Source: Holophagales bacterium
GTDB lineage: Bacteria; Acidobacteriota; Thermoanaerobaculia; UBA5066
Direction: 5' to 3'
Assembly (NCBI GenBank): GCA_016714815.1
Contig: JADKBZ010000008.1
Span: 53,513-117,512, forward strand
DNA length: 64,000 nucleotides
In this document: one piece after another, positions 1 through 64,000 of the stretch
How positions within the stretch are numbered: position 1 is the first letter of the stretch
Layout of the letters: each line of letters opens with the position of its first letter
Translations under genes and position numbers: made by a program
Notes under the pieces: generated by a model
The model's database searches: none
Told to the model about the DNA's origin: nothing
Seen by the model: the letters and a program-made list of their open reading frames with translations, nothing else

Positions 1-20
1 CAGCGAAAGGCTCGGAAGGC

Positions 21-782
21 TCACTTCGCCCTCCGGGTCCGCGGCTTCTCCTCCTCGCGGGGGTGCGCCGGGCTCTCTTCGGCGGCCTGGGCCTGCCGGG
101 CCATGCTGAGGTGCTCGCCCATCAGGACGCGGGATTCGTCGGCGTCGCGGTCCTTGATCGCCCGGTAGATCTGCCGGTGCAGCTCGGCCGACTCTTTCAG
201 GTCCTTCGCCCGCTCGACGGTGACCCGGCGGTACTCGAAGACGAGCTCGGCGAGCGTGTCGATGAGCGTCGTGAGAACCGGGTTCCGCGAGCCCGCGGCG
301 ACGACCCGGTGGAACTGGAGGTCGTGGACGAGGAACGTCTGGGGGTCGTCGAGAGAGGCGAACATGCTCGTCACCTCGTCGGCGATCAGAGCGATCTGCT
401 CGGCCGTGGCCCGCTCAGCCGCCAGGCCCGCCGTCCCGACCTCGAGGACGCGCCGCGCCTCGAACATCTCGTCGCGCGTGAAGCCGTGGAGCGCCGCCAG
501 AAAGCGGAGCGGCCCGTCCCCCAGCTTCGGCGGCCCGTCGGCGATGTAGGTGCCCGAGCCCTGCCGGGCCTCGATGACGCCCATCGCCTGGAGGGTCCTG
601 AGCCCGGACCGGAGCGAGGGCCGGCTGACCTTGATCTGCAGGGCGAGGTCCCGCTCGGCCGGGAGCCGGTCCCCGGGATGGAGGCTCCCGTCCTCGATGA
701 GGCGGCGGACGTGCTCCACGACTTTTGCGCCCACGGCCCCTTCGATCTTCGGTCGTTCTCCTGCGGTCTGACCTTTTGTCAT
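21..782 (-). CDS. GntR/FadR-family transcriptional regulator (winged-HTH GntR domain plus C-terminal FadR-like FCD domain); probable regulator of the divergent kduD-eda-kdgK operon
   Basis: ORF 21..974(-) trimmed to the internal ATG at 780-782 (MTKGQTAGERPKIEGAVGAKVVEHVRRLIEDGSLHPGDRLPAERDLALQIKVSRPSLRSGLRTLQAMGVIEARQGSG.. is a GntR HTH). The upstream extension of the ORF is Arg/Gly-rich and reads as non-coding. Divergent arrangement with the sugar-acid genes. Confidence 0.8.
   Translation of the reverse strand: MTKGQTAGERPKIEGAVGAKVVEHVRRLIEDGSLHPGDRLPAERDLALQIKVSRPSLRSGLRTLQAMGVIEARQGSGTYIADGPPKLGDGPLRFLAALHGFTRDEMFEARRVLEVGTAGLAAERATAEQIALIADEVTSMFASLDDPQTFLVHDLQFHRVVAAGSRNPVLTTLIDTLAELVFEYRRVTVERAKDLKESAELHRQIYRAIKDRDADESRVLMGEHLSMARQAQAAEESPAHPREEEKPRTRRAK
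765..776. promoter_or_regulatory. Candidate GntR/FadR operator half of an inverted 12-mer pair (GGTCTGACCTTT; core palindrome GGTC-N-GACC), overlapping the regulator start codon
   Basis: Seen in sequence. It is the exact reverse complement of AAAGGTCAGACC at 983-994. The GTC..GAC palindrome core is typical of GntR-family operators (established knowledge). Binding is inferred. Confidence 0.4.
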
Positions 783-982
783 ATCACCCTCTAAGTGGTT
801 CTTCAGAGAGATAGCATCCGGGTCCAGCCGAGTCAAGCAGGAAGCGCTCGCGAAGGGCCCCGGACAGGCCGAAACGACCGCATCTCGAAGCCGTTCCTTC
901 CACCCCCCGGCGGAATACCCCGCCGGCCGGCGGGTTCCTTCCGGTCGGCCCTCTTCCGGATCGCCCCCCACCACTACGCAAG

Positions 983-994
983 AAAGGTCAGACC
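983..994. promoter_or_regulatory. Candidate GntR/FadR operator (AAAGGTCAGACC) about 19 bp upstream of the kduD start
   Basis: Exact inverted partner of the 765-776 site. Its position fits repression of kduD-eda-kdgK. Confidence 0.4.
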
Positions 995-1012
995 ATATAG
1001 ACTTCTCCGGTC

Positions 1013-1780
1013 ATGAGCACACACGACCTCTTCCGCCTCGAGGGCCGCGTCGCCCTCGTCACCGGCGCCACCTCCGGCCTCGGCGGCGCCATGGCCGAGG
1101 CCCTCGCCTCCGCCGGAGCCGACGTCGTCTGCCACGGTCTCGCCGAGCCCCCCGAGGAGACGATGGCCGCCGTCCGCGCCCACGGGCGCCGTGCCGCCGC
1201 CGTCGTCGGCGACCTGAGCCTCCCCGAGACCGCGACGCGGCTCGTCGACGAGGCCGAATCCGCCCTCGGGCCGGTCGACATCCTCGTGAACAACGCCGGG
1301 ACGATCCGCCGCGCCCCCGCCGCCGAGCACTCCGACGCGGACTGGGACCTCGTCCTCGGCGTCAACCTCTCCAGCCCCTTCCGCCTCTCCCGCGAGGTCG
1401 GGAGACGCCTCATCGCGCGCGGCGCGCACGGGAAGATCGTGAACGTCGCGTCGCTCCTCTCCTTCCAGGGCGGGATCCTCGTCCCCTCCTACGCCGCGGC
1501 GAAAGGGGGGCTCGCCCAGCTGACGAAGGCCCTCGCCAACGAGTGGGCGCCGAAGGGGATCAACGTCAACGCCATCGCCCCCGGCTACATGAGGACCGAC
1601 AACACCGCCGCCCTCCGCGCCGACGCGAACCGGAGCCGGCAGATCCTCGAGCGGATCCCCGCCGGGAGATGGGGCGAGCCGGAGGACCTCGCCGGGGTGG
1701 TCGTCTTCCTCGCCTCGTCCGCCAGCGACTACGTCAACGGCCACGTCGTCGTCGTCGACGGCGGCTGGCTGGCCAGGTAA
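1013..1780 (+). CDS. kduD: 2-dehydro-3-deoxy-D-gluconate 5-dehydrogenase-like short-chain dehydrogenase/reductase
   Basis: 255 aa. SDR motifs TGATSGLG (Rossmann), NNAG, and S..YAAAKGG (catalytic Y/K). Operon context with KDPG aldolase and KDG kinase. Confidence 0.75.
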   Translation: MSTHDLFRLEGRVALVTGATSGLGGAMAEALASAGADVVCHGLAEPPEETMAAVRAHGRRAAAVVGDLSLPETATRLVDEAESALGPVDILVNNAGTIRRAPAAEHSDADWDLVLGVNLSSPFRLSREVGRRLIARGAHGKIVNVASLLSFQGGILVPSYAAAKGGLAQLTKALANEWAPKGINVNAIAPGYMRTDNTAALRADANRSRQILERIPAGRWGEPEDLAGVVVFLASSASDYVNGHVVVVDGGWLAR

Positions 1781-1791
1781 CGGAGGCGCCC

Positions 1792-2445
1792 GTGTCCTCC
1801 CGAGCCGAGACCGTCGCCGCCCTCGAGGCGTGCGGCGTCGTCGCCGTCATCCGCCTGAAGGAGGCCGGAACTCTCCGGGCCGTCGTCGACGCCCTGGCCG
1901 CCGGAGGAGTCCTCGCCCTCGAGGTGACGATGACGGTCCCGCGCGCCCTCGAGCTCATCGCCGAGATCGCGCCGTCGCTTCCTCCCGAGATCGTTCTCGG
2001 CGCCGGGACCGTCCTCGACGCGGCGACGGCGCGGGCGGCGATCGAGGCCGGGGCGCGCTACGTCGTCAGCCCGGTCTTCCGCGAGGAGGTCCTCCGCGTC
2101 TGCCACCGCGCGGGCGTGGCCGCGATGCCCGGCTGCTTCACCCCGACCGAGATCCTGGCGGCCTCGGAGGCGGGGGCCGACGTCGTCAAGGTCTTCCCCG
2201 CCACGGCGCTCGGGCCAGGCTACTTCCGGGACCTGAGAGGTCCCTTCCCGGACCTGAGGCTCATGCCGACGGGCGGCGTTTCGCTCGCGAACGCGGGCGA
2301 CTGGATCCGCGCCGGAGCCGTGGCGATCGGCGTCGGTACGGCCCTCGTCGACGCCGGAACGGTCGCCGCCCGCCGCTTCGACGAGATCACCGAAAGGGCC
2401 CGGCAGTTCGTCGCGGCGGTCGCCGCGGCGCGGAGTGAGCGATGA
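1792..2445 (+). CDS. eda: 2-keto-3-deoxy-6-phosphogluconate (KDPG) / KHG aldolase
   Basis: GTG start at 1792 preceded by GGAGG (1783-1787). Protein VSSRAETVAALEACGVVAVIRL...GAGTVL...VSP...KVFPA is typical Eda. The 5' part of ORF 1543..2445 is Arg-rich junk. Confidence 0.8.
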   Translation: MSSRAETVAALEACGVVAVIRLKEAGTLRAVVDALAAGGVLALEVTMTVPRALELIAEIAPSLPPEIVLGAGTVLDAATARAAIEAGARYVVSPVFREEVLRVCHRAGVAAMPGCFTPTEILAASEAGADVVKVFPATALGPGYFRDLRGPFPDLRLMPTGGVSLANAGDWIRAGAVAIGVGTALVDAGTVAARRFDEITERARQFVAAVAAARSER

Positions 2446-2653
2446 AGAGAGGAAGCCCGCGCGGAGGGGTTCGGGGACCGCGAGGGGCGCTGCGGCGCCC
2501 CCTCGCGAAGACGAAGTCCACCCGGCGTCCGGGTTGGCTGCGCCTTCACCTCGCGGCCAAGCCGCTCGGCGGTCCTCCGAGATCATTGTCAGAAAAGCCC
2601 CCGTGCCTCGGGCTTTCCGTCAACGCATGTCGGGCGCAGAACGGTAGGAAGCC

Positions 2654-3682
2654 ATGAAGACGGTCATCACCTTCGGCGAGATCATGCTGAGGCTCTCCCC
2701 GCCCGGGTTCGAGCGGCTCTTCCAGTCGCCGCTCCTCGCGGCCACCTTCGGCGGCGGGGAGGCGAACGTCGCCGTCAGCCTCGCCCACTTCGGCCTCGAC
2801 AGCCGCTACGTGACGCGCCTTCCCGCCAATGCCGTCGGCGACGCCGCGCTCCGGGCCGTGCGGGCCGAAGGGGTGAACGTCGACGGGGTCCTCCGCGGCG
2901 GCGACCGCCTCGGCATCTACTTCGCCGAGACGGGCGCGAGCCAGCGCGCCGGCGTCGTGGTCTACGACCGGGCCGGTTCCGCCGTGGCCGGCGCCGGGCC
3001 CGGGGTGTTCGACTGGGCGCGGCTCCTTTCGGGAGCGGCCTGGTTTCACGTCACCGGGATCACCCCCGCCCTCGGCCCCGCCGCCGCCGCGACGACGCTC
3101 GAGGCCGTCGAGGCCGCACGCGCGGCCGGAGCGCGCGTCTCGATCGACCTCAACTTCCGAAGGAAGCTCTGGACCGAGGAGGAGGCGCAGGCCGTGATGC
3201 GGCCCCTGGCGGCGCGGGCCCACGTCGTGATCGCAAACGAGGAGGACGTCCAGGCGTGCCTCGGGCTCGCGGTGCGGGACACCGACGTGCGACGCGGCGG
3301 GCTCGACCCCGCGGCCTATCGCGAGACGGCCGTCCGGGTCGCGCGGGACTTCGGATCGGAGCTCGTCGCGATCACGCTCCGGGAGAGCCGGTCGGCAAGC
3401 CGGAACGGCTGGAGCGCCGTCCTGTGGGACGCGGCCGCGGCGGCCTTCCACGAAAGCCGGAAATACGACGTGACCCTCGTCGACCGGATCGGCGGGGGCG
3501 ACTCGTTCGCCGCCGGCCTCGTCTTCGGGCTCGTCACCGGGCGCTCCCCGGCGGAGGCGCTCGGCTTCGCGGTCGCCGCCAGCGCCCTGAAGCAGACGAT
3601 CCCGGGGGACTTCAACCGCGTGACGGTCGACGAGGTCGACCGCCTCGCGGGCGGCGACGGGAGCGGGCGGGTCCGGCGGTAG
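2654..3682 (+). CDS. kdgK: 2-dehydro-3-deoxygluconokinase (PfkB-family sugar kinase)
   Basis: 342 aa. N-terminal [18 protein letters not shown] and C-terminal [16 protein letters not shown] (PfkB signature 2). AGGAAG RBS before ATG 2654. Confidence 0.8.
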
Positions 3683-3734
3683 CGGGCGACGTCCGTCCCG
3701 GCATCCCTTTCCATCCGCCCGGCTTCACACCGTC

Positions 3735-3762
3735 TTGACACGCTCCCGCCGTCTGCTATCGT
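3735..3762 (+). promoter_or_regulatory. Putative sigma70-type promoter (TTGACA, 16-nt spacer, TATCGT) upstream of the PhoU-fusion/pst operon
   Basis: A perfect TTGACA hexamer at 3735-3740 in a roughly 70% GC genome, with an appropriately spaced -10-like TATCGT at 3757-3762. Inference only. Confidence 0.3.
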
Positions 3763-3820
3763 CCTGCGTTGCAAGGAGATAGCGGGGAGGCCGCCTCCTC
3801 TCTCGCCATCAAGGAAGCGA

Positions 3821-4927
3821 ATGCCGACCCGTCTGGAAATCTCCCTCGAACGCGACATCGACCGTATCCGCCAGGAGCTCCTCGAGATGTCCAGCCTCGC
3901 GGAGCGGGCTCTGCGGGATTGCGTCGAGTCGTTCGGCGTCGGCAACCGCCAGCGGGCCTACGCCGTCATCCTGCGCGATCAGCTCATCGACGAGAAGGAG
4001 AAGGAGATCGACCGGCTCTGCCTCGAGTTCCTCGTGCGGCAGCAGCCCGTCGGCATCCACCTCCGGCTCGCCTACAGCGCCATCAAGATCAACCTTGAGC
4101 TGGAGAGGGTCGGGGACTACGCCGAGAGCATCGCCCGGCAGGTCCTCCGCCTCGACACGCTCCCGGAGGCGCCCGCGCCGCTCCAGCGGCGGCTCGTCGA
4201 GATGGCCGACCTCTCCATCCCGATGATCCACGACGCGATCGAGGCGTTCGTGAAGCAGGACGCCGAGCTCGCGAAGGCGGTCATCGTCAGCGAGCCGGCC
4301 GTCGACGCGCTCCTCGGCAAGCTCGTCACCGAGCTCGTCGAGGAGGTCCGCGAGTCGCGGATCGTCCCGGAGATGCTCGTGGCGCTCTCCACGATCGGCC
4401 GCCGCTTCGAGCGCGTGGCGGACCAGGCCCGGAACGTCTGCATGGAGACGCTCTACATGTGCACGGGCCAGTACGCCAAGCACCCGGGCGCCGACACCTT
4501 CCGCGTCCTCTTCGTGGGCGAGCACAACGCCTGCCGGAGCCAGATGGCCGAAGCGATCGCCCAGTCGCTCGGGCAGCCGAAGTTCGTCTTCTCCAGCGCC
4601 GGCCTCGAGCCGCGAGCGATCGACCCGAGGACCTTCGCCTTCCTGAAGGAGAAGGGGTTCGACGCCCTCCACATGGCGCCGAAGGGGACCGACCAGATCC
4701 CGAACCTCGAGTACTACAACGTCGTCGTCGGGGTCGCCACCGAGGCGCAGCAGGCGTTTCCGCGCACGCCGCGAAACCTCGTCTACGTCGACTGGAGCAT
4801 CGACGACCCGTCGCGCGCCGAGGGCTCTCCCGAAGAGGTTCACGCGGCCTACGAGGCGGCGTACGAATTCCTTTCCCGCAACGTCCGGGACCTCGTTGGC
4901 GCCGTCCTCGGAATCGCCCTCGACTAG
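3821..4927 (+). CDS. Fusion protein: N-terminal PhoU-domain phosphate-signalling regulator plus C-terminal low-molecular-weight protein-tyrosine-phosphatase/ArsC-like domain with a degenerate P-loop (nucleophilic Cys replaced)
   Basis: 368 aa. Residues 1-~215 are PhoU-like helical repeats. The C-terminal part has FRVLFVGEHNACRSQMAEAIAQ (canonical C-x-G-N-x-C-R-S becomes G-E-H-N-A-C-R-S) and a downstream DWSIDDPS (D-P loop). AAGGAAG RBS. Sits directly upstream of pstSCAB in the position phoU usually occupies after pstB. Confidence 0.75.
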   Translation: MPTRLEISLERDIDRIRQELLEMSSLAERALRDCVESFGVGNRQRAYAVILRDQLIDEKEKEIDRLCLEFLVRQQPVGIHLRLAYSAIKINLELERVGDYAESIARQVLRLDTLPEAPAPLQRRLVEMADLSIPMIHDAIEAFVKQDAELAKAVIVSEPAVDALLGKLVTELVEEVRESRIVPEMLVALSTIGRRFERVADQARNVCMETLYMCTGQYAKHPGADTFRVLFVGEHNACRSQMAEAIAQSLGQPKFVFSSAGLEPRAIDPRTFAFLKEKGFDALHMAPKGTDQIPNLEYYNVVVGVATEAQQAFPRTPRNLVYVDWSIDDPSRAEGSPEEVHAAYEAAYEFLSRNVRDLVGAVLGIALD

Positions 4928-4952
4928 CACGCAACGCCCCACAGGAGAGCTC

Positions 4953-5948
4953 ATGGCCCGACTTCGTTCCCGCGCGCAGCTTCGGATGTCCGCCCTCTTC
5001 CTCGCCGCCACACTCGCCGTTCCGGCCTGCGGAGGCGGTGGGAGCAAGGAAGCGAAGGACGCGAAGCCTTCGAACACCGTCCTCCAGAACAAGGGCTCCG
5101 ACACCATGGTCAACGTCGCCCAGGTCTGGGCGGAGGAGTACCGCAAGGTCGCGCCGAACGTCGAGGTCGAGGTCTCCGGCGGCGGCTCGGGCGTCGGGAT
5201 CGCCGCGCTCCTGAAGGGAGCGGTCGACCTCGCCAACGCCAGCCGGGACATCAAGCCGAGCGAGGCCGAGCAGGCGTCGAAGAACACCGGCAAGTCCCCC
5301 GTCGGGTTCAACGTCGGCGCCGACGCCCTCGCCGTCTACGTCCACAAGGACAACCCGATGTCCGAAATCACCCTCGTGCAGCTCACCGACCTCTACGCCG
5401 AAGGCGGGAAGGTGACCCGCTGGTCGGAGCTCGGAATCACCATCCCCGGCGTCAAGGACGACACGATCGTCCGCGTGAGCCGCCAGTCGAGCTCCGGCAC
5501 CTACGAGTTCTTCCGCGAGCACGCCCTCGGGAACCGCGATTTTCGGCTCGGCTCGCGCGACCTGAACGGCTCCAAGGAAGTCGTCGAGCTCGTCGGAACG
5601 ACCCCGACGGCGATCGGCTACAGCGGCATGGGATACGCGACGGCCGACGTGAAGATGCTGAAGGTCGCGCCGAAAGCCGGTGCCCCGGCCGTCGCCCCGA
5701 CGATCGCCGCCGTCCACGACAAGAGCTACCCGCTGGCCCGCTCGCTCCACGTCTACACCCTCGGCCAGCCCGAGGGAGCGGTGAAGGCCTACATCGACTG
5801 GATCCTCTCCCCCGCCGGCCAGAAGGTCGTCGAGGACGCCGGCTACGTGCCGGTCGCCGCCGCGGGAAACGCGACTGGGGCTCTCGCCACTGAGGCGCCC
5901 GCTCCCGGCGCTCCGCCAGCCCCCGCGGCCCCTCAGCCGAAGCCCTGA
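4953..5948 (+). CDS. pstS: Phosphate ABC transporter substrate-binding protein
   Basis: Start moved to the ATG at 4953 (AGGAGAG RBS). Signal/lipoprotein-like N-terminus MARLRSRAQLRMSALFLAATLAVPACGGG. The PstS fold signature SGGGSGVG and Pro/Ala-rich C-terminal tail are present. Confidence 0.85.
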   Translation: MARLRSRAQLRMSALFLAATLAVPACGGGGSKEAKDAKPSNTVLQNKGSDTMVNVAQVWAEEYRKVAPNVEVEVSGGGSGVGIAALLKGAVDLANASRDIKPSEAEQASKNTGKSPVGFNVGADALAVYVHKDNPMSEITLVQLTDLYAEGGKVTRWSELGITIPGVKDDTIVRVSRQSSSGTYEFFREHALGNRDFRLGSRDLNGSKEVVELVGTTPTAIGYSGMGYATADVKMLKVAPKAGAPAVAPTIAAVHDKSYPLARSLHVYTLGQPEGAVKAYIDWILSPAGQKVVEDAGYVPVAAAGNATGALATEAPAPGAPPAPAAPQPKP

Positions 5949-6012
5949 GGAGGCCCATCCGCATGGAGACGCCGGGCCCCGGGGCGCCTCGCCCCGGGGC
6001 TCGACCCGAATC

Positions 6013-6942
6013 ATGAGCAGCGTGCCGTCCCCCATCCGGATCGCCCGCGCCGAGCGGTCGCGTGCCGCCGTCCTCGCGGAGAAGGCCCTCGAGGCGCTCA
6101 TCCGCCTGAGCGGCGTCAGCGCCATCCTCTTCGTCGCGGCCATCTTCTTCTTCGTCCTCAAGGAAGCCGCGCCCGTTCTCTTCAGCGAGGGGTTCTCGCT
6201 CGGGCAATTCCTCTTCAGCACCGAGTGGTACCCGACCTCGGCCAACAACGTCCGCTACGGCACCTTCGCTCTGACGGTCGGAACCCTGAGCGTCACCGCG
6301 CTCGCGATGCTCATCGCCGTTCCCTTCGGCCTCGGCGCGGCGATCTACCTCTCGGAGTTCTGCAAGCCGCGCCTGCGCGAGACGCTCAAGGTCGTCATCG
6401 AGCTCCTCTCGGCGATCCCGAGCGTCGTGTGGGGCTTCGTCGGCCTCACCGTCATGAGCAAGCTCATCGTGAACGCGACGGGCGCGCCGGTCGGCGTGAA
6501 CGTCCTCAACGGCGGGATCATCCTCGCCCTCATGAGCGTCCCCGTCATCGTCTCGATCGGCGAGGACGCCCTGAAGGCCGTCCCCGACTCCTTCCGCGAG
6601 GCGGGGGTCGCGCTCGGCGCCACGCGCTGGCAGCTCGTCTACCGCGTCCTCCTCCCCGCCGCCAGGAACGGACTCCTCGCGGCCGTCCTCCTCGGCGTCG
6701 GGCGCGCCGTGGGCGAGACGATGGCCGTCCTGATGGCGACCGGGCACGCCGTCCACATCCCCGGAAGCCTCCTCGACTCGGTCCGCACCCTCACGGCGAA
6801 CATCGCCGCCGAGCTCGGAGAGGCGCCCTCCGGCTCCGACCACTACCGCGTCCTCTTCCTCACCGGGACGCTCCTCTTCCTCATCACCCTCGTCGTGAAC
6901 CTGACGGCCGACTTCGTCGTCCGCGGGATCCGGAGGAAGTAG
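6013..6942 (+). CDS. pstC: Phosphate ABC transporter permease
   Basis: 309 aa, multi-TM, EAA-like loop, typical PstC. Confidence 0.9.
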   Translation: MSSVPSPIRIARAERSRAAVLAEKALEALIRLSGVSAILFVAAIFFFVLKEAAPVLFSEGFSLGQFLFSTEWYPTSANNVRYGTFALTVGTLSVTALAMLIAVPFGLGAAIYLSEFCKPRLRETLKVVIELLSAIPSVVWGFVGLTVMSKLIVNATGAPVGVNVLNGGIILALMSVPVIVSIGEDALKAVPDSFREAGVALGATRWQLVYRVLLPAARNGLLAAVLLGVGRAVGETMAVLMATGHAVHIPGSLLDSVRTLTANIAAELGEAPSGSDHYRVLFLTGTLLFLITLVVNLTADFVVRGIRRK

Positions 6943-6944
6943 CC

Positions 6945-7838
6945 GTGGCCGGCCGCTTCGCGAAGACCCCGCACATCGCCCGCAAGGAGATCGCCGAGTC
7001 CGTCGCCAGGAGCGTCTTCGGCCTCATGTCGGCCGCGATGATCGTGCCGCTCGTCCTGATCGTCGGATACCTCGTCGTCCTGGCGTGGCCCGCCCTGAGC
7101 CTGGAGTTCCTCCTCGACGTCCCGAAGCGCGGGATGACGGACGGCGGCATCTGGCCCGCCTTCGTCGGGACGCTCTACCTCGTCGGCATCTCGCTCCTGG
7201 TCTCCACGCCGATCGGGGTCCTCGCCGCGATCTACCTGAACGAGTACGCCAAGGACAACTGGTTCAACCGCCTCGTGAACCTCGCCGTCATCAACCTGGC
7301 GGGCGTCCCGAGCATCGTCCACGCCCTCTTCGGCCTCGGCGCCTTCGTCTACGCGGCCCGCTTCGGATACTCGATCCTCTCCGCCTCGCTGACGCTGGCC
7401 ATCATGACGCTCCCCGTCATCATCGCGAGCACGCGCGAGGCGCTCGCCTCCGTCCCGATGGCCTTCCGCGAGGCGTGCTGGAACGTCGGCGCGACGCGCT
7501 GGCAGACGGTCCGCGCCGTCGTCCTGCCGAACTCCATCAGCGGCATCCTCACCGGCGTCATCCTCCAGGTGAGCCGCGCCGCCGGAGAGACGGCCCCCGT
7601 CATGTTCACGGGGGCCGTCTTCTTCAAGGCCGTCCAGCGGGGCGACCTCTTCCCCTACGGCCTCGGCGACCAGTGCATGGCGCTCTCCATGCACCTCTAC
7701 ACGCTCGCGACCCAGGTGCCGAACGTGAAGGAGGCGCTCCCCTACGCGACGGCCGTCGTCCTCCTCGGCTCGGTCCTGCTCGTGAACGCGACCGCCATCG
7801 TGCTCCGGATCTGGCTTAGGAACCGGAAGAAGTGGTGA
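6945..7838 (+). CDS. pstA: Phosphate ABC transporter permease
   Basis: GTG start at 6945 after GGAGGAAG, 2 nt after the pstC stop. VAGRFAKTPHIARKEIAES... typical PstA. The upstream part of ORF 6225..7838 is in a different frame from pstC and Arg-rich. Confidence 0.88.
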   Translation: MAGRFAKTPHIARKEIAESVARSVFGLMSAAMIVPLVLIVGYLVVLAWPALSLEFLLDVPKRGMTDGGIWPAFVGTLYLVGISLLVSTPIGVLAAIYLNEYAKDNWFNRLVNLAVINLAGVPSIVHALFGLGAFVYAARFGYSILSASLTLAIMTLPVIIASTREALASVPMAFREACWNVGATRWQTVRAVVLPNSISGILTGVILQVSRAAGETAPVMFTGAVFFKAVQRGDLFPYGLGDQCMALSMHLYTLATQVPNVKEALPYATAVVLLGSVLLVNATAIVLRIWLRNRKKW

Positions 7839-7842
7839 CGGC

Positions 7843-8631
7843 GTGACGGAGAGCGCGACCCACGCCCCGGCGAGCCCGGTGAAGGAGATCGAGGTCTCGG
7901 ACCTCCGCCTCGCCTACGGGGGCAAGGAGGTGATCCACGGGATCTCCTTCAACGTCCACCGCAACGAGATCCTCGCCGTCATCGGACCGGCGCAGTCGGG
8001 CAAGACCTCGATGCTCCGCTGCCTGAACCGGACGATCGACTTCACCGCCTCGGCCTCGGTCTCGGGGTGCGTGAAGGTGGGCGGCCAGGACGTGCGGGCG
8101 ATGAAGGACGTCTTCGCCCTGAGGCGCCGGATCGGGATGGTCGCGCCGCTTCCGACGGGCCTCCCGCTCTCGATCTACGACAACGTCGCCTTCGCCCCCC
8201 GCTGCTCGGGCGTGACGCGCAAGGCCGACCTCGAGCCCGTCGTCGAGAAGTGCCTCCGGCAGGCCGCCCTCTGGGACGAGGTGAAGGACCGGCTCGACAG
8301 CCTCGGCACGGCCCTCTCCGGCGGGCAGCAGCAGCGCCTCACGATCGCCCGGGCGCTCTCGCACCAGCCCGAGATCCTCTGCCTCGACGAGTTCTCGATC
8401 GCCATCGACCCCGTGACGACGATGCGGATCGAGGACGTCCTCAAGGAGCTGCGCGAGGAGATCACCATCATCCTCGTGACGAACCTGACGCAGCAGGCCC
8501 GGCGGCTCTCCGACCGGACGATGTTCCTCCTGGAGGGCGACATCGTCGAGATCGACGCGACCGACGTCATCTACTCCGGCGAGTCGAAGAGCGAGAAGAC
8601 GCGCGGCTACGTCAGCGGGATGTTCGGATGA
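7843..8631 (+). CDS. pstB: Phosphate ABC transporter ATP-binding protein paralog 1 (signature motif intact, H-loop His replaced by Asn)
   Basis: Walker A GPAQSGKTS, signature LSGGQQQR, Walker B ILCLDEFS. The H-loop reads VTNLTQQA where the canonical form is VTHNMxQA. Confidence 0.85.
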   Translation: MTESATHAPASPVKEIEVSDLRLAYGGKEVIHGISFNVHRNEILAVIGPAQSGKTSMLRCLNRTIDFTASASVSGCVKVGGQDVRAMKDVFALRRRIGMVAPLPTGLPLSIYDNVAFAPRCSGVTRKADLEPVVEKCLRQAALWDEVKDRLDSLGTALSGGQQQRLTIARALSHQPEILCLDEFSIAIDPVTTMRIEDVLKELREEITIILVTNLTQQARRLSDRTMFLLEGDIVEIDATDVIYSGESKSEKTRGYVSGMFG

Positions 8632-9401
8632 GCGCCGAGCCGCACGCCATCGAGACCCGGGGACTCTCCCTCTGGTACGGGAGCTTCCAGGCGCTCTTCG
8701 ACGTCTCCACCGACATCCGGAGCGGGATCATCACCTCCCTCATCGGCCCGAGCGGCTGCGGGAAGACCACGCTCCTGCGCTGCTTCAACCGCGTGAACGA
8801 ACGCTACGGGAACGTGAGGACGGCGGGCGAGATCCGGATCCTCGGCGAGAGCATCTACGATCCGGACGTCTCCCTCATCGAGCTGCGCAAGGCCGTGGGG
8901 ATGGTCTTCCAGCGCCCGAATCCGCTCCCCATCTCGGTCTACGAGAACGTCGTCTTCGGCCTCCGGGTCCACACCCCCCGCACCGACCTGAAGCGCTCCG
9001 TCCTCGACGAGGCGGTGGAGAAGGCCCTCACCGAGGTCGGCCTCTGGAAGGACCTGAAGGACCGCCTGAAGACGAAGGCGACGGGCCTCCTCCTCGAGCA
9101 GCAGCAGAAGCTCTGCCTCGCCCGCCTCCTCCCGCTCAAGCCCGAGGTCATCCTGATGGACGAGCCCGCCTCCGCCCTCGACGTCGGCGGGACGCGCGCC
9201 ATCGAGGAGCTGATGTTCGAGCTGGCCGGGAAGTACACGATCGTCATCGTGACGCACAACATGGCCCAGGCGCGGCGGGCGAGCGACGAGTGCATCTTCA
9301 TGCTCATGGGCAAGGTCGTCGAGCACGCGCGGACCGAGGACCTCTTCCTCAACCCGCAGAACCCGAAGACCGCGGAGTACATCGAAGGCCGCTACGCGTA
9401 G
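8628..9401 (+). CDS. pstB: Phosphate ABC transporter ATP-binding protein paralog 2 (Walker A and H-loop intact, signature motif degenerate)
   Basis: ATGA start/stop overlap with pstB1. Walker A GPSGCGKTT, Walker B ILMDEPASALD, H-loop VTHNMAQA. The LSGGQ signature is replaced by LLLEQQQK. Confidence 0.88.
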   Translation: MSAEPHAIETRGLSLWYGSFQALFDVSTDIRSGIITSLIGPSGCGKTTLLRCFNRVNERYGNVRTAGEIRILGESIYDPDVSLIELRKAVGMVFQRPNPLPISVYENVVFGLRVHTPRTDLKRSVLDEAVEKALTEVGLWKDLKDRLKTKATGLLLEQQQKLCLARLLPLKPEVILMDEPASALDVGGTRAIEELMFELAGKYTIVIVTHNMAQARRASDECIFMLMGKVVEHARTEDLFLNPQNPKTAEYIEGRYA

Positions 9402-9501
9402 GCGACCGGCCACGCGGCGGGCCCCCCTCGCGGGGAGCTGAGCCCGGCCGGGCGGACACCCCGCGCGCGATCCCTATACTCCGCGCCACCGGCCCGACGG
9501 A

Positions 9502-10929
9502 ATGGTCTTCAGCACCTCCCTCTTCCTCCTCTTCTTCCTCCCCGCGTTCCTCGCGGGCTACCACCTCCTTCCCCGGCCCGCCCGGAACACCTTCGTCCTC
9601 CTGGCGAGCGCCCTCTTCTACGCCTGGGGCGCCCCGCGCTTCCTCTTCGTCGTCCTCGGCGTCACGTTCCTCGACTTCCACTTCGTGAAGAGGATGGCCG
9701 CGGCGAACGGCCCTGCGCGCAAGCGGGCCTGGCTCGTCGCCTCGCTCGCCATGAACCTCGGCCTCCTCGGCTATTTCAAGTACGCGGGGTTCTTCGTCGG
9801 GAACGTCAACGCGCTCCTCGGCGCCGCGGGGCTCGGCCCGCTTCCGTGGGCCGAGGTCTTCCTCCCGCTCGGAATCTCCTTCTACACGTTCGAGACGGTG
9901 ACCTACGTCGTCGACGTCTACCGGGGCGTCCACGCGCCGCTCGGCCGCTTCGCCGACTACCAGCTCTACATCCTCTTCTTCCCAAAGCTCCTCGCCGGGC
10001 CGATCGTCCGCTTCCACGAGATCGCCGACCAGATCGGCGACCGCTCGCGGTACGAGACGGCGGGACGCTTCCTCGGCGGCTTCGTCCGCTTCGTCCTCGG
10101 GCTCGCGAAGAAGGTGCTGATCGCCGACGTCCTCGGGGTGACGGTGAGGAAGGGCTTCGCGCTCGACGCGGCGGCCCTCGACGCGCCGGCCGCGTGGCTC
10201 CTCCTCGCCGCATTCCTGACACAGATCTACTTCGACTTCTCCGGCTACAGCGACATGGCCCTCGGCCTGGCGGCGATGGTCGGCTTCCGCCTGCCGGAGA
10301 ACTTCCGGGACCCGTTCGTCTCGACGAGCGTGACGGAGTTCTGGACCCGCTGGCACGTCACGCTCTCGGCGTGGATGCGCAGCTACCTCTACGTCCCGCT
10401 CGGCGGGAACCGGCTCGGAACCCGCCGGACGCTCGCGAACCTCTGGATCGTCTTCCTCGTCTCCGGCCTGTGGCACGGGGCGGCCTGGCACTACGTCCTC
10501 TGGGGGGCGTGGCACGGGCTCTTCATCGTGGCGGAGCGGACGGCCTTCGGCCGGCTCCTCGCGAAGGCCGGCCCGGTCGCGGGTCGGGCCTACGTCTTCC
10601 TCGCGGTCGTCGCCTCGATGGCGCTCTTCCGTCCCGCGGGCCTCCTCTCCGAGAACCTCCGGACCCTCGCCGCCCTCGCCGGGGGCGGCTCCGGCACCGC
10701 CGCGCTCCCGCTCGACCGGGAGTTCGCCGTCACGCTCGGCGTGGCCCTCGTCTTCACCTTTTTCGCGGCGCTCCCGGGCGCCGCCGCGATCCAGCGACTC
10801 GTCTTCGACGACGACCCGTCCCTGCCCCGCCAGCTGGCGCTCGTCCCGGCGGCGGGCCTTCTCCTCCTCCTCTGCCTTTCGATGGTCGCCTGGTCCCCGT
10901 TCAGCCCGTTCGTCTACTTCCGGTTCTGA
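9502..10929 (+). CDS. MBOAT-family membrane-bound O-acyltransferase (AlgI/DltB/PatA-like)
   Basis: 475 aa, polytopic. Conserved MBOAT His region WHGAAWHYVLWGAWHG. Confidence 0.85.
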   Translation: MVFSTSLFLLFFLPAFLAGYHLLPRPARNTFVLLASALFYAWGAPRFLFVVLGVTFLDFHFVKRMAAANGPARKRAWLVASLAMNLGLLGYFKYAGFFVGNVNALLGAAGLGPLPWAEVFLPLGISFYTFETVTYVVDVYRGVHAPLGRFADYQLYILFFPKLLAGPIVRFHEIADQIGDRSRYETAGRFLGGFVRFVLGLAKKVLIADVLGVTVRKGFALDAAALDAPAAWLLLAAFLTQIYFDFSGYSDMALGLAAMVGFRLPENFRDPFVSTSVTEFWTRWHVTLSAWMRSYLYVPLGGNRLGTRRTLANLWIVFLVSGLWHGAAWHYVLWGAWHGLFIVAERTAFGRLLAKAGPVAGRAYVFLAVVASMALFRPAGLLSENLRTLAALAGGGSGTAALPLDREFAVTLGVALVFTFFAALPGAAAIQRLVFDDDPSLPRQLALVPAAGLLLLLCLSMVAWSPFSPFVYFRF

Positions 10930-10931
10930 CG

Positions 10932-12089
10932 ATGAAGAACGCCCCGTCGCGAGCCCTCGCCGTCCTCGTCGTCGCCCTTCTCGGCGCACCGGCCGTCCTG
11001 CACTTCGTCCCGGGGATTCCCGAGTGGCCGCTCGCCGGCCGGTCGGCCGAGCTGGCGCCGTACCCCGCGTTCACGCTCGGCGGGTGGTTCTCGGGCTCCT
11101 TCCAGGAGGCGGCCCTCCGGCGCGCCAACCAGGCCTTCGCGTTCCGCACCTGGCTCGTGCGGCTGAACAACCAGATCGCGTTCCGCTTCTGGGGAAGGGC
11201 GAAGGCGAATGGCGTCCTGATCGGCCCCGGCCTCTTCCTGAACGACCGGCTCCACGTCGAGGCCTGGAACGGGACCGACTTCGTCGGAGAGGCGGCGATC
11301 CGCGCCCGGCTCGCCGCCCTGAGGCGCCTCGACGATGCCCTTTCCTCCCGCGGCGGCGGGGCGCTCCTCGTCGTCGTCCCGGGGAAGGCGACGACGTACC
11401 CCGAGCTCGTCCCCCGCGGCAGCAGGCCTCCGTTCGCGCCGCGCAACCGCGAGGTCTACGCCCGTCTCGCCCCCGGCGCCGAGGCCCCGTTCCTCGACCT
11501 GACGCCCCGGTTCCTCGAACACCGGCGCACCTCGCCGCATCCGCTCTTCTCGCCCTACGGAATCCACTGGACCGCGCTCGGCGCGGTTCTGGGGATGCAG
11601 GAGATCGTCGCCTCCCTCGAAGAGCGGACCGGGCGCGAGCTTCCTCGAATCGAGATTCTCGGAATCGAGGAGACGGACCGGATCCAGCCGGTCGATCGCG
11701 ACATCGGCGACGGGATGAACCTCCTCTTCCCTCTCCCGAAGGTGAAGCTCGCCTACCCGAGAATTCGCGTCGCCACCGAAGGGACGTGGCGGCCCCGGGC
11801 CCTCGTCGTCGCCGACAGCTACTTCTGGAACGTCTTCGACCTGCCCCTCGCCGGTCAGGTCTTCTCGTCGCTTCGGTTCTGGTTCTACCGCAACGAGCTC
11901 CACGAGCACGGGAAGCCGATGACGTTCCCAAAGGGAGATGCGGCCCTCGCGCGGCTCCTCTCCGAGGCGGACGTCGTCCTGATTCTCGCCTCCGATGCGA
12001 ACCTCCCCCGCGTCGGCTGGGGCTTCCTCGAGGACGTCGACCGCCTCCTGGCCGCAGGAGACGGGCGGCCGGCCGGACCGGTCCGCTAG
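10932..12089 (+). CDS. MBOAT partner protein, AlgX/AlgJ/DHHW-like (N-terminal membrane anchor, periplasmic SGNH-like domain); assignment tentative
   Basis: ATG 2 nt after the MBOAT stop. N-terminal hydrophobic anchor. A ...SPYGIHWTALGA... segment resembles the D-x-H-W region of AlgJ/DHHW proteins, but the Asp is not conserved. Gene order MBOAT then partner is typical of polymer O-acetylation systems. Confidence 0.45.
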   Translation: MKNAPSRALAVLVVALLGAPAVLHFVPGIPEWPLAGRSAELAPYPAFTLGGWFSGSFQEAALRRANQAFAFRTWLVRLNNQIAFRFWGRAKANGVLIGPGLFLNDRLHVEAWNGTDFVGEAAIRARLAALRRLDDALSSRGGGALLVVVPGKATTYPELVPRGSRPPFAPRNREVYARLAPGAEAPFLDLTPRFLEHRRTSPHPLFSPYGIHWTALGAVLGMQEIVASLEERTGRELPRIEILGIEETDRIQPVDRDIGDGMNLLFPLPKVKLAYPRIRVATEGTWRPRALVVADSYFWNVFDLPLAGQVFSSLRFWFYRNELHEHGKPMTFPKGDAALARLLSEADVVLILASDANLPRVGWGFLEDVDRLLAAGDGRPAGPVR

Positions 12090-12103
12090 ACTCCGCGTCC
12101 ACC

Positions 12104-13408
12104 ATGAGTCCAACGCTGCGCTTCACGCCGGCGCCCGAGTCGGGGGCCGCTCTCTCCGCCCTCGCCCGAGGCGTCCAGGGGTCCATCATCTTGAAGATCG
12201 GCGCCGAGATCCGCGCGATGAAGGCGCGCGGCGAGGACGTCTGCAACCTGACGATCGGGGACTTCGACCCGGCGCACTTCCCCATTCCCCGGGCCCTCGA
12301 CGAGGAGATCCGGACGGCCCTCTCCTCGGGGCAGACGAACTACCCCGCTTCCGATGGCATCCTCCCGCTGCGCGAGGCGATCTCCGCCTACTACCAACGC
12401 GAGCTCGGGCTCGACTACCCGGTCGACGGGATCCTCGTCGCGTCCGGCGCCCGGCCGCTCCTCTACGGGGCCTACAGGACGCTCCTCGATCCGGGCGACA
12501 TCGTCCTCTACCCGGTCCCGTCGTGGAACAACGAGTACTTCGTCCATCTCTCCGGAGCGCGGGCGGTGGAGATCCCGGTCCACGCCTCGTCGAACTTCTT
12601 CCCGACGGCCGAGCAGGTCGCCCCGCACCTCAAGAGCGCCCGCCTCCTCGTCCTGAACTCTCCGGCGAATCCGACCGGGACCGTCCTCGCCCCGGAAGAG
12701 CTCCGGAAGCTCGGCGAGCTCGTCCTCGCCGAGAACCGCCACCGGGCCTGGCGCGGCCGGCGCCCCCTCTACCTCCTCTACGACCAGGTCTACTGGACTC
12801 TCACCTTCGGAAGCGCCGTCCACGCGACGCCGGTCGGCCTCCTCCCCGACCTCGCTCCCTACACGATCCTCCTGGACGCCATCTCCAAGTCCTTCTGCGC
12901 CACGGGGCTGCGGGTCGGCTGGGGGCTGATGCCGCCCGTGATCCGGAGCCGGATGGCCGACATCCTCGGGCACGTCGGGGCCTGGGCCCCGAAGCCGGAA
13001 CAGGTCGCCACCGCCGCGTTCCTCGGCCGGGCGGACGAGATCGGAGCCTTCCAGGCCGGGATGAAGCAGGCGCTCAAGGAGCGCCTCGACCTCCTCCACG
13101 ACGGCTTCTCGGAGATGAGGGCGGCGGGACTGCCCGTCTACGTGGTCGAGCCGCAGGGGGCGATCTACCTCTCGGTGAAGATCGGCCTCGTCGGAAAGCA
13201 GCACGGCGGCACCCCGCTCCGGACGAACGAGGACGTCCGCGCCCTGCTTCTGCGGGAGGCGGGCTTCGGTGTCGTGCCGTTCCAGGCCTTCGGCCTGAAG
13301 GAGGAGAGCGGCTGGTTCCGGATGTCGGTCGGATCGGTCTCCATCGACGACATTCGCGCCGTCCTCCCGCGCGTTCGCGCCGTCATCGAAGAGGCCGCCC
13401 GGGCCTGA
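12104..13408 (+). CDS. Class I/II pyridoxal-phosphate aminotransferase (aspartate-aminotransferase-like)
   Basis: 434 aa. ...LNSPANPTG..., ...SKSFCATGLRVGWG... (PLP-Lys region). The rest of ORF 11024..13408 upstream is Arg-rich junk. Confidence 0.8.
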   Translation: MSPTLRFTPAPESGAALSALARGVQGSIILKIGAEIRAMKARGEDVCNLTIGDFDPAHFPIPRALDEEIRTALSSGQTNYPASDGILPLREAISAYYQRELGLDYPVDGILVASGARPLLYGAYRTLLDPGDIVLYPVPSWNNEYFVHLSGARAVEIPVHASSNFFPTAEQVAPHLKSARLLVLNSPANPTGTVLAPEELRKLGELVLAENRHRAWRGRRPLYLLYDQVYWTLTFGSAVHATPVGLLPDLAPYTILLDAISKSFCATGLRVGWGLMPPVIRSRMADILGHVGAWAPKPEQVATAAFLGRADEIGAFQAGMKQALKERLDLLHDGFSEMRAAGLPVYVVEPQGAIYLSVKIGLVGKQHGGTPLRTNEDVRALLLREAGFGVVPFQAFGLKEESGWFRMSVGSVSIDDIRAVLPRVRAVIEEAARA

Positions 13409-13426
13409 GCCCCGGGGCCCCTCACG

Positions 13427-14644
13427 TCACGCCTCCAGGAGCGCGTCCGCACGCAGCCTCTCGACCACCGCTTCGGCGACGAACTCCGGCTCGCCGCACT
13501 CCCCCGCGACCTCCTCGACCGTCCGCGTGCCGTCGAGGAGGAGGAGCACCGCGGTCGCCAGCGGATCGAGCGTGACGTTCCTGTGGCGGAACGACGTGAC
13601 GCGCGGCCCGTCCGCCGCCTGGAGGCGCGCAAGGGCGCTCGCGCGGGGCCTCGGGGAAAGCGGCGCCCCGCGGGAGAGAGGGACGCTCGCGAGCTCGAGG
13701 CCCTCCTCCGCCGCCGGGACCTCTCGCGGCCCCCGCTTCGCCCCCGCCCGTACGAACAGGCCCTGCCGCAGCGTCCTCTCCCGGAGGACGTCGAGAAGCT
13801 CTTCGCGCTCGACCTCTCCGCGAAGCCCTTCCAGGACGCGCCGCACCTCCGGCGACCACGTCTCTGGGGGCACGAAGGGCTCCTGGGCGTCGCAGAGGTA
13901 GTCGAGGCCGGCCGCCCCCGCCCGCGCCACGACGTCCCCCAGGGAAAAGGCCTCGTTCTCCTCTTCCAGGTAGTCGTGCAGGAGGTCCGCGTCGCTTTCG
14001 TCCGCGAGCTCCGCCCCCCTCTCGGCCAGGTAGCGGCCCCATGGGCCCGCCGGATCGACGACGCTGGCGGCGACGAGGGCGAGCCGTTCCCGGGCGAGCC
14101 GGGCCCGCTCCCCCGGCTCCCGGGCGCCCCCGGCGCCGGCCCGGAGGACGTCGCGGACGAGGTGGCGGAAGCGCCAGCCCGGGAGGGCGTTCCAGCTGAC
14201 GAAAGCGGCGCCCCTCTCCGAAAGCCGCTCGCCGCAGACCTCGAACACCCTCCGGCGAACGGGCTCCGGCACCCAGGAGAGGACCCCGTGGGCCAGGACG
14301 TAGTCGAACGCTCCCCAGCCCTCGTCCACGTCGCCCAGGTCGCCCGCCACCAGGGAGACGTTCCGAATCCCCAGCGCCTCGACGAGACGCCGACCCGCCC
14401 CGATCTGCCTCGCGGAAAAGTCGACGCCGACGAAACGGGCGGACGGCAGCCCGTACGCCATGCCGACGAGGTTGTCGCCACTCGCGCAGCCCAGCTCGAG
14501 GACGCGGGCGCCGGCGGCCGGCACCGGCTCGAACCCGTGCCGACGGACCGCCAGGGCGATCCGGTCGGGATGCGTGAAACGGTGGACGAGCCGCTCGTAG
14601 GGCATCGCCTCGTAGCTCTCCCGCGTCGCGTCGAGGTGCGTCAT
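13427..14644 (-). CDS. Class I SAM-dependent methyltransferase with C-terminal regulatory/uncharacterised domain
   Basis: 405 aa from ATG (revcomp at 14642-14644). Motif I VLELGCASGDN. The remainder of the 878-aa ORF 13427..16063 is antisense to aceA and rejected. Confidence 0.7.
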   Translation of the reverse strand: MTHLDATRESYEAMPYERLVHRFTHPDRIALAVRRHGFEPVPAAGARVLELGCASGDNLVGMAYGLPSARFVGVDFSARQIGAGRRLVEALGIRNVSLVAGDLGDVDEGWGAFDYVLAHGVLSWVPEPVRRRVFEVCGERLSERGAAFVSWNALPGWRFRHLVRDVLRAGAGGAREPGERARLARERLALVAASVVDPAGPWGRYLAERGAELADESDADLLHDYLEEENEAFSLGDVVARAGAAGLDYLCDAQEPFVPPETWSPEVRRVLEGLRGEVEREELLDVLRERTLRQGLFVRAGAKRGPREVPAAEEGLELASVPLSRGAPLSPRPRASALARLQAADGPRVTSFRHRNVTLDPLATAVLLLLDGTRTVEEVAGECGEPEFVAEAVVERLRADALLEA

Positions 14645-14752
14645 CCGGCCCCATTCTCGCCGCCCAGTCCGCAATCCGGACCCCGAACTTTGCGAAGTTG
14701 ACGGCGAAACCCCGGTTGTGCTGCATTGCAGAACTCGGATAAAGTCCACCCG

Positions 14753-16066
14753 ATGTCGACCTACGACGAGGAGGCCTTCATGTACCGTAGCCAGTCCATA
14801 CCGGAGCTCGAGCGGTCCTGGTCCAACGACCTCAGGTGGCGCGGGATCGTCCGCCCGTACAGCGCCGCCGACGTCGACCGCCTCCGCGGCACCATCCAGA
14901 TCGACTACCCGGTCGCCCGGATGGGCTCCGAGCGTCTCTGGAACCTCCTCCACACGGAGAAGTTCGTTCCGGCCCTCGGCGCGCTGACGGGCAACCAGGC
15001 CGTGGAGCAGGTCCAGGCCGGCCTGAAGGCGATCTACATGTCGGGCTGGCAGGTCGCGGGCGACGCGAACGACGCCCTCACGATGTACCCCGACCAGAGC
15101 CTCTACCCGGTGACGAGCGTCCCCACCGTCATCCGGCGGATCACGAACGCCCTCATGCGCGCGGACCAGATCCAGCACATGGAAGGCAAGTCCGACATCT
15201 ACTACTTCGCCCCGATCGTGGCCGACGCGGAAGCGGGCTTCGGCGGGCCGCTGAACACGTTCGAGCTGATCAAATCGATGATCGAGGCGGGCGCCGGCGG
15301 CATCCACCTCGAAGACCAGCTCTCCTCGCTGAAGAAGTGCGGCCACATGGGCGGCAAGGTCCTCGTGCCGATCCACGACTTCATCAGCAAGCTCATCGCC
15401 GCCCGCCTCGCGGCGGACGTCCTCGGCGTCCCGACCGTCTTCATCGGCCGGACCGACTCCCTCGGCGCCGGCCTCATCCGCGGCGACATCGACAAGGTCG
15501 ACCAGGAGTTCCTGACCGGCGAGCGGACCGCCGACGGCTTCTTCATCGTCAAGGGGAGCCTCGACTACGCCGTCGCCCGCGCCTGCGCCTACGCCCCCTA
15601 CGTCGACGTCGTCTGGTGCGAGACCTCCACGCCCGACATCGGCGAGGCCCGCGCCTTCGCGCAGGGCGTCCACGAGAAGTTCCCCGGCAAGATCCTCGCC
15701 TACAACTGCTCCCCCTCGTTCAACTGGAAGAAGAAGCTCTCCGACGCCGAGATCGCGACCTTCCAGGAAGAGCTCGGCGAGATGGGCTACAAGTTCCAGT
15801 TCATCACCCTCGCCGGCTTCCACACGCTGAACGCCTCCATGTTCAAGCTCGCGTACAACTACGCGAAGACCGGCATGACCGCCTTCGCCGCCCTCCAGGA
15901 AGAAGAGTTCCAGATGGAGCGCGAGTGGGGCTTCAAGGCGATCAAGCATCAGCGCTTCGTCGGCGCCGGCTACTTCGACCAGATCCAGCAGACGGTCGCC
16001 GGAGGCGAGGTCGCCACCGCGGCGCTCAAGGGCTCCACGGAAGAGGAGCAGTTCGACAAGCACTGA
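14753..16066 (+). CDS. aceA: Isocitrate lyase
   Basis: Strong identity to ICL, including the KKCGHMGGK active-site motif. Start taken at ATG 14753 ([11 protein letters not shown]...). TTG 14726 or a later ATG are also possible. Confidence 0.9.
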
Positions 16067-16158
16067 GGCGACACCTCGCCTCGAGTTCCCCGAAAGGGCG
16101 CGCTCCGGCGCGCCCTTTCGCTTTCCGGGGCCCGGTAGAGACGGGAACGAGAAGGGGA

Positions 16159-16222
16159 TCGGGAGAACGGGAGGTCGGGGGATCGGGAGACCAGGAGACC
16201 AGGAGACCGGGAGACCGGGAGA
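16159..16222. repeat. Tandem 8-bp repeat (consensus GGGAGACC, about 8 units)
   Basis: Seen directly: GGGAGAAC GGGAGGTC GGGGGATC GGGAGACC AGGAGACC AGGAGACC GGGAGACC GGGAGACG, about 90 bp downstream of the aceA stop. Confidence 0.7.
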
Positions 16223-16291
16223 CGGTGAGCACGTCAGTCCACTTCACCGTGCCGCACGAGTCGCGGGCGGGAGGGGTGTCCCACGGCGGCG

Positions 16292-16334
16292 CTCGCCGGG
16301 GGGCCTGAGCTTCGCGCGGCCCCCCGGACCCCCA
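16292..16334. repeat. 43-bp direct repeat copy 1, containing a GC hairpin (GGGGGGCC-12 nt-GGCCCCCC)
   Basis: CTCGCCGGGGGGCCTGAGCTTCGCGCGGCCCCCCGGACCCCCA. A perfect second copy lies at 16434-16476. Confidence 0.75.
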
Positions 16335-16433
16335 CCCTCAATCTGCGCGCCCGTCTCGTGCCCGGCCTCGTTCCGCCGCGCGACCCGCATCGGCCCCGCT
16401 CCGCGGTCCGCCGGGGCGAGCGCGAACGCCTCG

Positions 16434-16476
16434 CCCTCGCCGGGGGGCCTGAGCTTCGCGCGGCCCCCCGGACCCC
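16434..16476. repeat. 43-bp direct repeat copy 2 with the same internal hairpin
   Basis: Identical 43-mer to 16292-16334, 142 bp downstream. Confidence 0.75.
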
Positions 16477-16651
16477 CAGTCCCATCTGAGGCCGATCGTC
16501 GTGCGGACATCGTTCTCGTTGCACGCGCGCGCTCGCCTGATCCGGCGGCCTGCTCGCGGAGCCGTGCGGGTCCCCGCGCGTACTCGGACGCCGCTCGCGG
16601 GCCTCCCCTCCCGCCCGCTCACACCCCTCGCCAATTCAAGCGCGGCCATAC

Positions 16652-16679
16652 GGGGTCAGGTCTTGATTTTCTACTATAG
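16652..16679 (+). repeat. Conserved 28-bp AT-rich motif, copy a (GGGGTCAGGTCTTGATTTTCTACTATAG)
   Basis: The 19-bp core GGGGTCAGGTCTTGATTTT is identical in four copies in this window. Lies about 275 bp upstream of the Uma2 gene. Confidence 0.8.
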
Positions 16680-16788
16680 GTCTTGCAGGTAGGCGCGATG
16701 GGGCTAGCCCTTTCTCCGGCTGAAGCTGCCAGCGAGAGAACGACGGAAGCCGGATCGAGCCCCGGGACGATGAAAGCCGGCCCGACGC

Positions 16789-16822
16789 CGCTTGATTGCA
16801 ACGAAAAACGGAACTGACCCCC
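16789..16822. repeat. Partial, rearranged copy of the 28-bp motif (CTTGATTGCAAC...CTGACCCC)
   Basis: CTTGATT followed 17 nt later by CTGACCCC (the reverse complement of GGGGTCAG), about 110 bp downstream of copy a. Weaker evidence. Confidence 0.35.
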
Positions 16823-16953
16823 GTGCACTCCGTCCCGCCGGAGATGGAACGGCTCTTCGCGGAGCTCCTGCGGCAGCTGGAGAGCTGAGCGAGGAGCGCC
16901 TCCTCCGCTTCCCCGCGGCGTCCGCCGCCTTCTTCCGAGAGTAGACTTCGCAC

Positions 16954-17535
16954 ATGTCAGCCCTCCCGGACCTCGCCTCCCACTTCCGGGCTCTCGAGGC
17001 GATCCTGGAAGCCCAGCCGGAGGGCCAGAATGTCGAGATCGCCCGGGGCGTCTACGCGATGACTCCCCGGCCCCGGTTCCGGCACGCCGTCGTGCAGACG
17101 AACCTGTCATCCGCGCTGAAGGTACGGTTCGGTACAGGCACGCCGGCCACCCCTCCCGACTGGCTGTTTGCAATCGAACCCGAGATCCGCTCCGAGGAGG
17201 CCTTCTCGCGCCTCATCCCGGACGTGGCCGGCTGGCGCCGCTCGACGACGGGCTGGCCCGATGGGGACGAGAACCCCGTGACGCTCGCTCCGGACTGGGT
17301 GGCGGAAATCCTCTCGCCGGGAACCGAGGCGTACGACCGGGGCCCGAAGCGCGAAGCGTGGGGCCTCGTCGGAGCGGGATACCTCTGGATCGTCGATCCC
17401 GTCCGGCGCCTCGTCGAGACGTTCGTGAACGTCCGCGGGAAGATGATCGCCGGACCGGTCCTCCTCACGGACGACGTCCTCGCGGCACCGCCATTCGAGG
17501 GACTCTCCGAGCCGGTGGCCGGGATCTTCCTGTAG
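16954..17535 (+). CDS. Uma2-family (DUF820) putative restriction-endonuclease-like protein
   Basis: 193 aa. Characteristic ...APDWVAEILSPGT... (PD-(D/E)xK-like Uma2 motif). Confidence 0.8.
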   Translation: MSALPDLASHFRALEAILEAQPEGQNVEIARGVYAMTPRPRFRHAVVQTNLSSALKVRFGTGTPATPPDWLFAIEPEIRSEEAFSRLIPDVAGWRRSTTGWPDGDENPVTLAPDWVAEILSPGTEAYDRGPKREAWGLVGAGYLWIVDPVRRLVETFVNVRGKMIAGPVLLTDDVLAAPPFEGLSEPVAGIFL

Positions 17536-17584
17536 CCGGGTGTCCTCCCGATCTCGACCGCCCGGCTCCGGGCGGCGGCTCCGC

Positions 17585-18043
17585 TCAATCCTCGAGCTGC
17601 CTTTCGTGGCCGTTCGGACAGGTGCCCCGGATCGAGTCGTGCCAGCCGTCGTCGTCGAAGACCGACCAGGTGCGCCAGTGGCCGCGGCAGAAGACGCTCG
17701 CGCACTGCGGGCAATAGAACGGCGCGTACTCCGGGTCGACGGACAGCAGGGCCGGGGCGTCGCCCCGACGAACCGAACCGGCGAGAGGTTCGAGCGCGAG
17801 GAGAGGCAGCCGGGTCGTGGAGTGCCCCAGGAAGCCCGAGACGACGAGGCTCGCGTGGTCTTCGGCGCGGCAGACCGTGACGGTCGCCGCGACCGCGCCG
17901 CACAGCGAGCAGGAGAACTCGTGAGTGGCGGCGACCAGCCCGGATGAGGAAGAGTCGGAGGACACGCGTGCGAATCGTAATCCGCCGACGGTCAGGCAAA
18001 GAGGGCGTGTCGGCCCGCGGCCGATCACGCCCGTCACTGGCAT
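17585..18043 (-). CDS. Small Cys-rich hypothetical protein (possible zinc ribbon), co-directional and immediately downstream of the 1432-aa membrane protein
   Basis: High GC3 on the minus strand for the C-terminal ~125 codons (..SCSLCG..C..YCPQCASVFCRGHW..CPNGHE). The N-terminal ~25 codons have low GC3, so the true start may be the GTG at 17965. The plus-strand ORF 17540..17947 is rejected. Confidence 0.4.
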   Translation of the reverse strand: MPVTGVIGRGPTRPLCLTVGGLRFARVSSDSSSSGLVAATHEFSCSLCGAVAATVTVCRAEDHASLVVSGFLGHSTTRLPLLALEPLAGSVRRGDAPALLSVDPEYAPFYCPQCASVFCRGHWRTWSVFDDDGWHDSIRGTCPNGHERQLED

Positions 18044-18053
18044 CGGGGGCTCG

Positions 18054-21000
18054 TCAGCGATCCGGGGGCTCCTCTGCCGGGGGGTCGAGCGGGGGCGGAG
18101 GAGGCGGAGGAGGGATTGAAGGAGGGATGGGCGGAGGCACGGCCCCCGGCGGCGCCATGTTCCGATCCACTTTCGGCTTCGGTTTCGAGAGAGGCTTCCA
18201 CCCCCCGCCCGCGACGTACGCCGACCACGCCCATTTCAGCCAGGCAATGAGTCGCGTCGCGAGCCAGAGCGACCAGAGAAGCATGACGACGCGATAGGTC
18301 CAGAGCGGGAGGCTGAAGACCCAGGCCCCGGGGAGCGCCCCGTCGAAGCGGTCGACGTACCACTTGAGGAGCGTGTCGCTGCTGCCGTTGCCGGCGACCT
18401 GCATGTCGGGCTTGATGAGCAGCCCCTCGTGGACGGCGCCGTAGAGGCCGGCGAGGAAGATCACGGTCCAGATGGCGAGGAGGAGCTGGAAGAAGTCGTG
18501 GAGGCCGGGGCTCTGCTCGGCCTTCTTCTCGCGCCACGCGAAGACGAGGAACCACCCCGCGACGGCGAGGACGGCGACGACGTGCAGCTGCGCGAGCCCG
18601 AAGCCGAGGAGGAGCCACTCCCACCCCTTGAGCGGGCTCGACGGGAGCGTGCCGAGGACGAGCGACAGGAAGGCGACGACGGCGAGAAGGCCCCAGAAGA
18701 GGACGGCCGGGCCCCAGCTCGGGCCTCCGGCGAAGAGGAGCCAGCGGTCGTTGGGAAGCTGGAGGGCGAGGTGCCCGTTCACCGCGGCCTGCCCCACGTG
18801 AACGCGCGGGAGCCGCTGGAGGAGCGAGATCCCCCCGGCCTGCCGCCACGTCACCTGGATCTTCTGGGCCCCCGGCCCCACGGAGAGGTGGAGCTCGTCG
18901 CCGTCGGGCCGGACGGGCCTCACGTCGTCGCCGACGCGCACCTCCTGCACCTCGGCCTTCGCGGGGAGCGTGATCGTCAGCGGCCCGGTGCGGCTCGCGC
19001 GGACGGAGAGCGCGAGGGTCGCGTCGAGGAGCCGGACGCCCGGGCTGACCAGGAGCGAGGCGTCGTCGATGGTGAGGCTCTGCCCCTGGGCCCCGGCCGG
19101 CCTCTGGAAGGCCAGGTCGAGCGACTCGCCAGGCCACGGGCGGTACTCCGAGGCGAGCGTTCCGTCCGCCTCGCGGGAGGTCGGCGCGAAGGCGCCCTTC
19201 GCCGAGCACTGCCAGACGGCGCCGCAGCGGAGGACCCAGACCTCCGACCAGGGCTTCCCCTCGGCGGCTTTCAGCGTGAGGGTCGCGCCGTCGGCGGGCT
19301 TCAGCGTCGACGTCCAGCGCGTCTCCTCCTCGTCGCGCCCGAACGTGAGGAGGACCTCGCCGTCCTTCACGGGATGGTCGGCGTCGGTGACGAGCATCCC
19401 CTTCAGGAGCGGGACCTTCACGACGAGCGGCGTCCCGGGCGGGCTGACGCGGCGGACGACCGTTTCGACCTTCCACGAAATGCCGATCTCGAAGATCCGC
19501 GTCACCTCGAGCCACGGCTCGTAGTGCCCTTCGGACCCCGCCTCCCCGCGGCTCCCCGCGTCGAGCTTGCGCGTGAGCTGGACGGAGCCGTCGGTCGTGC
19601 CGTCCTCGCGGACGCCGTCCACCTGCCATCCGTCGGCGACGGCACGTATCCGGCGCGGCCGGTCGACGAACTGGAGGGCGAGGCTGTCGCGCGGCGGAAG
19701 GGGCCCCGAGACGACGACCTGGTGCGTCCCGGCCGAAAGGCGCAGGTGGAGGAATCCGTCGTCGCGCCGCGCAAGGGCGAAGGCGGGCTGCCCGTCGACC
19801 GTGACGCTGCGCGGGACCCACGCCGACGCCGGGCCGGGAACGGGCCAGGCGGCTTCGGAGGCGGCGTGGACCTCGGCGACGATCTCGACGTCGGCGCCCT
19901 TCACGGCGAGGCGCACGTCGGGGGTCGCGATGCAGCTCGGGGCGCAGGCCGGCGGCCGGGTCAGGCGCGTCTTGAGCTCTTCGAGGATCCCGGCGTCGGG
20001 AAGCCCTTCGAGCGCCGCGGGCTTCGCAGCGTTCGCCGCGTTCGGCTCCGGAGCGGGCTCCTCCCCGGCGGCCGCGACGCGGGGGACGCCGAGGAGGAGG
20101 ACGAGGAGCGCGGCGGTGGCCACCGGCCTTCCGGGGCGGAACCCCTCGCCGACGCGAGGATTGGAGAGGAGGCGCAGGGCGAGGAGGCCGACGAGGAGGA
20201 CGCGGACGACGGCGAGGACGAGGTTGAGGAAGGGCGAGAGGAGGAAGAGGCGGATGCGGTGATCCTTCGCGACCGGGCCCGACCAGCGGAGGGGCTGGGC
20301 GTTCCAGCTCCAGGTCGGCACGCCGGAGCCGGTCTGGATGACGGCGTGCGGGTCCTGCCGGTAGGCCTCGTCCGACGACTTCGACGGGGGCACGACGCTC
20401 GCAGCCTGATTCTGGAGGTAGAGCTGCGCCGACTTTCGGAGAGGCGACGGCGTCGGCATCGCCCTGCCAAGGGCTTCCTGCGGTGCGGACGGGGGCGCCA
20501 TCGCGGGGGCCGCCTCGGCAAACGCATGCACTTCCTGGGACTTCGGGGCCTCTGCGACCGAGACCATTCCCCCGTCCGCCCAGACCGGCGGTCCGGCCTG
20601 CTCCGTCTGCGGGTAGAGCCCGTGCCTCACCTGCCCCACCGCGAACGGAAGCGCGACGACGACGAGGACGAGAGCGGAGACTCCCCACCAGGTGAGGACC
20701 ACCAGACGGAGCTTTCCCCTGGCGACCACGGTGAGGAGGGCCGCCGCGCCGAGGAGGCTGAGCCAGACGAGCGCGGGCGCCCCCGCCTCGCCGTGGCAGG
20801 CGACGAGGGTCGCCAGCGCAACCACGCCCCAGCGCCAGCCCGCGAGCTTCCACGCCGCGAGGGCGACGAGAAGGACGAGGAAGAAGCCGAAGAGGTCCCA
20901 CCTCCCGAGCCAGGCCTGCGGCGTGGAGTCGACCCCGCGGGCCCCCAGGAGACGCCAGCCCGGAGGCAGGTAGAGCGTGCCGGAGAGCCCCTGCACGTCG

Positions 21001-22352
21001 ATTCCCCAGCCGACCGCAGACAGCCGGCCGGGCCGGCCGGCCAGGCGCGACTCGGCGGTCATCCGAAGGGTCGTCCTTCGGAGCTCCACGCCCGAGAGCT
21101 TCTCCGCCGGGTCGACGGTGATGAGCTGGTCCTCGCCGTCGACGGTGGCCCGGCCGAGGCTCCCCGGGGAGAGGAGGTTGAGGCGCGAGGTGCGGCGGAG
21201 AGTTCCCGAGAAGCGATCCCGCACGGTGAAGCCCTTCCCGTCCAGGTCGAGCCAGAGCTCGCGCGAGACGTTGACCTGGTCGGGCGCGGCCTCCGCCTCG
21301 CCCCGGCGCGTCTCGACGAGATTCAGCTCCGTCTTCGAATCGAGCTGGAAAGCGGGGAGCTTCTGCCACTCGACGGGGAGGTCCGTTCTCGACGGGTCGA
21401 TCGGCGTCCCTCCCGAGAGCTCCACCTGGCGGAGCCGTTCGTTCGCCGCGAAGACCCAGATCTCCTGGCCGGGCCACGGCGCGATCACGGCGGCGTCGGG
21501 CCGGAAGGCCGAGGGCCGGCCCTCGACGCGGAAAAGGACCGATACGGTGAATCGCCCCGTTCGCACTTGGACGACGAGGCGGCCGTCGGCGTCGAGCCGC
21601 GCGGGGAGCTCGCCTCGCACGGCGACGGGGACCGTCCCCGGAAGTCGGGCACCCGAGAGCTTCACCTCGCGTGCCTTTCCCGAGACCTCGAGGAGGAGGC
21701 GCGTCTCGAGGAAGAGCGGGATGCCGTCCTCCAGGCGGCGGAAGACCTTCACCCGCAGCTCCTCGCCGACTCCGGCCCGTTCCCCTTCCTGCCGGAGGAG
21801 GAGGAGTCCGTTCTCCTCGCGTCGCGGGAACGCCACCGTCCGCCCGTCGAGAACGAGGTCGAGGAGGGCCGTTTCCGGGGGGACGACGAGCGAGTCGGGA
21901 AGAGTGCTCCAGGCGAATCGTCCCTCGACCGTGTGGCGTCCCGCGCCGAGGAGGACCGCGGGGCGGTCGTCCCTCGGGACGACGGCGGCAGCCTTCCCGT
22001 CGAGCCGCACGTCCTGCGGCCAGACTTTCGCGTCGCCCGGCAGCGGGAGGAAGAGGGGCCGTTCGGCCCACGCCTCCAGGACGAACGTCCCGCCGGAGGC
22101 TCCGAGGCGGAGCGTGATCCGTCCGGGCCACAGGCAGACGGCTTCGTCGCCGACGGCCGGGCAGGTGCGGTCGCGCGCCCCGTCGAGAGCCCAGGGCACC
22201 CAGCCCTTCAGCGCGGGCGGGAGGTCCTTCTCTGGAAACGGCTGCGCGGCCGCCCGGGGCGCGGCCGCGGCCAGGGCCGCCGCCAGGACCACCGCGAGAG
22301 ACGTGGAGACGAACGCGAAGTCCGTCGCGGGCCGGGATCCGCTGCGAGTCAT
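18054..22352 (-). CDS. Large (1432 aa) membrane protein with an internal tandem duplication ([~430-600 aa periplasmic domain + ~4-TM bundle] x2) and a Pro-rich C-terminal tail; no family assigned
   Basis: Signal peptide MTRSGSRPATDFAFVSTSLAVVLAAALAAAAPRAAA. Two hydrophobic clusters (about aa 470-570 and aa 1215-1390) with similar local sequence (..WKLAGWRWGVV.. and ..LKGWEWLLLG..). The two periplasmic halves are alignable (CP..C.WPGRITL../CAPSCIATPDVRLAV..; ..RPLFLPLPGDAKVWPQDVRLDGKAAAVVPRDDRPAVLLGAGRHTVEGRF.. / ..AAWPVPGPASAWVPRSVTVDGQPAFALARRDDGFLHLRLSAGTHQVVVSG..). The opposite-strand 1399-aa ORF is Arg/Glu-rich junk. Confidence 0.7.
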   Translation of the reverse strand: MTRSGSRPATDFAFVSTSLAVVLAAALAAAAPRAAAQPFPEKDLPPALKGWVPWALDGARDRTCPAVGDEAVCLWPGRITLRLGASGGTFVLEAWAERPLFLPLPGDAKVWPQDVRLDGKAAAVVPRDDRPAVLLGAGRHTVEGRFAWSTLPDSLVVPPETALLDLVLDGRTVAFPRREENGLLLLRQEGERAGVGEELRVKVFRRLEDGIPLFLETRLLLEVSGKAREVKLSGARLPGTVPVAVRGELPARLDADGRLVVQVRTGRFTVSVLFRVEGRPSAFRPDAAVIAPWPGQEIWVFAANERLRQVELSGGTPIDPSRTDLPVEWQKLPAFQLDSKTELNLVETRRGEAEAAPDQVNVSRELWLDLDGKGFTVRDRFSGTLRRTSRLNLLSPGSLGRATVDGEDQLITVDPAEKLSGVELRRTTLRMTAESRLAGRPGRLSAVGWGIDVQGLSGTLYLPPGWRLLGARGVDSTPQAWLGRWDLFGFFLVLLVALAAWKLAGWRWGVVALATLVACHGEAGAPALVWLSLLGAAALLTVVARGKLRLVVLTWWGVSALVLVVVALPFAVGQVRHGLYPQTEQAGPPVWADGGMVSVAEAPKSQEVHAFAEAAPAMAPPSAPQEALGRAMPTPSPLRKSAQLYLQNQAASVVPPSKSSDEAYRQDPHAVIQTGSGVPTWSWNAQPLRWSGPVAKDHRIRLFLLSPFLNLVLAVVRVLLVGLLALRLLSNPRVGEGFRPGRPVATAALLVLLLGVPRVAAAGEEPAPEPNAANAAKPAALEGLPDAGILEELKTRLTRPPACAPSCIATPDVRLAVKGADVEIVAEVHAASEAAWPVPGPASAWVPRSVTVDGQPAFALARRDDGFLHLRLSAGTHQVVVSGPLPPRDSLALQFVDRPRRIRAVADGWQVDGVREDGTTDGSVQLTRKLDAGSRGEAGSEGHYEPWLEVTRIFEIGISWKVETVVRRVSPPGTPLVVKVPLLKGMLVTDADHPVKDGEVLLTFGRDEEETRWTSTLKPADGATLTLKAAEGKPWSEVWVLRCGAVWQCSAKGAFAPTSREADGTLASEYRPWPGESLDLAFQRPAGAQGQSLTIDDASLLVSPGVRLLDATLALSVRASRTGPLTITLPAKAEVQEVRVGDDVRPVRPDGDELHLSVGPGAQKIQVTWRQAGGISLLQRLPRVHVGQAAVNGHLALQLPNDRWLLFAGGPSWGPAVLFWGLLAVVAFLSLVLGTLPSSPLKGWEWLLLGFGLAQLHVVAVLAVAGWFLVFAWREKKAEQSPGLHDFFQLLLAIWTVIFLAGLYGAVHEGLLIKPDMQVAGNGSSDTLLKWYVDRFDGALPGAWVFSLPLWTYRVVMLLWSLWLATRLIAWLKWAWSAYVAGGGWKPLSKPKPKVDRNMAPPGAVPPPIPPSIPPPPPPPPLDPPAEEPPDR

Positions 22353-22421
22353 CCTGTCCTCCGAAAACCGTGTAGCTCGGAAGAGGATAGACCGTCGGAC
22401 CCCGGGTCCGGTTCCCGCTTC

Positions 22422-23648
22422 CTACTCGTACCGCAGCGCCTCGATCGGATCGAGGCGGGAGGCCTTGAGCGCCGGGTAGAACCCGAACGTCACTCCGATG
22501 AGGGCCGAGAAGAGGAAGGCGACGGCGACCGCGTTCGCCTGCACGGCGACGGGCCAGCCGGCGAAGGTCGCGATCGCCCGCTGGATGCCGATCCCGAGGG
22601 CGATCCCGAGGCTGCCGCCGCTGATTGAGAGGACGACCGCCTCGACGAGGAATTGCGCCCGGATGTCGCCCCCCTTCGCGCCGACGGCGAGCCGGACCCC
22701 GATCTCCCGCGTCCGCTCGGTCACCGAGACGAGCATGATGTTCATGATCCCGATGCCGCCGACGAGGAGCGACACGCCCGCGATCGACCAGAGGAGCGTC
22801 GCCATCGTCCGGCTCTCGTCCGCGGCGCGCTGGAGCATCTCGGTCTGCGAGCGGATGGAGAAGTCGTCCTCCTGGCCGGCGCCCCTGTTGATCCGGTGCC
22901 GCTGGCGAAGGAGAGCCGTGATCTCTTCCTGGGCGGCGCCGACCTGGTCGTTCGTCGCCGCCGACGCCAGGATCGACCCGACGGCGGTCGTCCCCATGAT
23001 CTTCTTTCGCACCGTCTGGTAGGGGGCGACGACGAGGTCGTCCTGGTCGTGCCCCTGGGTGGATCCCCCCTTGGCTTCGAGGACGCCGATCACGCGAAAG
23101 GGAATGTTCTTCAGCCGCACGATGCGGCCGATCGGGTCCTCCCCGGGCATCAGTGTCGTCGCCACCGTCTGGCCGAGGACGCAGACCTTCGCCGCCGCGC
23201 GGTTGTCCTGCTCGGTGAAGAACTGCCCCGCGGCGAGGTTCCAGGACCGGATGAGCGGCCAGTCGACCTCTCCCCCCTGGACGGTCGTCGACCAGTTCTG
23301 GTTTCCGGCGACGACCTGGACGCCGGTCCGGATCGAGGCGGAGACGTAGGCGATGGAGGAGACCTCCCGCCGGATCGCCTCGACGTCCTCCTCGGACAGC
23401 TTCGAGCTCGATCCGGCCCCCCCGTGGGCCCCGCCGACGGAGTGCGAGCCCGGGTTGATCATCAGGAAGTTCGTCCCGAGGGACTGGAGCCGCTCGGCCC
23501 GCTGCATCCGGGCACCGTCCGCGATCCCGATCGTCGCGATGACGCACGCAACGCCGATGATCATCCCGAGCGCCGTCAGGAGCGACCGCATCGTGTTGCG
23601 CGAGAGCGCCCGGAAGGCGACCTTGAGCGTGTTTCCGGTTCTGGACAT
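22422..23648 (-). CDS. FtsX/MacB-type ABC transporter permease (no cognate ATPase gene adjacent)
   Basis: 408 aa from ATG (revcomp 23646-23648) preceded by GGGAGG. N-terminal TM, about 230-aa periplasmic domain, C-terminal 3-TM FtsX domain (..IGIMNIMLVSVTERTREIGVRLAVGA..). Confidence 0.8.
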   Translation of the reverse strand: MSRTGNTLKVAFRALSRNTMRSLLTALGMIIGVACVIATIGIADGARMQRAERLQSLGTNFLMINPGSHSVGGAHGGAGSSSKLSEEDVEAIRREVSSIAYVSASIRTGVQVVAGNQNWSTTVQGGEVDWPLIRSWNLAAGQFFTEQDNRAAAKVCVLGQTVATTLMPGEDPIGRIVRLKNIPFRVIGVLEAKGGSTQGHDQDDLVVAPYQTVRKKIMGTTAVGSILASAATNDQVGAAQEEITALLRQRHRINRGAGQEDDFSIRSQTEMLQRAADESRTMATLLWSIAGVSLLVGGIGIMNIMLVSVTERTREIGVRLAVGAKGGDIRAQFLVEAVVLSISGGSLGIALGIGIQRAIATFAGWPVAVQANAVAVAFLFSALIGVTFGFYPALKASRLDPIEALRYE

Positions 23649-23828
23649 TCCGTCCTCCCGCGTGGGGAGCCTAGCAGGACGGGGGGGCCGGCCCGTTGAC
23701 TGAAGCGCATTCACCGGCCCCCAGGATGATCCACGGGAACGCTCGTGTCCTGCGACAGCTTTTCAGAATCGAGGCGCTTCGGGTATCTTCCCGGTCCGAG
23801 CGAACCCGCCGGCCAGGAGGATCACCCG

Positions 23829-24623
23829 ATGCGCACGATCTCCGACGTCTTTCCCTTTCTCGCCCTCGCCCTCGCCGCCGCGGTGGCGCTTCCCGCCTCC
23901 GCGGCCGTGAAGACCGAGGTCGTCGAATACAAGGACGGCGACCAGCTCTGCGAGGGGTTCCTCGCGTACGACGACGCGGTCAAGGAGAAGCGCCCCGGCG
24001 TCGTCGTCGTCCACGAGTGGATGGGCCTCGGCGACTACGCCCGGGAGCGGGCGACGAAGCTCGCCGGGCTCGGCTACGTCGCCTTCGCGGCCGACATCTA
24101 CGGCAAGGGTATCCGCGCGAAGGACTACAAGGAAGCGGGCCAGCTCGCCGGGAAATACAAGGGCGACCTTCCGCTCCTTCGCTCCCGCGGCCGGGCCGCC
24201 TTCGACACGCTCGCGAAGAACCTGCGCGTCGACCCCGCCCGGATCTTCGCCATCGGCTACTGCTTCGGCGGGACGGCGGCCCTCGAGCTGGCGCGCAGCG
24301 GCGCCCCGCTGGCGGGCGCCGTCTCGTTCCACGGCGGCCTCGCCACGAAGGACCCCGCCGACGCGAAGAACGTGAAGGGGCGTGTCCTCGTGCTGCACGG
24401 CGCGGCCGACCCGTACGTCCCGCCGGCCGAGGTCGCTGCCTTCCAGAAGGAGATGGACGACGCGAAGGTCGACTGGCAGATGGTCTTCTACTCGGGCGCC
24501 GTCCACTCGTTCACGAACCCGGGCTCGGGAAACGACCCGTCGAAAGGAGCCGCCTACGACGCGAAGGCCGACCGGCGCTCGTGGGAGGCGATGAAGGCCT
24601 TCTTCGCCGAAGCGACGAAATAG
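23829..24623 (+). CDS. Dienelactone hydrolase family protein (secreted alpha/beta hydrolase)
   Basis: ATG 23829 after AGGAGG. Signal peptide MRTISDVFPFLALALAAAVALPASA. ..GYCFGG.. nucleophile elbow; DLH-like. Confidence 0.8.
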   Translation: MRTISDVFPFLALALAAAVALPASAAVKTEVVEYKDGDQLCEGFLAYDDAVKEKRPGVVVVHEWMGLGDYARERATKLAGLGYVAFAADIYGKGIRAKDYKEAGQLAGKYKGDLPLLRSRGRAAFDTLAKNLRVDPARIFAIGYCFGGTAALELARSGAPLAGAVSFHGGLATKDPADAKNVKGRVLVLHGAADPYVPPAEVAAFQKEMDDAKVDWQMVFYSGAVHSFTNPGSGNDPSKGAAYDAKADRRSWEAMKAFFAEATK

Positions 24624-24681
24624 GGTCTTCCCGGGCAGACGCGGCGCCTCGCGGCGGGCTACGATCCCGCCGGACAAAACG

Positions 24682-26889
24682 ATGACGCCGCGCCTGCGCT
24701 CCGCCCTCCTCCTCCTCTCCGCCGCCGCCTTCCTCGCGCTTCCCTCCCCCGCCCCGGCCGACGAGGGGCAGTGGCCCCCCGAAGCCCTCGCAAAGCTCGG
24801 CACGGCCCGCTGGGGCGAGCTTTCGAGCCGCGGGCTCTCGCTGACGGCCCAGGACCTCTGGGACGGCTCCGGGGGGGGCCTCCTGACGGCCGTGATCGAC
24901 GTCGGCGGCTGCACGGGGGCGTTCGTCTCCGAGGAGGGGCTCCTCCTGACGAACCACCACTGCGCCTTCGGGGCGATCCAGCTCGCCTCGACCCCCGAGA
25001 AGAACTACCTGCGCGACGGCTTCGTGTCGAAGACGCGCGCCGAAGAGGTCGAGGCCCGCGGCGGCGTCGGCAGGGTCCGCCTCCTCTCCCGCCTCGTCGA
25101 CGTGACCGACCGCGTCCGCGGCCCGAAGAGCGCCTTCGCGAAGGCGACGAGCGACACCGCCCGCTACGAGGCCGTCGAGCGTGCGAAAAAGGAGATCGTC
25201 GCCGAGTGCGAGAAGGCGCCCGACCGGCGCTGCGCCGTGGCGGCGTTCGAGGACGGACGGACCTTCCAGCTCATGGAGCAGGTCGAGTTCCGCGACGTCC
25301 GGCTCGTCTACGCTCCGCCCAGGGGCGTCGGCGACTTCGGCGGCGAGGAAGACAACTTCCGCTGGCCCCGCCACGCGGGCGACTTCTCCGTCCTCAGGGT
25401 CTACGTCTCCCCCGAGGGCAAGCCCGCCGCCTACGCCAAGGAGAACGTCCCCTACCGGCCGAAGCGGTGGCTGAAGGTCGCCTCGAAGGGGATCGCCGAG
25501 GGGGACGTCGTGATGATCGCCGGCTTCCCGGGCCGGACGCAGCGTTACCTCACCCCGTCCGCCGTCGCGAACCAGGAGAAGTGGTTCTACCCGCTCCGGT
25601 CGAAGACGCTTTCCGACCTGATCGCGATCCTGGCGGCCGAAGGGAAGAAGGACCCCGACACCGCCCTCCGCGTCTCCTCGGCGATCAAGGGCTACGGCAA
25701 CGGCGAGACGAACTCGCGGGGGCAGATCGAGGGGCTCGCGCGCAACGGCGTCGCCGCGCGGGCCGAAGGCGAGGCGAAGGAGCTCGCCGCGTTCCTCGCG
25801 GGCCGGAAGGACCTCCCGGCCGCGTGGGCCGCGGCACCGGCCGAGCTCGAGAAGGTCCTCGCGGCCGACCGCACCGGACAGGAGCGCCGCTTCTACCTCG
25901 AGGAGGTGGAGAGGGTCTCCTCCTACCTCGGGTCGGCGCTCTCGGCCGTCCGCCGGGCGGAGGAGCGGAAGAAGCCCGACCTCGAGCGGGAGGCGGGCTA
26001 CCAGGAGCGGGACCTCGACCGCGCCCGGCAGCGGGAGAAGGACCTGACCCGGTCCCTCGCCCCCGTCGCGGCGCGCCGGGCGCTCGCCTACCTCGTCGCG
26101 AAGACGCAGGCCGCCGCGGCCGAGAAACCCGTCCGAGCCTTCGACGAGACGTTCGGGAAATCGGCGACCGTCGAAGCGATCGAGGCGAAGCTCGCGGAGA
26201 TGGACGCCGCCACCGCTCTCGGCGACGAGAAGACGCGTCTCTCCAACGTCGACGCCCAGCCCGCCGCGCTCGCCGCGTCGAAGGACCCGTACGTGAAGCT
26301 CGCCCTCGCGCTCCACCCCGACCTCGCCGCGCTCCGCGCCGCTCGGAAGGAGACGAACGGGGCCCTCCTCGTCTGGCGGCCTCTCTACCTCTCCGCCCTC
26401 GAGGCGCTCCGTGCGTCGAAAGGGAAGGCGATCTACCCCGACGCGAACTCGACGCTCCGGGTCTCGTTCGCCACCGTCAAGGGCTACTCCCCCCGCGAGG
26501 CGGTGACCTTCACGCCCCGGACGTCCCTCAGAGGGGTCCTCGAGAAGGAGCGCGCCGCCGAACCGTTCGCCGCCCCGAAGAAGGTCCTCGACGCGGCCCG
26601 CGCCGCCGACTTCGGCACGTGGGCCGACCCGACCCTCGGAAGCGTCCCGGTCGGCTTCCTGACCGACGGCGACACGACCGGCGGCAACTCGGGAAGCCCG
26701 ACGATGAACGGAAGGGGCGAGGTCGTCGGCCTCAACTTCGACCGGGTCTGGGAGAACGTGGCGGGCGACTTCGGCTGGAGCCCCGAGCGGTCGCGGAACG
26801 TGAACGTCGACCTGCGCTACGCGCTCTGGATGATGGAGAGAGTGGACGGCGCGAGCGCCCTCGTGAAAGAGCTGCTGCCCTCGAAGTGA
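24682..26889 (+). CDS. S46-family dipeptidyl-peptidase (DPP7/DPP11/DAP BII-like serine peptidase)
   Basis: 735 aa. Signal peptide. ..LTNHHC.. (catalytic His) and ..GGNSGSP.. (catalytic Ser) are typical of S46. Confidence 0.85.
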   Translation: MTPRLRSALLLLSAAAFLALPSPAPADEGQWPPEALAKLGTARWGELSSRGLSLTAQDLWDGSGGGLLTAVIDVGGCTGAFVSEEGLLLTNHHCAFGAIQLASTPEKNYLRDGFVSKTRAEEVEARGGVGRVRLLSRLVDVTDRVRGPKSAFAKATSDTARYEAVERAKKEIVAECEKAPDRRCAVAAFEDGRTFQLMEQVEFRDVRLVYAPPRGVGDFGGEEDNFRWPRHAGDFSVLRVYVSPEGKPAAYAKENVPYRPKRWLKVASKGIAEGDVVMIAGFPGRTQRYLTPSAVANQEKWFYPLRSKTLSDLIAILAAEGKKDPDTALRVSSAIKGYGNGETNSRGQIEGLARNGVAARAEGEAKELAAFLAGRKDLPAAWAAAPAELEKVLAADRTGQERRFYLEEVERVSSYLGSALSAVRRAEERKKPDLEREAGYQERDLDRARQREKDLTRSLAPVAARRALAYLVAKTQAAAAEKPVRAFDETFGKSATVEAIEAKLAEMDAATALGDEKTRLSNVDAQPAALAASKDPYVKLALALHPDLAALRAARKETNGALLVWRPLYLSALEALRASKGKAIYPDANSTLRVSFATVKGYSPREAVTFTPRTSLRGVLEKERAAEPFAAPKKVLDAARAADFGTWADPTLGSVPVGFLTDGDTTGGNSGSPTMNGRGEVVGLNFDRVWENVAGDFGWSPERSRNVNVDLRYALWMMERVDGASALVKELLPSK

Positions 26890-28385
26890 GAAAGACGGCG
26901 GAGCTCCGCCGACGGCGGACGGCGGCCGTCCTTTGCTCCGTTCTGCTGATCGTGTCGGGCGCGGCCTGCCGCAGGCCGCGCCCGCAGAGGGCCATCGAGG
27001 TCCTCGTTCCGTTCCTCCCGGCCACGCTGGACCCGTTCGCCGACTCGCGCCTCGTGGCGCGATCCCTCTTCACCGCCATCTACGAACCCCTCGTCGAAGA
27101 GACCGCCCTCGGGCTCCGGCCGGCGATCGCCGAGAGCTGGACGAACCCCTCCCCCGACACCTGGATCTTCCGCATCTCCGAGAACGAAAGGTTCCACGAC
27201 GGGGCTCCGGTGACGAGCCAGAACGTCGTGGATGCCGCCCTCGCCTCGAGAGCGTCGCTGGGTACGATCGCCGGCCTCGCCGACCTCCAGGCCATCGAGG
27301 TCGTGGACCAGAGGACCGTCCGGTTCCGCACGCACAGGCCCGCGGAGGACTTCCTGCTCGCCGTCTCCGCGCTCTTCGTCCCGCTGAAGTCCGGGCCGCG
27401 CTTCTGCGGGACCGGGCCCTATCACGTCGTCGCCCGCACGCCCGAACGGATTCTCCTCAGGTACCACTCCCGCCCTCACCACCCCTCGCCCTTCTTCCAC
27501 GAGGTGGTGTTCCGTCGCTGCTCGAGCCCCTCCGAAGGGCTCCGGCTCCTGCGCCGTCCGGTCCCAACGGCCGCCCTCGACCCGTCCCGCGAGATGCTCG
27601 ACGAGGCGCGCGCGAATTCCCGCTACCGCATCGTGACCTCGGAATCCGGCGGGCTGAGCTACCTTGCCGTCGGCTTTTCGGCGGGCGCCGGGCCGCTGGC
27701 GGACGTCCGGGTGAGGCGCGCCCTGCGGCTTGCCATTCACCTCTCGGAGCTGACGGCGGCCGGGACGATCTCCGGCGGAACGCCGGTGGGTCAGGTCATT
27801 CCTCCTGGCGCCTTCGGGTTCGACCCGAAACGAACCCCGCCCAGCCGCAATCTCGACGAGGCGCGCCGGCTCCTGGCGGACGCCGGCTACCCGGACGGCT
27901 TCGACGCCACGCTCGACGTGAACCAGAATGGGCGCCGCACCGCCGAGGTTCTCGCGCAGCAGGTTGCGGAGGCGGGGATCCGCCTGCGCGTCGTCGTCCG
28001 CTCGCCGGACGCGTTCGTGGCCCGCATCCAGGGGAAGAGCCCGCTCTACCTCTACAGCTGGTTCGTCGGCCTCGACGCGGGGCTGGCGCTCAGGAACGCC
28101 TTCCACACGAAGGACGTTGCGCAAGGCCTCGGGACGCTGAACCGGACCGGCTACTCCAGCCCTGCGGTGGACGAGGCTCTCGCCGCCCTGGCCACGTCCA
28201 CGAGCGCGGAGGAACGCCTGCGGAGTCTCCGCGCGATCTCGGACCTCCTCGACGCCGACCTTCCGTGGATTCCTCTCTTCTCCGCGCGCGAAGCCCGGAT
28301 CCTTCCTGCCGGAATCAACCTGCCGCGCCGCCCCGACGGGCTCTTCGTCATCGCCGAGGCGCGCGCAGAGAACGACCGGCCCTGA
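26886..28385 (+). CDS. ABC transporter solute-binding protein, family 5 (peptide/nickel/opine type), lipoprotein-like; no permease genes adjacent
   Basis: C-terminal ~500 aa of ORF 24771..28385 (frame switch from the S46 gene). GTG 26886 overlaps the S46 stop. Signal plus Cys (..LLIVSGAACRRP..). SBP_bac_5-like sequence. Confidence 0.65.
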   Translation: MRKTAELRRRRTAAVLCSVLLIVSGAACRRPRPQRAIEVLVPFLPATLDPFADSRLVARSLFTAIYEPLVEETALGLRPAIAESWTNPSPDTWIFRISENERFHDGAPVTSQNVVDAALASRASLGTIAGLADLQAIEVVDQRTVRFRTHRPAEDFLLAVSALFVPLKSGPRFCGTGPYHVVARTPERILLRYHSRPHHPSPFFHEVVFRRCSSPSEGLRLLRRPVPTAALDPSREMLDEARANSRYRIVTSESGGLSYLAVGFSAGAGPLADVRVRRALRLAIHLSELTAAGTISGGTPVGQVIPPGAFGFDPKRTPPSRNLDEARRLLADAGYPDGFDATLDVNQNGRRTAEVLAQQVAEAGIRLRVVVRSPDAFVARIQGKSPLYLYSWFVGLDAGLALRNAFHTKDVAQGLGTLNRTGYSSPAVDEALAALATSTSAEERLRSLRAISDLLDADLPWIPLFSAREARILPAGINLPRRPDGLFVIAEARAENDRP

Positions 28386-28436
28386 CCCGGCGGCGGGGAG
28401 GCGGGCCCCGCCCGCCTCCCTCGTTCTCCTGCCGGC

Positions 28437-31400
28437 CTACTTCGTCTTCACCGGGTCCGCGGGCCGCTTCGGGAGGGACCGCGGCTCCCTCTCGATCGCC
28501 TTCAGGACCTCCGCCACGCCCCGCTCGAGCTGCGGGTCGCGGCCGGCGGCCACGGAGGCCGGGTCGTTCTCCACCTCGATGTCCGGAGCGACGCCCTTCC
28601 CTTCGATGATGTAGCTGCCGTCGACGTCGTTCGTCGCCTGCTGCGGGACGAAGACCTGCCCGCCGTCCAGGAGCGGGCCGCGGCCGGAGATGCCGACGAC
28701 CCCGCCCCAGGTCCGCTTGCCGACGAGCGGGCCGAGCCCCGCCTTGCGGAAGCGCGCCGGGAAGATGTCGCCGTCCGACGCGGACGTCTCGTTGATGAGC
28801 GCCGCCAGGTGCCCGTGGAAGACGCTGCCGGGATAAGTTCCCGGCTCCTCGCTCGCCATCCCGAAGCGGGTCCCGAGGAGCTTCGAGTCGAGCCGCTCGA
28901 GGATCCACTGCGAGACGTTGCCGCCGCCGTTGGAGCGGACGTCGACGACGAGGCCTTCCTTGCGGATCTGCGGGTAGTACCACTTGAGGAACTCGTAGAT
29001 GCCGGGGGCGCCCATGTCGGGGATGTGCAGGTAGCCGACCCGGCCGCCCGACATCTTCGTCACCTTCTCGAGGTTGCCGAGGACCCAGTCGAGGTAGAGG
29101 AGGCTGGCCTCGCTCTCCACCGGCTCGTACGTCGCCTTGCGCGCCCCCTCGAAGGCCGGCTTCCCGTTGAGCGTGAGCGTGACGGGATGGGTCTTGTGCT
29201 GGAGGAGGCGGTAGGGATCGTCGTTCCCCGTCAGCTCCTCGCCGTCGATGGCGAGGACGTAATCGCCGACGCGGGCGTCGACGCCGACCGCCGTGAGCGG
29301 CGAGCGGTACTTCTCTTCCTCGTTGTGGCCGCGGAAGATCGCCGCGATCCGGTAGCGACCGGCCTTCGCGTCCAGCTCGAACCGCGCGCCGGGGAGGCCC
29401 ACCTTCGCCCGCGTCGGGCGCTCGATGTCCCCTTCCTCGATGTAGGCGTGGCCGACGTTCAGCTCGGACACCATCTCGCCGAGGACGTAGGTCAGGTCCG
29501 AGCGGTGGGAAACGTACGGCAGGAGCTGCCGGTACCTCGCGCCGATCGCCTTCCAGTCGTACCCGTGCATGTTGCGGACGTAGAAGAAGTCGCGGTAGCG
29601 GCGCCAGACCTCGTCGAAGATCGTCGCCCACTCTTCGGCCGGGACGCGGTCGACCACGAGCTCCTTCGTGGAGACGCTCTTGGGGTCCTTCGACTTCGGC
29701 TTGACGTCCCAGAGCTTGAAGCCCTTCTCCTTGCCGCCGCCCCGAACGAGGACCTTCTTCCCGTCGTCCGAGATCGCCCATCCGTCGACGTCGGCGACGA
29801 GCTCGCTCTCCTCGCGCTCCTTCAGGTCGTAGATCGCGAGGGAGGTCTTCCTGTCGCTGTCGCGCCCGTAGAACCGCGCCCCCTCCTTCGCGTAGAGGAG
29901 CGCCGACTTCGTCACGGCGAGACCGTCGAGGTTGTCGGCCTCCACCGGGACGCGGACGACGCGCGCGGCGAGGCCGTCCCACTCGATGACGACCGGCTTC
30001 GGCGCCTTCGCGGCGTCCTTCTTCCCGTCCCTGGCATCCTTCGAATCGCCCTTCTTCGCGTCCGCGGAGACCTTGTCGTCGTCGCCGTCCTTCTTGTCCG
30101 CGTCCTTCTTCCCGTCCTTCGCGTCGCCCGAGTTCACCTCGTCGCTCTCGGGCGCGAAGGGGCTCGCGACGTCCTTCCGGAGGGCGAGGGCGAAGATGCC
30201 GATCCGGCGATTCCCCGCATAGTTCCACTCGATGTCGGAGATCTGCGGCGCGAACTCGCGCTCCGCGAGGAAGTAGAGGAGCTTTCCCTCCGGGTCCCAC
30301 GCGGGACCGTACGAGGAGAACATCTCGCTCGTCACGCGCTTCACCTTGCCGTCCGCCACGCTCCAGACGTGGAGGACGTTCATCCCGGTGTGCTCGCCCA
30401 TCGAGAAGGCCAGGTGCGCGCCGTCGGGCGACCAGGCGTAGTCATCGATTCCGCCGAAGCGGTCGTCGGCGATCTCCACGACCTTCTTCCCGGCCACGGT
30501 CACGACGTAGAGCTTTCCGTCCTTGTCCGACAGGGCGAGGCGGGTGCCGTCGGGGGACCAGGCCGGCGCCGAGAGCATCGACCCGAAGGTCGTCGTCAGC
30601 TGTTCGGGCTTGCCGAGGCCGTCCTGCGAAACGAGCCAGAGCTGCTCTTCGCCCGTCCGGTCGGAGACATACGCGATCGTCTTCCCGTCGGGAGACCAGG
30701 CGGCGTGCTTGTCGTGGGCGCTGGAGGAGCGGGTCAGGTTGCGCGTCGCCCCCTTCTCGATCGGCGCCGTGAAGACGTCGCCGCGGGCGACGAAGAGGGC
30801 CCGCTCGCCCTTCGGCGAGAGGCCGAAGCTCTCGAGCCTCTTGTCGGCCGGGACCCGTGACGGCCGTGCGGCAAGGCCGTCGGACGGCACGGTGATCGCG
30901 AGCGCCGTGTCCGCCTTCGACTTCACGTCGAAGAGCCGGAGCTCGCCCCCGAGCTCGTAGACGACGCGGCCCGCGGAATCCGAGCTGGCCCACCTCACGT
31001 CCCACGTCGTCGACTGCGTCAGCTTCTCGATGTTCTCGCCGGAGGGGTCGGCGGAGTAGAGGTTCAGGGTGCCGTCGCGGTCGGAGACGAAGAAGATCTT
31101 CCCGCCGATCCACATCGGGTCGCGCTCGGTCCGCTTCGAGGGCGCGAGGACCTTCGAGGTTCCGGACGCGAGGTCGTAGACGAAGAGGTCCTGAGCCCAG
31201 CCCCCCTCGTAACGCTTCCAGGTGCGGAAGTCCCGGAAGAGCGGCGAGTAGACGAGCTTTGTCCCGTCGGGGCTGTAGTCGCCCGCGCCCGCCGTGTACA
31301 TCGGGAGCTTCGCGGGCAGGCCTCCCGCAACGGGAACGGTGTAGAGGGCCGACTCCACCTTCGCGCTCTCGGCGTCGCGCAGCGAGCGGATAAGGACCTT

Positions 31401-31811
31401 CGCCCCGTCGGGCGTCCAGCCGTAGACCTGGTTGTCCACGCCGCCGCGCGGCGGCAGCGGCCCGCGCGCCGGGTACCACGTGAGACGCTTCGGGACGCCC
31501 CCTTCGGACGGGACGACGTAGACCTGCTCGTCTCCCTCGTACTGGCCGGTGAAGGCGATCCACTTCCCGTCGGGGGAGAACTTCGGGAAGAGCTCCTGCC
31601 CCGGGTGCGCGGTGACCCGGGCGGCCAGGCCACCGCCCGTGGCGGCCGTCCAGATGTCGCCGCCGTAGCAGAACGCCACGCGGCCTCCGTGGACGTCGGG
31701 GTAGCGGAGAAGCTTCGTCTGGGCCGCAGCCGGGAAGGAGAGTAGAAAGGCCGCAGCCGCGGTGGCGAGGGGCGCCGAGAGGCGCGAGGAGCGCCGGGAG
31801 CGTGGATTCAT
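28437..31811 (-). CDS. Tricorn-protease-like S41 peptidase (N-terminal beta-propellers, PDZ, C-terminal S41 catalytic domain), paralog 1
   Basis: 1124 aa from ATG (revcomp 31809-31811) after GGAGG. Signal peptide MNPRSRRSSRLSAPLATAAAAFLLSFPAAAQT. Repeated ..SPDG(K/T).. propeller blades. C-terminal ..GRVGYLHIPDMG..VVDVRSNGGG.. (S41). A Lys/Asp-rich low-complexity insert is present. The upstream part of ORF 28437..33140 is rejected. Confidence 0.8.
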   Translation of the reverse strand: MNPRSRRSSRLSAPLATAAAAFLLSFPAAAQTKLLRYPDVHGGRVAFCYGGDIWTAATGGGLAARVTAHPGQELFPKFSPDGKWIAFTGQYEGDEQVYVVPSEGGVPKRLTWYPARGPLPPRGGVDNQVYGWTPDGAKVLIRSLRDAESAKVESALYTVPVAGGLPAKLPMYTAGAGDYSPDGTKLVYSPLFRDFRTWKRYEGGWAQDLFVYDLASGTSKVLAPSKRTERDPMWIGGKIFFVSDRDGTLNLYSADPSGENIEKLTQSTTWDVRWASSDSAGRVVYELGGELRLFDVKSKADTALAITVPSDGLAARPSRVPADKRLESFGLSPKGERALFVARGDVFTAPIEKGATRNLTRSSSAHDKHAAWSPDGKTIAYVSDRTGEEQLWLVSQDGLGKPEQLTTTFGSMLSAPAWSPDGTRLALSDKDGKLYVVTVAGKKVVEIADDRFGGIDDYAWSPDGAHLAFSMGEHTGMNVLHVWSVADGKVKRVTSEMFSSYGPAWDPEGKLLYFLAEREFAPQISDIEWNYAGNRRIGIFALALRKDVASPFAPESDEVNSGDAKDGKKDADKKDGDDDKVSADAKKGDSKDARDGKKDAAKAPKPVVIEWDGLAARVVRVPVEADNLDGLAVTKSALLYAKEGARFYGRDSDRKTSLAIYDLKEREESELVADVDGWAISDDGKKVLVRGGGKEKGFKLWDVKPKSKDPKSVSTKELVVDRVPAEEWATIFDEVWRRYRDFFYVRNMHGYDWKAIGARYRQLLPYVSHRSDLTYVLGEMVSELNVGHAYIEEGDIERPTRAKVGLPGARFELDAKAGRYRIAAIFRGHNEEEKYRSPLTAVGVDARVGDYVLAIDGEELTGNDDPYRLLQHKTHPVTLTLNGKPAFEGARKATYEPVESEASLLYLDWVLGNLEKVTKMSGGRVGYLHIPDMGAPGIYEFLKWYYPQIRKEGLVVDVRSNGGGNVSQWILERLDSKLLGTRFGMASEEPGTYPGSVFHGHLAALINETSASDGDIFPARFRKAGLGPLVGKRTWGGVVGISGRGPLLDGGQVFVPQQATNDVDGSYIIEGKGVAPDIEVENDPASVAAGRDPQLERGVAEVLKAIEREPRSLPKRPADPVKTK

Positions 31812-31934
31812 CGGATCCTCCGCCGGGGATGGTAACGCCCGCCCGGCGGACCGCCGTGGCCCGGAGCGCCTGCCCCGGGGACGGGTCTCGCGCGGACGCG
31901 GCGCCCGGAGGAAGATGGGTCCTCGAGGCCGCTC

Positions 31935-34175
31935 ATGACGCACCGCAGCTCTCGCCGCAGGGCCGTCGTTTTCGCCGCGTCGCTTCTCGCCGCGTCCTGC
32001 GGACGCGCTCCCGCGATGCCTCCGGCGAAGGCCCGCCTCGACGGGTACCAGCTGAAGAGCTCCTTCTCCGAAGGGCTCGCGGTCCTTCAACGGTCGGACG
32101 ACCTGGCGCTGGGCTTCGTCGACGCGAAGGGAACCGTCGTCATTCCGCCCCGGTTCCAGGACGCCGGGCGGTTCTCCGAGGGTCTCGCCGCCGCACGCGA
32201 GGAGTACCGGGAGGGGTTCGGGTACGTGGACCGGGCTGGACGGATGGTGATCCCACCGGGCTACGACGCGGCGCTTCCGTTCTCCGAGGGGCTCGCGGCC
32301 GTCCTCCTCGACGGGCGCTGGGGATTCGTCGACCGGACGGGCGCGGTCCGGATACCCCCTCGCTTCGACGACGTCTCCCCTTTCCGCGAGGGCCGCGCGC
32401 GGATCGTCGTCGACGGCCTCGCCGGGTTCGTGGACGCGGCCGGGAACGCCGTGATCGCGCCCGCCTGGTTCCGGGCGGGCGACTTCCACGACGGGCTCGC
32501 CGCCGTCTGCGGCCGGAGCCGGTGCGGCTTCGTCGACCTCTCGGGGCGCGCCGCGATTCCTCTCGATTACGACGATGCCGGCTCCTTCGCGAACGGCCTC
32601 GCCCCCGTGAGGGCCGGCGAGAAGTGGGGCTACGTCGACCCCGGCGGCCGGATGGCGATCGCTCCGTCGTACGACGAAGCCGAGCCGTTCGCCGAGGGGC
32701 TCGCGCGGGTCGGGGTCGTCAAGGACGCCACGTTCGACACGAAGTTCGGCGGCTTCTCGGGACGGACGACGGTCAGCGGCTTCATCGACCCCTCCGGGAA
32801 GTGGGTCGTCGAGCCGAAGATGCTCGGTGCGACGTCGTTCTCGGGAGGGTTCACCGCCGTCCGCCTGCCGGCCGGCGGCCTCTGCAGCGACTGCTACGAC
32901 TTTCGGTTCATGGCAAAGGACGGCGTCTTCCTGCCCGGGCGCTACGACTTTGTCCGCCCCTTCTCGGAGGGGATCGCCGTCGTCGCGAGGTCCCGGAAGA
33001 GCCGGCTGATCGACGGGAAGGGCGTGCCCCTCGTCGAGCTCGACCTGAGCTATGTCGAGGACGAGGCGCGGAGCCCGGGCACACACGTCCCGCACAGGTT
33101 CGGCCTCGTCGACGTCGACGGGAAACCCGTCCTGCCCCACTCGCTCCTCTCGGCCCAGCCCTTCTCGGAGGGGCTCGCGCTCGTCGAGGAACGGTTGGAC
33201 CGAAAGGTCCAGCGGAGGCGATTCATCGACCGGAAGGGCGAGACCGTCCTCGACGTTCCCGCCTCGCTCGGACAGGCGCTGCCTTTCGCTGGCGGGCTTT
33301 CCCTCGTGTCTGCGACGAGCGGCGGGAAGACGCTCTACGGCTTCATGAACAGGACCGGGACCGTCGTCGTCCCGATTCGGTTCGCGAACGCGTCGCCTTT
33401 CTCGGAAGGGCTTGCGGCCGTAAAGGTCTCACGCGACCTCGGCGCGAACGACTGGGGCTACTTGGACGCGAAGGGCGCGTTCGTCATCGAACCCCGTTTC
33501 AAGGCGGCCGGGCCTTTCTCGAACGGGCTCGCGTTCGTCGAGTGGGTGACGAAGGAGCACCATCTCCTCTCCGGCGTGATCGACCCCGGCGGCCGCGTCG
33601 TCGTCGAGAAGCCGTTCTCGCAGGAGCTCTCGGGCGCCCTCTTCGGGACTCCGTCCGTCGAGCAGTTCCGGCGCCTGCAAGGCCTCCGGTTCGGCGAGCG
33701 GCTCGTCCCGCGGCACGACGCCTCGGGCCCTTCGTGGGCCGGACCGGACGGCCGGACCGTCGTCCCCGCCTCGCCCCTCGCCAGGGCCGGACTCTTCTCC
33801 GAGGGGAGAGCGCCGGTGCAGGCGAGGAGCGGTTCGCCGAGCGGGGTCTCGTGGGGCTACGCCGATCCCGGGGGCCGGCTCGCCGTTTCGGCCGTCCACG
33901 CCGCGGCCTTCCCGTTCTCCGAGGGGCTCGGACTCGTGCGCGACCTCGCGGGACGGTGGGGATGGGTCACGCCGTCGGGGGAGTGGGCCATCCCTCCGAT
34001 GTGCCTGGAGGAGGCGAAGCCCTTCTCGGACAGACGCGCTCTCGTGAAGCTCAACGGGCGGTGGGGCTACCTCGACCGGGCCGGCCGCTTCGCGATCCCA
34101 CCACGGTACGTTCGTGCGGAGGCGTTCTCGGAAGGGCTCGCCGTGACGGCGATGCCGGTGGGCCGCAGACCGTAA
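31935..34175 (+). CDS. WG-containing repeat (KWG) lipoprotein, about 17 repeats
   Basis: 746 aa. Lipobox-like LLAASCG. Iterated ..FSEGLA.V...WG(F/Y)VD..G..VIP..(F/Y)D.A.. units. Confidence 0.8.
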   Translation: MTHRSSRRRAVVFAASLLAASCGRAPAMPPAKARLDGYQLKSSFSEGLAVLQRSDDLALGFVDAKGTVVIPPRFQDAGRFSEGLAAAREEYREGFGYVDRAGRMVIPPGYDAALPFSEGLAAVLLDGRWGFVDRTGAVRIPPRFDDVSPFREGRARIVVDGLAGFVDAAGNAVIAPAWFRAGDFHDGLAAVCGRSRCGFVDLSGRAAIPLDYDDAGSFANGLAPVRAGEKWGYVDPGGRMAIAPSYDEAEPFAEGLARVGVVKDATFDTKFGGFSGRTTVSGFIDPSGKWVVEPKMLGATSFSGGFTAVRLPAGGLCSDCYDFRFMAKDGVFLPGRYDFVRPFSEGIAVVARSRKSRLIDGKGVPLVELDLSYVEDEARSPGTHVPHRFGLVDVDGKPVLPHSLLSAQPFSEGLALVEERLDRKVQRRRFIDRKGETVLDVPASLGQALPFAGGLSLVSATSGGKTLYGFMNRTGTVVVPIRFANASPFSEGLAAVKVSRDLGANDWGYLDAKGAFVIEPRFKAAGPFSNGLAFVEWVTKEHHLLSGVIDPGGRVVVEKPFSQELSGALFGTPSVEQFRRLQGLRFGERLVPRHDASGPSWAGPDGRTVVPASPLARAGLFSEGRAPVQARSGSPSGVSWGYADPGGRLAVSAVHAAAFPFSEGLGLVRDLAGRWGWVTPSGEWAIPPMCLEEAKPFSDRRALVKLNGRWGYLDRAGRFAIPPRYVRAEAFSEGLAVTAMPVGRRP

Positions 34176-34218
34176 TACACGATTGCACGCCTGGCACGGA
34201 TTCCTTTAGAATCGTGCC

Positions 34219-34437
34219 GTGAGCAGCCGCGAAGAGAGAGCCGACTGGCCCGTCCGGCGTATTGCCCTGGGCCAAGAACACGAGGGCATAGACCCCGACG
34301 TGGCGGCGATGTCCCCCTCGCAGAGGATTGCCCTGGTCGAACGCCTGACGCGAAACGCCTGGGCGTTCAAGGGAGAGCCTGTCGATGGAGCGCGACTTCG
34401 TCGAGATGTTGTCCGCACTCAACGCGGCCGGCGTTGA
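34219..34437 (+). CDS. Small ORF (about 55-72 aa) preceding and overlapping the nucleotidyltransferase-fold gene; possible partner/antitoxin-like protein
   Basis: GTG start. High GC3 in the first ~50 codons, which falls where the overlapping downstream gene begins. No recognisable domain. Confidence 0.3.
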   Translation: MSSREERADWPVRRIALGQEHEGIDPDVAAMSPSQRIALVERLTRNAWAFKGEPVDGARLRRDVVRTQRGRR

Positions 34438-34837
34438 GTATCTCGTCGTCGGCGCGCACGCGATGGCGGCGCACGGCGTACCGAGGGCGACCGGAGACCT
34501 CGACATCTGGGTCCGCGCGACGTCCGAGAACGCCCCTCGTGTGCTCGATGCGCTTCGCGAGTTCGGGGCGCCGCTTTTCGACCTGACGCTCGACGACCTC
34601 TCGAAGCCGGAGAACGTCTTCCAGATCGGCGTCGTTCCCGTTCGGATCGATCTCCTGACCAGCATCACCGGCGTCGGATTCGAAGAGGCCTGGGCGGGCC
34701 GGATGGAGATCCTCGTCGAGGGCGTCCCCTTCGGAGTCATCGGCCGGGTGGACCTCCTCCGAAACAAGAGAGCGACCGGACGGCCGAAGGACCTCCTCGA
34801 CGCCGCCACGCTGGAGGAAAAGACTCCCGGCAGCTGA
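34385..34837 (+). CDS. Nucleotidyltransferase-fold (Pol-beta superfamily) protein, about 150 aa
   Basis: ..LVVGAHAMAAHGVPRATGDLDIWV.. matches the hG[GS]x(n)DhDh nucleotidyltransferase motif. High GC3. Overlaps the upstream small ORF. Confidence 0.5.
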   Translation: MERDFVEMLSALNAAGVEYLVVGAHAMAAHGVPRATGDLDIWVRATSENAPRVLDALREFGAPLFDLTLDDLSKPENVFQIGVVPVRIDLLTSITGVGFEEAWAGRMEILVEGVPFGVIGRVDLLRNKRATGRPKDLLDAATLEEKTPGS

Positions 34838-34868
34838 AGGGCGAGGAGAGCCTGCCCGGGCCAGCCAA

Positions 34869-37800
34869 TCAGCGGGGTGCCTGCTCCGGCGGCGCCGACT
34901 CGGAGCACCAGTAGGACGGCCCGCCCCCCTGAAGATGCCAGGGCGGACACCAGGAATGGACGGGCGCGCGACGCCCCTCGACCCGCGAAGCCACGAGCAG
35001 ATTCACCGTGCGCCGCGTTCTTCTTCCGTCCGCATCGCGGACCGCCAGGAGAACCGAGGCGGCTCCCGGCACGCCGGGAGTCCCCGAGAGGAGGCCCGAC
35101 GCCTTCCCGAGCGACAGCCCCGCCGGCAGCGGGCCCGATTCGACGGAGAACCGGTACGGCGGCCTGCCGTTGTGAACGGGGATCCGGTACGAGTAGGCCT
35201 CCCCCGCGAGAGCGGGCGGCATCGAGCCACCCGCGACGTCGATCGCGAAATCCTCCGCGAAATGAAGGAGTGTCACGCCGGCCTCCGCCTTCGCCAGAAC
35301 CGTGAATTCATCCCTGGAGCCTCCGGCGCGGGGGAGGAGCGCGCCCTGAGAGTCGACGAGTTCAGGGAGCGGCCTCGTCCAGAGAGGCTCGGACCCCTGC
35401 CGCCCGAGCTTCATGAGGACCGACTGACCCAGCCCGTCATCCCGGCCCGCTATCAGGAGGTCGCCGTCCGGAAGCTCGGCGACACGCCACGCTCCCGTCA
35501 TCTTCGGCCAGCTGCCTTCCGGTGATTCGGCCTCCGCAAAGCGCTCCCGCCGGACGGTCTTCCCGGTCGCCCCGTCGTATTTCGCGAGCGCCCAACCTCC
35601 GCGCAGCGTGTTCCACACGTCGTATTTCCCCGCCACGACGACGTCTCCGGCGCGATCGACGACGAGATCCCATCCGAAAAGGCTGGCCTGGGCATCCGCA
35701 GGCTCCACCGACTCCCAGACGACGGCCCCCGACCTCGAGGAGATCCTCGAACAGAGCCAGTTCGTCGGCCACCTGCCGCTCTGATTCGACAGGACGACCG
35801 GGTTTCCGCCGTCGGCGAGATCGAGCGCGTATGCGGGCCCGCCGAGACGAATCGGACCCCATGCCGGGTCGCCCTTCGCGCCGCAGACCTTTCCGACGAC
35901 GGTGCCGTCCTCGTTCGAGACGACCAGGAGGACGTCGTCCCTGTCGTCGACGCGAATACGGGTCCAAGAGGCCGAGTGCGCGCCGGGGACACCGAGGAAC
36001 GCGGCAGCCGACCATCTCGGCTCACCGGTCGCTCCGTCGGACTTCATCACCCACCAGGCGCCCCGGCTCGGCCCCTCGTCATCGGACTCGTCCCTCGGCG
36101 ACCGGTAGACCTCCTCTCCCACACCGGCAAGACCTATCTCGACGAGGTCCCCGCCGGAGTCGGTGGCCAGGCCCGCGGACTGACCCTGGGGAAGCCGCCT
36201 CGGACCCCAGAGAACTCCGCCAGTCACCCCGTCCCGTTTCATGGTCCACCAGACGGAACGAGGGCCCTCTCTGAGCGTGCCGGAAACGAAGACGTCGCCG
36301 CGCCGGTCCAATGCGAGGCGCCCGCCCCAGATCGGCTGGTGCGCCGGGTCGTCCGTGAGGTCCGGCCAGACGGGGCCCCATCGGAGAGCGCCCGTGATTC
36401 CGTCGACCTTCGCCACCCCGCCGCTCTCGGTCATGACGAGTACGTCGCCGCGCGAGTCCCTCGCGGCGCCGGCCGGCCTGTCGTCCTCCACCCCGGCGTC
36501 GGCCGGGAGGATTGACTCGTGGAGCAGGCGACCGTCTCCTCCCGAGAAGGAGACGAGTTTCGCGTCGGAGCCGTAGCCGCTGCTGCTGAACGTGGCAACG
36601 AACCTCAGGTCGCCCGCCTCGTCGACGAAGAGGGGAACGGTCAAGCCCGCCTTCCTCCCCGGTTCGATCGGAACGGGACCCCAGAGCGTTCGCCCGGTGG
36701 CTCCGTCGCACTTCCTGACCCACAGCTGCGGGTTTCGGAATGGGACGTCCGGAGTCGTTTCTGCAATCAGGACGTCGGCACGAAGGTCCACACCGAAGGC
36801 GACAACGGCTTCTCGGGACCCTCCCGCACTTCGCCAGATCGTCTTCCCGGTCCTGCCGTCGAGCTTCACGAGCTCGTCACTGCCCATCGAAATCGATGAA
36901 GCGCTGCCGCTGGCGAGGACGTCTCCCGCGGGATCGACGACGAGACCGACGGCCCGGGTCCGGCGGGAGGGCGATCCGGCCGAGTCGAGCCGGACGGGAC
37001 CCCAGGCCGGCTCGCCGGTGCGCCCGTCGACCTTTACGACGGACCAGCGACAGCGGTTGCCTTCGAAGGCCTCTCCCGTGACGACGACGTCCCCCCTGGA
37101 GTCCAGCGCAAGCCGCCGGGGAACGCTCATTCCACCCGGGTCCCCAGTGAACCGGCGCTCCCAGAGGACGACTCCCGACCGGCCCTCGTACTTCCTGAGG
37201 CCCCACGCGGAGCCCTCCTCGGTCCCCGCTGCGACCGCGACGACGATGTCGCCGTTCGGATCTCCCTCGACCCCGATCGGACCGTCGGCTCGTCCATTCC
37301 CTTCCGCAGGGTGCGAGACGGTCCAGGTCACGGCTCCCGAGATTCCGTCGACGAGGGCCAGCTGCCAGCCCCTTTGCTTTCGATCCCTCTGTCCATAGAG
37401 ACGGCCTGCAACGACCACGTTTCCCGACCCGTCGGTCGCAAGCGACGTGGCGAACGTGCCAAGCAGGCTCTCCGCCGAGACGATCGCGGGCGCCCGCCAT
37501 GCCGCCAGGCCGCTGACGGCGTCGAACTTCATCAGCTCGATCGCTCCCGACGGGGAACGCGCCGTGGCGAAGAGTGAGCCGGCGGCGTCGACGGCGAGCG
37601 GTTCCCGCCATCCGAATACCCTCGCCGACGAAAGGAGCCGGCCGCCGGAGTCGTAGCGCAGCGCCGTGACGGCATTGCCCATGCGCGAAACGACGAGCGT
37701 GGAACGGTCCCGGAGGCTCGTGACGGAGTGGACGGAGACGAACGGCATGGAATCGGGCGAAGGTCCCATGTCCCGTCGCCAGACGGGGACCGCCATCGCA

Positions 37801-37934
37801 CCCTCCGTCCCCGCCGGGGACGCCGCGTGGGGCACGACGGTTCGACAGCCAACCACGCCGAGGGCGGCGAGTACGACGAGCACCGTCTCGAATCGGGTGA
37901 GCGGCCGCGATGCGCTTGAAAGGCGCTGGCTCAA
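34869..37934 (-). CDS. Large secreted lipoprotein with PQQ/BamB-like beta-propeller repeats and a C-terminal putative Ig/cadherin-like domain
   Basis: 1021 aa. Lipobox LAALGVVGC. About 12 repeats of the form ..(K/R).DG.TG...WGP.. The C-terminal ..GEAYSYRIPVHNGRPPYRFSVESGPLPAGLSL..SGLLSGTP.. resembles a putative Ig domain. Confidence 0.7.
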   Translation of the reverse strand: MSQRLSSASRPLTRFETVLVVLAALGVVGCRTVVPHAASPAGTEGAMAVPVWRRDMGPSPDSMPFVSVHSVTSLRDRSTLVVSRMGNAVTALRYDSGGRLLSSARVFGWREPLAVDAAGSLFATARSPSGAIELMKFDAVSGLAAWRAPAIVSAESLLGTFATSLATDGSGNVVVAGRLYGQRDRKQRGWQLALVDGISGAVTWTVSHPAEGNGRADGPIGVEGDPNGDIVVAVAAGTEEGSAWGLRKYEGRSGVVLWERRFTGDPGGMSVPRRLALDSRGDVVVTGEAFEGNRCRWSVVKVDGRTGEPAWGPVRLDSAGSPSRRTRAVGLVVDPAGDVLASGSASSISMGSDELVKLDGRTGKTIWRSAGGSREAVVAFGVDLRADVLIAETTPDVPFRNPQLWVRKCDGATGRTLWGPVPIEPGRKAGLTVPLFVDEAGDLRFVATFSSSGYGSDAKLVSFSGGDGRLLHESILPADAGVEDDRPAGAARDSRGDVLVMTESGGVAKVDGITGALRWGPVWPDLTDDPAHQPIWGGRLALDRRGDVFVSGTLREGPRSVWWTMKRDGVTGGVLWGPRRLPQGQSAGLATDSGGDLVEIGLAGVGEEVYRSPRDESDDEGPSRGAWWVMKSDGATGEPRWSAAAFLGVPGAHSASWTRIRVDDRDDVLLVVSNEDGTVVGKVCGAKGDPAWGPIRLGGPAYALDLADGGNPVVLSNQSGRWPTNWLCSRISSRSGAVVWESVEPADAQASLFGWDLVVDRAGDVVVAGKYDVWNTLRGGWALAKYDGATGKTVRRERFAEAESPEGSWPKMTGAWRVAELPDGDLLIAGRDDGLGQSVLMKLGRQGSEPLWTRPLPELVDSQGALLPRAGGSRDEFTVLAKAEAGVTLLHFAEDFAIDVAGGSMPPALAGEAYSYRIPVHNGRPPYRFSVESGPLPAGLSLGKASGLLSGTPGVPGAASVLLAVRDADGRRTRRTVNLLVASRVEGRRAPVHSWCPPWHLQGGGPSYWCSESAPPEQAPR

Positions 37935-37944
37935 TCGGCCTCCC

Positions 37945-40158
37945 TCAGCTCCCGGGCTTCAGGGTCTTTCGCTCGAAGGCGAGCCAGCGCGCGACGTCGG
38001 TCGCGTACCAGCGGGAGAAGCGGCGATCGGAGGGGCCGCCGGCGAGGGCGGTCTCGGCTTCCTTCGTTGCGAGGTCGGCGACGAAGCGCCACGAAGGGCA
38101 GAACGACGACTCGCGTCCGGCGAGGCGGAGGACCTGTCCCTGGACGACCGTCGCACGGCCGCCCACCACCTCGAACGGCCCGCGGTCGAAGCCGAGAACG
38201 GGCGGGAGCTTTCCGCCGAAGAGGAGGTGGCGCATGAAGACGCGGCGCGACGAGCCCCAGACCGGAGTCGAGGCCGGATCGACGCCGCCCAACGCCTCGC
38301 ACGCGACGCGCGCGACCCAGGCGGCCTTCCCTTCCCCGCCGAACCACTCCTCCCCCTCCTCGCGGACGAGGACGTCGTCGAAGAGGCGGAAGTAGAACGG
38401 GTGAACGAGAGACGTGTCGCGCAGCGCGCGCCACGCCTCGGCCCCGAAGAGACCCTTGCCGAAGAGCTCCTCGCAGAACGCCGCGTAGAGCTTCTCGAAG
38501 AGGACGGCGCCCGTGGACGAGGCGTCGTAGCGGCGGTCCCAGGCGCGCAGGAAGCGGACGGCGGGGAGGTCGGGCAGGAATGCGTCGAGAGCGTCGAGGA
38601 GGCGTCGGGCCTGGCCGGAGACGAGGTCCGCCTGCATCCCGCCGAGATCGGCCGCCCCGAGGCCGCCGCCTCCCGCGAGCCTCGCGCCGACGAGCTCGCG
38701 CAGGCGATCGGCCCGGTCGCTCCCCATGGAGAGCGAGATCCCGACAGGGCTCCACGTCCCGTGGCCCGCGTCGTTCGCGGTGGCGAGGACGCCTTCGGGC
38801 GGGTCGAGGACGCGCGCGAGCGCGGACGGCGGAAGGGTTCCGTCCCAGAGGTCCCCCGGCTCCCAGCCGCGGAGCGGAAGGAGGCCGCTCTCCCGGCGGC
38901 GCCGCGGGAGGAGCCCCGACTGCTGCGCACCGATCCGGCCGTCCCTTTCCGAGAAGAGCCAGTTCGCGGTGAGGGCGAGGCGCGAGACGGCCTCCATCGC
39001 CTTCTCCACGCAGGAAGCGCTCCAGAGGTCGAGGATCGCCTCGAGCGAGGCGGCCCCGCCATCGCGCCGGCAGGTCCAGGCGCGCGCGAGCCAGAGCCCG
39101 TCGTCTACCCGCGTCGCACCGTCGGGCGTTTCGAGGACCCCCGCGTCCGTCTCGAAGACGACGACCTCGACGGCGGCGCCCTTCTTCCGGCGGATCGTGT
39201 CGCGGCGTTCGCTCAGCGGGACCCAGGAGTCGCCGCGCCGGTACCGCCCGCCCTTCACCTCCTCGATCACGAAGTCGATCGTGTCGGCAAAGCCGTAGGT
39301 GAAGCCGGCGGCGATCGCGCGCGTCCGCCCCATCACGAGGCCCGGGACGCCCGGCACCGTCACTCCGATCCGGAAGTCGCCGTCGGTCCGCTCTCCGACG
39401 ACCTCGTACCAGATGGCGGGGAGGCGGTTCACCTCGAGGTGCGGGTCGCTCGCGTAGAGCGCGGCGCCCGAGGTCGAGTGCCGCCCGGCGACCGCCACGT
39501 TGTTGCTCGCCCGCAGGCCCGGGAGCGGCGGGAGTCCGGGGACGAGGGGCGGCACGTGGCCCACCGCCCGGATCGCCGCCAGGAGCGGCTCGTCGAGGCC
39601 GTCGAGGTGCGGCTGGAAGAGGCGCGCGAGCTTCGTCGCGTCGACCCCGGCGCGGAGAGCCTGGAGGAGCGCCGTCTCCACGTCTCCCTGCGCCTGCGCG
39701 AGACCGACGAAGCTCATGAGCCGGAGCGTCAGGAGCGTGTCCGCGGGGCGCCACGGCTCGTCCGGAACGCCGAGGAGCCGCAGCTCCCACGGCCGGCCGA
39801 GCGCGAGGCGTGCGTTCACCCCCGCGGCATAGGCCTCGGACAGCTCGAGCGCCCGGCCGCCGAGCGAGGCGGCCTCCTCTTCGGAGCCGGCCGCGAAGAG
39901 GTTCTTTCTCATGAAGAGGTCGATCGCCAGCGAGGAGGGTGAATCGTCCAGGAGTTCGCAGAGGCGCCCCTGGCCGATCACTTTCACGAGAAGCATCTGG
40001 AGCGCCCGGTCGTGCCCGTGGGCGTAGCCGTACGCCGCGGCGAGGTCGAGGTCGTCCGCCGCGGCGGCGTGCATCACGCCGTGCTCGTCGCGGCGGAGCG
40101 TGAAGGCGCGACCGTCGGCCGTGAAGGGGCGCGGAGAGGTTCCGATTCGAGGTCTCAC
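37945..40158 (-). CDS. Penicillin amidase / acylase family protein (S45, Ntn-hydrolase)
   Basis: 737 aa. The beta-subunit N-terminal nucleophile region ..GLRASNNVAVAGRHSTSGAALYASDPHL.. is typical of S45 acylases. Confidence 0.85.
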   Translation of the reverse strand: MRPRIGTSPRPFTADGRAFTLRRDEHGVMHAAAADDLDLAAAYGYAHGHDRALQMLLVKVIGQGRLCELLDDSPSSLAIDLFMRKNLFAAGSEEEAASLGGRALELSEAYAAGVNARLALGRPWELRLLGVPDEPWRPADTLLTLRLMSFVGLAQAQGDVETALLQALRAGVDATKLARLFQPHLDGLDEPLLAAIRAVGHVPPLVPGLPPLPGLRASNNVAVAGRHSTSGAALYASDPHLEVNRLPAIWYEVVGERTDGDFRIGVTVPGVPGLVMGRTRAIAAGFTYGFADTIDFVIEEVKGGRYRRGDSWVPLSERRDTIRRKKGAAVEVVVFETDAGVLETPDGATRVDDGLWLARAWTCRRDGGAASLEAILDLWSASCVEKAMEAVSRLALTANWLFSERDGRIGAQQSGLLPRRRRESGLLPLRGWEPGDLWDGTLPPSALARVLDPPEGVLATANDAGHGTWSPVGISLSMGSDRADRLRELVGARLAGGGGLGAADLGGMQADLVSGQARRLLDALDAFLPDLPAVRFLRAWDRRYDASSTGAVLFEKLYAAFCEELFGKGLFGAEAWRALRDTSLVHPFYFRLFDDVLVREEGEEWFGGEGKAAWVARVACEALGGVDPASTPVWGSSRRVFMRHLLFGGKLPPVLGFDRGPFEVVGGRATVVQGQVLRLAGRESSFCPSWRFVADLATKEAETALAGGPSDRRFSRWYATDVARWLAFERKTLKPGS

Positions 40159-40220
40159 GGCCGGTCATTCTATGGGCGGCAGTGCGAAACCTGCCCCCGG
40201 CCCCGGCCGTACCTCGATAC

Positions 40221-43200
40221 ATGCAACGCTTCCCAGCGACAGCTCTGGCCGCGAGTCTCCTCGCGGTCCTGCCCTTGGCCTCCGCGGCCGCCCAGCCCGT
40301 CGCGGACGTCGCGGACGTCACGAAAGACGCCCGCCTCTTCCGCTTCCCCGACGTCCACGGCGACACGATCGCCTTCTCCCACGCCGGAGATCTCTGGACC
40401 GTCCCCGCCTCCGGCGGCACCGCGCGCCGCCTGACGACCGGGGACGGCCTCGAGCTCTTCCCCCGCTTCTCGCCCGACGGGAAGTGGATCGCCTTCACCG
40501 GCCAGTACGACGGGACGACCGACGTCTACGTCATGCCGGCCACCGGAGGCGAGCCGCGCCGCCTCACCTGGTACCCCTCGACGGACCAGTCGGAGCGGAT
40601 GGGGCCCGACAACCTCGTCCTCGGCTGGACCCCCGACGGGAAGATCCTCTTCCGTGGCCTGCGCGGGCCGATCCGCGGCTTCGTCGGCGAGCCTTACGTC
40701 GTCTCGCCCGAAGGAGGCCCGGTCGAGCGCTTCCCGCTCCCCGAGTCGGGCGCCCTCAGCTTCTCGCCCGACGGGAAGCGGATCGCCTACAACCGGATCT
40801 TCCGCGATTTCCGCCCCTGGAAACGCTACAAGGGGGGCATGGCCCAGGACGTCTGGCTCTACGACCTGGCGTCGAAGGCGATCGAGAAGGTCACCGACTG
40901 GCCCGGCACCGACACGCAGCCGATCTGGATCGGCGGGTCCGTCTACTTCCTCTCCGACCGCGACGGCTGGAAGGGGAACCTCTGGAAGGTCGACGTCGCG
41001 ACGAAGGCGACGGCGCGCGTCACCTCGTTCGCCGAGTACGACGTGAAGTGGCCGAGCGCCGGCGAAGCCGGGGGCGCCTCGATCGTCTTCGAGAACGGCG
41101 GCTGGCTCTACCTCCTCGACACGAAGAGCGGGCAGAGCCGCAAGGTGACGGTCGATCTCCCCGACGACCGCAAGCTCGCGCGGACCCGCTGGACGAAGGT
41201 GGACGAGAGGATCACCGACTTCGCCCTCGCCCCCGGTGGGCAGCGCGCCGTCCTCACGGCCCGCGGCGACGTCTTCACCGTGCCGGTCGAGAACGGCAAC
41301 ACCCGGAACCTGACCCGGACGAGCGGCGCGCGCGAGCGCAACGCCGTCTGGTCTCCCGACGGGAAATCGGTCGCCTGGTGGTCCGACGCCTCGGGCGAGG
41401 AGGAGCTCTTCGTCGCCCCGCAGGACGGCAAGGGAGATCCGGTGAAGGTCGCCCCGGCGACGAGCACCTGGCACTTCCCTCCCGTCTGGTCGGGCGACTC
41501 GAAAAAGCTCGCGTACTCCGACCGGACGATGCGCCTCTGGGTCGTCGACGTGGCCGAAAAGAAGCCCGTCCTCGTCGACACCGCGACGATCCTCGAGATC
41601 TCCCGCTACGCCCTCTCGCCCGACGGGCAGTGGCTCGCCTACGTGAAGTCCGTCGAGAACGACTTCCCCGTCGTCTTCCTCCACTCGCTCGTCACGAAGA
41701 AGACGGTCCCGGTCACGTCGGCCGCCTCCCGGGCCGCAGAGCCGGTCTTCGACCCGGAGGGGAAATACCTCTACCTCCTCTCCGACCGCGACCTCAACCC
41801 GACGCTCGGCGCCTTCGAGGCCTCGTACACCGTCAACAAAACGACCCGCCCCTACGCGCTCCTTCTCGCCGCCGCCACTCCTTCGCCCTTCGCTCCGAAG
41901 AGCGACGAGGTGAAGCTGGGGGGAGCGAAGGAGCCCGCAAAGGACGAGAAGAAGCCCGAGCCGGGCAAGGAGGCCGGAAAGGAGGCCAGGAAGGAGGGCG
42001 ACGGAAAGGACGTGCCGAAACCCGTCACACTGAAAGTCGACCTCGACGGGATCGAGAGCCGCCTCGTCGCCTTCCCCGTCCCGCCCGGCAACATCTACGG
42101 CCTGACGGCGGCGAAGGGGAAGCTCTTCTGGCTCTCCGCGCCGACGCTCGCCCTCACCGAAGGGGACGGCCCGCCGAAGAGCGCCCTGCAGATGTACGAC
42201 CTCGAGAAGAGGAAGGTCGCCGACCTCTTCCCCGCCGTCGAGAACTACGACCTCGCGCCCGACGGTTCGAAGCTGATCGTCAGGTCCGACGCGAAGACCT
42301 ACCAGGTCGTCGAGCCGAAGGAGGGGCTCAAGCCCGGGGACGGTAAGCTCGACCTCTCGGGCCTCCGGATGGAGCTCGACCCGCGGGCCGAGTGGCGTCA
42401 GATCTTCCGCGAGACGTGGCGCCTCTACCGCGACTTCTTCTACCTCCCCGACATGGGAAAGATCGACTGGGACGGGATCCGGAAGCGGTACGAGCCTCTC
42501 GTGGCGCACGTCTCCCACCGCTTCGACCTGACCTACGTCCTCTCCGAGGTCGCCGCCGAGCTCGGCTCGGGCCACGCCTACGTCGGCGGCGGCGACGTGC
42601 CGAAGGTGGAGAAGCTCCCCGTCGGCATGCTCGGCGCCGACCTCGCGCTCGACGCGAAGGCCGGCCGCTGGAAGATCGCCCGCATCCTCCCCGGCCAGAA
42701 CTGGAACGAGAACCGTCGCTCGCCGCTCACCGAGCCGGGCGTGAACGTGAAGGAGGGGGACTACCTCCTCGCCGTCGACGGCCGCGACCTGACCGCGAAG
42801 GACGAGCCGTATCGCCTCCTCGTGGGGAACTTCCCCGCCGCCTCCTCCTCCGGCCCCACCCCGCGCACCGTCACCCTCCTCGTAAATGCGCAGCCCGTCG
42901 CCGCCGGCGCCCGCGAGGTCGTCGTGAAGCCGATCGGAAACGAAGAAGAGCTCCGCTACGTCGACTGGGTCGAGACGAACCGGAAGAAGGTCGACGCCGC
43001 GACGAACGGCCGCGTCGGCTACGTCCACATCCCGAACATGGGAGGCGACGGCCTCCAGGAGTTCATCCGGCAGTTCTACCCGCAGCTCCGAAAGGAAGCG
43101 CTCGTCGTCGACGTCCGCGCCAACGGCGGCGGCTTCGTCTCCGAGATGATCCTCGAGCGGCTCGCCCGCACGGTGAAGGGAATGGGGAACATGCGCAATG

Positions 43201-43634
43201 CCCGCCCCGGCCCCTACCCGACGGCCGCCTTCAACGGCCCGATGGTCGCCCTCATCAGCCCCTATTCCGCCTCGGACGGCGACATCTTCCCGCACTACTT
43301 CCGCGAGTACGGGCTCGGCCCGCTCATCGGGGAGCGGACCTGGGGCGGCGTCGTCGGCATCCGCGGCCTCGGCGGCGGGATGGTCGACGGCGGATATACC
43401 TTCGTCCCCGAGTTCGGCACCTACGACCTGAAGTCGCGCTGGATCATGGAGAACGAAGGGGTCTCGCCCGACATCGAGGTCGACAACCTCCCGGCCGACG
43501 AGCTGGCCGGAAAGGATGCCCAGCTCGAGCGCGGGATCGCCGAGGTGTTGAAGCGGCTCGAGGCGAGCCCATCGAAGTGGGCTCCCCTGCCGGCGTCGAA
43601 GGACCTCGCGAACCCGGCGGTGCCGAAGAGGTAA
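40221..43634 (+). CDS. Tricorn-protease-like S41 peptidase, paralog 2
   Basis: Start at ATG 40221 (MQRFPATALAASLLAVLPLASAAAQP signal). GTG 40182 is possible. Same architecture as 28437..31811, including a Lys/Glu-rich insert at the equivalent position. C-terminal ..GRVGYVHIPNMG..VVDVRANGGG.. Confidence 0.8.
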   Translation: MQRFPATALAASLLAVLPLASAAAQPVADVADVTKDARLFRFPDVHGDTIAFSHAGDLWTVPASGGTARRLTTGDGLELFPRFSPDGKWIAFTGQYDGTTDVYVMPATGGEPRRLTWYPSTDQSERMGPDNLVLGWTPDGKILFRGLRGPIRGFVGEPYVVSPEGGPVERFPLPESGALSFSPDGKRIAYNRIFRDFRPWKRYKGGMAQDVWLYDLASKAIEKVTDWPGTDTQPIWIGGSVYFLSDRDGWKGNLWKVDVATKATARVTSFAEYDVKWPSAGEAGGASIVFENGGWLYLLDTKSGQSRKVTVDLPDDRKLARTRWTKVDERITDFALAPGGQRAVLTARGDVFTVPVENGNTRNLTRTSGARERNAVWSPDGKSVAWWSDASGEEELFVAPQDGKGDPVKVAPATSTWHFPPVWSGDSKKLAYSDRTMRLWVVDVAEKKPVLVDTATILEISRYALSPDGQWLAYVKSVENDFPVVFLHSLVTKKTVPVTSAASRAAEPVFDPEGKYLYLLSDRDLNPTLGAFEASYTVNKTTRPYALLLAAATPSPFAPKSDEVKLGGAKEPAKDEKKPEPGKEAGKEARKEGDGKDVPKPVTLKVDLDGIESRLVAFPVPPGNIYGLTAAKGKLFWLSAPTLALTEGDGPPKSALQMYDLEKRKVADLFPAVENYDLAPDGSKLIVRSDAKTYQVVEPKEGLKPGDGKLDLSGLRMELDPRAEWRQIFRETWRLYRDFFYLPDMGKIDWDGIRKRYEPLVAHVSHRFDLTYVLSEVAAELGSGHAYVGGGDVPKVEKLPVGMLGADLALDAKAGRWKIARILPGQNWNENRRSPLTEPGVNVKEGDYLLAVDGRDLTAKDEPYRLLVGNFPAASSSGPTPRTVTLLVNAQPVAAGAREVVVKPIGNEEELRYVDWVETNRKKVDAATNGRVGYVHIPNMGGDGLQEFIRQFYPQLRKEALVVDVRANGGGFVSEMILERLARTVKGMGNMRNARPGPYPTAAFNGPMVALISPYSASDGDIFPHYFREYGLGPLIGERTWGGVVGIRGLGGGMVDGGYTFVPEFGTYDLKSRWIMENEGVSPDIEVDNLPADELAGKDAQLERGIAEVLKRLEASPSKWAPLPASKDLANPAVPKR

Positions 43635-43719
43635 TGCTCCGGGAATTCTGGTGAGTCGAAGCGGCCGGCGGAAACGCCGGCCGCTTCATTCCCTGCGGGT
43701 CCGTCGCCGGGATGGAAGG

Positions 43720-44949
43720 TCAGGACCTGGCCGCCTGGGCTCCCACCCGCCGGGCCACCATCAGGTTCGAGTCCTTCTCCTGGTGGCGGTAGCCGATGCC
43801 GAACGGCAGCGGCTCGGCCGGCGGGGGGCCGGCGAAGGCCTCGACGAGGTCGGGCTGGAAGCGCTCCTCGAAGAGCCGGATCGGCTTCCTGTACGAGCCG
43901 AAAAGCCTGGACTGCCACCGGTCCTTCTCGAAGAAGCGGTACGGAATCCCCGAGTCGTCCTGGAGGACGAGCGACGAGTGGTCGAGGATGACGCCGCGCA
44001 CGGTCGAGAAGGTCGGCTTGTACATCAGGTACGACGCCGCCTTCAGGAAGGTGGCCGGCTTCTCGAGCGACGCGAGCCAGGCCGTCAGCTCGGGCCGCTT
44101 CTTCAGCCCCGTGTCGGAAAGGTCCTGCGAGAAGTAGAGGAGCTCCCTGGTCGCCTCCTCGCCCAGCGCGCGGAAGAGGATGCGCGCTCCCCGGCGTTTG
44201 GACTCGTCTCCGGCCGGGACGTTCTCGAGGGATCCTCCCGGGCCGACGGTGACGTAGCCGACGTCGAGGATCTCGTGCCCCGTCCCCGCGAGGAAGACCA
44301 TCAGGATGGGGAGAACCCCCTCTTCCGCGAGGTCCTTCTTCATCTCGTTCGTCCGGAAGAAGCTGATCTGGAGAATCGGCCGGACGTACTTCTCCATCTC
44401 GGAGAGGTCACTCGCCAGCTCCGCCTCGGGGCGCGAGGCGACGTCGGGGACCGCCCCGACGGGCTCGAGCCCGACGAGGACGTAGCGGCTGGCCGACGGA
44501 AAGAAGGCGAGAGGGTAGAGGCCGTCCGGCCCGGCGAAGGGATAGAAGAGCGACCGGGGGGCGGGGCCGGGCTCCGTCAGGTGCTCCTTCGCCCAGAGCC
44601 GGACCTTCTCGAGCCGGGCCTTGTCGTGCTGCTGCCAGAGCCCCCGGATCTTCTTCGCGTGGTCCTGGCAGGCGGCGGACGATTCCACGGCGGCGAGGGG
44701 GCCGTCCCCGACGGGGAGGCCCGCGAGGAGGCGCCCCGTCTGCGTCAGGAGCTTCGCCCGGACCGGATCGAAGGCCGGCGGCGGCGCGGGAGTCGGATCG
44801 GGAGCGGGGCTGAAGGCCGCCGCGGCGGCCGCGGTCGCGGGCCGCGTCGGGACGGGACGGGAGCCCCCGGCCTCGGAGCGTGAGCAGCCGCTGGCGGAGA
44901 GGAGAGCGACGACGGAGAGGGTGACGGCGGAAAGGGAGTTCCTGCTCAT
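43720..44949 (-). CDS. Hypothetical lipoprotein (Pro/Ala-rich linker after the lipobox)
   Basis: 409 aa. Lipobox LLSASGC. High GC3. No family recognised. The plus-strand ORF 43651..44883 is rejected as Arg-rich. Confidence 0.6.
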   Translation of the reverse strand: MSRNSLSAVTLSVVALLSASGCSRSEAGGSRPVPTRPATAAAAAAFSPAPDPTPAPPPAFDPVRAKLLTQTGRLLAGLPVGDGPLAAVESSAACQDHAKKIRGLWQQHDKARLEKVRLWAKEHLTEPGPAPRSLFYPFAGPDGLYPLAFFPSASRYVLVGLEPVGAVPDVASRPEAELASDLSEMEKYVRPILQISFFRTNEMKKDLAEEGVLPILMVFLAGTGHEILDVGYVTVGPGGSLENVPAGDESKRRGARILFRALGEEATRELLYFSQDLSDTGLKKRPELTAWLASLEKPATFLKAASYLMYKPTFSTVRGVILDHSSLVLQDDSGIPYRFFEKDRWQSRLFGSYRKPIRLFEERFQPDLVEAFAGPPPAEPLPFGIGYRHQEKDSNLMVARRVGAQAARS

Positions 44950-44952
44950 GGG

Positions 44953-46284
44953 TCAGCTGGCCTCGGCCAGACCTTTCTTCACTGCCAGGAAGTAGACGCC
45001 CAGCCCGGCCACGACCGTGACCAGCCCGGAGAGCGACTCCACCGGCTTGTTCATGAGGACGTAGACGAGCATCCAGCCGTTCACGGCCAGGAAGAGGAGC
45101 GGGGTGAACGGATAGCCCCAGGTCCGGTAGGGGCGCGGGAGGGCGGGCTCCCGGCGCCGGAGGACGATCACGCCGGCCACGGTGAACGCGGTCGAGAGGG
45201 TGAGGGTGAAGCCGAGGTAGGTGAGGACCGCCTCGAAGGTGGAGGTGGCGAGAAGGAAGAGGACGATGCCGAGCTGCAGGAGGATCGCCACGGCCGGGGC
45301 GCCCGCACGGTTGCGGCGCGCGAGCGGAGCGAAGAAGCGGAGGTCCTCGCCGATCACCTGCGCCACGCGAGGCCCCGCCCAGGCCATCGCGCTGATGGAG
45401 GAGACGAGCCCGAGCGAGATCAGGAGGCCCATGATCCGCGCCCCGCCCGTGCTGAAGATGTGGAGCGCCGAGACGAAGCCGACCTCGACCTTCCCCGCGA
45501 GCTCGCTGATCGGGGCCGTCCGGAGGAAGACGAAATTGAGCAGGAGGAAGAGGAAGGTGACGATCGCCGTTCCGAGGAAGAGCGAGCGGGGAATCGTCCG
45601 CTGCGGGTCGGCCACCTCTCCGGCGATGTAGGCCGAGCCGTTCCAGCCCGAGTAGGCGTACATGACGAAGACGAGCGAGACGGCGAACGGGGCGCTGAAG
45701 ACGAGAGGGAGGTCCGAGGCGGCCGGCACGATCCGGATCGGCTGGGAGCCCGCCAGGAAGAGCCCGCAGGCGGAGAAGACGAGGATCAGCGTGACCTTCG
45801 CCCAGGTGAAACCGTTCTGGAACCACCCCCCGACCCGGACCCCGGCGAGGTGGACGGCGGAGATGGCGACGACGGCTCCGATGGCGATCCACCTGGCGGT
45901 CTCCTCGGGAAGCCCGAGGACGCGCGAGAGGTACCTGCCGAACGCCATCGCGGCGAGCGCCTCGGGAGCCGCGAAGCCGACCGTGAGAGAGATCCAGCCC
46001 GAGGCGAAGCCCGCCGAGGGGTGGTAGATCCGCGACAGGAAGTTGTACTCCCCGCCCGACCGCGGGAGAGCCGCCGCGAGCTCGGCGTAGCAGAGAGCGC
46101 CGGAGGCCGCGGCCACGCCCCCGACGACCCAGAGCATCAGGAGCGGAAAGGGCGAGGGGATCACGGCGGCCTGGAAGCCAAGGCTCGTGAAGACCCCTGT
46201 CCCCACCATGCTCGCCACGACGATGCTCGTGGCGGTGAGGACGCCGGAGCGGGACCGGGACGGGGAGGAGGAATCGCCGCTCAT
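44953..46284 (-). CDS. APC-superfamily amino acid/polyamine permease
   Basis: 443 aa, about 12 TM segments. Typical APC N-terminal ..SIVVASMVGTGVF... Confidence 0.85.
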   Translation of the reverse strand: MSGDSSSPSRSRSGVLTATSIVVASMVGTGVFTSLGFQAAVIPSPFPLLMLWVVGGVAAASGALCYAELAAALPRSGGEYNFLSRIYHPSAGFASGWISLTVGFAAPEALAAMAFGRYLSRVLGLPEETARWIAIGAVVAISAVHLAGVRVGGWFQNGFTWAKVTLILVFSACGLFLAGSQPIRIVPAASDLPLVFSAPFAVSLVFVMYAYSGWNGSAYIAGEVADPQRTIPRSLFLGTAIVTFLFLLLNFVFLRTAPISELAGKVEVGFVSALHIFSTGGARIMGLLISLGLVSSISAMAWAGPRVAQVIGEDLRFFAPLARRNRAGAPAVAILLQLGIVLFLLATSTFEAVLTYLGFTLTLSTAFTVAGVIVLRRREPALPRPYRTWGYPFTPLLFLAVNGWMLVYVLMNKPVESLSGLVTVVAGLGVYFLAVKKGLAEAS

Positions 46285-46287
46285 CCG

Positions 46288-47289
46288 CTATTTCAGCTTC
46301 GCGAGAAAGGTGTCGAGCTTCGCATGAAAGGTCTCCGGGTCGTCGAGCATGATCCAGTGTCCCGTTTCGGGGACCTCTTCCGCGGGAATCGAGGGGAGAA
46401 GAGCCCGGATGCTGAGCGGCCCCGTCGTCCCGGGGCGGACGAGAAGAGCCGCGGGTCCCCTGTAGGACTTCAGCGGGGCGACCGGGTGGTAGGCGGCGAG
46501 GCCGGCGTAGGCGGCCGAGGCGGCGCGCGGATCCGTCCGCCGCAGCGTCGAGAAGACCTCCGCTTCCGTTTCGGGCTTCTCCGGGAGCAGGGTCTTGCCG
46601 AACCAGCCCTCCATGAACTTCCGGAAGGTGGCGGGCTCCATCCCCCTGCGCGTCGCCCGGACCCTCGTCTTCGGCAGCTTCGAGACGTCTCCCGCCGGGT
46701 CGACGAGAAGAAGTCCCGCGATCCGGTCCGGGTGCGCCCCGGCGTAGCAGCCGACGACGGCTCCTCCGAGCGAGTGCCCGACGAGGACGAACCGCCGGAA
46801 ACCGAGCTCGTCCGCCACGGCCCCGACGTCGCTCGCAAGGTCCTCGATCGCGTAGCGGCCGTCGGCGGGAAGCGTCGACCGGCCGTGCCCTCGAAGGTCG
46901 AAGGCGGCCGCGCGCCTCGTGGCCCGGAGGTGCGAGAGGGCCCCCGCCCAGACTCCCGAGTCCCCCGCGAGGCCGTGGACGAAGAGAACCGGAAGGCCCC
47001 CCTCCCCGCCGTCGAAGACGTGGAGGCGCACCGAAGGGCGATTCACCATCACCACCCGCGCGTCGCTCTCCGGCGAAATGCGCGGCAAAACGTCCTCTTC
47101 ACCGGCGGCCACGGGGCTCCGGGCCACGGCTCCGCACGGCAGCAGGAGGAGCAGGACGGCAGCGGGGAGGCGCCGTCGCGAACGACCGGTTCTTCTGATC
47201 AGGGGGGTCTCTCCATCCGGGCCGCGGCTCGCGAGTCCGCCCGCCTGCCGCGTCGAAGGACCATACAGAACGGAGAGACACCTGTCCAA
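46288..47289 (-). CDS. Alpha/beta-hydrolase fold protein (proline-iminopeptidase-like), possibly secreted
   Basis: ..VLFVHGLAGDSGVW.. and ..LVGHSLGG.. nucleophile elbow. The start is uncertain: ATG 47289 gives a long N-region before the hydrophobic stretch LPAAVLLLLLPCGAVA, and an internal ATG (MVNRPS) gives a cytoplasmic form. A 4-nt gap separates it from the downstream permease. Confidence 0.7.
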   Translation of the reverse strand: MDRCLSVLYGPSTRQAGGLASRGPDGETPLIRRTGRSRRRLPAAVLLLLLPCGAVARSPVAAGEEDVLPRISPESDARVVMVNRPSVRLHVFDGGEGGLPVLFVHGLAGDSGVWAGALSHLRATRRAAAFDLRGHGRSTLPADGRYAIEDLASDVGAVADELGFRRFVLVGHSLGGAVVGCYAGAHPDRIAGLLLVDPAGDVSKLPKTRVRATRRGMEPATFRKFMEGWFGKTLLPEKPETEAEVFSTLRRTDPRAASAAYAGLAAYHPVAPLKSYRGPAALLVRPGTTGPLSIRALLPSIPAEEVPETGHWIMLDDPETFHAKLDTFLAKLK

Positions 47290-47359
47290 AGAGGGCGGAA
47301 CGCCCGCGGGCTTCGGGTTCCGGTTCTCTTCCGCTCTCCCGAGGTGGGGGGAAAAGCCT

Positions 47360-47387
47360 CTATATTAGAAAATCAAGACCTGACCCC
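47360..47387 (-). repeat. Conserved 28-bp motif, copy b (minus orientation), about 70 bp upstream of the alpha/beta-hydrolase start
   Basis: The reverse complement reads GGGGTCAGGTCTTGATTTTCTAATATAG. Confidence 0.8.
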
Positions 47388-47399
47388 AAGCCGGGGGAA

Positions 47400-47711
47400 T
47401 CAGTGGCCGGCGCAGCCGGGGACGTGGCCAAGGGAGGCGAACTCCCCGTCGAGGGCCAGCTTTCCCTTCGAGGAGAGGAAGGCGAGGAGCCCTTCGAAGT
47501 CGAACCGGTCGCCGTGGCAGTTGCCGTAGACCGCCTGCTCGCCGAAGACGGTGCCGGCAGCGCTCTTCAGCTCCGCGACCGGAAGGCGCCCGCCGCGATC
47601 CGCGAGGATGGAGAGGATCTCGTGACCGAAGACGAAGCCTTCGCCCTCGTGGGAATGGTCGTGGTCGTGGTCGTGCGCTGGCGTCGTCATGGAGCGGAAC
47701 GTAGCACGCAC
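47400..47711 (-). CDS. YecH-like (DUF2492) putative metal-binding protein with a His-rich N-terminal extension (HDHDHDHSHEGEG)
   Basis: ..GHEILSIL...GEQAVYGNCHGD...LLAFLSSKGKL...C.GH resembles the YecH family from memory. The family assignment has not been checked by alignment. The start may be at the internal Met (MTTPAHDHDH..). Confidence 0.45.
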   Translation of the reverse strand: MRATFRSMTTPAHDHDHDHSHEGEGFVFGHEILSILADRGGRLPVAELKSAAGTVFGEQAVYGNCHGDRFDFEGLLAFLSSKGKLALDGEFASLGHVPGCAGH

Positions 47712-47778
47712 CCCGCCGGACGCGGGATGACGGGCGTCATGGCGGCGGACCGGAGACCGCCCTTCCGGCTCGCTCCGC

Positions 47779-48894
47779 TCAGCGCGGGAGAACTGGTGGA
47801 AGGCCCCTCTCCGTCAGCAGGTAGACGGCGAAGGTCCCGAGCCAGTGGCTCCCCTCGTAGTGATCGGAGGTGACGCTCGGCAGGCTCGCCTTCCCGTGGG
47901 CTTCGGCGGTCGCCCGGAGGGCTCGAGTGCGCGAGTCTCCCTGCGGCAGCCCCGCGGCGATCCCACGGAGCATCCAGGCGCGGGAGAGGTTGAGGCCGTC
48001 GAGGTGGACGAGCTTGCCGTCGGTCCGATCGGTGACGATGCCGGGGACGAGCCACTTCGCCGAGCCGTCCTTCGGCAGGCCCGGAAGGAAGGCCGAGAGC
48101 CACGCGCCGAAGCGGGCCGGCGGCAGCACGCGGCGCATCAGGTCGGCCTCCGCGATGCAGGGCGAGAGGAAGTCCTGGCCGGAGGGCTCGTAGCCGATCG
48201 GACAGCCCGTGTCCTTGCCGTAGAGCTCGACGACGCGGCGGGCGAGGAGGTCCAGCTTCGCCGTCTCCCCCGCGCCGCGGGCCCAGTCGAGGACGAGGCC
48301 GAAGGCGAAGGCCGTCTGCGGGTGCTCCCCCTCGCGGATCGGGTAGGCGAGCTTCGGGAGCCAGGCGAAGAAGAGCTCCGCGACCTTCGCCTCGAGGGGA
48401 GCGAGCGCCTTCGACCACGCCCGTGCCTCGGGGTCGTCCCACTCGCGCAGCTCGGTGGCGAGCGCCAGGAGCCAGGCGAGGCCGTAGGGCCGCTCGAACC
48501 CGACGCGCCCCGGCGCTTCGAGGTAGGCGACCTCCCCCGCCACGTTCGCCCCGGTCAGGCTCCTGCCGAGCGCCGCACGCGCCTGGGCGGCGAAGGGCGC
48601 CGACGGGTAGAGACGGGCGAGACGCGCGAGGAGCCAGTGCCCGTGAACGGAGGAATGCCAGTCGAAGCAGCCGAAGAACGCCGGCGTCAGCTCGCGCGGG
48701 GGCCTGGCGTCGGCGTCGGCGTTCATCACGTGGGCGATCTTGTTCGGGTATTCCCTGTGGACGCAGTCGAGCACGAGGCGTGCGAAACGGCCCGCCGCCG
48801 CCTCGTCGAGCGGGGTTGGCCCGGAAGCGTCGGCGGAGAACGGGAGGGCAAGGGAGACGGAGAGCGAGATGGAGAGCAGGAGCGGGATCCGCAT
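47779..48894 (-). CDS. Secreted hypothetical protein, possibly DUF2891 family
   Basis: 371 aa from ATG (revcomp 48892-48894), which forms an ATGA overlap with the upstream kinase stop. Signal peptide MRIPLLLSISLSVSLALPFSADA. Conserved-looking ..FFGCFDWHSSVHGHW.. The family name is recalled from memory and is low certainty. Confidence 0.55.
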   Translation of the reverse strand: MRIPLLLSISLSVSLALPFSADASGPTPLDEAAAGRFARLVLDCVHREYPNKIAHVMNADADARPPRELTPAFFGCFDWHSSVHGHWLLARLARLYPSAPFAAQARAALGRSLTGANVAGEVAYLEAPGRVGFERPYGLAWLLALATELREWDDPEARAWSKALAPLEAKVAELFFAWLPKLAYPIREGEHPQTAFAFGLVLDWARGAGETAKLDLLARRVVELYGKDTGCPIGYEPSGQDFLSPCIAEADLMRRVLPPARFGAWLSAFLPGLPKDGSAKWLVPGIVTDRTDGKLVHLDGLNLSRAWMLRGIAAGLPQGDSRTRALRATAEAHGKASLPSVTSDHYEGSHWLGTFAVYLLTERGLPPVLPR

Positions 48895-50738
48895 CAGTCG
48901 GGTGCGGCGAGGATCCGGACCCGGAGCCTCGCCACCCTCGGAAAATCGAGAGTCTTCATCTTTATGGAGACGCGGTTCGTGTCGCCCGCTTCCGTTCCGT
49001 TGAGGGTCCGCTCCTGGACCCCGGAACCGATCTCGTGGCCGCCGTCGTCGAGGAGAGAGACGCGGTAAGTGCACTTCCAGTCGTTGTCGTCGCGGTTCAT
49101 GTAGGTGAACTTCACCGTCAGGCTCGTCGTGTCGCCCGGCTTGCCTTCGGCCTTGCGGACCTCGTCCGGCTTCGGCCAGCCCGTCACCTCGACCGATTCG
49201 ATCGTGATGAACCGGTCCTCGATCCCGACGGGAACCGACTCCCCCGTCCGGAAGGGGACGACACGCTCGAGGCGCGAAGCGGGATTCGCCGGGCTGGCGG
49301 ACTCGGTCGGACGTTGCGGCGGCGCGGTGGGAGGAGCAGCGGAGGGCTGGGGCGTCCAGGTCGTCACGCCGGGCGACGAACCCGTCGCGGGGCTCCGGCC
49401 GGGAGCCGGGGTCGCCCGGGGCCCGGCCGTCGGGGGCATCGTCGGGACCCCCAGCTCCTCGATCGTCACCAGGGTCGCGCCGTCGTCCGGGACCTCGGTA
49501 CCCGCCGCCACGACACCTTCCGCCCCAAGCCCGCCGGTCTCCGCCGTTTGCGGAGTCGGAGTCGGGAGCGCTGCGGGAGGCACCGGAGTCGGCAGGACCG
49601 CCTCGCCCCCGGGAGGCTCCACCGGGGTTCCCTTCGGCCCGAAGAGCGTCCATCCCACCCCCGCCGCCACGCCGACGAAGAGGAGCGCGACGACGGCGAT
49701 CGCGGCGACGACCGCGCCCGTCGACGGTCCGGAGGGCGCCGGACGCCGTACCGTGACCCCCGTCTGGGGCGCGGGGAGGGTCAGGTGCGCCCGGCGGGAA
49801 CCGGACGACGGGGCTGCCGTCGGGCGAAGGGTGGCCGCCGTGTCGCCGCCCGCGGCGCTCCAGGTGGGGTCCGGGGAACGAGCGGCCCGGACCGCCGTGG
49901 AGACCCGCACGGGCATCGAGGCGCCGAGGGCCGCGGCGAGCGCCTCGACCATCTGGCGGCACGAGTCGAACCGCTCCTGCGCCTTCTTGGAGAGCGCCTT
50001 CGCCAGGACGGCGTCGACCTCCGGAGGCAGCTCCGGGACGAAAGAAGAAGCCGGCGGCGGCGCCACGCGGAGGTGCTTGTCGAGGATGGCGAAAGGAGAC
50101 TCGCTCCGGAAGGGAGTCCGGCCCGTCAGCAGCTCGAACGCGACGATGCCGAGGGCGTACTGGTCGGCACGCGCGTCGAGCGGCCGGCCGACCGCCTGTT
50201 CCGGCGCCATGTAGGCCGGAGTGCCGACGACCATCCCGGCCACCGTCAGCTCCGAGGAGACCGCCGTGTTCTTGGCGAGGCCGAAGTCGGCGAGGAGGAG
50301 GCTTCCCGAGGCGTCGACGAGGACGTTCGCCGGCTTCACGTCGCGGTGGAGGACGCCGCGCGCGTGCGCGTGGTCGAGCGCGGCGGCGATCGCGGCGAGC
50401 GCCTCCACCGCCTCGTCCGCCGGCATCGGGCCGGAGATCTGCTCCTTCAGGCTTCCGCCGGGCAGAAGCGGCATCACGAGGTAGGTGACGCCCCCCTCCG
50501 TCCCGAAGTCGTAGATCGGGAGGATGCGGGGGTGCTCGAGCTGCGCGGCGAGGCGCGCCTCGCGGATGAAGCGCTCGTGGAACTCGGCCTCCCCGGCGAT
50601 CTCGTCGCGGACGACCTTCACCGCGACGCTCCGGTGGAGCCCTTCGTCGAACGCCTCCCAGACCTCCGCCATCCCTCCCGCGCCGATCTTGCGCGAGAGG
50701 ACGTAGCGCCCGAGCTTCCGCCCCGCTTCGACCGTCAT
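48894..50738 (-). CDS. Serine/threonine protein kinase with TM segment and extracytoplasmic Pro/Thr-rich region plus a small C-terminal domain
   Basis: Hanks kinase subdomains (..VAVKVV.., HRDVKPANVLV, DFGLAK, GTPAYMAPE). TM at ..VVAAIAVVALLFVGVAAGVGW... Confidence 0.85.
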   Translation of the reverse strand: MTVEAGRKLGRYVLSRKIGAGGMAEVWEAFDEGLHRSVAVKVVRDEIAGEAEFHERFIREARLAAQLEHPRILPIYDFGTEGGVTYLVMPLLPGGSLKEQISGPMPADEAVEALAAIAAALDHAHARGVLHRDVKPANVLVDASGSLLLADFGLAKNTAVSSELTVAGMVVGTPAYMAPEQAVGRPLDARADQYALGIVAFELLTGRTPFRSESPFAILDKHLRVAPPPASSFVPELPPEVDAVLAKALSKKAQERFDSCRQMVEALAAALGASMPVRVSTAVRAARSPDPTWSAAGGDTAATLRPTAAPSSGSRRAHLTLPAPQTGVTVRRPAPSGPSTGAVVAAIAVVALLFVGVAAGVGWTLFGPKGTPVEPPGGEAVLPTPVPPAALPTPTPQTAETGGLGAEGVVAAGTEVPDDGATLVTIEELGVPTMPPTAGPRATPAPGRSPATGSSPGVTTWTPQPSAAPPTAPPQRPTESASPANPASRLERVVPFRTGESVPVGIEDRFITIESVEVTGWPKPDEVRKAEGKPGDTTSLTVKFTYMNRDDNDWKCTYRVSLLDDGGHEIGSGVQERTLNGTEAGDTNRVSIKMKTLDFPRVARLRVRILAAPD

Positions 50739-51538
50739 CGTCCGAACCCCTCTCCCCGGCGGTCTCGCGCGAAACGTGCGTAGACTTTCTGGAGGATCTC
50801 CGGCCCGGGGCGAAGCGGGGCGGCGTCGCGGGCCGAGGCGGCCCAGCGCAGGGCTACGACGAGGGGTACGCAGGGAGCCGGATCGGTGTTCGCGATCCCC
50901 TTCTCCTCACGCGCGGCCGCGGCCCAGACCCGCGTGGGGAGCGAAACCGCCTCGATGGTCTCGACGGTCGGCGCCGCGCAACGGGCGGGGGGCGACGTGA
51001 CGAGGTACTCGCGGCAGGCGATGGGCCGTTCGGCATAGATGGAGCAGCTCTCGTCCTCGAGGAACGGGCAGGCGATGCCGAGCCCCATGTACTGAAGGCC
51101 GAGGTCGACCGCCTCGGCGGCCATCCTCCCGGTCCGGCCCTCGAGCGCGGGAGCGAGCCCCGCCGCCTCGACGCGGCGAAAGGCGCCTTCGAATCGCTCC
51201 TTCACCTCCGAACGCCTCGGCTCGGGAAGCTCCTCGACGAGCGCGGCGATCGCCCGGGCCTCCGCGTGGGCGAGGGGGATGAGCTGCCGGCAGCAGGCCC
51301 CGCACCCCTTCGCGCAGGAGACGGGTTTCCCCGCTGCCACGGACATCTCGGCCCCGTAGGCGACGAAGGCGTCGGCGGTCGTCCGGAGCGCCGGCAGGAG
51401 GCGCTCCATCGGCACCTCGCCCATCGGAACGTCCATCTCGACCCGGACCGTCCCCCCCGGGAGAGCCAGATCCACGGTCAGCCCGCGAGTGTCCACGTCG
51501 GCCTCTTCACGAGGCGGAATTAGACCAGACCCGGCCAT
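50735..51538 (-). CDS. YkgJ-family Fe-S/zinc-binding protein (CxxCxxCC motif; putative zinc- or iron-chelating domain)
   Basis: ..CAKGCGACCRQ.. ATGA overlap with the kinase start. The N-terminus overlaps the acyl-CoA ligase 3' end by 19 nt, so the true start may be an internal Met. Confidence 0.6.
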   Translation of the reverse strand: MAGSGLIPPREEADVDTRGLTVDLALPGGTVRVEMDVPMGEVPMERLLPALRTTADAFVAYGAEMSVAAGKPVSCAKGCGACCRQLIPLAHAEARAIAALVEELPEPRRSEVKERFEGAFRRVEAAGLAPALEGRTGRMAAEAVDLGLQYMGLGIACPFLEDESCSIYAERPIACREYLVTSPPARCAAPTVETIEAVSLPTRVWAAAAREEKGIANTDPAPCVPLVVALRWAASARDAAPLRPGPEILQKVYARFARDRRGEGFGR

Positions 51539-53190
51539 CCCGTGCGGCCGGCGTAGAGGAAGCGCTTGATCTTCCGGGTCGGGGTCTTCTGGAACTCCTC
51601 CGGGACGATCTCGATCGTGGCGACCTGGCAGAACGGAGGGAGCCTCCCGTTCAGCTTCTGCCGGTTCCGTTCCATCTCCTTCACGATCGCCTCGTGCCCC
51701 GCGTGCGCGGCGTCGGCGGCTTCCAGGTCGGGGTAGACGAGGGCGTGCAGGCGGTGCTCCCGCTCCACGACGAGCGACTCGGCGACGAACGGCAGCGCGT
51801 TCAGCCGGGCCTCGATCTCCTCGGGGTAGACGTTCTGGCCCGTCGCGCCCAGGAACATCGTCTTCGACCGGCCCTTCAGCGTCAGGAAGCCGTCGGCGTC
51901 GAGGAGGCCGAGGTCACCGGTCTTCAGCCAGCCGTTCCCGTCGAGGACCTCCCGCGTCGCCTCGGGGCTCCTGTAGTACCCCGCCATGACGTGCGACCCG
52001 CGGACCTTCACCTCGCCCGGCGTCCGGGAGGGGTCGTCCGACTCGACGACGAGCTCCATCCCGTCGACGACGCGCCCCACCCCCTGCGGCTTGTGCTCGC
52101 GCCACCCGGCGTAAGTCAGGAGCGGCCCGCACTCGGTCATGCCGTAGCCGACCGTGACCGGGAATCCGATCCTGAGGAGGAACTCCTCGACCGTCGGGTT
52201 CAGGGCGGCCCCCCCGACGACGACCTCCAGGACCCGGCCGCCGAAGGCGTCGATCAGCTTCTTCCGCAGGAGGGCGTCGATCTGCCGACGGAGCGCCGGC
52301 ACTTTCGTCAGGAGCTTCACGACCGGCTTCTCGAGGAAGGGCCGGACGCGCCTGGCGTAGATCTTCTCGAGGACGAGCGGGACCGTCAGGACGAGGCGCG
52401 GCTTCTCGGCGCCGAACGCCTTGAGGATGACCTGCGGGGAGGGGGTCTTGTCGAGGAAGGCGATCCGGCAGCCGACCGAGACCGGGAAGAGGAACTCGAA
52501 GGCGCAGCCGAAGGCGTGGGCGAGCGGCAGGAACGACACGAGAGCGTCCCCCGCCTCGAGCGGCATGTGCTTCTGGGCGAAGAGGACGTTCCGGTAGAGG
52601 CTCCGGTGCGGGAGCATGACCCCCTTGGAAAAGCCCGTCGTCCCCGAGGTGTAGACGATGGAGGCGAGGTCTTCCGGGTCCGGCCGCGCCCAGGAAACCG
52701 CCTCGGGCGCGAGAGAAGGGAGAGCCCGGGCGGCTTCGTCGGCCTTCCTGAGGGGTGCCGCCTTCCCCTCGCGCTTCGTGAAGAGGGGGGCGAGATCCTT
52801 CGTGGAGAGGATCGCCTTCACCCCGGGCATCTTCGCGGGGTCGAGCCGCTCCAGGAACGCCCCGGTCGTCAGGAGGAGGACCGATTCGGAGTGGTTGAGG
52901 ATGTGGTGGATGTCCTCCTCCCGGAAGTCGGGGAGGATCGGCACTGCGACCGCCCCGAAGGAGAGGATCGCGAGATAGGCCGTGGCCCACCCGGAGGAGT
53001 TCCGGCCGAGGAGCCCGACCTTCGCCCCGGGCTTCAGGCCCAGCTCGCGGAACGCCGCGTGCAGCCGGGCGACGCGCCCGGCCACCTCGCCGTAGCTCTG
53101 GGTGGGGCCCGGGAAGTCGGAAAAGGCGGGGAGGTCGAAGTTCCGGCGGACGGCGCGCTCCAGGAGCGGGACCAGCGTTTCGGCTTCCAT
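51520..53190 (-). CDS. Long-chain fatty-acid--CoA ligase (AMP-dependent synthetase/ligase family)
   Basis: 556 aa from ATG (revcomp 53188-53190). AMP-binding motif ..IVYTSGTTGFSKGV.. and ..GYGMTE.., ..TGDLG... Confidence 0.85.
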   Translation of the reverse strand: MEAETLVPLLERAVRRNFDLPAFSDFPGPTQSYGEVAGRVARLHAAFRELGLKPGAKVGLLGRNSSGWATAYLAILSFGAVAVPILPDFREEDIHHILNHSESVLLLTTGAFLERLDPAKMPGVKAILSTKDLAPLFTKREGKAAPLRKADEAARALPSLAPEAVSWARPDPEDLASIVYTSGTTGFSKGVMLPHRSLYRNVLFAQKHMPLEAGDALVSFLPLAHAFGCAFEFLFPVSVGCRIAFLDKTPSPQVILKAFGAEKPRLVLTVPLVLEKIYARRVRPFLEKPVVKLLTKVPALRRQIDALLRKKLIDAFGGRVLEVVVGGAALNPTVEEFLLRIGFPVTVGYGMTECGPLLTYAGWREHKPQGVGRVVDGMELVVESDDPSRTPGEVKVRGSHVMAGYYRSPEATREVLDGNGWLKTGDLGLLDADGFLTLKGRSKTMFLGATGQNVYPEEIEARLNALPFVAESLVVEREHRLHALVYPDLEAADAAHAGHEAIVKEMERNRQKLNGRLPPFCQVATIEIVPEEFQKTPTRKIKRFLYAGRTGWPGLV

Positions 53191-53282
53191 CGCGATCGGC
53201 AATCTTACGCCGCGCCCGGCGCCCGATCACGGGCTAAGATCCACCGGTGCGGGGCCACTGAAGCGGCCCTGGGAGTGCTTCG

Positions 53283-53804
53283 ATGAGCCAGACCGTCGAT
53301 TTCGCCACCCTCGATCTGAAAGACGCCCTCGACCTCGCCATCCTGATCGAGGACGAGGCTCGCGAGCGCTACGAGGAATTCGCGGACCAGATGGAGGTCC
53401 ACCACACGGCCGACGCCGCGGCCTTCTACCGGATCATGGCCCGATACGAGGCCAAGCACGGCGAGGAGATCGCCGTCCGGCGCAAGGAGCTCTACGGCGA
53501 CGCCCCGACCCGGATGAGCCGCTCGATGCTCTGGGGCGTCGAAGCCCCCGACTACGACCAGGCCCGGGCGTTCATGTCGCCCCGCAAGGCCCTCGAGGTC
53601 GCCCTCGAGTCGGAGATCAAGGCGCACGCCTACTTCACCGCCGCGATCCCGTCGATCGCCGACCCCGACGTCAAGGCCCTCTTCATCGAGCTCCAGGGGG
53701 ACGAGGTCCACCACAGGGAGCTCGTCCAGGCCGAGATCGACAAGCTCCCTCCCGACCCCGAGGTCGACGTCGAGGACCTCGTCGACGAGCCCGTCGGGCA
53801 GTAG
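53283..53804 (+). CDS. Rubrerythrin/ferritin-like di-iron protein (no rubredoxin domain)
   Basis: 173 aa. Paired ExxH metal-ligand motifs (EDEARERYEEF, EAKHGEE, ESEIKAHAYF, ELQGDEVHHREL). Confidence 0.7.
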   Translation: MSQTVDFATLDLKDALDLAILIEDEARERYEEFADQMEVHHTADAAAFYRIMARYEAKHGEEIAVRRKELYGDAPTRMSRSMLWGVEAPDYDQARAFMSPRKALEVALESEIKAHAYFTAAIPSIADPDVKALFIELQGDEVHHRELVQAEIDKLPPDPEVDVEDLVDEPVGQ

Positions 53805-53907
53805 CTCTCCGGCCCCTCCCCGTCCGGTCGATGAGCCGCGCGGCGCCCGGCGCCGCGCGGCTCTTTTCTGCGCGGACTTCCGGCCGTCGAGACGCTACGA
53901 TTCCCGG

Positions 53908-55461
53908 ATGGGCGACAGCGTGGCGGACGGCACCCTCCTGACTCCCGTCGATACCGCGTGGCTCCACATGGAAGACCCCACGAACCTGATGATGGTGACG
54001 GGGATCTACGTCTTCGACGAGCCGATCGACTTCGCCCGGCTCAAGGACACCGTGAGGGTGAGGATGGTGGAGCGGTTCCCGCGCCTCTCGCACCGGGTGA
54101 AGCAGTCGGGGACGACGGCGCGGTGGGTGAAGGACCCGACCTTCGACCTCGATGCTCACATCCACCGGATCGCGCTCCCGAGGCCGTGCGACGACGGGGC
54201 GCTCCGCGACACGGTCAGCGACCTGATGTCGATGCCGCTCGACTTCAGCAAGCCCCTCTGGCAGATCCACCTCGTCGAGAACTACGGCGGCGGCGCGGTC
54301 GTTCTGATCCGGCTCCACCACTGCATCGGCGACGGCATCGCCCTCGTCCACGTCCTCCTGACCTCCACCGACACGACGGCCGACGCCCCGTGGCCGAAGT
54401 CGGCGCCGAAGGCCCTCCACGAGAAACACGTCGGCAGCCGGATCACGTCGCTCTTCGAAGGGGTTCAGCGGCTGGCCGTGACCACGCGGAAGGCGGCCGA
54501 CACGCTCGCGACGCAGACGGTCGAGTCGCTCCTCCACCCGTCGCACGTCCTGGAGGTGGGCCAGACGGCGATGGACGCGGCCGGCGTCCTGGCGAAGATG
54601 ATCCTCCGCCCGGCCGACCCGAAGACGGTCCTGAAAGGGACGCTCGGCGTCGCCAAGCGGGCCGCCTGGTCGCGGAAGGTCCCCGTCGCCGACGTGAAGG
54701 CGATCTCGCGGCGGATCGGCGGGACCGTCAACGACGTCCTCCTCACGGCCGTCAGCGGCGCCCTCCGGCGCTACCTCCTCTTCCGCGGCGAGAAGCCCGA
54801 CGGCAAGGACATCAACGCCATGGTGCCCGTCAACCTCCGGCCGCCCGCGGAGGCCGACCAGCTCGGCAACCGCTTCGGCCTCATCTACCTCTCCCTCCCG
54901 GTCGGCGAGCGAGACCCGGCCGAGCGCCTCCACCTCGTGAAGAAGAGGATGGACGCCATCAAGAAGACGCCCGAGCCGTTCGTGGCCTTCCAGATCCTGA
55001 GCGCCCTCGGTCTCGCCCCGGCCGAGGTGGCCTCCTTCGTCGTCGACATGTTCGGCAGCAAGTCGACGGCGGTCATGACGAACGTCGTCGGCCCGAAGCA
55101 GCCCGTCTACTTCGCCGGCCACCGCCTGGCCGACATGATGTTCTGGGTGCCCCAGTCGGGGCGGATGGGCCTCGGAGTCTCCATCTTCAGCTACGACGGG
55201 CACGTCGTCGTCGGCGTCGCCACCGACGCCGGGCTCGTTCCCGACCCCGAGCGGATCGCCGCCTTCTTCGAAGAGGAGCTCGAGTCCCTGGGCGCCTCCC
55301 GGTTCCCGATCCTGGACGAAGCGAGGGCCGCGGCGCCCGAGACGAGGAAGAAGCCATGGAGAAAGACCCCGCCCGCGACCTCCTCCGCCACGCCGTCGCC
55401 ACGCTCGCGTACCGCTGCGGGAAAGCGGCCCGCGGCGCGCCGGAAGGCTTCGAAACGCTGA
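53908..55461 (+). CDS. Wax ester synthase / acyl-CoA:diacylglycerol acyltransferase (WS/DGAT) family protein
   Basis: Catalytic HHxxxDG motif (..LHHCIGDGIAL..) and the typical N-terminus (..LTPVDTAWLHMEDPTNLMMV..). The C-terminal ~45 aa are low-complexity and overlap the next gene, so the 3' end is uncertain. Confidence 0.75.
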   Translation: MGDSVADGTLLTPVDTAWLHMEDPTNLMMVTGIYVFDEPIDFARLKDTVRVRMVERFPRLSHRVKQSGTTARWVKDPTFDLDAHIHRIALPRPCDDGALRDTVSDLMSMPLDFSKPLWQIHLVENYGGGAVVLIRLHHCIGDGIALVHVLLTSTDTTADAPWPKSAPKALHEKHVGSRITSLFEGVQRLAVTTRKAADTLATQTVESLLHPSHVLEVGQTAMDAAGVLAKMILRPADPKTVLKGTLGVAKRAAWSRKVPVADVKAISRRIGGTVNDVLLTAVSGALRRYLLFRGEKPDGKDINAMVPVNLRPPAEADQLGNRFGLIYLSLPVGERDPAERLHLVKKRMDAIKKTPEPFVAFQILSALGLAPAEVASFVVDMFGSKSTAVMTNVVGPKQPVYFAGHRLADMMFWVPQSGRMGLGVSIFSYDGHVVVGVATDAGLVPDPERIAAFFEEELESLGASRFPILDEARAAAPETRKKPWRKTPPATSSATPSPRSRTAAGKRPAARRKASKR

Positions 55462-55838
55462 AGGCCTCCGGGACGACGAAGACGCCGGGAGAGATCCTCG
55501 CGCACATCGGAGACCTCCTCGACTGGGCCCTCACGATGGCCGAAGGGACGCCGGCCTGGTCCACGTCGGCCCCCCTGCCGTGGGTCGACGAGGTGGCGCG
55601 CTTCCACGCCGGTCTCGCGAAGCTCGATGCCTTCCTCGCGTCCGACGCGCCTCTCGCCACGCCGCCGGAGAAGCTCTTCCAGGGTCCGATCGCCGACGCC
55701 CTCACCCACGCCGGCCAGATCGCGCTCCTGCGCCGCCTCGGAGGCGCCCCCGTCCGAAGCGAGAACTATTTCAGGGCGGACATCGCCGCCGGCCGCGTGG
55801 GACCGGAGCAGGCTCCGCCGAAGAGGGAGTTCGACTGA
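55356..55838 (+). CDS. DinB/YfiT-like (DinB_2 superfamily) metal-dependent hydrolase-like protein
   Basis: 160 aa from ATG 55356, the in-frame tail of ORF 53958..55838. ..HIGDLLDW...H.. pattern. Assignment moderate. Confidence 0.55.
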   Translation: MEKDPARDLLRHAVATLAYRCGKAARGAPEGFETLKASGTTKTPGEILAHIGDLLDWALTMAEGTPAWSTSAPLPWVDEVARFHAGLAKLDAFLASDAPLATPPEKLFQGPIADALTHAGQIALLRRLGGAPVRSENYFRADIAAGRVGPEQAPPKREFD

Positions 55839-55889
55839 AGGCTCCTGGCGCCCCTTTTCCCGACGGAGAGAGTTCCTGCGACTGGGCCC

Positions 55890-58640
55890 TCAGTGCCAGC
55901 GGGCCCTCATCACGCCGGCGACGGGCTCGGCCAGGATGATGCTCCCGAGGCTCTCCCGGGCTGCGATCGTGATGGAAGCTCCGTCCGGGGAGATTCCGAA
56001 CGACTCGGCGGGGAGGGCCGGATCGAAGCCGGCCAGCTTGCGGCGCGAAGCGGTCGTGTCCCGGCCCGGCACGACGTCCTGGACGAAAACCCCCGCCACC
56101 CCCTGCTCGTTCAACCCGACGAAGGCAAGGCGCCCGTCGGGCATCCAGCGGGAGCGGCCGACTTCCGATCCCGCATGGGCGTCGACCACCCCGAAGGGAA
56201 TCGAGCAGACCTCGGCGCCGTCCGCGAGCCTGACGACCCGCAGCGTCCGGAGGCCGGGGCCGAAGCCCTCGCGATACGCCACGTAAACGCCGTCGGGAGA
56301 GACCTCCGGCAGCTGAAGGGTGGCGCCGCGCGCGAGGAGCTCCGCGCCGGTGCCGTCGGAGCGGGACCGCCAGATCCCTTCCCGCCCGCCGTGCAACGAG
56401 CCCCACAGGAGAGTCGCCCCATCGGGAGTGAGGACCGGATTCTCGGCCTCGAATCCTCCGCGCGACAGGAGCCGGGCGCCGCTGCCGTCCACCGCCGACG
56501 TCCAGATCTCGAACCGCCCCGTCCGGTCGGAGCTCCAGAGGATCTGGCGACCGTCGGGGCTGAAGGACGGGTCCCAGTCTTGCGCGGCGTCGTCGGTCAC
56601 TCGCCGCAGGGCCCCGGAATCCCTCGACATCATCCAGAGGTCGAGCTGGCCGGAGCGGTCGGACGTGAAGAGGATCCACTTGCCGTCCGGCGAATAGACG
56701 GGCTGCCGATCCGTCGACGTTCCGTGAGTGAGCCAGCGGACCGGGCCGTTTCCGGAAGCCGGAACCTCGCGGAGGCTCTCACGCGTCGTGACCGATTCGA
56801 TGACGACGCGCCCGTCCCCGAGGACGTCGAGAATGCGGCCCGCGGAAGGCCACCAGGCGATGGTCTCGCTTCTCCCGTCCTTCACCGACATTCGAATCAG
56901 GTGAAGACCGACCGTTCGCGCGTGCGGGACACTCGCGTCGAAGATCCCGACCAGAAGGCCGGTCCCGGTCCCCAGCCAGGCGACCGACGTCGGCTGACGC
57001 GCGGAGAGCGGAAGCGGCAGGCGGCGGACGCCTCCGTCGTGCGAGACGAGGACGACGGACCCGGGGACGCCGCTCTGAGTGCTCCCCGCCTCGGAAAGAG
57101 CGACGAGGCTGCCGTCCGGGGAGAAGCGCGGGCTCGACAGGATCGTCGTGAAGCGGGCCAGCTCCCGCTCCTTCCCGCCGGCGAGGGGTGCGAGCACGAG
57201 CGCCGAAGACCGGTCTTCCGGGCGCAGGATGCGCAGGAAGGCGACCTCGGTCCCGTCGGGCGAGACGTCCCCCGACTCGGCCCCGCTGACGAGGCGCCGC
57301 TCTTCTCCCCCGACCACCGGGACTTTCCAGATCGACGAACCGGCCTTCTCGTCCGTTCGCGTGAAGAGGATCGACTGCCCGTCGGGGAAGAACCTCGGCT
57401 CTTCGTCCGCGGGACCGTTCGTGAGGGCCGTCTCTCCCTCGCCCTGGATCTGCTTCAGCCAGATGCGCGCCCCCCCCCCGCGTCGCGACGTGAACGCGAC
57501 GAGCTGCCCGTCGGGCGAGGCCGCGGGCGCGGAGTCGACCCCCGAGTGGGTCAGCGCGCGCAGGGTCGTCGGAGGCCGCACCGGGGCCTCGCGGCGCCAG
57601 AACACCAGGAGCGCGCCCAGAAGGGCGCCGGCCACGAGCGCCGCCAGCGTCCACGTCGCGCGCCGCAGGCCCCTGGAAAGGCGCCGGGACACGAGCCCCG
57701 CGAGGAGGCCCGGGCCGGCCGCCAGAGAGGTACCCGAGAGCGACTCGAGCGCGAAGGCGAGGTCGCGGGCCGACTGGAAACGCGCGACCTTCTGCTTCTC
57801 GAGGCACCGCCGGACGATCCGCTCCAGCTGCGGCACGATGCCCCGCCGGACCGACGCGAGGTCGACGGGCTCCTCACGCAGTATCGCCGCCATCGTGTCT
57901 GCCGCGGAGCCGGCGAGGAACGCCCTGCGGCCCGCGAGCATCTCGTAGAGGCAGACCCCGGCCGCGAAGACGTCGACCCTCCCGTCGATCTCCTCGCCGC
58001 GCACCTGCTCCGGAGCCATGTAGCCGACCGTGCCGACGACGACGTCGGAGCCCGTCTGCGCACCCGGCCTGGCCCGGCTTCCGCTCGACGGCGACGCGGG
58101 GCCGAGAAGCTTGGCGAGACCGAAGTCGAGGATCTTGGCGTGACCGTCGGCCGTCAGGAAGACGTTCTCCGGCTTCAGGTCGCGGTGGACGATCCCCTTC
58201 TCGTGCGCGGCCCCGAGCCCCCGGGCGATCTGGATCGCGATCTCCACGGCGCGCTGCGGCGCGAGGGGTCCGCGCCCGAGCCTCTCGCGGAGAGTCTCTC
58301 CTTCGAGCAGCTCCGAGACGAGGAAGGGTGCGCCGTCCTGGCTGCCGACGTCGTAGAGGACGACGACGTTCGGGTGGTTCAGGGCACCGGCGGCCCGCGC
58401 CTCCCGCTCGAACCTCTGGAACCGCTCCGCGTCCCCGTGAGCGGTTTCCGGCAGGACCTTGAGGGCGACGTCCCTCCCGAGGCGCGTGTCGCGGGCGCGA
58501 AAGACCTCCCCCATCCCGCCGTGTCCGATGGGAGCGACGACCTCGTACGGTCCCAGTCTCGAACCGATGACCAGCCTCACTCCGCAACGCCTCCGAAGAC
58601 CCCGGGTGTCGGCGGGCTCCCTCGAAAGACCCGCCGGCAC
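55890..58640 (-). CDS. Serine/threonine protein kinase with a TM segment and a C-terminal TolB-like (PD40) beta-propeller repeat domain
   Basis: Kinase motifs HRDLKPENVFL, DFGLAK, GTVGYMAPE. TM ..WTLAALVAGALLGALLVFW.. Many ..SPDG...F.S.R.G...IW.. repeats. The start may be a downstream GTG (..VRLVIGSRLGPYEV..). Confidence 0.85.
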   Translation of the reverse strand: MPAGLSREPADTRGLRRRCGVRLVIGSRLGPYEVVAPIGHGGMGEVFRARDTRLGRDVALKVLPETAHGDAERFQRFEREARAAGALNHPNVVVLYDVGSQDGAPFLVSELLEGETLRERLGRGPLAPQRAVEIAIQIARGLGAAHEKGIVHRDLKPENVFLTADGHAKILDFGLAKLLGPASPSSGSRARPGAQTGSDVVVGTVGYMAPEQVRGEEIDGRVDVFAAGVCLYEMLAGRRAFLAGSAADTMAAILREEPVDLASVRRGIVPQLERIVRRCLEKQKVARFQSARDLAFALESLSGTSLAAGPGLLAGLVSRRLSRGLRRATWTLAALVAGALLGALLVFWRREAPVRPPTTLRALTHSGVDSAPAASPDGQLVAFTSRRGGGARIWLKQIQGEGETALTNGPADEEPRFFPDGQSILFTRTDEKAGSSIWKVPVVGGEERRLVSGAESGDVSPDGTEVAFLRILRPEDRSSALVLAPLAGGKERELARFTTILSSPRFSPDGSLVALSEAGSTQSGVPGSVVLVSHDGGVRRLPLPLSARQPTSVAWLGTGTGLLVGIFDASVPHARTVGLHLIRMSVKDGRSETIAWWPSAGRILDVLGDGRVVIESVTTRESLREVPASGNGPVRWLTHGTSTDRQPVYSPDGKWILFTSDRSGQLDLWMMSRDSGALRRVTDDAAQDWDPSFSPDGRQILWSSDRTGRFEIWTSAVDGSGARLLSRGGFEAENPVLTPDGATLLWGSLHGGREGIWRSRSDGTGAELLARGATLQLPEVSPDGVYVAYREGFGPGLRTLRVVRLADGAEVCSIPFGVVDAHAGSEVGRSRWMPDGRLAFVGLNEQGVAGVFVQDVVPGRDTTASRRKLAGFDPALPAESFGISPDGASITIAARESLGSIILAEPVAGVMRARWH

Positions 58641-58683
58641 TCACCCCGGAGCAGAACCACCCTGCGTACTATAGGTCGCGTCT

Positions 58684-58711
58684 GGGGTCAGGTCTTGATT
58701 TTACATTATAC
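58684..58711 (+). repeat. Conserved 28-bp motif, copy c (GGGGTCAGGTCTTGATTTTACATTATAC), in the divergent region about 115 bp upstream of the 58826 gene
   Basis: The 19-bp core is identical to the other copies. The 3' part is a variant. Confidence 0.8.
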
Positions 58712-58825
58712 AGAGGGGAGCCACCGGCCTCGCCGGCCGGCCGCCTCAGAAATCCCGCATCTCTCTTGCACGCCGTTCTCAGAACCTCCCCTTCCCGCTC
58801 CCGTAGGACGACGGAGGAGGCTCGG

Positions 58826-60613
58826 ATGACCGACCGGCCCCGCCGCCTGGCCCTTCTCGCCGCCGGCCTCGCCCTTGCGCTTCCCCGGCCCGCCCAGGCC
58901 GCCAGCGGCGACGTCGTCTTCGCCACGTCCGTCGACACGCCCCTCCAGGCGCGCAGGGCGAGCTTCCTCGTCGACTCGCTCCGGTGCTTCGGCGGGCCGC
59001 TCGCCGACGCTCCCGTCCACGTCGTCGTCGACTCCGTCCTCGAGGAGACGGCGCCGCTCCGGAACCGGCCCGGCGTCACCGTGCTTCCTCTCGAGGGGGA
59101 TCCGGCGATCCGGCGCTTCCCGTACGCGCGGAAGGTCCTCGCCGCGGCGCAGGTCGAGCGCCTCGTCGAGAAGAGCGCGAGGACGCTCGTCTGGCTCGAC
59201 GCGGAAACCCTCGTCCTCTCGCCTCCGTCCTCCCTCGTCCTCCACGGCGACGCGACGCTCGCCGTCCGCCCCGTCTTCCTGCGGAACGCCGTCGCCCTTC
59301 CGGAAGGAGCGCCGCTCGACGCCTGGTGGACGAGGATCGCGCGGGAGACGGGCCTCGACCCCTCGTTCCCCGAGACCGTCGTACCGCTCGTCGACCCCGG
59401 ACGCGTCCGCTGGTACGTCAACTGCGGCGTCTACGCCGTCCGGCCTTCGAAGGGCCTCCTCAGGGAGTGGGCGCGCGGGTTCACCGCGCTCGCCTCCGAC
59501 CCGCAGATCGGTCGCGACGCGGGACCGGGAAACCTGCGCCGCACTTTCCTCCACCAGGCCGTCTTCAGCGCCGTCGTCCTCGCCCGCACGAGCCCGGCCG
59601 AGAGGTCGTGGCTTCCGAACGAGGCGGGCTACCCGCTCCACCTCCACGAGCGGGTTCCGTCCCCCTCCCGCCTCGCGCGGCTCGACGACGCCCAGGTCGT
59701 CCTCTACGAAGACCTCTTCGAGCGCCGGCCCGACTGGCGCGGCCTGGTCCCGGCGTCTGACGACCTCGGCTCGTTCCTCCTGGGGGCGGACGCGGCGACG
59801 GACTGGGCCCGCGCCCTTCCCTTCGCCGAGGCGGCCGCCGAGGCCGCCGGGGAGGCGCACGTCGAGGCGCTCTACCGCCTCGCGCGCAGCCACGCGCTCC
59901 TCGGCCAGCGGAAGGAGGCGCTGGACGCCCTTCAACGAGCCCACGAAGCCGGGGTCGTCGACGTCTTCGAGCTCCGCAAGGACGAGGCGTTCGCCCCAAT
60001 GAAGGACGACGAGCGCTTCAAGACGATCTCGAAGGCGATCGGGGTCAAGCGGTACATCGCCATGCTCGAGAGGAAGGAGCGGGACTCTTTCCAGAAGCCC
60101 GACGAGGTCCTGCGCGCCCTCGCGCTCCGGCCCGGCGAGCGGGTCGCCGACGTCGGGGCCGGCTCGGGCTACTTCACGCTCCGCGCCGCGCGGGCGGTCG
60201 GACCGACGGGAGAGGTTCTCGCGATCGACATCAACCCCGACATCCTCGAGTTTCTCGACGGGCGCCTGAAGGAGGCGGGGCTCACGAACGTGAAGACCGT
60301 CCGCGTCGGGAAGGACGACCCGAAGCTGCCGGCCGGCGGCGTCGACACGATCCTGATGGTCGACACCCTCCACTACGTTTCCGGGCGCGACGCGTACGCG
60401 AAGAAGCTGCGTGCGGGCCTCGCGCCGGGGGGTCGCGTCGTCGTCATCGACTACACGCCGAAGCCCTGGTCGGAGCGCCCGTGGGGGCCGCCGCCCGAGC
60501 AGAAGATGGCTCGCGAGGAGGTGGACGAGGCGATGGCGGCCGCCGGCCTCGTCCCGTCGAAGGTCCACGACTTCCTCCCGGAGCAGTTCTTCGTCGAGTA
60601 CGTGGCGCGCTAG
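58826..60613 (+). CDS. Secreted/anchored bifunctional protein: N-terminal domain with GT-A/nucleotide-sugar-transferase-like features (tentative), helical linker, C-terminal class I SAM-dependent methyltransferase
   Basis: ATG 58826 after GGAGGAGG. N-terminal MTDRPRRLALLAAGLALALPRPAQA (signal, possibly Tat-like RR). ..WLDAETLVL.., ..YVNCGVYAV.. in the N-domain. ..VADVGAGSGYFTL.. (motif I) in the C-domain. Confidence 0.7.
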   Translation: MTDRPRRLALLAAGLALALPRPAQAASGDVVFATSVDTPLQARRASFLVDSLRCFGGPLADAPVHVVVDSVLEETAPLRNRPGVTVLPLEGDPAIRRFPYARKVLAAAQVERLVEKSARTLVWLDAETLVLSPPSSLVLHGDATLAVRPVFLRNAVALPEGAPLDAWWTRIARETGLDPSFPETVVPLVDPGRVRWYVNCGVYAVRPSKGLLREWARGFTALASDPQIGRDAGPGNLRRTFLHQAVFSAVVLARTSPAERSWLPNEAGYPLHLHERVPSPSRLARLDDAQVVLYEDLFERRPDWRGLVPASDDLGSFLLGADAATDWARALPFAEAAAEAAGEAHVEALYRLARSHALLGQRKEALDALQRAHEAGVVDVFELRKDEAFAPMKDDERFKTISKAIGVKRYIAMLERKERDSFQKPDEVLRALALRPGERVADVGAGSGYFTLRAARAVGPTGEVLAIDINPDILEFLDGRLKEAGLTNVKTVRVGKDDPKLPAGGVDTILMVDTLHYVSGRDAYAKKLRAGLAPGGRVVVIDYTPKPWSERPWGPPPEQKMAREEVDEAMAAAGLVPSKVHDFLPEQFFVEYVAR

Positions 60614-60671
60614 GAAGCCCGCCGCGCCTCTCCCGGCGGAGGCGCGGCTTCCCTTCGGCCCCTCGGGCCGG

Positions 60672-61156
60672 TCAGTGCGTCTTCGCCGGGACGGCTCCGG
60701 CGGCCTTCTCCGCCAGGTACCAGGCGTGCTCGGGACGCGCGAGGATCGAGTCGATCACCGCGTTCACCGCGTCGGCCTGACCTTTCCTTCCCTCGGCCGC
60801 GGCCTTCGCCGCGAGCTCGCGCGCCTCGGGGATCACGGCCTGCACGAACCGAGCGACCCGTCCAGGTTGAGCCGCGGCGTGACGACCATCGCGAAGGTCA
60901 CGCCTTCGTGCTCGAAGGCGTCCGGCTCCCCCTTCTTCGCCTGATGGCAGTGCCAGCATCCCACCTGGGCCCGGGCGTGCGCGCTGCCCTGCCAGTGCGG
61001 GACGAGCCCCGGGCTCCCCTGTTCGTGGCAGGCGAGTCACGCCTCCGACTTCGCGAGGTCCGCAACTGCGGGTGCGCCGGCCAGTGGCGGGGTGAGGGCC
61101 GCGGGAAGCAGGAAAGCAGCGGCGAGGACCAGGGTCCGTGTCGTGTCCGGATTCAT
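60672..61156 (-). pseudogene. Di-haem c-type cytochrome, apparently disrupted: in-frame TGA at the first Cys of the first CxxCH, plus a frameshift before the C-terminal segment
   Basis: ATG (revcomp 61154-61156) after GGAGGAG. Signal peptide MNPDTTRTLVLAAAFLLPAALTPPLAGAPA. Reads ..AKSEA-TGA-LACHEQ.. (would be CLACH) then ..GCWHCH.. in the same frame, which stops at 60833. The plausible C-terminus (..VIPEARELAAKAAAEGRKGQADAVNAVIDSILARPEHAWYLAEKAAGAVPAKTH) continues in a different frame to 60672. Confidence 0.45.
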
Positions 61157-61334
61157 CGTCAGCTCCTCCTCGAGGTCGGGCCGAGGACAGTCTGTTCGGT
61201 CGGGTCGACTTCCGACATGATCCGCGTCATACGGGCCAGCGGGGGAATCCGGAAGGAGAGGCCTCCGACGGTCGGGACCGACGGACTGCGAGGGCTTCGT
61301 GAAGAACTGCCGTCACAACCCAGGAGGGAACGCG

Positions 61335-62723
61335 ATGAGTCGACATGCTCCTGCCGACGTCACGAGAGACGTTCGCGCATTCATCCATGCGCACGTCCCG
61401 ATCTCCGCCCTCCTGGCGCTCTCGCTCATCGCTGCAACTCCCGCCCGCGCGGCCGACCCGCCCGGGCTCGTCGGCCTGGACGCGCTCTACCCGTCGCTCG
61501 ACGCGCTCTACCTCGACCTCCACCAGAACCCGGAGCTGTCCCTGCACGAAGAGAGAACGGCCGCCGAGATGGCGGCGCGCCTGCGCAAGGCTGGCTTCGA
61601 AGTCACGGAGCACGTCGGCGGCACCGGCGTCGTCGGCGTCCTGAAGAACGGGCCCGGTCCGACCGTCCTCGTCCGAACCGACATGGACGCCCTGCCGATG
61701 CCGGAGAAGACCGGGCTCCCCTACGCGAGCTCCGCCACGGCGAAGAGCGACGCCGGCGAAACCGTCCCCGTGGCGCACGCGTGCGGCCACGACGTCCACG
61801 TGACGTCCTGGGTCGGCGCGGCCACGCTCCTCGCACACGCCAGGACCCGGTGGAGCGGAACTCTCGTCTTCGTGGGGCAGCCCGCGGAAGAGGTACTCCG
61901 GGGCGCCGACCAGATGATCCGGGACGGCCTCTTCACGCGCTTCCCGAAGCCGGACTTCGTCGTGGGCCTCCACGTCAGCAACCTCATCGCCGCCGGCCGG
62001 GTCGGCGTTCCGCCGGGGCCGGCGTCCGCCGCCTCGAATGCCGTCGACATCACCTTCTACGGGCGCGGCGGCCACGGCGCCGCGCCGCATCGCACCGTCG
62101 ATCCCGTCCTGATCGCGGCCCGTGCCGTGGTGGCCCTCCAGAGCATCGTGTCGCGCGAGATCAACCCCTTCGATCCGGCGGTCGTCACGGTCGGCACGAT
62201 CCACGCGGGGACGAAGCGGAACATCATTCCCGACGAGGCGAAGCTCGAGCTGACCGTCCGCTCCTACAAGCCCGAGGTGCAGAAGCAGCTCCTCGCGGCG
62301 ATCGAGCGGATCGCAAAGGCCGAGGCGGCGGCCGCCGGCGCGCCGCGCCCGCCGGAGATCGTCGTCGATCCCCGCGAGGCGTCCGAGGTGGTCGTCAACG
62401 ACCCCGCCCTCGCGGCTCGCCTCTCGTCGGCGCTTCGTCGCGGGCTCGGCGACGCGAACGTCGTCCCGCACGAGCCCGCGAGCTCTTCCGAGGACTTCGG
62501 CGTCTACGGCCGGGTCGCCGGCGTCCCCGGAGTCCAGCTCCGCGTCGGCGCGATACCGCCGGACGAGTTCGCCACAGCGGCGAAGGAGGGCCGATCCGTC
62601 CCCGGGCCGCACAACTCCAGGTTCGCTCCCGACCGCGAGCCCACGATCCGCACCGGGGTCTCGGCTCTCACGCTCTCCGTCCTCGAACTCCTCGGTCTCC
62701 CCGCCAGGGGGGTCAGGTCTTGA
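61335..62723 (+). CDS. M20-family amidohydrolase (aminoacylase/hippurate-hydrolase-like), secreted
   Basis: ATG 61335 after AGGAGGGA. Signal-like ..ISALLALSLIAATPARAA. ..AHACGHDVH.. metal-binding motif of M20D. The stop TGA lies inside motif copy d. Confidence 0.8.
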   Translation: MSRHAPADVTRDVRAFIHAHVPISALLALSLIAATPARAADPPGLVGLDALYPSLDALYLDLHQNPELSLHEERTAAEMAARLRKAGFEVTEHVGGTGVVGVLKNGPGPTVLVRTDMDALPMPEKTGLPYASSATAKSDAGETVPVAHACGHDVHVTSWVGAATLLAHARTRWSGTLVFVGQPAEEVLRGADQMIRDGLFTRFPKPDFVVGLHVSNLIAAGRVGVPPGPASAASNAVDITFYGRGGHGAAPHRTVDPVLIAARAVVALQSIVSREINPFDPAVVTVGTIHAGTKRNIIPDEAKLELTVRSYKPEVQKQLLAAIERIAKAEAAAAGAPRPPEIVVDPREASEVVVNDPALAARLSSALRRGLGDANVVPHEPASSSEDFGVYGRVAGVPGVQLRVGAIPPDEFATAAKEGRSVPGPHNSRFAPDREPTIRTGVSALTLSVLELLGLPARGVRS

Positions 62724-62736
62724 TTTTCTACTATAG
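62709..62736 (+). repeat. Conserved 28-bp motif, copy d (GGGGTCAGGTCTTGATTTTCTACTATAG), wedged between two convergent genes and supplying both stop codons
   Basis: TGA (62721-62723) ends the + strand amidohydrolase. The reverse complement of CTA (62731-62733) is the TAG ending the - strand amidase. Confidence 0.8.
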
Positions 62737-64000
62737 TCCGGGCGGCGGGACGTAGCCTCCCGCGACCTGGGCGACGAGCTTCGCCACGTGGATCGCCGTC
62801 CGGTCCTCGAGGTACGGGCCGACGACCTGGATCCCCGCGGGGAGGCCGTCTCGCGTGAAGCCGACGGGCGCGGCGGTGCCGGGGAGCGAGGAGAGCCCGG
62901 CGAGCGCGGGCCATCCGAGGAGCGTCCCGAGGTAGGGCTCCGCCACGCCGTTGACGGCGAGAGTCCGCTTCGCGAAATCGGGGCTCTGGTCGTGCGGGAA
63001 TGCAGGGCTGGGGAAGACGGGACAGAGGAGCGCGTCGTACCGGCGGAAGAACTCCGTCCAGAGCCCTCGCATCCGCTCGCGCGCCTCGCGAGCGAGCTCG
63101 AAGTCGCGGTGGGTCTGGACGCTGTCGCGCGTCAGGCGGGCCCGGAACGAGTCGTCGTCCGGGGCGAGCGCCGCGGCGCGGGACTGGAGCTTCTCGAACT
63201 GCCCGTCGGCGAGGCCGGGAGACATGCTGCCGTAGAGGACGCGCATGAAGAGCCGCGCGTTCCGGGCGAGGGTGAAGCCGGGGCGGGCCTCGGTGTCGAC
63301 CTCGGCGCCGGCCGCGCGGAGCTCGGAGACGGCGGCCTCGAGCCGCTCCCGGAGGGCGGCGTCGACGGGCGCCACGGAGTCGTCGAGCCAGGCGGCGAGC
63401 CGATAGTCGGAGAGGCCGCGGCGACGTGGGGGCGGGAGCTTGAGGTGCCAGGCGACGGCGTCCTTCTCGTCGGCCCGGGCCACGACGCGAAGGGCGAGGT
63501 CGAGGTCGTCGGCCGAGCGGGCGATCGGCCCGGCCGTCTCGAGGTCGGGCGCGGCGAGCGTCCCGGGAGGGCCCGGGATGTGTCCGCGCGTCGGGACGAT
63601 TCCGAAGCTCGGGCGGTGGCCGAAAACGCCGCAGAACGCCGCGGGGATCCGGATGGAGCCGCCGAGGTCGCTCCCGAGCTCGAGCGCGGAGAGGCCCGCG
63701 CTCATCGCGACGGCCGAGCCGCCCGAGGAGCCGCCGGCCGTGAGCGACGGGTCCCACGGGTTGTTCGTCGTGCCGAACGCCGTGTTGTACGTCTGGATGT
63801 CCATCGCGAGGGTCGAGAGGTTCGTCTTGCCGAAGACGATCGCCCCCGCGGCCTTCAGCCTCGCGACGGCCTTTGCGTCCTTCTCCGGAACGTAGGCCTC
63901 GAGGCCGGGCGCGCCCCCCGAAGTCGTCTTCAGGCCGGCCGTCTCGAACGAATCCTTCACGGTGACGGGAAGCCCGTGAAGCGGACCGCGAAGGTCTCCG
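62731..64000 (-). CDS. Amidase-signature (AS) family amidase, 5'-truncated by the window end
   Basis: ..GGSSGGSAVAMSAG.. and ..GSIRIPAAFCG.. The ORF remains open upstream of the listed GTG at 63958-63960 (continues ..GPLHGLPVTVKDSFETAG..), so the N-terminus lies beyond position 64000. Confidence 0.85.
   Translation of the reverse strand, partial: GDLRGPLHGLPVTVKDSFETAGLKTTSGGAPGLEAYVPEKDAKAVARLKAAGAIVFGKTNLSTLAMDIQTYNTAFGTTNNPWDPSLTAGGSSGGSAVAMSAGLSALELGSDLGGSIRIPAAFCGVFGHRPSFGIVPTRGHIPGPPGTLAAPDLETAGPIARSADDLDLALRVVARADEKDAVAWHLKLPPPRRRGLSDYRLAAWLDDSVAPVDAALRERLEAAVSELRAAGAEVDTEARPGFTLARNARLFMRVLYGSMSPGLADGQFEKLQSRAAALAPDDDSFRARLTRDSVQTHRDFELAREARERMRGLWTEFFRRYDALLCPVFPSPAFPHDQSPDFAKRTLAVNGVAEPYLGTLLGWPALAGLSSLPGTAAPVGFTRDGLPAGIQVVGPYLEDRTAIHVAKLVAQVAGGYVPPPGL

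Follow-up and report, generated by a model that had tools for sequence, protein, structure and literature searches.

A single gene in the 64-kb stretch of DNA analysed here (hereafter the window, whose forward-strand positions are used as coordinates throughout) encodes a PhoU domain fused to a domain of the thioredoxin-type (Trx-type) arsenate reductase (ArsC) fold, from which the catalytic cysteines of the enzyme have been lost. The gene belongs to a pst operon of unusual composition, the ArsC-like half is conserved as much as the PhoU half, and, as counted from fusion loci, the fusion co-occurs with two unequal PstB ATPase subunits. The best explanation, to which we would give about an even chance, is that the protein acts as a PhoU regulator of a variant Pst importer, with a pseudo-ArsC domain that would bind a phosphate-like group.

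The fusion gene and its operon

The fusion ORF is preceded by an AAGGAAG ribosome-binding site at 3811..3817, and opens the cassette fusion-pstS-pstC-pstA-pstB1-pstB2, with the following features:

3724..3741, forward strand: Pho-box-like direct repeat TTCACAC-cgtc-TTGACAC, read from the sequence
3735..3762, forward strand: sigma-70-type promoter-like site TTGACA-N16-TATCGT, 10/12 matches, TG before the -10
3821..4927, forward strand: PhoU/pseudo-ArsC fusion gene, 368 aa, ATG to TAG
4953..5948, forward strand: pstS, phosphate-binding protein of the PstS family (TIGR02136, 230.5 bits, cutoff 206.6; PF12849)
6013..6942, forward strand: pstC permease (TIGR02138, 277 bits, cutoff 196.45)
6945..7838, forward strand: pstA permease (TIGR00974, 261.6 bits, cutoff 193.45), its start following the gene call of 297 aa on L003, an identical contig
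7843..8631, forward strand: pstB1, degenerate ATPase subunit (TIGR00972, 271.5 bits, below the cutoff of 343.2)
8628..9401, forward strand: pstB2, consensus ATPase subunit with a degenerate signature (TIGR00972, 316.4 bits, below the cutoff of 343.2)

The Pho-box-like repeat is made of two 7-nt units with an 11-nt spacing and overlaps the -35 hexamer; similar repeats with an 11-nt period lie 5' of the fusion gene in other loci (L010, L020, L027, L029, L043, L005, L033 and L048), and the repeat at 3724..3741 may be bound by PhoB. Two promoter-like sites are found between 3500 and 9700, where shuffled sequences give 0.2, and the same interval holds no terminator-like site. Since a promoter with a Pho-box-like repeat lies upstream, no terminator-like site occurs as far as pstB2, and the stop codon of the fusion gene is only 25 nt from the start of pstS, the fusion and the pst genes form one operon, at the head of which an earlier note on this DNA had already placed the fusion gene. 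The start of pstB2 overlaps the stop codon of pstB1, and the next gene, at 9502, encodes an MBOAT acyltransferase, so that no phoU follows pstB2 in the gene order of the locus; searches with tblastn detected no second PhoU, ArsC, PhoR or PhoB in the 64-kb window. The conserved 5' leader (~3768..3808, also present in L009 and L010) was considered as an RNA element and dropped, as it has no Rfam match and folds no better than shuffled sequences (z = -0.02).

Reality and distribution of the fusion

Could an adjacent phoU and arsC have been joined by a frameshift? Such an assembly or annotation artefact is so improbable that it can be set aside: the identical 368-aa protein is present in four independent assemblies (a JGI metagenome, an NCBI MAG and two Logan assemblies), both domains occur in 120/120 of the closest clusters, 80/80 fetched species genomes (of at least 592) match the query over almost its whole length, some 100 full-length clusters are counted at 50% identity, and GC3 is even at 0.92 over the whole fusion ORF. 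Frameshift and mis-assembly are refuted by the independent assemblies and the full-length relatives, and the single two-domain gene described in the earlier note is real.

The fusion is not rare, with full-length relatives in at least 592 species genomes of bacteria from about ten phyla, mostly uncultured or little studied; a culturable carrier is Limisphaera sp. VF-2 (locus L075). The canonical PstSCAB-PhoU-PhoR circuit is also present in some of the genomes that bear the cassette. When only the C-terminal domain was used as a query, fusion fragments came first, followed by active Trx-type ArsC at no more than 40% identity, and this search returned neither a free-standing pseudo-ArsC nor any other fusion partner. 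The short gene calls with ArsC alone, at 49-93% identity, come from short or error-prone contigs and are fragments that still bear part of the PhoU helix. Full-text searches of open-access papers and bioRxiv turned up no description of a PhoU-ArsC or PhoU-LMW-PTP fusion, in line with the impression given in the earlier note that the fusion was undescribed, nor any of complementary degenerate motifs in PstB pairs, or of the fusion combined with two unequal PstB subunits.

The PhoU half

The protein is divided into two domains and a short linker, the second domain containing the remnants of an active site:

3821..4474, forward strand: PhoU domain, residues 1-218, six-helix bundle with two PhoU repeats (TIGR02135, PF01895, Foldseek)
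4475..4498, forward strand: inter-domain linker, residues 219-226 (pLDDT <50 for residues 219-224)
4499..4912, forward strand: pseudo-ArsC domain, residues 227-364, thioredoxin-type ArsC/LMW-PTP fold (PF01451, TIGR02691, Foldseek)
4514..4540, forward strand: degenerate P-loop V232-G-E-H-N-A-C-R-S240 (alignments to ArsC)
4802..4810, forward strand: Asp328-Asp329-Pro330, in which Asp329 is the general-acid Asp105 of ArsC (alignment)

The NCBIfam model phoU_full (TIGR02135) matches residues 9-217 with 160.6 bits (cutoff 130.25), and the Pfam PhoU family (PF01895) is matched twice (E 4.4e-33). In the AlphaFold2 model this half superimposes on 1t72, 4q25 and 2i0m with TM scores of 0.93-0.94 (Foldseek). 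Each repeat carries its E/D-x3-D motif (E95-R-V-G-D99 and E197-R-V-A-D201), with E95, R96, D99 and R198 invariant in 94 diverse fusions, and, as for other members of the PhoU family, the gene is encoded with pstSCAB genes. The whole model has a pLDDT of 91 for a pTM of 0.61, and therefore does not fix the relative orientation of the two domains.

An ArsC fold without its catalytic cysteines

The C-terminal half is matched by LMWPc (Pfam PF01451) over residues 229-358, with 47.7 bits for a cutoff of 23.2, and reaches 64 bits with arsC_pI258 (NCBIfam TIGR02691), under the cutoff of 174.3. By Foldseek, it is closer to Trx-type ArsC (8p6m, 1jl3 and 1jf8, TM 0.83-0.89) than to LMW-PTPs (0.65-0.70). 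In ungapped HMMER alignments to 8p5n, 1jl3, 2l17 and 2ipa, and with MAFFT, the segment V-G-E-H-N-A-C-R-S-Q-M-A-E stands opposite (I/L)-C-T-G-N-S-C-R-S-Q-M-A-E, and Gly233 (codon GGC, 4517..4519) is in register with the nucleophilic Cys10 in five HMMER alignments as well as in MAFFT. Gly233 is thus located exactly at Cys10, which bears out the Cys to Gly change proposed in the earlier note; a shifted alignment hiding a cysteine was rejected, since the alignment has no gaps and eight identical residues (N-x-C-R-S-Q-M-A-E) anchor it. Where LMW-PTPs have C-x5-R-(S/T), the fusion reads G-x5-R-S. Departures from Gly at P-loop positions 11-12 are compatible with activity, as in the Synechocystis ArsC (2l17), which reads C-K-R-N-S-C-R-S.

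The two cysteines of the relay, whose loss had been missed in the earlier note, are replaced as well (Cys82 by Ala306 and Cys89 by Phe313), this pair being likewise absent in 24/24 close relatives, and the sole cysteine of the domain, Cys238, is the equivalent of Cys15. Asn236 (Asn13), Arg239 (Arg16) and Ser240 (Ser17) are retained, together with Asp329-Pro330, aligned to Asp105-Pro, within DWSIDDPS (residues 324-331), so that the retention of the arginine and of the Asp-Pro loop had been correctly read. Since all three redox cysteines are missing, no thiol chemistry is expected in the pseudo-ArsC domain, and the thiol intermediate, already considered impossible in the earlier note, could not form; the prediction that the C-terminal half is a pseudo-enzyme is solid.

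Conservation of the former active site

The pseudo-ArsC domain does not look like a decaying remnant. In the 'close' and 'mid' groups of relatives (n=80, down to ~50% identity), N236, S240, E244, D329 and P330 are conserved at 100% and R239 in 74/80; identity within the clade is 0.83 for the C-terminal domain and 0.82 for the PhoU half, and between 'close' and 'mid' 0.56 and 0.58. Among the 137 positions of the C-terminal domain, 30 are at least 97% invariant, the ArsC active-site scaffold included. Because it is conserved as much as the PhoU half, the domain is best regarded as functional.

The former nucleophile position tells a different story across the family. Over 85 species loci, Asp is the modal residue (69/85) and Gly is found in 9/85, which indicates that Gly is a derived minority state; as relatives read D-E-H-N-[AS]-C-R-S, a single base separates the Gly codon (GGC) from that of Asp (GAC). 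An Asp at this position, being an anion, would oppose phosphate binding. Arg16 is absent in 26/85 species loci through several independent losses (the nearest Arg-bearing neighbours are 57-83% identical), Asp105 is lost in 17/85, and in a subfamily at ~30% identity both residues are gone (4/64 for each). Because of these repeated losses of Arg16, and of both residues in the ~30% subfamily, oxyanion binding cannot be the family-wide reason for keeping the domain. The phosphate-sensing P-loop suggested in the earlier note is thus plausible for the present clade, where Asn13, Ser17 and Asp105-Pro do not vary and most members keep Arg16, but does not extend to the family as a whole, in which Arg16 is often missing and Asp usually occupies the Cys10 position.

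An asymmetric PstB pair and a second PhoU

Aligned with E. coli PstB and orthologues, PstB1 has a Walker A reading GPAQSGKT, a Walker B reading LDEF and an intact LSGGQ, with Pro in place of the Q-loop Gln and Asn in place of the H-loop His (a VTN H-loop). PstB2 keeps the Q-loop Gln and the H-loop His, and its LSGGQ is changed into LLLEQ (LxLEQ across loci). Non-consensus Q- and H-loops are therefore carried by PstB1 and the non-consensus signature by PstB2, with the reciprocal motifs intact. Among 85 distinct fusion loci, 64 are long enough to show both ATPase genes, and the pattern, counted from these fusion loci, holds in 64/64; no fusion gene has a canonical pstB downstream. Because PstB1 is without the Q-loop Gln and the H-loop His, and PstB2 has LxLEQ, one ATP site of the pair should be degenerate, and PstB1/PstB2 would form a heterodimer with a single hydrolysing site.

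The earlier note also had the fusion replace the stand-alone phoU. No phoU follows pstB2 in the 64 kb covered here, but in the relatives L016 (Vicinamibacteria, 69% identical), L069, L071, L079 and L087 the fusion operon has a canonical pstSCAB-phoU operon as its immediate neighbour, and because some genomes have such an operon next door the fusion does not simply replace phoU. The canonical pstSCAB-phoU operons at fusion loci contain only one pstB, in which every motif is intact. The fusion protein appears to be an additional PhoU, reserved for a second transporter of variant type.

Proposed function and rival explanations

E. coli PhoU binds PstB and PhoR (Gardner et al. 2014, cited in PMC12096839). 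By analogy, the PhoU half of the fusion would contact the PstB subunits, holding back transport or reporting on it, making the protein a dedicated PhoU-type regulator of a distinct, Pho-regulated Pst importer variant, whose ATPase would be a fixed heterodimer, one of its ATP sites being consensus and the other degenerate. The C-terminal half, probably descended from a thioredoxin-coupled arsenate reductase, would now work by binding only, because the Cys10 nucleophile and the Cys82/Cys89 relay are lost. In this clade, the oxyanion cradle (Asn13, Arg16, Ser17, Asp105-Pro, and the Ser-Ala-Gly and Glu21 scaffold) appears to be under purifying selection, and Gly would open the pocket; because the cradle is kept and the pocket opened, the likeliest job of the domain here is to bind, without catalysis, a phosphate-like group (Pi or arsenate), which would tune the PhoU brake on the transporter. 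Domain identities, missing catalytic residues, conservation, operon membership and the strict pairing with the asymmetric PstB genes are observed; the contact between PhoU and PstB, the ligand binding and any allosteric effect are predicted. Pst/Pho and arsenic genes are functionally linked at the level of gene neighbourhoods (PMC3834237).

A bolder possibility, which we regard as unlikely at present, is that the six-gene cassette represents a phosphate importer of a hitherto unrecognised class, with feedback built into it. The ArsC-derived sensor on PhoU would read phosphate or arsenate in the cytoplasm, or else a metal-oxyanion complex at the former P-loop, rich in D/E/H, and signal to the non-hydrolytic ATP site of a permanently asymmetric PstB1/PstB2 motor, throttling uptake or blocking arsenate entry at the level of the transporter and separately from the canonical PstSCAB-PhoU-PhoR circuit.

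Is a small ligand needed at all? The pseudo-ArsC domain may instead be a pure docking or scaffold module that anchors or orients PhoU on PstB1/PstB2, for example on the side of the degenerate site, its old active site being irrelevant. This reading is possible but less likely: the domain, its length and the cassette persist despite the losses of Arg16 (26/85) and Asp105 (17/85), the residues conserved family-wide belong mainly to the fold core (L230, F231, A243, S259-A260-G261, G279, P317, W325 and L358), invariant positions peculiar to the subfamily are located elsewhere than in the P-loop (R228, P264, K288, Q292, P294, N295, Y299 and Y344), and the asymmetric ATPase pair is a constant companion (64/64 loci). 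An irrelevant pocket is nevertheless hard to reconcile with an active-site scaffold that is among the most conserved parts in the clade and in its 50-60% identical relatives. Alternatively, the domain could bind a phosphorylated residue on a partner (e.g., PhoR~P or PhoB~P) without hydrolysing it, in the manner of the eukaryotic STYX pseudophosphatase, which after Wishart and Dixon is said to be defined by a Cys-to-Gly logic. The change of the nucleophile into Gly with the Arg and the Asp-Pro loop kept, the PhoR- and PhoB-like genes found within 7 kb of the fusion in 24/85 loci, and the binding of phospho-amino acids by LMW-PTP-fold enzymes such as YwlE are consistent with such a reader. It is improbable all the same: the closest structural match of the domain is ArsC, an enzyme that acts on free oxyanions, rather than the protein phosphatases; the nucleophile position is Asp instead of Gly in most relatives, many of which lack the Arg; and neither phoR nor phoB was found in the 64-kb window.

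Very improbable in turn is a domain that remains catalytic by other means, either as an Asp-based or metal-assisted phosphatase (through the D/E-H cluster and Asp329) or with Cys238 as nucleophile. Asp at the Cys10 position (69/85 loci) is conserved more than Arg16, acidic residues and His occupy positions 10-12 (D-E-H, D-D-D or D-E-D), and Cys238 is kept in most of the subfamily. Position 233 of the present protein is nonetheless Gly and not Asp, the Cys82/Cys89 relay for arsenate reduction is gone, and Cys15 is dispensable in ArsC, C15A variants having been crystallised as functional enzyme states (1jf8, 1lju); we know of no precedent for Asp-based or metal-assisted chemistry in the LMW-PTP/ArsC fold.

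Significance

How PhoU and PstB sense and relay phosphate sufficiency is a long-standing open question, on which the cassette brings two joint natural changes: a former oxyanion-binding enzyme is attached to PhoU, and the symmetry of the PstB dimer is broken. Were the pseudo-ArsC domain to bind Pi or arsenate, the signal read by PhoU could be approached directly; were it instead to dock on the degenerate ATPase subunit, the PhoU-PstB interface would be defined. The fusion proteins are currently annotated as plain 'PhoU', and their fragments as 'arsenate reductase' or 'protein-tyrosine-phosphatase'; the family is therefore hidden, and counts of arsenic-resistance genes in metagenomes can be inflated.

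Comparison with known systems

With ordinary PhoU proteins (TIGR02135, PF01895; 1t72, 4q25, 1sum), the fusion has in common the two-repeat six-helix bundle, both E-x3-D motifs and the pst operon. It differs from them by its extra C-terminal domain of 150 aa, by the position of its gene, which opens the operon (or, in the distant subfamily, is placed between pstS and pstC) instead of following pstB, by the PstB1/PstB2 pair that accompanies it in place of a single pstB, and by its occurrence alongside a normal phoU in some genomes. With Trx-coupled ArsC (pI258/B. subtilis type, TIGR02691; 1jl3, 1ljl, 8p5n), it shares the fold, the N-x-C-R-S-Q-M-A-E tail, Ser-Ala-Gly and the W-x-x-D-D-P general-acid loop, but it is without Cys10, Cys82 and Cys89, scores well under the family cutoff (64 against 174.3 bits) and was not found free-standing, and arsenate reduction by the known mechanism should be impossible.

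PhoU is also fused to an apparently active ArsC in 3 of ~104 full-length representatives (P0162, P0242 and P0230, at loci L090, L089 and L091), with the same domain order, PhoU then ArsC fold. Unlike the pseudo-ArsC fusion, these proteins keep Cys10, Cys82, Cys89, Arg16 and Asp105, and their genes follow a canonical pstB. Different free ArsC proteins are the closest relatives of their ArsC halves, so that these fusions probably arose independently; relationships of the C-terminal domain were taken from nearest-neighbour lists, the midpoint-rooted NJ tree being uninformative for monophyly.

In pseudophosphatases of the STYX type, the catalytic Cys of the Cys-x5-Arg phosphatase loop is naturally Gly and the Arg is kept, turning the enzyme into a binding module. 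The likeness to the fusion domain, limited to the Cys to Gly change with the Arg kept, is an analogy only: STYX has a dual-specificity phosphatase fold, occurs in eukaryotes and has no transport regulator fused to it, whereas the present domain has the LMW-PTP/ArsC fold.

Heterodimeric ABC transporters with one degenerate ATP site include TM287/288, TAP1/2 and CFTR. Like the PstB pair, they have the non-consensus H- and Q-loops on one subunit and the non-consensus signature on the other, an arrangement that gives them one hydrolytic and one non-hydrolytic site, as predicted for PstB1/PstB2; they are exporters with fused transmembrane domains, whereas Pst is a binding-protein-dependent importer with separate ATPase subunits. 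The tandem pstB1/pstB2 of Firmicutes (Enterococcus faecalis, PMC12096839) likewise consists of two adjacent, non-identical pstB genes in one pst operon; in the fusion cassette, the two genes differ by complementary degenerate motifs.

A PhoU protein with an ArsC-derived pseudo-enzyme domain

The gene heading the pst operon is a single open reading frame whose GC3 is 0.92 over its full length, in a window of 70.8% G+C, and only 25 nt separate its stop codon from the start of pstS.

Features of the fusion gene, its cassette and the flanking sites
3724..3741, + strand: direct repeat TTCACAC-cgtc-TTGACAC, two heptamers with an 11-nt period, including the -35 hexamer
3735..3762, + strand: sigma-70-like promoter TTGACA-N16-TATCGT (10/12 matches; 0.2 expected by chance)
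3811..3817, + strand: ribosome-binding site AAGGAAG, 5' of the fusion gene
3821..4927, + strand: fusion gene, ATG to TAG, 368 aa
4953..5948, + strand: pstS, passes the NCBIfam cutoff
6013..6942, + strand: pstC, passes the NCBIfam cutoff
6945..7838, + strand: pstA, passes the NCBIfam cutoff
7843..8631, + strand: pstB1, ABC ATPase, 271.5 bits, below the PstB equivalog cutoff of 343.2
8628..9401, + strand: pstB2, ABC ATPase, 316.4 bits, below the same cutoff of 343.2
9453..9480: promoter-like site, 3' of pstB2
9502..10929: gene for an unrelated MBOAT-family membrane O-acyltransferase, after pstB2, where phoU normally sits

Profile searches recognize two PhoU repeats (PF01895, E 4.4e-33; NCBIfam phoU_full TIGR02135 over residues 9-217, 160.6 bits, above its cutoff of 130.25) and an LMWPc domain at residues 229-358 (PF01451, 47.7 bits versus a gathering score of 23.2), in agreement with the earlier note, which had read a PhoU-like N-terminal half and an LMW-PTP/ArsC-like C-terminal half. 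The pI258-type ArsC model TIGR02691 gives the C-terminal part 64 bits, below its cutoff of 174.3, and no curated model covering both halves was found in Pfam or NCBIfam. An AlphaFold2 model built from 145 homologues has a mean pLDDT of 91 and a pTM of 0.61, the linker (residues 219-224) being the sole stretch below pLDDT 50, so that each domain is well defined while their mutual orientation is not fixed by the model. In Foldseek searches of the PDB, the N-terminal half matches PhoU structures (1t72, 4q25, 2i0m; TM 0.93-0.94), and the C-terminal half matches thioredoxin-coupled arsenate reductases (8p6m, 1jl3, 1jf8; TM 0.83-0.89), with true LMW tyrosine/arginine phosphatases fitting less well (TM 0.65-0.70). 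We conclude that the protein is a genuine PhoU carrying an ArsC-derived pseudo-enzyme domain.

An assembly or annotation artefact was rejected as having a negligible probability: the identical protein, with identical neighbours, occurs on contigs of a JGI metagenome, NCBI MAG GCA_020054605.1 and two Logan assemblies, and both Pfam domains are present in all 120 closest protein clusters (73-95% identity), named in their sources "phosphate signaling complex protein PhoU" or "phosphate transport system protein". Homologous fusions, which the earlier note had proposed to seek in related genomes, are abundant. When one genome per species was scanned, at least 600 pattern matches came up, at least 592 of them encoding a relative; the best 80 of these at least 592 loci align with almost the whole length of the query and belong to Acidobacteriota (Thermoanaerobaculia, Vicinamibacteria, Holophagae), Verrucomicrobiota, Myxococcota, Fibrobacterota, Lentisphaerae, Poribacteria, Eisenbacteria, Raymondbacteria, KSB1 and Desulfobacterales, with one cultured isolate, Limisphaera sp. 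VF-2. Among representatives clustered at 50% identity, exhaustively searched with phmmer, about 100 are full-length fusions (330-470 aa), with identities down to 27%, and a more distant subfamily was found in MAGs labelled Nitrospirae and Gammaproteobacteria.

A set of short gene calls (P0395-P0446; 84-208 aa, 49-86% identity to the C-domain), labelled "arsenate reductase" or "protein-tyrosine-phosphatase" by JGI, seem to be the fusion gene called in truncated or split form, and could inflate arsC counts in metagenome surveys.

The former active site and its conservation

The P-loop aligns without gaps to five solved ArsC sequences, VLFVGEHNACRSQMAE facing IYFLCTGNSCRSQMAE (HMMER, with MAFFT agreeing), and both alignments place Gly233 at the position of the nucleophilic Cys10 (ArsC numbering). 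The earlier note's observation of a Cys to Gly change with the Arg and Asp-Pro retained is right throughout, and the catalytic loss is larger than claimed, as the disulfide-relay cysteines are also gone (Cys82 to Ala306, Cys89 to Phe313). Retained residues are Asn236, Cys238 (the non-essential Cys15), Arg239, Ser240, Glu244, the Ser259-Ala-Gly261 motif and Asp329-Pro330, Asp329 being the general acid Asp105. Glu-His at P-loop positions 11-12 is compatible with an undistorted loop, because the P-loop of the active Synechocystis ArsC reads C-K-R-N-S-C-R-S (2l17).

Across 101 diverse representatives, the Cys10 position is mostly Asp (77), followed by Glu (7) and Ser (6). At the Arg16 position Leu (42) is commonest, ahead of Ala (18) and Arg (15), and 29 of the representatives retain Asp105. 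Relatives more than 70% identical to the query read [G/D]-E-H-N-A-C-R-S and retain D-D-P completely; those at 50-59% identity read D-E-H-N-[SA]-C-R-S, with Arg in 50/56 and Asn13, Ser17, Asp105 and Pro106 each in 56/56; at about 30% identity the motif becomes D-E-D-N-S-C-L-S, Arg and Asp105 each persisting in 4/64. Among 85 distinct species loci, the Cys10 position holds Asp in 69, Gly in 9, Glu in 2, Ala in 2, Cys in 1 and Ser in 1, and Arg16 is present in 59 and absent from 26. The nearest neighbour of several Arg-less members still bears Arg, at 57-83% identity, so that Arg was lost repeatedly. The Gly233 codon, GGC, is one base away from Asp GAC, and Gly is a derived minority state.

Mean pairwise identity is 0.83 for the C-domain versus 0.82 for the PhoU half within the clade, and 0.56 versus 0.58 between the close and mid groups of relatives (down to about 50% identity). 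The C-domain being conserved as much as the PhoU half, it is functional. In these two groups, 30 of 137 C-domain positions are at least 97% invariant, among them N236, S240, E244, S259, G261, W325, D329 and P330, together with the subfamily-specific R228, P264, K288, Q292, P294, N295, Y299 and Y344. Within the query's clade the oxyanion cradle is under selection; at family level it is dispensable. Searching with the C-domain alone returned fusion-gene fragments (at least 49% identity), then ordinary free ArsC proteins, none more than 40% identical and each with the complete C-R-C-C-D set; no pseudo-domain apart from PhoU was found. Two free-standing ArsC-like proteins (P0489, P0507) have an apparent Gly in the Cys10 column and keep Arg16, Cys82, Cys89 and Asp105; this Gly may reflect a misalignment, or inactivation by a different route.

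A Pst cassette with an asymmetric ATPase pair

Compared with E. coli PstB, PstB1 reads GPAQSGKT at Walker A and LDEF at Walker B, has Pro for the Q-loop Gln and Asn for the H-loop His, and keeps an intact signature, LSGGQQQR. PstB2 has all ATP-side motifs canonical, and LLLEQQQK aligned with that signature. In a head-to-tail ATPase dimer, these complementary motifs would give one consensus site, where the PstB2 ATP-side motifs meet the PstB1 signature, and one degenerate site, where the PstB1 ATP-side motifs meet the PstB2 signature. This implies that the two subunits form a fixed heterodimer in which one ATP site is non-hydrolytic.

This arrangement extends to the relatives. Of 85 distinct loci with a full-length fusion, 64 lie on contigs that reach both ATPase genes, and all 64 have the complementary pattern (L005-L088 being among the loci showing it); 5 more stop after a PstB1-type gene and 16 stop earlier, and no canonical pstB was found downstream of the fusion in any of the 85. 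Gene order is usually fusion-pstS-C-A-B1-B2, and pstS-fusion-pstC-A-B1-B2 in the distant subfamily and at locus L060, often with phoB and phoR alongside. At sequence level, the fusion firmly belongs to a conserved six-gene cassette, a Pst variant with a predicted asymmetric ATPase.

Does the fusion replace the stand-alone phoU, as the earlier note had proposed? No phoR, phoB, second phoU or arsC was found in the 64 kb window. At L069, L071, L079 and L087, a canonical operon adjoins the fusion operon and provides an internal control, with a single pstB intact in every motif and, after it, a stand-alone phoU (211-217 aa); L016 has a like arrangement, its upstream pstB being read directly, and at L084 a short phoU (221 aa) adjoins an incompletely read pstB. 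The proposal fails at L016, L069, L071, L079 and L087, and the fusion is not a simple replacement for phoU.

Regulation and upstream region

Pho boxes, the sites of PhoB and PhoP, are heptamer direct repeats with an 11-nt period. Repeats of this period occur 5' of the fusion gene in unrelated taxa of several phyla (TTGTCAC-N4-TTGTCAC in L027 and CGTCACC-N4-CGTCACC in L020, among others), as in the window, where no terminator-like site was found within 3500-9700. Given the promoter and the Pho-box-like repeat, the cassette most likely belongs to the Pho regulon, with the gene for its own PhoU in first place and a putative PhoB site. Between promoter and start codon, the 5' leader GTTGCAAGGAGATAGCGGGGAGGCCGCCTCCTCTCTCGCCA (3768..3808) is conserved in the closest relatives (L009, L010); it matches no Rfam family, and it folds no more stably than shuffles (z = -0.02).

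The genes further upstream (21..3682) have no relation to the pst cassette. They form a cluster for hexuronate / 2-keto-3-deoxygluconate catabolism that is syntenic in L001-L003: a divergent GntR/FCD regulator (minus strand), a KduD-like short-chain dehydrogenase, a KDPG/KHG aldolase and a PfkB-family kinase.

Possible function and relation to known systems

In the query's clade, the retained anion cradle would bind Pi or arsenate without catalysis, and binding would modulate the PhoU brake or signal on the fusion's own transporter, a prediction to which we give about an even chance. The domain may instead, with a lower but appreciable probability, be a docking module only, for the asymmetric PstB pair, its pocket a relic; that Arg16 has been lost repeatedly, and that Asp prevails at the Cys10 position, favours docking, set beside the cradle under selection in the query's clade. 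A STYX-like reader of phospho-proteins is improbable, and residual Asp- or metal-based catalysis slightly more so, its probability being lower still for the Gly-bearing window protein. Under the preferred reading of a non-catalytic binder as under docking, the fusion is informative about how PhoU and PstB signal.

No description of a PhoU-ArsC fusion, nor of complementary degenerate motifs in PstB pairs, was found in the open-access literature. The architecture is nevertheless abundant and could already be seen in domain databases, as its hits carry precomputed PF01895 and PF01451 annotations, and it is not categorically new; the main new result is the genomic context, a cassette with an asymmetric PstB pair.

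Three other fusions join PhoU to an apparently active ArsC.

PhoU fusions with an apparently active ArsC
L090, 2977-4077: P0162
L089, 1027-2154: P0242
L091, 202-1287: P0230

Unlike the pseudo-ArsC fusion, which lacks the three cysteines, these keep Cys10, Cys82, Cys89, Arg16 and Asp105. P0162 and P0242 directly follow a pstB with fully canonical motifs; for P0230, the upstream pstB is represented on the contig by its end alone, where the H-loop is canonical (VTHN), and a response-regulator gene comes next. Different free ArsC proteins are closest to the three ArsC halves, which suggests independent fusions, so that PhoU and ArsC were joined more than once. These fusions would probably tether arsenate reduction to the phosphate transporter. 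Phosphate transporters let arsenate in, and clustering of pst/pho genes with arsenic genes is known (PMC3834237), suggesting that the architecture may have arisen in connection with arsenate. Tandem pstB genes also occur in Firmicutes, but in that case the two copies keep canonical motifs and the phoU is of the usual kind (PMC12096839), whereas the pair in the window carries complementary degenerate motifs.

Follow-up and report, generated by a model that had tools for sequence, protein, structure and literature searches.

The pst operon and its two terminal pstB genes

The window, a stretch of 64,000 nucleotides from a metagenome-assembled genome (MAG) of a Holophagales bacterium (Acidobacteriota), carries an operon in the order phoU-pstS-pstC-pstA-pstB1-pstB2, all on the + strand, in which the two pstB genes come last. 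A candidate sigma-70-like, TG-extended promoter (TTGACA-16-TATCGT; 3735..3762, + strand) lies upstream of the operon; it is a consensus match only, and is the sole promoter-like site within 3500-9400, where 0.2 would be expected by shuffling. The operon is headed by a gene (3821..4927) encoding PhoU (TIGR02135, residues 9-217) fused to a C-terminal LMW-phosphatase/ArsC-like domain (PF01451, residues 229-358). This is followed by genes for a PstS-family phosphate-binding protein (4896..5948; TIGR02136, 230.3 bits, cut-off 206.6; PF12849), whose real start may lie 3' of 4896, and for the permeases PstC (6013..6942; TIGR02138, 277 bits, cut-off 196.45) and PstA (6945..7838; TIGR00974, 258.9 bits, cut-off 193.45, residues 261-528 of a long ORF). 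PstS, PstC and PstA, which directly precede the pstB pair, each score above their curated cut-offs. The PstA ORF as listed (6225-7838) is over-long; its homologues align from about residue 245, and the start is a GTG located 3 nt past the PstC stop, with GGAGGAAG upstream of it.

Both ORFs of the original prediction were confirmed as nucleotide-binding domain (NBD) proteins on the + strand, i.e. PstB1 (7843..8631; GTG start, 262 residues) and PstB2 (8628..9401; ATG start, 257 residues), and the stop of pstB1 and the start of pstB2 share 4 bp (ATGA). The best profile match of each is TIGR00972, yet PstB1 (271.5 bits) and PstB2 (316.4 bits) both miss its equivalog cut-off of 343.2 bits, and both also fall under the cut-offs of four other PstB models. 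No other PstB was found within the 64-kb window. The proteins correspond exactly to the public records MBK8596559.1 and MBK8596560.1 (MAG Holophagales bacterium), annotated just as ‘phosphate ABC transporter ATP-binding protein’. The same arrangement of pst genes is present in 22 of 24 related loci, that is, wherever the contig is long enough.

Motif states of PstB1 and PstB2

Motif positions were set by full-length alignment of both proteins to E. coli PstB (PDB 9k3x_C; E = 4e-56 for PstB1 and 8e-72 for PstB2); the two proteins share 34% identity with each other. All the strings on which the original prediction was built (GPAQSGKTS, LSGGQQQR and VTNLTQQ in PstB1; GPSGCGKTT, LLLEQQQK and VTHNMAQ in PstB2) are present and fall at the expected motifs, and the alignment with canonical PstB confirms the motif changes, so that a misreading of the motifs is discounted. 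In PstB1, the A-loop with Y25 (7909-7923), the signature LSGGQQQR (8314-8337) and the Walker B ILCLDEF (8374-8394, D182 and E183 kept) are retained on the + strand; on the same strand, the Walker A GPAQSGKT (7984-8007) is non-consensus, the Q-loop MVAPLP (8137-8166) carries Pro102 in place of glutamine (MVAPLP versus MVFQKP), the D-loop reads SIAID (8395-8409) and the H-loop VTNLT (8476-8490) has Asn214 in place of histidine. The Walker A had been judged usable; this stands as far as GxxxxGK[ST] is concerned, but the fourth Gly of the ABC form GxxGxGK[ST] is gone. Likewise, the H-loop Asn had been recognised correctly, but the loss of the Q-loop Gln, the Pro to Phe change after the Walker B and the Ser to Ile change in the D-loop (S186I, a position at the dimer centre) had been overlooked.

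PstB2 is canonical apart from its signature. The Walker A GPSGCGKT (8745-8768), the Q-loop MVFQRPNP (8901-8930), the Walker B VILMDEP (9147-9167, D178 and E179) and the H-loop VTHNM (9249-9263) match the consensus, the D-loop is SALD (9171-9182), and the signature LLLEQQQK (9087-9110) is degenerate through S155L, G156L, G157E and R161K (all + strand). Family-specific fixed substitutions are S50A, Q102P, N105V, P106G, F107L, A173S, P184F, S186I, L199V and H214N in PstB1 and F100L, A137V, G156L, G157E, R161K, A169P and T222C in PstB2. The fixed changes within the Walker A, Q-loop, signature and H-loop all belong to one composite site, i.e. that made up of the PstB1 Walker A, Q-loop and H-loop and the PstB2 signature. 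Furthermore, the trans-interface pair formed by Walker A position 3 and signature position 8 is altered solely in the degenerate site, where the PstB1 Ser has become Ala and the PstB2 Arg has become Lys, while the reciprocal pair (PstB2 Ser42 and PstB1 Arg165) is kept. In CFTR, the trans-interface pair T1246-R555 has a Calpha separation of less than 10 Å and is conserved as a pair, and a second such pair (T460-L1353) is, as here, non-canonical in the degenerate site only (PMC3105517).

Conservation and co-inheritance of the pair

A PstB1-type gene is always accompanied by a PstB2-type gene directly downstream with the same types of lesion (24 of 24 loci, about eight phyla), which answers the check on relatives that had been proposed. 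The hosts are Acidobacteriota, Verrucomicrobiota (including the isolate Limisphaera sp. 4302-co), Poribacteria, Myxococcota-like MAGs, Planctomycetota, Binatia, and Gamma- and Betaproteobacteria, including Accumulibacter. The lesions were found in 25/25 PstB1-type, 24/24 PstB2-type and 0/67 canonical PstB sequences, which goes beyond chance, although the counts are phylogenetically non-independent. The canonical comparison set, 67 sequences from 56 loci with 11 tandem pairs among them, retains the Q-loop Gln, both signature Gly and the H-loop His in every sequence (67/67). The derived residues of PstB1 and PstB2 are themselves invariant, as are the A-loop Tyr, the Walker A GK[ST] and the Walker B DE of PstB1 (LDE in 25/25 sequences).

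The PstB1 and PstB2 clades are each monophyletic with a long stem, contain no canonical sequence and leave the canonical tandem pairs outside. Identity within either clade (64-65%) is close to that among canonical PstB (61%). The dN/dS values of both genes (0.04-0.37, and 0.04-0.17 in most comparisons) indicate purifying selection; the highest value, 0.37, was obtained for PstB1 between the window and locus L001. The distance matrices of PstB1 and PstB2 correlate with r = 0.87, a value reached by none of 2000 Mantel permutations. As far as the contigs extend, neither ORF is broken at any of the 24 loci, and at roughly two thirds of these loci the stop of the first gene and the start of the second overlap or lie no more than 8 nt apart. 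Close homologues are abundant, with at least 82% identity throughout among the 120 matches listed. A PLSDB search revealed no PstB1-type gene on plasmids, all matches being below 47% identity. The sole candidate for a PstB1-PstB2 fusion protein, P0123, in which PstB1 residues 99-241 are followed by PstB2 residues 97-219, resembles a chimera produced by assembly or a frameshift and was rejected as a real fusion. Comparison of the EAA and coupling-helix regions of PstC and PstA between the cassette and canonical loci, which bears on which NBD pairs with which permease, gave no family-specific signal.

In a search of a representative library, the top matches were largely fragments or canonical PstB, and a second, sister lineage (B1'/B2') was revealed. 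In B1', the Q-loop Gln is replaced by Ala and the H-loop His by Asn in 119 of 120 sequences, the Walker A GKT and Walker B DE being invariant (LDE in 120/120), and the downstream B2' partners carry LSAEQ, LSGEQ or LSPEQ. Judged from these motifs, the sister lineage is a milder form of the same logic. The adjacency of the two genes, their invariant derived residues, purifying selection, the correlated distances and the sister lineage together uphold the earlier proposal of co-evolution rather than random decay, and the original observation is confirmed in a form stronger than first stated.

The LMW-phosphatase/ArsC-like domain fused to PhoU lacks its catalytic Cys (VGEHNACRS at 4514-4540). A full-length PhoU fusion adjoins the PstB1/PstB2 cassette in 14 loci, and the nucleophile Cys is missing in 15/15 fusion sequences.

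A putative asymmetric importer and its alternatives

E. coli PstSCAB (PDB 9k3s/9k3x/9k3y) is the closest relative with a solved structure and shares the PstS, PstC and PstA components. There, PstA and PstC each carry one PstB, and both ATP molecules lie between the Walker A/B of one subunit and the LSGGQ of the other (PMC12976172). The two PstB copies of E. coli are identical and both sites are consensus, whereas here the subunits are different proteins that would share one consensus site. Canonical PstB carries all the consensus motifs in one polypeptide; PstB1 lacks the Gln and His, and PstB2 the signature Ser-Gly-Gly. We consider that these sequences are best explained by an obligate heterodimer of PstB1 and PstB2 in which one ATP site is consensus and the other degenerate, and that this explanation is likely; every comparative test that was run supports the original prediction of such a dimer. 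We propose that PstB1 and PstB2 are two distinct nucleotide-binding subunits of a single PstS-PstC-PstA importer, assembled as a head-to-tail heterodimer, and that the stop/start overlap of their genes helps their equal production. The first site would combine the Walker A, Q-loop, Walker B and H-loop of PstB2 with the PstB1 LSGGQQQR; it would be fully consensus, and its ATP hydrolysis would drive transport. The second site, formed by the GPA[Q/N]xGKT, Q-loop Pro and H-loop Asn of PstB1 and the LxLEQQQK of PstB2, would be degenerate, with poor or no hydrolysis, and may have a hinge or regulatory role. Since one pocket has damaged motifs and the pair is conserved over many phyla, a single fully working site most likely powers the importer; and as neither homodimer would have a consensus site, both genes would be needed.

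Nucleotide is probably still held at the second site, because the A-loop Tyr, the Walker A Lys-Thr and the Walker B Asp-Glu of PstB1 are invariant. Whether it binds ATP without hydrolysing it is, in our judgement, an evenly balanced question. In classical degenerate sites, the catalytic Glu of the Walker B is usually missing (PMC7756269, PMC3971661), but PstB1 keeps it, so the second site might still turn over slowly. In MRP1, an H-loop His to Asn change in NBS2 leaves transport wild-type-like (PMC7756269); taken with the retained Glu, ‘degenerate’ may mean slow, not dead. Conversely, the Glu that replaces the second signature Gly may block closure of the second site on ATP altogether; stably bound ATP would then be wrong, and the asymmetry would be unaffected.

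The arrangement has close parallels among exporters and channels. TM287/288, BmrCD, TAP1/2, CFTR, MRP1 and Pdr5 likewise have one consensus and one degenerate composite site, with complementary deviations on the Walker/H-loop side of one NBD and in the signature of the other (PMC3971661, PMC7756269). The two non-identical NBDs of that class are also found here (34% identity, separate monophyletic clades), and the degenerate-site signature of yeast Pdr5, LNVEQ, shares its Gly to Glu change with the LxLEQ of PstB2 (PMC7756269). However, the NBDs of those exporters and channels are fused to transmembrane domains, whereas PstB1 and PstB2 are free subunits of a type I, binding-protein-dependent importer. 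Replacement of the catalytic Glu, retained in PstB1, is frequent in the exporter sites, though not universal, and the Q-loop Gln lost in PstB1 is not a typical exporter lesion. Among importers, the fused double-NBD proteins RbsA and NupO also have one ATP site judged degenerate from sequence (PMC11466899), but each is a single polypeptide with two NBDs, of another transporter class with other substrates (sugars and nucleosides), and the Walker A Lys, kept in PstB1 and PstB2, is among the residues they have lost.

An arrangement with one degenerate site had originally been called atypical for phosphate importers. Tandem pstB genes as such are not unusual and are found in Firmicutes, but the Firmicutes pairs are canonical in all motifs. 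Tandem pstB genes also occur in Cyanobacteria. The Firmicutes genes, pstBA/pstBB or pstB1/pstB2 (PMC11466899, PMC12096839), are likewise adjacent and end a pstS-pstC-pstA operon, and the B. subtilis pair has been modelled as a PstBA-PstBB heterodimer on PstCA (PMC11466899). By contrast with PstB1/PstB2, both copies are consensus in 11/11 tandem pairs of the canonical set, and likewise at the Bacillota tandem loci L032, L038, L045 and L063. The E. faecalis PstB1 and PstB2 are about 60% identical to each other, compared with 34% in the window, and have identical motifs and non-equivalent functions; in that canonical pair, surplus PstB2 can stand in for PstB1 (PMC12096839), which implies that tandem PstB subunits are not always obligate partners. 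The literature searched, in which subscription journals are thinly covered and absence is not proof, gave no account of a degenerate PstB pair.

An alternative is that both sites are catalytically competent and that a divergent PstB subfamily tolerates these substitutions, the pair working like the symmetric NBD heterodimers of other importers and using two ATP per cycle. The Walker A Lys-Thr, the Walker B Asp-Glu with its catalytic base and the A-loop Tyr of PstB1 would agree with this, as would MRP1, in which replacement of the NBS2 H-loop His by Asn or Gln kept transport and Q-loop mutations had modest effects (PMC7756269). Nevertheless, three independent elements of one site have changed jointly: the Q-loop has lost its Gln, the H-loop its His, and the signature its Ser and two Gly while gaining an acidic residue. 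These changes are frozen across phyla, whilst the other site stays strictly consensus, and we regard two competent sites as unlikely. The CFTR mutation G551D, the equivalent of the signature Gly to Glu change in PstB2, abolishes ATP-dependent gating. The identical Gly to Glu change, moreover, marks the inactive site of Pdr5 (PMC7756269).

It is also conceivable, though quite improbable, that a PstB2 homodimer alone powers transport and that PstB1 is a regulatory pseudo-ATPase linking the transporter to PhoU/PhoR signalling. An accessory role would recall E. faecalis, where one of the two non-equivalent tandem PstB subunits is accessory (PMC12096839), and the cassette is usually accompanied by the unusual PhoU fusion. 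A PstB2 homodimer, however, would have Glu instead of the signature Ser and two Gly in both sites and hence no consensus site at all; the invariant LSGGQQQR of PstB1 would be useful solely to complete the ATP site of a partner; and the two genes are translationally coupled. Gardner et al. are said to have found in 2014 that E. coli PhoU interacts with PstB, which would favour a regulatory PstB1. The paired Ser to Ala and Arg to Lys changes, for their part, fit a PstB1:PstB2 interface (PMC3105517). That one copy is a duplicate degenerating into a pseudogene, the other route by which the original prediction could have failed, finds some encouragement in the sub-threshold TIGR00972 scores and in the somewhat raised dN/dS of PstB1 against L001. 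This reading is rejected as scarcely credible, given that the comparative data already refute it: neither copy is decaying in relatives across about eight phyla, most dN/dS values are low, the derived residues are invariant and close homologues abound.

The obligate heterodimer would bear on several fields. Thousands of such proteins carry the bare label of a phosphate ABC transporter ATP-binding protein, and, because both proteins lie below the PstB equivalog cut-off, pstB gene counts in metagenomes overstate the number of independent Pst systems; this concerns metagenomes from soil, sponges and wastewater (Acidobacteriota, Poribacteria, Accumulibacter). Work on degenerate ATP sites has been almost wholly confined to exporters and channels such as CFTR, TAP, MRP1, Pdr5 and TM287/288, and the need for two working sites in importers is a long-standing question that has so far been approached mainly with engineered mutants. 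The pair would represent a naturally asymmetric, phylogenetically broad importer motor made from two small soluble subunits; the E. coli structure can serve as a template, and at least one host (Limisphaera) is in culture. This would open to direct test the ATP:substrate stoichiometry, the role of a non-catalytic site, and the assignment of the two NBDs to PstC and PstA. Tentatively, and with more doubt than confidence, we suggest that the pair defines a widespread, unrecognised class of type I importer that uses one ATP per cycle, with the second site serving as a permanently occupied hinge or as an input for phosphate signalling. That input could arrive by way of the co-inherited PhoU fusion, whose Cys-less domain might be a phosphate sensor. 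If this is true, natural selection has put an importer through the ‘one site is enough’ experiment, for which mutagenesis had been the only means (HisP; PMC3971661), and the pair would offer a tractable system in which to ask what the second ATP does.

The pst operon and its surroundings

The two ABC ATPases close a single forward-strand operon (3821-9401), which encodes PhoU fused to an LMW-phosphatase/ArsC-like domain (3821-4927), PstS (4896-5948), PstC (6013-6942), PstA (6945-7838, GTG start), PstB1 (7843-8631) and PstB2 (8628-9401), pstB1 and pstB2 overlapping as ATGA. PhoU, PstS, PstC and PstA scored above their curated NCBIfam cut-offs. For both ATPases TIGR00972 (PstB) was the best match, at 271.5 bits for PstB1 and 316.4 for PstB2, each below the cut-off of 343.2; no further PstB-like gene occurs elsewhere in the 64-kb window. 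The pair is identical to MBK8596559.1 and MBK8596560.1 from a Holophagales (Acidobacteriota) MAG, both generically annotated. The operon's sole promoter-like site (3735-3762) lies just 5' of its first gene. The mechanical PstA reading frame (6225-7838, +, 537 aa) runs into PstC; the true start is most likely the GTG at 6945, 3 nt past the PstC stop and preceded by GGAGGAAG. The upstream neighbour (2654-3682, +) is a PfkB-family sugar kinase unrelated to the operon, best matched, below cut-off, by the kinase half of the KHG/KDPG aldolase-sugar kinase fusion model NF041633. Downstream, an MBOAT/DltB-like membrane O-acyltransferase gene (9502-10929, +) has its own weak promoter-like site (9453-9480, +), and no intrinsic-terminator-like hairpin was found 3' of PstB2.

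The C-terminal domain of the PhoU fusion lacks the nucleophile Cys of its CX5R motif (4514-4540), with Gly at that position in the window and either Asp or Ser in relatives; frequently the Arg is missing as well. The domain thus probably has no catalytic role and is possibly a phosphate-binding module. The full-length fusion accompanies the PstB1/PstB2 cassette in 14 of the 24 loci with a PstB1-type gene, being found in the window and in L001, L003-L005, L008-L014 and L021-L023, either 5' of pstS or between pstS and pstC.

Complementary motif changes in PstB1 and PstB2

Every motif string quoted for the paralogs in the original prediction is present, and its identity was fixed by full-length alignment to E. 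coli PstB (9k3x, solved within PstSCAB; E-values 4e-56 for PstB1 and 8e-72 for PstB2). The paralogs are 34% identical, and both retain the A-loop Tyr (Tyr25 in PstB1). PstB2 has a consensus Walker A (GPSGCGKT), Q-loop (MVFQRPNP), Walker B (VILMDEP), D-loop (SALD) and H-loop (VTHNM), and its signature is LLLEQQQK, with Ser replaced by Leu, Gly-Gly by Leu-Glu and Arg by Lys. PstB1 has an intact LSGGQQQR. Its Walker A (GPAQSGKT) retains Lys-Thr, with Ser at position 3 replaced by Ala and the fourth-position Gly by Gln, so that the earlier description of this motif as usable holds in the general P-loop sense only. Its H-loop (VTNLT) carries the predicted His to Asn change (Asn214), but the prediction overlooked the replacement of the Q-loop Gln by Pro102 (MVAPLP) and the changes following Walker B, where Asp-Glu is retained and Pro is replaced by Phe (LDEF) and the D-loop reads SIAID.

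In a head-to-tail ABC dimer, the Walker A/Q-loop/H-loop face of one subunit and the signature of its partner form one ATP site, a well-established architecture that is directly visible for PstB (PMC12976172). The motif changes all sit on the former face in PstB1 and in the signature in PstB2, and would therefore share one ATP site. A PstB1:PstB2 heterodimer would thus hold a consensus site (PstB2 motifs with the PstB1 signature) and a degenerate site (the reciprocal combination). A trans-interface pair consists of the third Walker A residue and the eighth signature residue of the opposite subunit. In CFTR these are T1246 and R555, which evolution has preserved as a pair and which lie <10 A apart; the CFTR degenerate site has the non-bonding T460-L1353 instead (PMC3105517). 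Canonical PstB has Ser/Arg at these positions. The consensus site retains Ser42(PstB2)/Arg165(PstB1), and the degenerate site is altered on both sides, Ala50(PstB1)/Lys161(PstB2). Judged from the sequences, this is the pattern that a heterodimer would predict and that homodimers would not.

Conservation and evolution of the pair

With one genome scanned per species, 24 loci were identified whose best PstB1 match is 55-86% identical, separated by a sharp gap from canonical PstB (at most 48%). The hosts are Acidobacteriota (Holophagales, Thermoanaerobaculia), Verrucomicrobiota including the isolate Limisphaera sp. 4302-co, Poribacteria, Polyangiaceae and other 'delta' MAGs, Chromatiaceae and other Gammaproteobacteria, Accumulibacter, Planctomycetota/Pirellulales and Binatia. 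Relatives do carry the same pair, as a PstB2-type gene (58-93% identical) lies immediately 3' in all 24 loci, with stop and start codons overlapping or at most 8 nt apart in about two thirds. In one alignment, all PstB1-type proteins share GPA/S-[QNRT]-x-GK[TS], V-x-PLPVG, LSGGQQQR, LDEFSIA[IV]D and VTNL[VT], and all PstB2-type proteins combine consensus Walker A, Q-loop, Walker B and H-loop with L-[LQSTA]-L-E-x-QQK. None of 67 canonical PstB sequences from 56 other loci, including 11 tandem pairs from Bacillota, Gemmatimonadales and Verrucomicrobiota, has these lesions, and the 120 closest PstB1 homologues among the database matches listed (82-99% identical) all show the same motif set. Substitutions fixed in ≥90% of a family at columns where canonical PstB is ≥90% conserved are S50A, Q102P, N105V, P106G, F107L, A173S, P184F, S186I, L199V, I211L and H214N in PstB1, and F100L, A137V, G156L, G157E, R161K, A169P and T222C in PstB2.

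Could PstB1 or PstB2 be a decaying duplicate? In a neighbour-joining tree, PstB1 (25 sequences) and PstB2 (24) are each monophyletic on long stems, with within-clade identities (64% and 65%) comparable to canonical PstB (61%). Pairwise dN/dS ranges from 0.06 to 0.37 for PstB1 and from 0.04 to 0.17 for PstB2, and the distance matrices of the two correlate at r = 0.87, a value that none of 2000 Mantel permutations reached. The two genes are thus inherited together and have probably also been transferred together. Together with the codon overlap, these observations rule out decay; the fixed paired changes, the dN/dS values (0.04-0.37) and the correlation instead support the earlier reading of the complementarity as co-evolution. 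P0123, a metagenomic library protein (329 aa) joining PstB1 residues 99-241 to PstB2 residues 97-219, was considered as a natural fusion but most likely arose as a chimera through misassembly or a frameshift.

Across the B1/B2 pairs of L001-L024, the fourth Walker A residue of PstB1 covaries with the second signature residue of PstB2, Gln occurring with LQLEQ or LLLEQ and Asn mostly with LSLE, which may reflect a contact pair or merely shared ancestry. Two Poribacteria loci have a third PstB-like gene (L006, 8583-9440; L007, 8483-9283), about 1 kb 3' of PstB2 and directly before a short phoU. It is altered on both faces (GPANCGKS/GPTNSGKS, MVFRKP with Q-loop Gln to Arg, LSIGQQQL, LDEPCGELD, VTNKR/ATNKR); the two copies share 76% identity and are nearest to canonical PstB (~47%).

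PstB-like proteins carrying a milder form of the PstB1-type lesions also emerged from a representative-library search. In 119 of 120 members of this group (B1'), the Q-loop Gln is Ala and the H-loop His is Asn; LSGGQQQR is intact and the fourth Walker A residue variable. On three metagenome contigs (pairs at L083 1802-3203, L085 6001-7594 and L087 6001-7525), the B1' gene follows pstS-pstC-pstA and precedes a PstB (B2') with consensus Walker A, Q-loop and H-loop and the signature LSAEQQQR, LSGEQQQR or LSPEQAQR; phoU comes next in one. The neighbour-joining tree places B1' as sister to PstB1 and LS[A/T]EQ proteins as sister to PstB2, although long-branch or motif-driven attraction may underlie this placement. 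B1'/B2' is apparently a sister lineage of asymmetric pairs, and common to both lineages is one subunit without Gln and His and another with Glu for the second signature Gly.

Proposed model of an asymmetric phosphate importer motor

A PstB2 homodimer would lack the signature Ser-Gly-Gly in both sites and a PstB1 homodimer the Q-loop Gln and H-loop His in both, so that neither would form a consensus site; the invariant LSGGQQQR of PstB1 would make sense only as completing the PstB2 ATP site. On these grounds we consider it quite probable that an obligate PstB1:PstB2 heterodimer, with a single catalytic site, serves as the motor. The original prediction of one consensus and one degenerate site is likewise supported by the lesions sharing one site, the pairing in 24 of 24 loci and the trans-interface pair. 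The degenerate site would probably still bind nucleotide, since PstB1 invariably has the A-loop Tyr, Walker A Lys-Thr and Walker B Asp-Glu, and B1' likewise the Lys-Thr and Asp-Glu, and its hydrolysis would be strongly impaired. Glu in place of the second signature Gly, which is also the position of the CFTR G551D mutation, may block canonical closure of this site. Pdr5 has Glu at this position in its inactive site (LNVEQ), and MRP1 tolerates H-loop His to Asn alone (PMC7756269). Because the catalytic Glu is retained, the His to Asn change is tolerated in MRP1 and the signature Glu may prevent closure, we regard binding combined with poor hydrolysis as evenly balanced. The pay-offs are a matter of speculation and might include the use of a single ATP per phosphate, a permanent hinge or an input for signalling.

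Tandem pstB genes are likewise known in Firmicutes. For instance, B. subtilis PstBA/PstBB has been modelled as a heterodimer (PMC11466899), and E. faecalis pstB1 and pstB2 have non-overlapping roles in a study which itself states that tandem pstB paralogs had no earlier study (PMC12096839). Both E. faecalis proteins, however, have motifs identical to those of E. coli PstB (PMC12096839), in contrast to the complementary lesions described here. Exporters are described as often having degenerate sites (PMC3971661, PMC7756269); in importers, among the literature found, such sites are noted only for the fused double-NBD RbsA and NupO (PMC11466899). A full-text search, of incomplete coverage and no proof of novelty, did not turn up any account of a degenerate PstB pair. 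Our comparisons support an asymmetric ABC motor, with one predicted consensus and one predicted degenerate site, in a type I phosphate importer, and this putative PstB motor is conserved across many phyla.

Follow-up and report, generated by a model that had tools for sequence, protein, structure and literature searches.

What occupies the 887 bp (positions 16067-16953) that separate aceA from a Uma2-family gene in the compact genome of a Holophagales bacterium? All positions given here refer to the window, i.e. the whole 64-kb stretch of DNA that was analysed. aceA (Pfam ICL match, 1.1e-106) ends at 16066 and the Uma2-family gene (PF05685 match, 9.6e-21) starts at 16954. A preliminary description had drawn attention to a long, repeat-rich, non-coding gap 3′ of aceA, and that description is confirmed, since all of the repeats that it listed are present. 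As set out below, the gap is probably a lineage-specific mosaic of non-autonomous, palindrome-rich repeats situated 3′ of the aceA terminator. It would thus be selfish DNA of a fairly common sort, if somewhat curious in its architecture, resembling the REP/BIME and MITE clusters of other bacteria.

A protein-coding gene in the gap was considered and ruled out. Codon-position periodicity in G+C content, which is strong in aceA and in Uma2, was not found across 16067-16750, no Pfam match was obtained for any ORF in the gap, and indels among copies of the repeats break the reading frames. The preliminary description had likewise seen no coding signature in these ORFs. Variation among copies of the long-hairpin repeat described below (arm1) shows no 3-periodicity, and indels of 1, 2 and 4 nt separate the copies, which shows that the arms do not encode protein either. 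A search of the window for tRNA and tmRNA genes found none. Annotators would therefore do well to mask the gap rather than to call the Arg/Pro/Gly-rich ORFs in it.

The gap begins with the probable end of the aceA transcription unit. An inverted repeat at 16091-16120 (plus strand), also apparent in the RNA fold, forms a terminator-like hairpin with a 13-bp perfect GC-rich stem and a 4-nt loop, followed by CTTTCC; its predicted folding energy is -41.2 kcal/mol (z=-3.8). This hairpin was absent from the features listed previously. It is separate from the repeat elements: similar hairpins precede the element in four other loci (L095, L114, L129 and L133; loci are designated L throughout), and the repeat copies start just 3′ of them.

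The mosaic itself starts with a tandem array of 8-mers, (GGGAGACC)n, at 16137-16225 (plus strand), delimited by TRF and by comparison of copies. About eight tandem units had been reported at 16159-16222. These are real, and TRF places them at 16160-16223 (period 8, 8.0 copies, 85% matches), with degenerate units reaching back to approximately 16137. The 16160-16223 array is the only one of its kind in the 64-kb window. In nearly all copies of the repeat from other loci, two to eight units lie 5′ of arm1, and the reverse complement of the array lies 3′ of a second arm, arm2. The number of units differs between orthologous copies (8 in L083, 4 in L116 and 2 in L059). The array is, then, the variable-number outer edge of the long-hairpin repeat.

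That repeat, of the arm1 type, is a dispersed, GC-rich element that occupies 16226-16626 (plus strand), as determined by blastn, nhmmer, alignment and folding. Its rod-like hairpin spans 16263-16618, with a closing stem formed by 16263-16288 and 16592-16618, and the predicted single-stranded DNA fold of the window copy is -132 kcal/mol (z=-5.4). A 23-nt long-range inverted repeat, 16263-16285 with 16596-16618, encloses the GC-rich block; the preliminary description did not include it. The basic form of the repeat is approximately 250 nt long, and two nested modules expand the window copy to approximately 400 nt.

The two modules correspond to what had been described as a perfect pair of 43-bp direct repeats. 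The 43-nt identity is indeed perfect, while the position first given for the second copy, which lies at 16436-16478, was off by 2. The full direct repeat is 46 nt long, at 16289-16334 and 16433-16478, with one mismatch (98% identity). Each copy has the structure CCGGGGGGCC-12 nt-GGCCCCCCGG, a 10-bp GC stem within which the previously noted 8-bp GC stem around a 12-nt loop is contained. These repeats are the cores of two hairpin modules of approximately 78 nt, both on the plus strand and nested in the arm1 repeat: copy 1 (16289-16366) sits in an internal loop of the long hairpin, and copy 2 (about 16435-16514) in its apical loop, at columns 247-322 of the arm1 alignment (A1). Both blocks are extra in the window copy relative to all 17 other arm1 copies in A1. 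The same module was found in L121, L132 and L124, and a shorter GC hairpin occupies the apical-loop site of copy 2 in L111. The 78-nt module is also present in arm2 of L095 and missing from the orthologous L114, which indicates an optional sub-element that comes and goes.

Copies of this part of the gap are widely dispersed. In blastn comparisons against loci that carry the 28-bp motif discussed below, window positions 16154-16683 were 80-90% identical to sequences in L083, L095, L111, L086, L059 and L065, and the proteins encoded next to the gap, including aceA and Uma2, had no match in those six loci. A metagenome scan with a conserved 22-mer of the GC-rich block yielded 22 further loci, at least 10 of them on contigs of a single sample, and nhmmer detected about 40 copies of the long-hairpin repeat in other MAGs and metagenomes. 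The repeat is multi-copy in Thermoanaerobaculia/Holophagales MAGs, and the relatives that share the window's repeats are labelled as Thermoanaerobaculia or Holophagales. Occurrence of the GC-rich block and the 28-bp motif in multiple copies at non-syntenic sites supports a mobile element or MITE cluster. One of the identities first proposed for the gap, a decayed mobile element or MITE cluster, is accordingly supported by the dispersed multi-copy parts, by the identity of the terminal inverted repeats (TIRs) and by the absence of the region in relatives.

The last of these points derives from alignment with the corresponding loci of relatives, a check that had been suggested at the outset: the region is absent at aceA in L136-L141. 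In L136, where aceA has 93% nucleotide identity, homology stops exactly at the aceA stop codon; in L137-L141, where aceA is approximately 84% identical, the neighbours are others and there is no long gap. The region is thus lineage-specific. Conserved synteny of the gap was ruled out, given that the other loci lack aceA and Uma2 neighbours and that the aceA loci of relatives lack the region. Contigs of the same species are too similar to the window (identity of 99% or more) to be informative on conservation of the gap. Those assembled from short reads all break inside the arm, at 16474-16605, as expected of a repeat.

Longer composites that contain the repeat, whose structure is given below, persist at orthologous sites: L083, L116 and L059 share one at metK, and L095 and L114 share one at another locus. 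Between the metK copies, identity is approximately 96% in the flanking genes, approximately 90% in the arms and 35-58% in the linkers and 8-mer arrays, which also differ by indels. By our own estimate, the arms of orthologous copies diverge at about the silent-site rate of the flanking genes, which is approximately neutral. The apical half of arm1 has been lost from the L059 ortholog.

The long hairpin raises the question of whether the gap encodes RNA. Alignment A1, which comprises 18 arm1 copies including that of the window, contains many invariant columns and folds into one rod of 61 pairs, with 96.7% of cells paired. Fourteen pairs have changed on both sides, compared with 4.8±1.3 in shuffled alignments (0/500), and controls in which partners were slid gave at most five such pairs. 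The complementarity of the long hairpin is clearly maintained by compensatory changes. One could read the GC-rich long hairpin, either by itself or, in canonical copies, jointly with the partner arm, as the gene for an undescribed structured ncRNA to which the repeats are incidental. The significant compensatory changes in the 61-pair rod, the strong fold (z=-5.4) and the invariant columns over 18 arm copies are as such a reading would have them, as are the modules, which behave in the loops like the expansion segments of structured RNAs, and the retention of composites at orthologous loci in several species. Evidence on strand points the other way, however. Mismatches in the A1 rod comprise 21 A.C as against 10 variable G.U pairs, so that neither strand looks like RNA. 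No Rfam family was matched: in searches with Rfam 15 of the window region at E≤10 and of the canonical L083 copy at E≤1, the long hairpin was unmatched, and the best match in the region was that of the terminator hairpin to STnc320, at 28 bits against a gathering score of 50. The covariance scan called for in the preliminary description therefore returned no known family in the gap. The repeat is, moreover, multi-copy, with at least 10 copies at unrelated loci in one metagenome; its orthologs diverge at about the silent-site rate, by the estimate given above, and that of L059 lacks the apical half; and the hairpin lies downstream of a terminator, with no conserved promoter. We consider an RNA gene here highly improbable. 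The structured ncRNA locus suggested earlier finds no support in the lack of an Rfam match, the lack of strand bias and the neutral-like divergence of the copies.

A mosaic of selfish repeats accommodates these data more readily, with some reservations. Identity among arm copies is 80-93%, and an ortholog is no more similar than a paralog. This pattern could reflect selection on the sequence instead of selfish spread, and, given also the maintained complementarity, constraint or gene conversion may have played a part. The persistence of composites at orthologous sites in several species likewise speaks against the mosaic reading. The GC-rich long-hairpin repeat, edged by variable 8-mers and carrying nested modules, seems not to have been described before.

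The remaining part of the mosaic is a second, smaller unit. The 28-bp motif of type a, GGGGTCAGGTCTTGATTTTCTACTATAG, lies at 16652-16679 (plus strand), and three further intergenic copies occur in the window: one with a single mismatch at 47360-47387 (minus strand), one with four mismatches between divergent genes at 58684-58711 (plus strand), and an exact copy at 62709-62736 (plus strand) between the convergent genes for an M20 peptidase and an amidase. The last of these fills the gap between the two genes and holds both of their stop codons. At three mismatches or fewer, the window has three copies and 100 shuffled sequences have none; the family as a whole amounts to four copies plus one variant in 64 kb, with none expected. 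The preliminary description had recognised the motif together with a partial second copy, and this holds good, except that the partial copies are two. The first, AGGTCTTGC, is in direct orientation at 16678-16686. The other is an inverted, diverged end variant (type c, GGGGTCAGTTCCGTTTTTCGTTGC; 16798-16821, minus strand), located by exact search; it was not on the earlier list. Related copies of the type c end are found in L105, L114 and L059.

These two ends, which pair with one another in the predicted fold, bound a MITE-like unit of 170 bp (16652-16821) with inverted GGGGTCAG... ends, the type a motif on the left and the type c variant on the right, and no coding signal. Its interior of 118 nt (16680-16797, characterised by blastn and folding) is unique: blastn of 16680-16953 gave no significant matches, and the fold predicted for 16645-16830 is unremarkable (z=-1.5). 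A perfect palindrome had been noted near 16700. It does exist at 16701-16710, within the interior, as the 10-mer GGGCTAGCCC and not as the 11-mer first given; a sequence of 887 bp should contain roughly one 10-bp palindrome by chance alone, and no significance attaches to it. Neither a target-site duplication nor an empty site was identified for the unit. Like the bacterial MITEs Correia/NEMIS, ERIC, RUP and Nezha, the 170-bp unit is non-coding, has inverted ends and adjoins genes, and MITEs are often found nested within other repeats. It differs in that its ends are only partly complementary, with 8/8 of the first bases paired and patchy pairing thereafter, and in that its parent element uses an HUH enzyme and not a DDE enzyme.

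The identity of that parent element came from the distribution of the motif. One genome per species (596 Gb) was scanned for the 19-mer core GGGGTCAGGTCTTGATTTT, and at least 127 copies in at least 103 loci were found, many of them as inverted dimers; by our own arithmetic, about four matches would be expected by chance. Among the matches listed, most are from Thermoanaerobaculia/Holophagales. Others are from Elusimicrobiota, Aminicenantes, Aerophobetes, WOR-3, Thermotogae, several Desulfobacterota, Gemmatimonadaceae, Clostridia, Synergistota and Gammaproteobacteria. The copies are intergenic, often as perfect inverted dimers of approximately 60 nt (L022, L027, L039, L090 and L102). In AT-rich genomes, the motif lies approximately 45 nt upstream of a gene whose product starts MARPLRIE(F/Y)PGAVYH, and in L063, L070, L108 and L036 inverted copies flank Y1 transposase genes. 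The motif-flanked protein has a Pfam Y1_Tnp match (6.7e-14) plus an HTH, and scores 83.8 bits against a cutoff of 80 with NCBIfam NF047646 ("REP-associated tyrosine transposase"). One such protein shares 33% identity (E=3e-35) with pca3049, a published TIRYT.

A test independent of the motif was also performed. A profile of three motif-flanked proteins was searched against a protein database, which gave at least 8000 homologs, and contigs for three of the homologs were fetched by protein identity alone (L142-L147). It is apparent that inverted GGGGTCAGGTCTTG copies bracket the transposase gene in 6/6 of these loci, 46-55 nt before the ATG and within approximately 25 nt of the stop codon. One identical transposase protein was found in three different contexts.

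TIRtrons are IS-like elements of approximately 0.95 kb that encode a TIRYT, a RAYT-related Y1 HUH tyrosine transposase with a C-terminal HTH. Di Nocera et al. (2013; PMC3733652), who named TIRYT and TIRtron, described RAYT-like transposases flanked by TIRs that share GGGGWSAS, and reported repeat families, in Acidobacteria among others, in which such TIRs stand alone, as dimers or in clusters. Most TIRYTs were placed by Quentin et al. (2018; PMC6006769) in subclass 2.1 (TnpA_REP-like), with HTH tails. The GGGGWSAS consensus (PMC3733652, PMC6006769) fits GGGGTCAG at 16652, 47387 (minus strand), 58684, 62709 and 16821 (minus strand). Inverted copies flanking Y1+HTH genes, the fit to this consensus and the similarity to pca3049 together show that the 28-bp motif of the window is the terminal inverted repeat of TIRtrons. 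As with TIRtron ends generally, the motif starts with GGGGTCAG and occurs in moderate abundance, solo, dimeric or clustered, in intergenic DNA. Two things are not in the TIRtron papers (PMC3733652, PMC6006769), namely the 28-bp acidobacterial variant and the near-identity of a 14-19 nt core across about ten phyla. A literature text search with 13-mers of the motif core returned no paper. This end core is nearly invariant across phyla, and the transposases are approximately 50-60% identical.

No TIRYT gene was detected by tblastn with five TIRYTs in the 64-kb window or in approximately 0.6 Mb of acidobacterial loci, nor did acidobacterial names appear among the best 120 of the at least 8000 protein homologs. 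Mobilisation by such an enzyme in this lineage is accordingly putative. A search for plasmid or phage carriers of the end dimer found none.

The REP/REPIN-RAYT systems and BIMEs of Proteobacteria are similar in several respects. They too consist of short intergenic repeats tied to a Y1 transposase, of inverted doublets that form hairpins, as do the 60-nt dimers, and of mosaic clusters of repeat types after gene ends and terminators. The REP unit, however, is an imperfect palindrome of 20-40 bp with a GTAG (or CGTC) tag at one end. The single 28-bp motif is not a palindrome, has no internal hairpin and lacks a GTAG-tagged hairpin; CTAC/GTAG occurs inside it but not at a stem foot, and only its dimers form hairpins. 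A REP/REPIN identity for the motif was rejected on these grounds. The associated protein, unlike that of REPIN-RAYT systems, is a TIRYT and has an HTH tail. Furthermore, REPIN-RAYT systems have been characterised as lineage-specific, with vertical inheritance; the end sequence of the window, in contrast, is common to many phyla.

Outside the window, the long-hairpin repeat and the TIRtron end are frequently joined in a larger structure. In about 10 loci, 8-mers, arm1, an end dimer, arm2 and inverted 8-mers succeed one another in a canonical composite. From its outer edge inwards, this consists of a (GGGAGACC)n array, arm1 of approximately 250 nt and a 30-60 nt spacer; its centre is a type a motif, a 25-55 nt spacer and an inverted type b end, ...TAGACCAGACCCC. 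Arm2 matches the reverse complement of arm1 at approximately 75% and is conserved as a type of its own. Such differentiated pairing of arm1 with arm2 is beyond simple MITE biology. Most composites occupy the space between convergent genes, immediately beyond a terminator. In the window copy, 8-mers, arm1 and an end pair are present and arm2 is missing, its place being taken by unique sequence and Uma2; nhmmer detected no arm2 downstream of Uma2, where there is only about 50 nt of space. Integron attC sites were ruled out as an explanation. attC sites are directly oriented, imperfectly palindromic and 57-141 nt long, and each follows a cassette ORF, whereas the arms are approximately 250 nt long, form inverted pairs and flank an ORF in one locus only (L119). 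Retron, CRISPR and Tn3-type end readings were dropped, as the defining partner genes or orientation were lacking.

The constancy of this arrangement invites the view that the whole composite, approximately 0.8 kb long, is one foldback-type non-autonomous transposon, with long, differentiated terminal inverted arms able to carry cargo, and that the copy in the window is truncated. The parts of the composite follow one another in the same order in the 10 or so loci; the inverted 8-mer arrays at the outer ends are reminiscent of the subterminal repeats to which transposases bind; arm1 and arm2 are each conserved as a type of their own; and in L119 the arms flank a GNAT-like ORF, which lies between them in place of the end dimer. 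Arms also occur singly, however (in the window, L086 and L065), the end motif is without arms in approximately 90% of its copies, no transposase is tied to the arms, and neither a target-site duplication nor an empty site was seen. A single foldback transposon is thus decidedly unlikely. For the long-hairpin repeat as such, no empty-site/filled-site pair and no target-site duplication was recovered, and its transposition is therefore putative.

It is unlikely, on the whole, that the composite is a discrete, undescribed bacterial foldback element or that the arms are a new large structured RNA. Were the former true, arms of approximately 250 nt would fold as single-stranded hairpins, and an HUH (TIRYT) transposase would either move the whole unit or target end dimers into the centre of an extruded palindrome. 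Were either true, the near-invariant GGGGTCAGGTCTTGA end, found from Acidobacteriota to Proteobacteria, would mark an HUH transposon that is unusually constrained and unusually successful in horizontal spread.

The position of the gap directly upstream of Uma2, on the same strand, might also suggest a dedicated regulatory region for that gene, with a promoter, operators and a 5′ leader, and no patch of the gap other than the motif is AT-rich. The conserved parts recur, however, beside unrelated genes, mostly between convergent ones, and Uma2 is not linked to the repeat parts elsewhere. Scans for a sigma-70-like promoter in and around the motif and near Uma2 found none, and, judged by eye, no conserved -10 follows TTGATT in the other copies. 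The unique 132 bp nearest Uma2 (16822-16953, plus strand; delimited by blastn, GC periodicity and promoter scan), presumably the 5′ region of that gene, would be sufficient for a promoter. The chance that the gap as a whole is devoted to Uma2 is very slight indeed. Within the 132 bp, a 21-codon ORF (16823-16888) shows weak codon-like GC periodicity and is possibly a gene remnant.

Returning to the mosaic of non-autonomous repeats, its formation can be envisaged as follows. One long-hairpin repeat of approximately 250 nt with a variable (GGGAGACC)n edge would have settled after the aceA terminator, and two nested modules of approximately 78 nt would have expanded it to approximately 400 nt. The 170-bp MITE-like unit, with its inverted GGGGTCAG... 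TIRtron ends, would complete the mosaic. Solo and paired ends may have spread in trans by the action of a TIRYT encoded outside the window or since lost. The long hairpins may persist by folding as single-stranded DNA (or RNA) hairpins, whose two sides would be made complementary again by compensatory changes or by conversion inside the palindrome. Any effect on the expression of aceA or Uma2, through termination or mRNA stabilisation, would be a putative by-product.

An oddly long gap in a compact genome would thus be explained by accumulated selfish DNA and not by a hidden gene or RNA, and our understanding of aceA and Uma2 function is unchanged. The motif that occurs four times in the window is now linked to the little-studied TIRYT/TIRtron class, with an end sequence that is nearly identical across many phyla and sometimes provides host genes with their stop codons. 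The long-hairpin repeat would offer a tractable case for the persistence of palindromic repeats and for target choice by HUH transposases.

Some minor observations on the contigs compared may be added. An apparent insertion in L002 was ruled out as a duplication arising from N-gap scaffolding, and the odd start of L006 is Nextera adapter. Contig JADKGR010000010.1 (GCA_016722225.1) is approximately 99.6% identical to the window, and the same Uma2 protein is encoded on other contigs, one of which is labelled as a wastewater metagenome.

The core of the end motif, i.e. the terminal inverted repeat of the TIRYT/TIRtron elements, was found as an exact 19-mer, GGGGTCAGGTCTTGATTTT, in the genomes of about ten phyla (L023–L113, among the matches listed). 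The transposases associated with this 19-mer share a mutual identity of only about 50–60 %. Conservation of the core across phyla is exceptionally strong by the standards of transposon ends.

An exact copy of the 28 bp motif at 62709–62736 occupies the whole gap between the convergent genes for an M20 peptidase (61299–62723, plus strand) and an amidase (62731–63960, minus strand). The stop codons of both genes fall inside this copy: TGA at 62721–62723 for the peptidase, and CTA at 62731–62733, which is TAG on the minus strand, for the amidase. In several other loci the upstream gene is likewise terminated by the motif's own TGA (the reading frame closing with GVRS and the stop). Loci from three further species (L052, L047 and L060) appear, going by their similar downstream sequence, to share this placement of the motif.

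In the vicinity of the Uma2 gene, a 21-codon ORF, VHSVPPEMERLFAELLRQLES plus stop (16823–16888), begins directly after the inverted end and displays a weak codon-like GC periodicity. It may represent the 3′ remnant of a gene broken by the insertions. Beside Uma2, a 152-aa ORF (17585–18043, minus strand), with a precomputed Pfam assignment of DUF8328, adjoins a 1432-aa ORF (18054–22352, minus strand); a Pfam scan of the two ORFs yielded no match. The pair is retained beside Uma2 in all contigs of the window's species.

At L119:795–1834, two long-hairpin arms surround a 637 nt centre, in which an ORF takes the place of the end dimer. Its translation, read by eye, resembles a GNAT acetyltransferase. 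This arrangement hints that an arm pair is able to enclose cargo.

Two features of public assemblies are artefacts: L002:1283–1382 is a scaffold join at an N-gap that duplicates window 16000–16126, and L006:1–63 is Nextera adapter sequence at the start of the locus. Within the window, the families of 33–38 nt direct repeats at 32270–34045 and 40460–41643, whose spacings are multiples of 3, probably represent repeated protein domains within long ORFs and are unrelated to the 16067–16953 gap.

Many end-motif copies carry one or two degenerate GGGGTCA half-copies 15–17 nt upstream (L111, L031, L015, L052, L086 and L101). The left end is tandemly duplicated in two transposase-carrying elements (L142:1423/1455 and L061:2462/2513).
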